In this document: piece by piece, positions 1 through 4,106 of the stretch
Position numbering within the stretch: position 1 is the first letter of the stretch
Layout of the letters: each line of letters starts with the position of its first letter
IMG/VR virus record: IMGVR_UViG_2667528155_000002
From: a virus
Lineage: Duplodnaviria > Heunggongvirae > Uroviricota > Caudoviricetes
Reading direction: 5' to 3' (one strand)
DNA length: 4,106 nucleotides
Translations under genes and position numbers: made by a program
The notes under the pieces: model-generated
The model's input: the letters and a program-made list of their open reading frames with translations, nothing else
The model's database searches: none
What the model was told of the DNA's origin: nothing

Positions 1-174
1 ATCTTTATCAGAGACGGATTCCTTCACCAGATCAGCATGATGCTGATAGCCATTAAAGAAGACGTTCAGCACAACGGCGCTAAGGGTTGCGAGCATAATG
101 CCGCTATGCAGCAACGGTTGCAGTACGGCCGGTAACTTAGAAAAGAAATCGTGAGAGAGCGTCGGAGTCATGCC
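1..174 (-). pseudogene. NCS2 (xanthine/uracil permease family)-like C-terminal fragment, in frame with the phage sheath-like ORF; candidate host-gene remnant
   Basis: Minus-strand translation of about 171..1 reads [57 protein letters not shown]. It contains a 21-residue stretch with no charged residues, and the pattern LP..L.PLL.SGI......A.VLN..F resembles the final TM helix of NCS2 permeases as I recall it (for example ...[20 protein letters not shown] in xanthine permease). This is from memory and unverified. Confidence 0.4.
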
Positions 175-1311
175 AACGTTAATCTGTACGTCAGCGTAAT
201 GAACCGCGCCTGCAAGTTTTATTGCAGCCTGAATCACCGGAGCCTTACGGGCTTCACGTTCTGATTGTGCCTGTTCATCCAGCGGCTGGGCGTATACGTA
301 ATAACCTTTGGGCAGCGTGTCACCTGATGACAACTGGCCAAGGTCGCCACCGTTCCATACGCCCGGAGCAATCAGTCCATTCTGAACGGCCTGATCCAGT
401 GATTTTTCAACATTTGATAACAGTCGGGTAATACCGGCTTCAGTCTGGGGAACCTTCGTGGTGCTGGTATAAAGCAGGTTATAGAGGTTGGTCTGCACAT
501 AATTCTGTAACCAGTCCAGGCCGTGGCGTTCATCAAAGAAATCGCCGTTAGCCATCACTCCCTGCTGGAGGATAGCTGTATCATTCTGGTAGTACACGAA
601 CACATTGCAGTTTTTTGCATCAAGTGCCGATGCCTGGCTGACTGTCAGTGTTTCATACCCGACACCCGGCTCCTGCTTAAACTTGAGCGTAATCGCGGTA
701 TTACTGCCATTGAAATTAACCGTGAATGCCCGGCCAAATGCAGATAACGCAGCGAATTTATTACCCGATGAATATTGTATAAAACTGCGTGAATATCCGG
801 CGCTTTTCAGTTTTGATGCCAAATCATCTCTGGATGCAGTCTGCAGGCATTTCTCATCGCTTGTCGTAATCGCCAGAATACGGCTTACAGAAGAGGATTC
901 GATCGCCGCAGCCACTTTCAGCCAGTCTGCATCCGGAATATCTGCATCGTCTGCAATCCCCAGCCCATACCATGAAGTATAATCAAGCATGGCATTCACA
1001 GCCTGCTCCAGCGTCTCAGGCGTGGCCTGTTCGCTGTCTCCCTTCGTTTTCACCCAACGACCAACAAAAACCTCCTGAGGTTTCGGTGATTGTGAGAAAA
1101 ACACCTGCGCAGCTTTATATTCTGGTGATTCCACGCCAAAATCTTTTCCAATATCTTCCGCGGCAGAATAACGGCGAATGCGCTCACTTACCGGAATGAT
1201 TGTGGACGGGCCGAGAATGAGTAATGCACCAAAATTTCGCCCTGATGCTGCACGCGGCGACATGATCACATCAACATTAACAACGTTTGATACAGGCAAG
1301 CCCTGTGCCAT
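1..1311 (-). CDS. Phage tail-sheath-like structural protein (DUF3383-like N-terminal ~380 aa); 3' end runs off the window; the last ~55 in-window codons look like a permease transmembrane helix, so the ORF may be chimeric
   Basis: I translated the minus strand by hand: ATG at 1311..1309 preceded by GGAG (1323..1320, 8-nt spacer), then 437 sense codons to position 1 with no stop. It is missing from the ORF track, apparently because it has no in-window stop. N-terminus [40 protein letters not shown]... matches my recollection of DUF3383 sheath-like proteins. It is last in a capsid-to-tail gene order. Confidence 0.8.
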
Positions 1312-1314
1312 AGC

Positions 1315-1878
1315 TTAATCTCCGAAAAAGATGACTGGTGCTTCCACCAGCGATTTAATACCGTACTCGCGCACAACCTTCCGGCGCAGGCGCACCGTCA
1401 TATCGTAGCGGCGGACCCATTGCTGATTAATAAGTTCAGGGAAGGGAGTCAGACCTGTGTAATCGCCAAGAGACAGCCCCAGCGCATTCAGTGCTGCATT
1501 GTTCTGCGGCACAGATATACCGTCACGAAACCGGGACGCATACACCATCCCCGCCGGTCCATAAAACGAAGCCATACACTCAATCGTTTCATGCCGCCAG
1601 AGCTGAGAGCCATCATCGGTCTGTCTGGTGAATGCCGGACTGTCATCACCTGACCATCCGATAACCCCAAACGCACACCAGTTCGTTTCAACCGGTAGCA
1701 GTGGCGGCTGCTCTTTCTGCCAGCGCGGGCGAACCATCCCGGCAGACAGGCCGGAAACGTTACGCATCCACTGGCTTAACAGCCTGTCGAGCGCTTCGTC
1801 ATAATCCGGATCGCCACTGGTTGGTATTAACCATCCGCGCTCTGTACTGGTGTTATTGCTCAACCGGAGTTCCCCCAT
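1315..1878 (-). CDS. Hypothetical phage neck/tail-completion protein (187 aa from ATG 1878; 188 aa if the TTG at 1881 is used)
   Basis: ORF track 1315..1881. The first codon at 1881..1879 is TTG and the second at 1878..1876 is ATG. Stop TAA at 1317..1315. It overlaps the 3' end of the upstream gene by 26 nt, with no strong SD, so translational coupling is likely. It sits between the adaptor-like gene and the sheath-like gene. Confidence 0.7.
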   Translation of the reverse strand: MGELRLSNNTSTERGWLIPTSGDPDYDEALDRLLSQWMRNVSGLSAGMVRPRWQKEQPPLLPVETNWCAFGVIGWSGDDSPAFTRQTDDGSQLWRHETIECMASFYGPAGMVYASRFRDGISVPQNNAALNALGLSLGDYTGLTPFPELINQQWVRRYDMTVRLRRKVVREYGIKSLVEAPVIFFGD

Positions 1879-2242
1879 CAAACGGCATCAACTCACAATG
1901 CGCCTGAACGAATCCGGCACCATACGCTGTATACGGGTCGACGAAAGTCACACGATAATCACGGCCCTGATACGTCACGATATCGGCATCACGGCCAGTC
2001 TGTCCCTGTGTCAGTCGCTCAGTCGTCACAATCAGAATTGCACCACTGATTACCTGCCCGGCCTGCATACGACGGTTTTCCAGAGAGCGATCAACAGTTA
2101 CGACTCCGGCAAACTGCTTTTTAACTTCACTGTCGCTGCCGATCCCGTCCTCATCCACCGTTTGCACTCGGCGTGTTACCCACAAATTGAAGCCGCAAAA
2201 ATCGGGGTCAAAAAGCACATCTGTTACATCAAGAGTCGGCAT
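1853..2242 (-). CDS. Putative phage head-tail adaptor / head-closure-like protein (129 aa)
   Basis: ATG at 2242..2240 preceded by GAGGG (2253..2249, 6-nt spacer). Stop TAA at 1855..1853. It overlaps the upstream gene by 14 nt. Its size and position after the connector-like genes fit an adaptor role; the family call is a weak impression only. Confidence 0.7.
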   Translation of the reverse strand: MPTLDVTDVLFDPDFCGFNLWVTRRVQTVDEDGIGSDSEVKKQFAGVVTVDRSLENRRMQAGQVISGAILIVTTERLTQGQTGRDADIVTYQGRDYRVTFVDPYTAYGAGFVQAHCELMPFDGGTPVEQ

Positions 2243-2783
2243 CTTTATCCCTCACTACATGGGTAATAGCTCTGCGATATTGCCCGGTGTCAATTAATGG
2301 TTTCGCCAGATCGGTTCCGGGAGATTCGCCAGCAACACGCCGGGCAAGTTCCAGTGTTGCCCCCTTGCGCCCCCGACGAGCCCGGGCTTCAACAGTGCTG
2401 TCAGCAAGCGGCGTAAAGCCGGTAATAGTCATGTAACGCCTGACGCCATTAGCGGCCAGCGTTCCGGCACGGTTGAGTGCGCGTTCTGCTCCCGCAGCAT
2501 TACCATCAAGAGCAGCCTGCGCCGCGGTTTTGAGCTGCGGCACCGTCTGCTCTTCTGCCGATTTAACGCCGGGGACCAGGTGAGGTCGTGGCGGGATGTT
2601 CTGCTCTGGTGAGCCGTATTCGTTGAGGTAACCGATGCCCGCATTACCAAACGGAACATCATCCCGCCCGCTGTCTTCCGAAGGGATGCCGACCAGCACA
2701 TCTTTTTTGGTTAACGACCTGAGCGCATCCAGAATGGCCTTAGCGTTATCCACCCTCGTTGTTACACCGCTTTTGAAACTCAT
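2229..2783 (-). CDS. Putative phage neck / virion-morphogenesis (tail-completion-like) protein (184 aa)
   Basis: ATG at 2783..2781 overlaps the upstream TGA stop (2782..2780) in an ATGA arrangement. The protein is Ala/Arg-rich with a C-terminal [13 protein letters not shown] motif reminiscent of phage tail-completion/gp10-type proteins; this assignment is tentative. Confidence 0.7.
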
Positions 2784-3187
2784 AGCTGGCGACCGCCTGC
2801 ACCGAACATCGTGATCAACTGATAAAATTCAGCGCCATATCGGGTGTTATTCCAGAAACCTGCATCAGGATTCAGCGTCGCGCTGGTGTCATAGCTGACG
2901 CTTACCTTGTCAACGGACTTTGAGGACTGAACACCATTGGTTGAACCGCCCGGCCCGCCAGCCAGCATCGCCCGGCTGTCTGCCGCCCAGAGCGTCATGT
3001 AGTGTGCAACGAACAATCCGGCAAAATACGGAAACAACTTTTTGCCGGTGACGTTTTCGCTCAGCAGTTCATCGGCCAGATTCAGACGAAACTGGATTTG
3101 CGCTTCGGGATATTTGGCAGGGTCAGCAAACTGCGGGAAGTCGCGGCGAAAATCACTTACCGCTGGCAGATTTTGATTCTTTGGCAT
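2780..3187 (-). CDS. DUF4054-like phage protein (head-tail connector candidate, 135 aa)
   Basis: ATG at 3187..3185 preceded by GAGGT (3197..3193, 5-nt A-rich spacer). The translation ...[20 protein letters not shown]...VSVSYD...[12 protein letters not shown]... matches the FR..FP.FAD..YP.AQ... pattern I associate with DUF4054. It lies directly downstream of the capsid-like gene. Confidence 0.75.
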
Positions 3188-3374
3188 TTTTTACCTCGTT
3201 ACGCGCGTCTGTGGCTTTGCCAACGGATACTTCCGCGTGCGCACGAGTGAACCAGTGCGTGGCAACGTCTTCCTCCACAGCATGACGGCCTTTAACAAAC
3301 TCGCGCCGTGAACCGTCGGGAAGCGTGAGCACAAACGGGGTATGTACGTGTATTACTGCATTATTTTTTGCCAT
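3153..3374 (-). CDS. Small phage protein of unknown function (73 aa, Lys-rich C-terminus)
   Basis: ATG at 3374..3372 preceded by AAGGA (3386..3382, 7-nt spacer). It sits between the capsid-like gene and the DUF4054-like gene, and its 3' end overlaps the next gene by 35 nt. No family recognised. Confidence 0.6.
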
Positions 3375-3387
3375 CGGGTCATCCTTA

Positions 3388-3408
3388 ATGGCCCCGCCAG
3401 GGGGCCAT
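3388..3408 (-). promoter_or_regulatory. GC-rich stem-loop (8-bp perfect stem, 5-nt loop) in the capsid / small-ORF intergenic region
   Basis: Plus strand 3388-3395 ATGGCCCC and 3401-3408 GGGGCCAT are exact reverse complements, with loop GCCAG at 3396-3400. On the mRNA it lies 7 nt after the capsid stop (TAA at 3418..3416) and ends 1 nt before the SD of the next gene. There is no U-tract, so it is not a canonical intrinsic terminator. Confidence 0.5.
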
Positions 3409-3415
3409 GTGGCTG

Positions 3416-4105
3416 TTAAATGCCATCAACGTACGAAATGGTTTCTTTGTACACTGGCTCAACCGCACCCAGCTTGCCGTAGTAAGTGACGATCTGATAC
3501 AGACCGCGATACTGCACCGGCACGCTCTGAAGCGGAACCAGCGGGTAGCGAACGTATTTTTTATCGTTGGTGTACGCAACCATGCGATCCTTTTTCCTCA
3601 CACCACGGCCTTTCAGCCATTTAACCGCGCGGATATTCAGCGGAACACCGTTCTGGTGATAGCTGATGGTGTTGGTCTGAAGATACGTCAACAGGGACTG
3701 GTTACCCGCAGATGAAACGATGATGCTGGACAACAGAGCAAACTGCTCAGGCGGGATCAGCAAATCACGCGGAACCACAGAGTAACCGGAAGCGGCCCAC
3801 GCATCAGACAGCACCTGGTTAATGCTTGCGCGGATTTCGTCCGGTGTTGAGGTTGCCCACGTTTTGGCAGCGTTGTTGACAGGCACGCCGTCCAGGGTAA
3901 CAAGGCCTTTCAGGTTTAATGCGGAATCGCCAACATATACCTGTTCATCGTTATCCATCTGCCATTTCAGTTGCATACCGTCATACTTCTGCGTATCAAT
4001 CGGGCGGCCGACCTGCTGAGCAGCCTGCAATTCTATGACCGTCCAGCCAAGTTCCATCCCCCACAGGTTCAGCGGGTTACCGGATTTGCCGATATCCACG
4101 TTCAC
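3416..4105 (-). CDS. Putative phage major capsid protein, C-terminal 229 aa; 5' end lies beyond the window
   Basis: The reading frame is open from the window edge (the first in-window codon is GTG, so the true start is upstream) to TAA at 3418..3416. It is the first and probably largest gene of the module, followed by a stem-loop, a small ORF and a DUF4054-like gene, which is the typical capsid position. Family identity is not verified. Confidence 0.75.
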   Translation of the reverse strand: MNVDIGKSGNPLNLWGMELGWTVIELQAAQQVGRPIDTQKYDGMQLKWQMDNDEQVYVGDSALNLKGLVTLDGVPVNNAAKTWATSTPDEIRASINQVLSDAWAASGYSVVPRDLLIPPEQFALLSSIIVSSAGNQSLLTYLQTNTISYHQNGVPLNIRAVKWLKGRGVRKKDRMVAYTNDKKYVRYPLVPLQSVPVQYRGLYQIVTYYGKLGAVEPVYKETISYVDGI

Positions 4106-4106
4106 G

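Follow-up and report, generated by a model that had tools for sequence, protein, structure and literature searches.

A phage tail-sheath gene joined in frame to the 3' part of Escherichia coli uacT is probably a microhomology-primed chimera at a contig tip

How should one read an open reading frame (ORF) that begins as a phage tail sheath and ends as the last membrane helix of a bacterial permease? The question is raised by a stretch of 4,106 nucleotides, filed in IMG/VR as a virus of the Caudoviricetes (record IMGVR_UViG_2667528155_000002). Here, the whole of that stretch is called the window. An initial annotation saw in its left end a candidate edge of a defective prophage, where a deletion was supposed to have removed the distal tail genes and to have left a truncated sheath gene in one frame with the 3' part of a permease gene of the host.

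Such a structure calls, of course, for caution. An ORF that combines a phage protein, in frame, with a transmembrane (TM) helix at the tip of a short contig can be mistaken for a fusion of domains or for the boundary of a prophage. Here, four checks are revealing: the identity of each half, the geometry of the parent loci, the recurrence of the join, and microhomology at the breakpoint. They lead to the view, which we hold with a probability of roughly 0.63, that the join is a microhomology-primed chimeric molecule at a contig tip, and not the edge of a degraded prophage.

The ORF itself runs on the minus strand from an ATG at position 1311 to position 1 of the window, where it is still open. 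Its start is fixed by a TAA that lies 3 nt upstream of the ATG, and translation gives 437 codons without a stop. The first 379 residues are identical to those of a 381-amino acid DUF3383 family protein (WP_001551485.1), encoded by a prophage in E. coli strain WP3-W18-ESBL-08. Against PF11863 this part scores 338.8 bits, where the cut-off is 34.9 (E=8e-101), which places it within that family. Residues 1-379 also match PHROG 205, "tail sheath", with E=1.9e-134, and they find two sheath proteins of solved structure, tail sheath gp6 (7kh1, E=6e-41) and the Pam3 sheath (8hdr, E=1.5e-23). Thus, the initial annotation was right to call the N-terminal ~380 residues sheath-like. It was mistaken in calling the gene truncated, as 379 of its 381 codons are kept.

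The phage that supplied this half is readily recognized. A SEN34-like myovirus prophage found in ST38-type E. coli (NZ_AP022003.1, for example) matches window 174-4106 at 100% identity, in at least 15 complete genomes, and so do the Escherichia phages vB_EcoM-606R2, -689R2, -611R5 and -683R1 (ON470579, ON470582, ON470588, ON470593). One gene order (major head, small virion proteins, Neck1, tail terminator, sheath) is common to the window, the reference phages and the prophage. Salmonella phage SEN34 is a more distant relative, with ~81% identity over window 1393-4106. The window parts from its references only at the end of the sheath gene. There, the reference gene ends with ...Q-I-N-V-V-R-stop and the tube gene (PF11681) follows 10 nt further on, whereas in the window the final 8 nt of the gene, and everything beyond them, are uacT sequence. 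The features of the window are collected in Table 1.

Table 1. Features of the 4,106-nt window and the basis for each.
Feature	Position	Strand	Basis and remarks
Chimeric ORF	1..1311	-	437 codons, being sheath residues 1-379 plus UacT residues 403-460; translation and residue-by-residue comparison with both parents
uacT fragment (urate/H+ symporter, NCS2)	1..178	-	CDS nt 1203-1380 (gene length 1449 nt), in the reading frame of uacT
5-nt microhomology	174..178	.	CGTTG on the coding strand, CAACG on the + strand; common to both parents, crossover within; three-way alignment
Tail-sheath gene (DUF3383/PF11863, PHROG 205)	174..1311	-	Codons 1-379 of 381, lacking only Val-Arg-stop; 100% nt identity to phage/prophage, with Pfam, PHROGs and PDB homologues
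Neck/tail terminator gene, 182 aa	1315..1863	-	RefSeq annotation of the identical prophage; PF23961; PHROG 1973
Four head-tail connector/small virion genes	1853..3374	-	129 aa; 184 aa, Neck1/tail completion; 135 aa, DUF4054; 73 aa, STY1053 family
Major head protein gene, 3' 691 nt (DUF2184, full length 942 nt)	3416..4106	-	PHROG 264; cut by the right end of the window

The genes of this phage module are those customary upstream of a sheath gene, one for a head protein among them, and they lie close together. Those for the STY1053-family and DUF4054 proteins overlap by 35 nt (3153-3187), the terminator gene and its upstream neighbour by 11 nt (1853-1863), and several other neighbouring pairs by 4 nt (ATGA-type), as is typical of translational coupling in a late operon. 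For the terminator gene, the mechanically called ORF starts with a TTG at 1881 and has 188 aa, against a start at 1863 and 182 aa in RefSeq and public gene calls.

The other half of the ORF can be traced with the same precision. Window 1-178 is identical to annotated uacT at 178/178 nt in many complete E. coli genomes, and ORF residues 380-437 are UacT residues 403-460 of 482 (58/58 identical; WP_001295374.1). The fragment encodes the end of the second-to-last TM segment, a loop, the last TM helix, and the beginning of the C-terminal tail. UacT (YgfU) is a member of the NCS2/NAT family (PF00860), with UapA (5i6c) and UraA (3qe7) as homologues whose structures have been solved. This bears out two further proposals of the initial annotation, that the last ~55 codons resemble the last TM helix of an NCS2 permease, and that the sheath gene continues, in frame, into the 3' part of a permease gene of the host.

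The Pfam search in two pieces that the initial annotation recommended came out differently for the two. The sheath part is recognized by PF11863, but PF00860 does not recognize the C-terminal part, for which pieces of 57 and 80 residues gave zero Pfam matches at E<=1. This blank is not evidence against an NCS2 origin, because PF00860 ends early in the fragment: in full-length UacT the domain spans residues 29-409, and the alignment to UapA stops at residue 414. The origin of the piece is settled, instead, by DNA that is identical to uacT.

A profile of Kyte-Doolittle mean hydropathy (19 residues) agrees. Its peak, 1.84, falls at chimera residue 409, which is UacT residue 432 and coincides with the last hydrophobic segment of UacT; the maximum within the sheath part is 1.26. 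Provided that uacT runs on to its own stop, the chimera would have 459 aa.

Could a protein of this kind do anything? It cannot be a transporter, because the PF00860 core (UacT residues 29-409), and with it the 14-TM fold of Xan_ur_permease, is missing. As a sheath it is without its native C-terminus, and no tube gene lies downstream of it in the window. In contractile sheaths, N- and C-terminal arms interlock neighbouring subunits. For that reason the extension, were the join real, would probably block sheath assembly, and we give next to no credence to the idea that a membrane-anchored sheath is itself functional. The in-frame combination of a sheath with a TM helix is most likely an accident of phase, which has 1 chance in 3, and it bears no sign of selection.

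The two halves meet at a point that can be read almost to the nucleotide. Identity to the phage reaches down to position 174 and identity to uacT reaches up to 178, which puts the breakpoint in window 174-178, inside the interval of 150 to 240 where the initial annotation had predicted a junction. On the coding strand, the phage reads ...CAG ATT AAC GTT GTT CGC TAA and uacT reads ...CTC GGC GTT GGC ATG ACT; the window, at the join, reads ...CAG ATT AAC GTT GGC ATG ACT. How often would 5 nt be shared by accident? Among 200,000 simulated joins in which the two regions were brought together bluntly and at random, microhomology of at least 5 nt appeared with P=0.0055. Because joins of that kind make up just 0.55% of the simulations, the match argues for annealing or template switching as the origin of the join, and against blunt ligation or blind concatenation. 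Microhomology alone does not decide the matter further, because illegitimate recombination in vivo and template switching in vitro both leave it behind.

A deletion edge presupposes that phage and host gene adjoin on the same strand. This is not the arrangement of the parent loci. In NZ_AP022003.1 the sheath gene lies at 1365431-1366576 (+) and uacT at 975555-977003 (-), so that the genes are on opposite strands with their breakpoints ~390.8 kb (about 391 kb) apart. The prophage of this genome is bounded by an integrase (1337682) and by yfhH-yfhb-tadA-mltF-purL. Strain KOr019, which carries the exact 178-nt uacT sequence of the window, has its prophage at the same yfhH-tadA-mltF-purL site and in the same orientation.

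From parents that are about 391 kb apart and on opposite strands, simple deletion cannot create the join. The join is inversion-type, and only an inversion or a chimeric molecule could connect the two. An inversion-type join, in turn, means that the tail genes would have been relocated to the reciprocal junction and not deleted.

Had the join been inherited, it would be present in related genomes or assemblies. It was found in none of those searched. A match spanning it (80% of window 1-300) occurs in 0 of 5,426 complete E. coli genomes, among which uacT is present in 5,364 and the prophage in about 310-330. Neither the GTDB species genomes nor IMG/VR nor the JGI metagenome contigs contain the junction 28-mer. 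At the protein level, exact look-up among ~15 billion proteins returned neither the 437-aa ORF nor the predicted 459-aa chimera; the intact 381-aa sheath protein is found on at least 1000 contigs. A search of 5.8 billion protein clusters gave no sheath homologue with a C-terminal extension among the 120 best, all of which are 379-381 aa long and, at 87% coverage of the ORF, extend over the sheath part only. The initial annotation had held a TM helix to be unexpected in a sheath protein, and these homologues bear that out.

The same may be asked of the second junction that an inversion would leave. The predicted reciprocal join runs through uacT nt ...GTCTCGGCGTTG and then TTCGCTAAGGGG... of the tube-gene side, read through as ...GTCTCGGCGTTGTTCGCTAAGGGG..., and its predicted product consists of UacT 1-402 followed by VR, 404 aa in all. 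Exact look-up of this 404-aa product among proteins gave no match, and the reciprocal junction 28-mer is absent from the genome contig collection (genome_contigs).

Ten genomic contexts of the terminator gene were also sampled. In nine of these, the tube gene comes after a called 381-aa sheath gene. In the tenth (L010) the sheath gene goes uncalled, yet this locus can be aligned with the window from one end to the other, small indels apart; because it is aligned across the sheath region, it is not a rearrangement. The alignments of four terminator-context loci to the window halt exactly at position 174. With the parents not collinear, the join not inherited, and the ends of the prophage elsewhere, neither the deletion of distal tail genes nor the prophage edge proposed in the initial annotation can be maintained.

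Do both halves come, at least, from one genome? At position 114 the uacT of the window has an A; NZ_AP022003.1, whose prophage is 100% identical, has a G. A prophage segment with 100% identity is present in 20 complete genomes, and the uacT of every one of these is an allele other than that of the window. Nineteen are without a seed for the exact 55-mer centred on window position 114, and in the twentieth (strain 82.0312) the uacT region differs from the window at 5 sites. Two carriers of the perfect 178-nt uacT together with the prophage were present among the matches listed, and their prophages are only ~98.4-98.5% identical. Both halves at 100% identity were found together in none of the complete genomes examined.

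This mismatch of alleles would fit a join between two source strains in one sample. As an argument it is weak: it turns on one SNP, the phage is mobile, and at least two host backgrounds that differ in their uacT allele have a phage with 100% identity across window 174-1400.

What process, then, could have joined two such sequences? Both parent genes are already known and ordinary ones, the sheath gene of a SEN34-like phage and uacT. In the reading that we prefer, the parents are the uacT 3' part (window 1-173) and the stretch from head to sheath of a temperate, SEN34-like myovirus (window 179-4106), unrelated to each other and unaltered. While DNA was being amplified or made into a library, a 3' end that closed with ...CGTTG would have switched template and then been extended on the other locus. 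A single chimeric molecule or read, formed in this way outside the cell, would have extended the tip of a short, low-coverage contig. The chimeric ORF would then encode nothing that exists in a cell, and no defective prophage would be implied. That the join was made in vitro is, of course, something that we infer. The window is presumably the whole of a short contig from a low-coverage or fragmented assembly, since it is short (4,106 nt) and both of its ends fall in unique sequence, one at uacT codon 460 and the other in the middle of the head gene. A sheath-UacT fusion, by this account, is most likely not present in any cell.

Several features favour such an artefact. The join unites unaltered sequences that have few nucleotides in common; it is unique, and its reciprocal is absent. 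Only 173 nt separate it from window position 1, which, if that position is a contig end, is expected for a chimeric tip read and would otherwise be seen, by our own estimate, in ~8% of cases. A 391-kb inversion in one replication arm, the alternative, would turn many genes head-on. Further, homology of only 5 nt and an inverted orientation are typical of amplification chimeras. Among MDA chimeras, more than 85% are inverted, and a complementarity of 2-21 nt is seen in more than 70% (Lasken & Stockwell 2007, PMC1855051); the join resembles them in its inverted parts, in the few complementary nucleotides where these meet, and in its unaltered flanks.

Other features count against an artefact. 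A tail of 173 nt, together with the k-mer needed to anchor it, requires either reads of at least ~200 nt or additional genuine reads from uacT. An assembler that is given a well-covered path from sheath to tube normally breaks the contig at the branch; an unbroken contig is compatible with a genome that truly has no such path. Last, MDA chimeras are mostly intramolecular, with short intervening deletions, unlike the parents here, which lie 391 kb apart or come from different cells.

The leading alternative, which we think unlikely, is a real, strain-specific inversion of ~391 kb through inverted copies of the 5-nt CGTTG, one in uacT and one where the sheath gene ends. The inverted interval would be ~975,801-1,366,568 in NZ_AP022003.1, and the prophage would be split between sheath and tube. 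One junction would be a fusion of the sheath to UacT(403-482); at the other, the tube and tail genes would come after UacT(1-402)-Val-Arg-stop. The two halves are oriented exactly as one junction of such an inversion requires. The microhomology, as noted, is above chance, the sequence is clean and error-free on both sides of the join, and the contig passes through it unbroken. The occurrence of the same phage in more than one host background makes a strain with this uacT allele and this phage conceivable.

An inversion of this kind must, however, be reconciled with the rest of the evidence. Neither of its junctions is known from any other genome, contig or protein that was searched, the one that is seen sits close to the end of the window, and the two alleles were found together at 100% in none of the complete genomes that were examined. 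The interval from uacT to the prophage corresponds to K-12 coordinates ~2.69-3.03 Mb, within one replication arm. Inversion within one arm there would set many genes, including an rRNA operon, head-on to replication, and is counter-selected.

Experience with spontaneous rearrangements cuts both ways. Those that use short homology, inversions among them, do form of their own accord in enterobacteria (Sun et al. 2012, PMC3411829), and the present case resembles such inversions in having inverted short repeats at its endpoints and a unique junction. But the verified spontaneous inversions in one systematic enterobacterial survey all had homology of at least 12 bp, against 5 nt here, and inversion-type split reads from Salmonella with microhomologies of 7 and 9 bp failed experimental verification (PMC3411829).

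If the inversion were nonetheless true, it would be a large rearrangement within a replication arm, achieved through 5 nt, that cut an active SEN34-like prophage in two and inactivated both its tail module and a urate transporter. The sheath protein would gain an 80-residue C-terminal extension containing a TM helix, and the tube, tape-measure and baseplate genes would be placed behind the uacT promoter at the other junction. A UacT cut short before its last helix and tail would probably have lost its activity; the prophage, for its part, could not make tails. All this would amount to a modest addition to knowledge of illegitimate recombination in E. coli.

The deletion originally envisaged, in which a prophage adjoining uacT lost its tube, tape-measure and baseplate genes together with the 5' part of uacT and was left as a defective edge, is very improbable. 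It does predict the composition of the ORF (sheath plus the 3' end of uacT, in frame), and it would be viable if the phage had ever integrated near uacT in the right orientation. The tRNA gene nearest to uacT is a tRNA-Gly, 32 kb off, and the genes between the two, in purine and selenium metabolism, are presumably dispensable. Against this, the phage sits at yfhH-tadA-mltF-purL in both genomes inspected in full, with the distance from uacT (391 kb) and the opposition of strands measured in ST38. Its integration is site-specific, with a tyrosine integrase at the far end; no genome among those listed has the phage near uacT; and the sheath gene is all but complete.

Blunt ligation of two fragments, as a cloning or library chimera, or an equally homology-free concatenation in silico, would leave both halves unaltered and the join unique, but it is scarcely credible given how rarely homology-independent joins share 5 nt in simulation and given parents without a common restriction site at the join.

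Some narrower candidates were rejected outright. A mis-join by the assembler through a shared repeat or k-mer fails, as the parents have only 5 nt in common; so does ligation at a restriction site, as AACGTT is found on the phage side only and no site at the join is common to both parents. The join is not an attachment junction between prophage and host, with integrase and prophage ends elsewhere, and it is not the product of aberrant prophage excision, of the specialised-transduction type, with uacT 391 kb from the prophage.

The prophage has features of interest in its own right. At its tail-fibre end (L003 38282-39981; L006 7779-9612), two opposed tail-fibre-assembly genes lie by a truncated pseudogene for a "recombinase family protein". 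This looks like the remnant of an invertible host-range switch of the Gin/Cin type, frozen by loss of its invertase. The join in the window is far from this switch, and the recombinase gene that might have encoded a Gin-type invertase is the truncated pseudogene.

In the early region of the prophage (L003 1-15362, corresponding to NZ_AP022003.1 1338001-1353362), a TIR-domain protein is encoded at L003 4377-5138. Near it are genes for a DNA polymerase and for DUF2800/DUF2815, SNF2-related, VRR-NUC and DUF5906 primase-like proteins. The TIR protein could be the product of a defence or a counter-defence gene.

One RefSeq product in these loci carries the name "xxxxx family membrane-puncturing spike protein" (L001 1-62; L003 34507-35259; L006 12552-13304), where the name of the family has apparently been masked or corrupted.

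Finally, assembly GCA_027274905.1 has two head-to-sheath modules on one contig (JAPXCO010000004.1), at 1057112-1060660 (L010) and 1074371-1077919 (L011). They lie ~14 kb apart in opposite orientation, each ~98.2% identical to the window, and one of them has small indels and missing gene calls. The pair could represent two related prophages or an inverted-duplication artefact of assembly.

Follow-up and report, generated by a model that had tools for sequence, protein, structure and literature searches.

A five-base microhomology joins the capsid-to-sheath genes of a known temperate Escherichia coli myovirus to the host gene uacT

We analysed a 4,106-nt stretch of DNA (hereafter the window) in which ORF calling found seven consecutive minus-strand ORFs, all of them open (Table 1). 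The capsid ORF is followed after a 41-nt gap by a 73-aa ORF, which overlaps a 135-aa ORF by 35 nt; the 135-aa ORF shares a 4-nt ATGA overlap with a 184-aa ORF, and the latter overlaps a 129-aa ORF by 14 nt. The 129-aa and 188-aa ORFs overlap by 29 nt, or by 26 or 11 nt if alternative starts of the 188-aa ORF are used (other annotated starts are ATG 1878 and TTG 1863), and a 3-nt gap separates the 188-aa ORF from the sheath ORF. These coordinates agree with an earlier note, made from the sequence alone, which had described seven tightly packed genes with overlaps and a 3-nt gap. At the right edge of the window the capsid gene is cut, a correction to that note; the uncut gene is 942 nt long in locus L001 (23243-24184). 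At the left edge the seventh ORF runs for 437 codons, from an ATG at 1311 to base 1, without a stop, and it is a hybrid of sheath and host uacT sequence.

Table 1. Features of the 4,106-nt window, from the right edge to the left, with the principal match of each
Feature	Coordinates	Strand	Evidence and remarks
Major capsid protein	3416..4106	-	229 of 313 codons present (C-terminal part); the 84 N-terminal codons fall outside the right window edge
STY1053-family phage-associated protein, 73 aa	3153..3374	-	NCBIfam NF047914, 72.2 bits vs cutoff 40
Head-to-tail adaptor, 135 aa	2780..3187	-	Pfam PF13262 DUF4054/E217_gp27, 98.1 bits vs 23.9
Neck protein, 184 aa	2229..2783	-	PHROG 222, E 8.1e-49, family label 'tail completion or Neck1'
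Candidate collar/connector, SPP1 gp16 'stopper' type, 129 aa	1853..2242	-	PHROG 939, E 6.3e-44
Neck/tail terminator ('gateway' in E217), 188 aa	1315..1881	-	Pfam PF23961 Phage_tail_terminator_9, 119.4 bits vs 27
Tail sheath, codons 1-379 of 381	174..1311	-	Pfam PF11863 DUF3383/E217_gp31_N, 338.8 bits vs gathering 34.9
Junction microhomology CAACG	174..178		Common to the sheath 3' end and uacT; three-way alignment and per-base comparison
uacT (ygfU, urate/H+ symporter) 3' part	1..178	-	UacT V402/G403 to D460, in frame with the sheath

All seven proteins were searched with HMMs, as the earlier note had suggested, and 7 of 7 matched phage families in PHROGs. The capsid protein reached 280.6 bits against Pfam PF09950 (Major_capside, threshold 26.8), covering profile positions 16-251 of 251, and it also matched PHROG 264 (major head protein) and the major capsid protein of Pam3 in the PDB (8hdt_A, E 2.5e-16). 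By its profile score it is a predicted capsid protein of the HK97-fold type. The 73-aa protein belongs to PHROG 6497 (E 5.9e-52), a family labelled function unknown, and had no match in a Pfam search. For the 135-aa protein a solved homologue is the E217 head-to-tail protein gp27 (8fvh_N, E 4.1e-10), and this homologue and the Pfam profile together identify it as a putative gp27-type adaptor. By analogy it is expected to dock on the portal as a dodecamer, in the role that was described for E217 (PMC10329688).

The remaining neck proteins differ in how well they can be placed. The 184-aa protein had no match in Pfam, NCBIfam or PDB sequences, and its AF2 model (pLDDT 61) gave no significant fold match. 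The 129-aa protein is named 'head-tail adaptor' at NCBI. A profile search of it against PDB sequences returned nothing and its AF2 model is poor (pLDDT 47.9); among the best 15 Foldseek matches in the PDB, 14 were phage, prophage or GTA neck proteins, including Pam3 8hdr_A, XM1 7kjk, SPP1 7z4w and the Pa193 collar 9b42_A (E 0.007-0.15, TM-scores 0.3-0.45). These model matches are suggestive of a hexameric beta-barrel that would lie beneath the adaptor. The 188-aa protein exceeds the Pfam threshold as a putative neck/tail terminator and matches PHROG 1973 (E 6.7e-91); its match to the Pam3 terminator 8hdr_G was insignificant (E 0.28) and its score of 19.8 against the NCBIfam LIC_12616 family was under the cutoff of 28.

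The phage part of the seventh ORF is, from its profile and its homology to solved virions, a predicted contractile tail sheath. It matched PHROG 205 (tail sheath) with E 1.6e-135 and, in the PDB, the XM1 gp6 sheath 7kh1 (E 4.4e-41) and the Pam3 sheath 8hdr_M (query residues 5-376 to chain residues 4-379, E 1.1e-23). The copy in the window lacks the final two codons (V and R) and the stop codon, whereas the intact 381-aa form ends ...QINVVR*; a free native C-terminal arm is thus present in wild-type copies and absent here. In reference copies the tube gene (DUF3277/PF11681, Phage_Tube_PhiTE) begins 10 nt after the sheath and is followed by chaperone, tape-measure and baseplate genes. In place of the tube gene, the window has uacT sequence directly downstream of the sheath. 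The missing tail genes could be located in another part of the source genome, at a reciprocal junction.

Judged from homologues with solved structures, the module would work as follows. The head would be built of the HK97-type capsid protein, and a dodecamer of the DUF4054 adaptor would sit on the portal. A hexamer of the small beta-barrel collar would convert the 12-fold symmetry to 6-fold, and a terminator hexamer would cap the tube and sheath. The 381-aa sheath would polymerise around the tube, with the arms at its N and C termini entering an inter-subunit beta-sheet that would hold the lattice together and allow contraction; in the Pam3 and E217 sheaths the two arms build a four-stranded beta-sheet between molecules, and this is the main inter-subunit contact (PMC9942802; PMC10329688).

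We then compared the window with complete genomes. Nineteen complete E. coli genomes have, next to yfhH, an intact ∼38-kb prophage that matched bases 174-4106 at 100% identity, with 0 differences in 3,933 nt (no substitutions, frameshifts or stops); four GenBank phage records, including 'Escherichia phage vB_EcoM-606R2' (ON470579.1), matched equally. The prophage beside yfhH carries terminase, portal, tube, baseplate, lysis and replication genes, and the phage stretch was present at ≥80% coverage in 306 of the 5,426 complete E. coli genomes. The wild-type sheath-tube junction occurs in those 306 complete genomes and in 119 IMG/VR contigs, and because of this recurrence a mis-assembly of the matched annotated prophages is implausible. 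On these identities we assign bases 174-4106 to a known temperate E. coli myovirus, as the capsid-to-sheath part of its late (virion) operon; this myovirus is related to Salmonella phage SEN34. The proposal of a contractile-tail morphogenesis module in canonical order was borne out by the Pfam and PHROG matches and by DNA identity to annotated prophages and phages, as was the resemblance of three proteins to capsid, DUF4054 and DUF3383 families (PF09950, PF13262 and PF11863, all above threshold). The capsid, neck and sheath genes are ordinary and the phage has already been catalogued; the sole unusual feature of the window is the junction between the sheath gene and uacT.

At this junction the breakpoint lies 8 nt ahead of the sheath stop codon, and in the three-way alignment CAACG is the only sequence common to both sides. 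Bases 1-178 belong to the core gene uacT: many genomes have them at 100% identity, and 5,355 of the 5,426 E. coli genomes gave a match. Every part of the window is identified and the breakpoint is exactly placed. The predicted fusion ORF is in frame, sheath(1-379)-UacT(403-482), and would append ∼80 aa to the sheath, 58 of them within the window; the N-terminal ∼402 residues of the full-length 482-aa UacT permease are absent from the locus. Fusion residues 375-420 correspond to the C-terminal end of the NCBIfam pbuX xanthine-permease profile (E 9.9e-9), and the uacT-derived segment contains a hydrophobic, TM-like stretch (Kyte-Doolittle 19-residue maximum 1.84). The earlier note had read the end of this gene as a truncated sheath. 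What lies there is instead a join to unrelated DNA, and not the product of erosion.

The junction is rare. It had 0 matches in the 5,426 complete E. coli genomes and 0 in GTDB representative genomes, JGI metagenomes, IMG/VR, phage collections and plasmid collections, and the predicted sheath-UacT fusion protein was absent from a set of 15 billion proteins. Among the complete genomes examined, none carried both halves at 100%. At uacT position 114 the base is A in the window and G in the three genomes checked of the 19 with the exact phage, and CREC-544 has the uacT allele of the window together with a phage that is only 98.6% identical. A mixture of two strains and an unsampled strain would explain this pattern of alleles equally well.

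In the reference genomes the sheath locus and uacT are on opposite strands, with 0.33-0.39 Mb between them. In NZ_AP022003, for example, the sheath is on the plus strand at 1,365,431-1,366,576 and uacT on the minus strand at 975,555-977,003, and purL and yfhH have the same orientation relative to uacT in K-12. Therefore a simple deletion cannot create the junction, and the co-directional fusion requires either an inversion, or phage DNA inserted off-site, or a chimera made by template switching or from mixed strains. We favour the reading that a known module was joined to uacT by one recent, microhomology-mediated illegitimate recombination in the source DNA, and we put its probability at about 0.55; its in vivo origin is what we infer. 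Whether the junction is further a genuine in vivo event in an otherwise intact and recently active prophage we regard as an even bet. Two routes would lead to it: an inversion of ∼0.33-0.39 Mb between the prophage and uacT, or insertion of phage DNA off-site into uacT. With an intra-replichore inversion of this length, replication would meet many genes head-on at what should be a considerable cost, which counts against the inversion.

An artefact would account for the same structure in a source whose prophage and uacT are both normal, the join having arisen in vitro (e.g. by polymerase template switching) or between E. coli DNAs of two strains, and we give this an appreciable chance, short of even. 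The absence of the junction from every collection searched, set against the many wild-type sheath-tube junctions, points this way. So do the confinement of the exact phage half to the 19-genome group, whose checked members differ from the window in uacT, and CREC-544, the sole checked genome with both the uacT allele of the window and the phage, which has the variant phage. Template switching, moreover, likewise uses short microhomologies. Against an artefact stands the 5-bp microhomology. Random blunt joins would give a match of ≥5 bp in just 0.46% of cases, so that a simple blunt splice or a ligation chimera is excluded at ∼200:1; the same 5 bp are too short for a k-mer mis-join, as a de Bruijn mis-join needs ∼21 or more common bases. 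In addition, a chimera of a single molecule should normally be lost in the consensus assembly of an isolate genome, and the evidence for two strains is thin, consisting of one synonymous SNP in 178 nt, while temperate phages move between lineages.

The earlier note had suggested a probably degenerate prophage; on such a reading the window would belong to an old cryptic element whose tail genes were eroded or deleted and whose truncated sheath now stands beside chromosomal DNA. Every reference copy has the tube, tape-measure and baseplate genes after the sheath, and in the window host DNA does take their place. Nevertheless we consider such decay very unlikely: the phage stretch is without a single difference from intact prophages, the sheath is short of only 2 of its 381 codons, the normal prophage site offers no simple-deletion route to uacT, and the genomes inspected had no prophage closer than 25 kb to uacT. 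What survives of that suggestion is that this copy of the prophage, if the junction is real, may have been disabled, in a single step. A functional fusion, in which a host element of a tailocin-like or contractile-injection-like kind would have domesticated a membrane-anchored sheath-like protein, seems to us highly improbable. The frame is kept across the junction and the UacT C-terminal add-on is hydrophobic and TM-like; however, a join is in frame by chance one time in three, and no second example exists among the sheath homologues (the best 120 of 3,658 are all 379-381 aa). The phage part also shows no divergence and hence no time for selection, and the C-terminal arm of the sheath must enter the inter-subunit beta-sheet freely (PMC9942802; PMC10329688).

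If the recombination is real, it would have split the tail operon and separated the sheath from the tube and baseplate genes that otherwise come after it. A hydrophobic tail of 80 residues would also have been placed on the sheath arm on which lattice assembly depends, and the same event would have disrupted uacT and knocked out the urate transporter. An in-frame sheath protein with a C-terminal membrane helix would be left behind. The window would then record a one-step inactivation of a prophage by illegitimate recombination, caught in the act, as opposed to gradual decay.

Finally, we compared the window with known systems. The closest is the E. coli prophage beside yfhH (e.g. NZ_AP022003.1, 1,343-1,378 kb; ON470579.1 and three sister records), which has the same seven genes with the same order and overlaps. 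While in this prophage and vB_EcoM-606R2 the sheath gene is complete and the tube gene is in place, in the window the last two sheath codons give way to uacT. Brunovirus SEN34 (NC_028699.1), a named phage of Salmonella diarizonae, shares the gene order that runs from major head protein to tail sheath, with 74% nucleotide identity over 99% of the phage part, a comparison over 3.9 kb only (a genus assignment needs the whole genome). It differs in its host, in its species-level sequence and in the small ORF after the capsid gene, annotated as 133 aa in SEN34 versus 73 aa here.

With respect to structural type, the virion module can be classed by its homologies as a 'minimal myophage', as in Pam3, XM1 and E217. 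The 384-aa sheath of cyanophage Pam3 (8hdr, 8hdt; PMC9942802) aligns end to end with the 381-aa sheath, the capsids match, and the neck follows the same logic of adaptor, connector, terminator and then sheath; nevertheless the sequences are only distantly related, the terminator match is insignificant, and the Pam3 host is a cyanobacterium. In the Pseudomonas phages E217 and Pa193 (8fvh, 9b41, 9b42; PMC10329688), gp27 of E217 is homologous to the adaptor of the window and the collar and gateway roles map to its 129-aa and 188-aa proteins, and E217 names are now used in Pfam (DUF4054 is E217_gp27 and DUF3383 is E217_gp31_N). The E217 sheath, however, is 504 aa long with an extra domain A, and nothing between the E217 adaptor and collar corresponds to the 184-aa protein. 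Vibrio phage XM1 (7kh1, 7kjk) provides the best sequence match to the sheath among solved structures and one of the neck proteins that matched the fold of the 129-aa protein, although its sheath has 497 aa and only the C-terminal ∼220 residues align well with the sheath in the window.

The window combines two perfect matches: bases 174-4106 show 100% identity to a prophage located beside yfhH in 19 complete Escherichia coli genomes, and bases 1-178 show 100% identity to the 3' part of uacT (ygfU, the urate/H+ symporter), a core gene with a match in 5,355 of 5,426 genomes. The two identities share only CAACG at 174-178, a 5-bp microhomology. The join preserves the reading frame: the wild-type tail sheath protein ends in ADVQINVVR and a stop, whereas the window encodes ADVQINV and then UacT sequence, so that sheath residues 1-379 are followed by UacT from G403. 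NCBIfam independently detects a xanthine-permease C-terminus at residues 375-420 of the fusion, and the most hydrophobic 19-residue stretch of the entire fusion ORF (Kyte-Doolittle 1.84) lies in the appended piece. Bases 1-400 in one piece were not found by BLAST in complete E. coli genomes, phages or plasmids, an exact search did not find the 38-mer spanning the junction in GTDB representative genomes, JGI metagenomes or IMG/VR, and neither the predicted 459-aa fusion nor its 437-aa partial product was found by exact look-up among 15 billion proteins. The best 120 homologues of the fusion are all 379-381 aa long and match the sheath part only (87% of the query). The intact 381-aa sheath protein occurs on at least 1,000 contigs, and the wild-type sheath-tube junction is present in 119 IMG/VR contigs.

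The phage part itself belongs to a known, ordinary phage module, annotated in hundreds of E. coli genomes and phage records and made up of families with solved virion structures. The phage is present at ≥80% coverage in 306 of the 5,426 E. coli genomes. In NZ_AP022003 and GTEN_23 the prophage is complete: it carries the small and large terminase, portal, head morphogenesis, scaffold-like, cement, capsid, neck, sheath, tube, chaperone, tape measure, baseplate and fibre genes, together with holin, endolysin, spanin, antiterminator, repressors, primase-helicase and DNA polymerase. A gene for a TIR-domain protein, outside the window, adjoins the DNA polymerase gene of this intact prophage (43431-43933 in both the NZ_AP022003 copy, L001, and the GTEN_23 copy, L136) and may be anti-phage defence cargo.

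Identical DNA has been deposited in GenBank as 'Escherichia phage vB_EcoM-606R2' and in three sister records; a literature search found no paper mentioning vB_EcoM-606R2. ON470579.1, titled 'complete genome', opens with the host genes tadA, yfhB and yfhH (1-2254). As they carry host flanks, these records represent prophage regions and not virion or packaged genomes. A Shigella flexneri record of 41,686 bp filed as a plasmid in PLSDB, NZ_CP012733.1, matches the sheath gene at 98.7% over its positions 5567-5792, and IMG/VR contig IMGVR_UViG_2877274432_000001 is of equal length. The record appears to be a free circular assembly of this phage family, a hint of phage excision or replication.

The earlier note described seven consecutive minus-strand genes with tight overlaps, and this was confirmed. 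From the capsid gene leftwards, a gap of 41 nt comes first; four overlaps of 35, 4 (ATGA), 14 and 29 nt follow, and a gap of 3 nt precedes the sheath gene. The order is capsid, small ORF, adaptor, unknown, collar, terminator and sheath. Elsewhere the 188-aa gene is annotated from ATG 1878 or TTG 1863. The 73-aa ORF, whose 35-nt overlap is with the adaptor gene, is left out in one gene call. In the window, Rfam gave nothing at E ≤1, promoter-like and terminator-like sites did not exceed their frequency in shuffled sequence, and repeats were limited to short chance pairs.

Open reading frames of the window, from right to left
ORF	Position	Strand	Remarks
Capsid	3416-4105	minus	extends past right edge
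73 aa	3153-3374	minus	STY1053 family by NCBIfam
135 aa	2780-3187	minus	adaptor
184 aa	2229-2783	minus	PHROG 'tail completion or Neck1'
129 aa	1853-2242	minus	collar candidate
188 aa	1315-1881	minus	terminator
Sheath-containing	1-1311	minus	ATG at 1311; 437 codons to base 1, open without stop

How could the sheath gene have become joined to uacT? In NZ_AP022003 the sheath gene lies on the plus strand at 1.366 Mb and uacT on the minus strand at 0.976 Mb; K-12 agrees in how the purL-yfhH region is oriented relative to uacT, and a distance of 0.334 Mb separates the two genes in CREC-544. They run in opposite directions (convergent or divergent), so a head-to-tail fusion cannot arise from them by simple deletion. 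The deletion scenario, with a prophage next to uacT, was rejected, given the opposite strands, the separation of 0.33-0.39 Mb and, in the five genomes inspected, no prophage closer than 25 kb to uacT. GTEN_23 was considered as an inverted case and dismissed, as the record is merely oriented differently. An inversion of the interval would create the junction of the window together with a reciprocal one, in which GTTCGCTAA ('VR*') and the tube gene would follow uacT(1-402). The same two junctions would arise if a circular phage genome and uacT underwent a single crossover at CAACG.

We favor a genuine recent rearrangement, with a probability of roughly 0.55. A microhomology of at least 5 bp is expected in only 0.46% of random blunt joins, and 5 shared bases are far too few for k-mer mis-assembly; a process using microhomology must therefore have made the join. 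This process acted either in the cell or as a polymerase in vitro, and the latter would make the junction a chimera, a possibility to which we assign a smaller but substantial share. The exact phage allele occurs only in the 19-genome group. At window position 114, within uacT, the window has A, while K-12 and all three of the exact-phage-allele genomes that were checked have G (a synonymous TTG/CTG difference in a Leu codon). Among the 60 listed genomes with the uacT allele of the window, two, CREC-544 and 5CRE51, also contain the phage; CREC-544 carries a phage variant at 98.6% (27 mismatches in 1,883 nt), and 5CRE51 has the phage at another site. No genome with both halves at 100% was found among the complete genomes examined, which could reflect an unsampled strain, horizontal acquisition of the phage or a chimera of two strains. 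In 5CRE51 the sheath segment lies at 25245-26409 of L131 (NZ_CP021175.1), with no prophage within 25 kb of its uacT. As the yfhL-yfhH site of this strain is empty, the phage family uses at least one other integration site.

The other two readings appear improbable to us. Decay is one of them, and the 'degenerate prophage' of the earlier note gains only partial support. What interrupts the sheath gene is one sharp junction with uacT; the phage part has 0 differences in 3,933 nt from intact prophages, and hence no sign of erosion. A functional fusion would draw on the preserved frame, and the structures of related sheaths count against it.

In Pam3 and E217 the N- and C-terminal arms and a C-terminal beta-hairpin of the sheath build a four-stranded intermolecular sheet (PMC9942802, PMC10329688), which in Pam3 gives most of the inter- and intra-hexamer contacts (PMC9942802), and in E217 the subunits of the extended sheath are linked solely via these arm and hairpin elements (PMC10329688). 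Should the junction be real, 80 hydrophobic residues added to the sheath arm would be expected to block or poison assembly of the lattice.

A genuine rearrangement would also have stripped the sheath gene of the tube and baseplate genes downstream of it, breaking the tail operon, and would leave uacT at its own locus without its last ~80 residues. It would then be a very recent structural mutation that disabled a prophage and a purine-salvage transporter together, and would be modestly informative on prophage loss in lysogens. A chimeric junction would flag a quality problem in the source assembly. Automated prophage callers would score the window as phage and miss the leftmost 178 host bases at a breakpoint that is not an att site; any boundary or 'degenerate prophage' status called on a contig of this kind would be incorrect.

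The proteins fit the myovirus morphogenesis module recognized by the earlier note, as Pfam, PHROGs and matches to solved structures all bear out. Pfam identified the capsid protein as Major_capside (PF09950, 280.6 bits), the 135-aa adaptor as DUF4054, now E217_gp27 (98.1 bits), the 188-aa protein as Phage_tail_terminator_9 (119.4 bits) and the sheath as DUF3383, now E217_gp31_N (338.8 bits). All seven proteins matched PHROGs, labelled in gene order major head protein, unknown (6497), virion structural protein, 'tail completion or Neck1', 'head protein', unknown (1973) and tail sheath. Among solved structures, the sheath matched that of Vibrio phage XM1 (E 4.4e-41) and, end to end, the 384-aa sheath of cyanophage Pam3 (E 1.1e-23), the adaptor matched E217 gp27 (E 4.1e-10) and the capsid the Pam3 capsid protein (E 2.5e-16). 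For the 129-aa and 184-aa proteins, sequence and profile searches of the PDB gave no match, and the AF2 model of the latter (pLDDT 61) gave no fold match. The AF2 model of the 129-aa protein is poor (pLDDT 48); 14 of its best 15 Foldseek matches are neck proteins from phages, prophages or GTAs, of the SPP1 gp16, Pam3 connector or Pa193 collar type (E 0.007-0.15), which is suggestive of a collar/connector of the SPP1 gp16 type. Collar and gateway roles were assigned after E217 (PMC10329688).

The closest named phage of another host is Salmonella phage SEN34 (genus Brunovirus), with 74% identity over 99% of the phage part; its counterpart of the 73-aa ORF is annotated at 133 aa. In Pam3 the capsid is gp7, the adaptor gp9, the connector gp11, the terminator gp12 and the sheath gp13, and the gene order of the window agrees with this numbering of the resolved components (PMC9942802).
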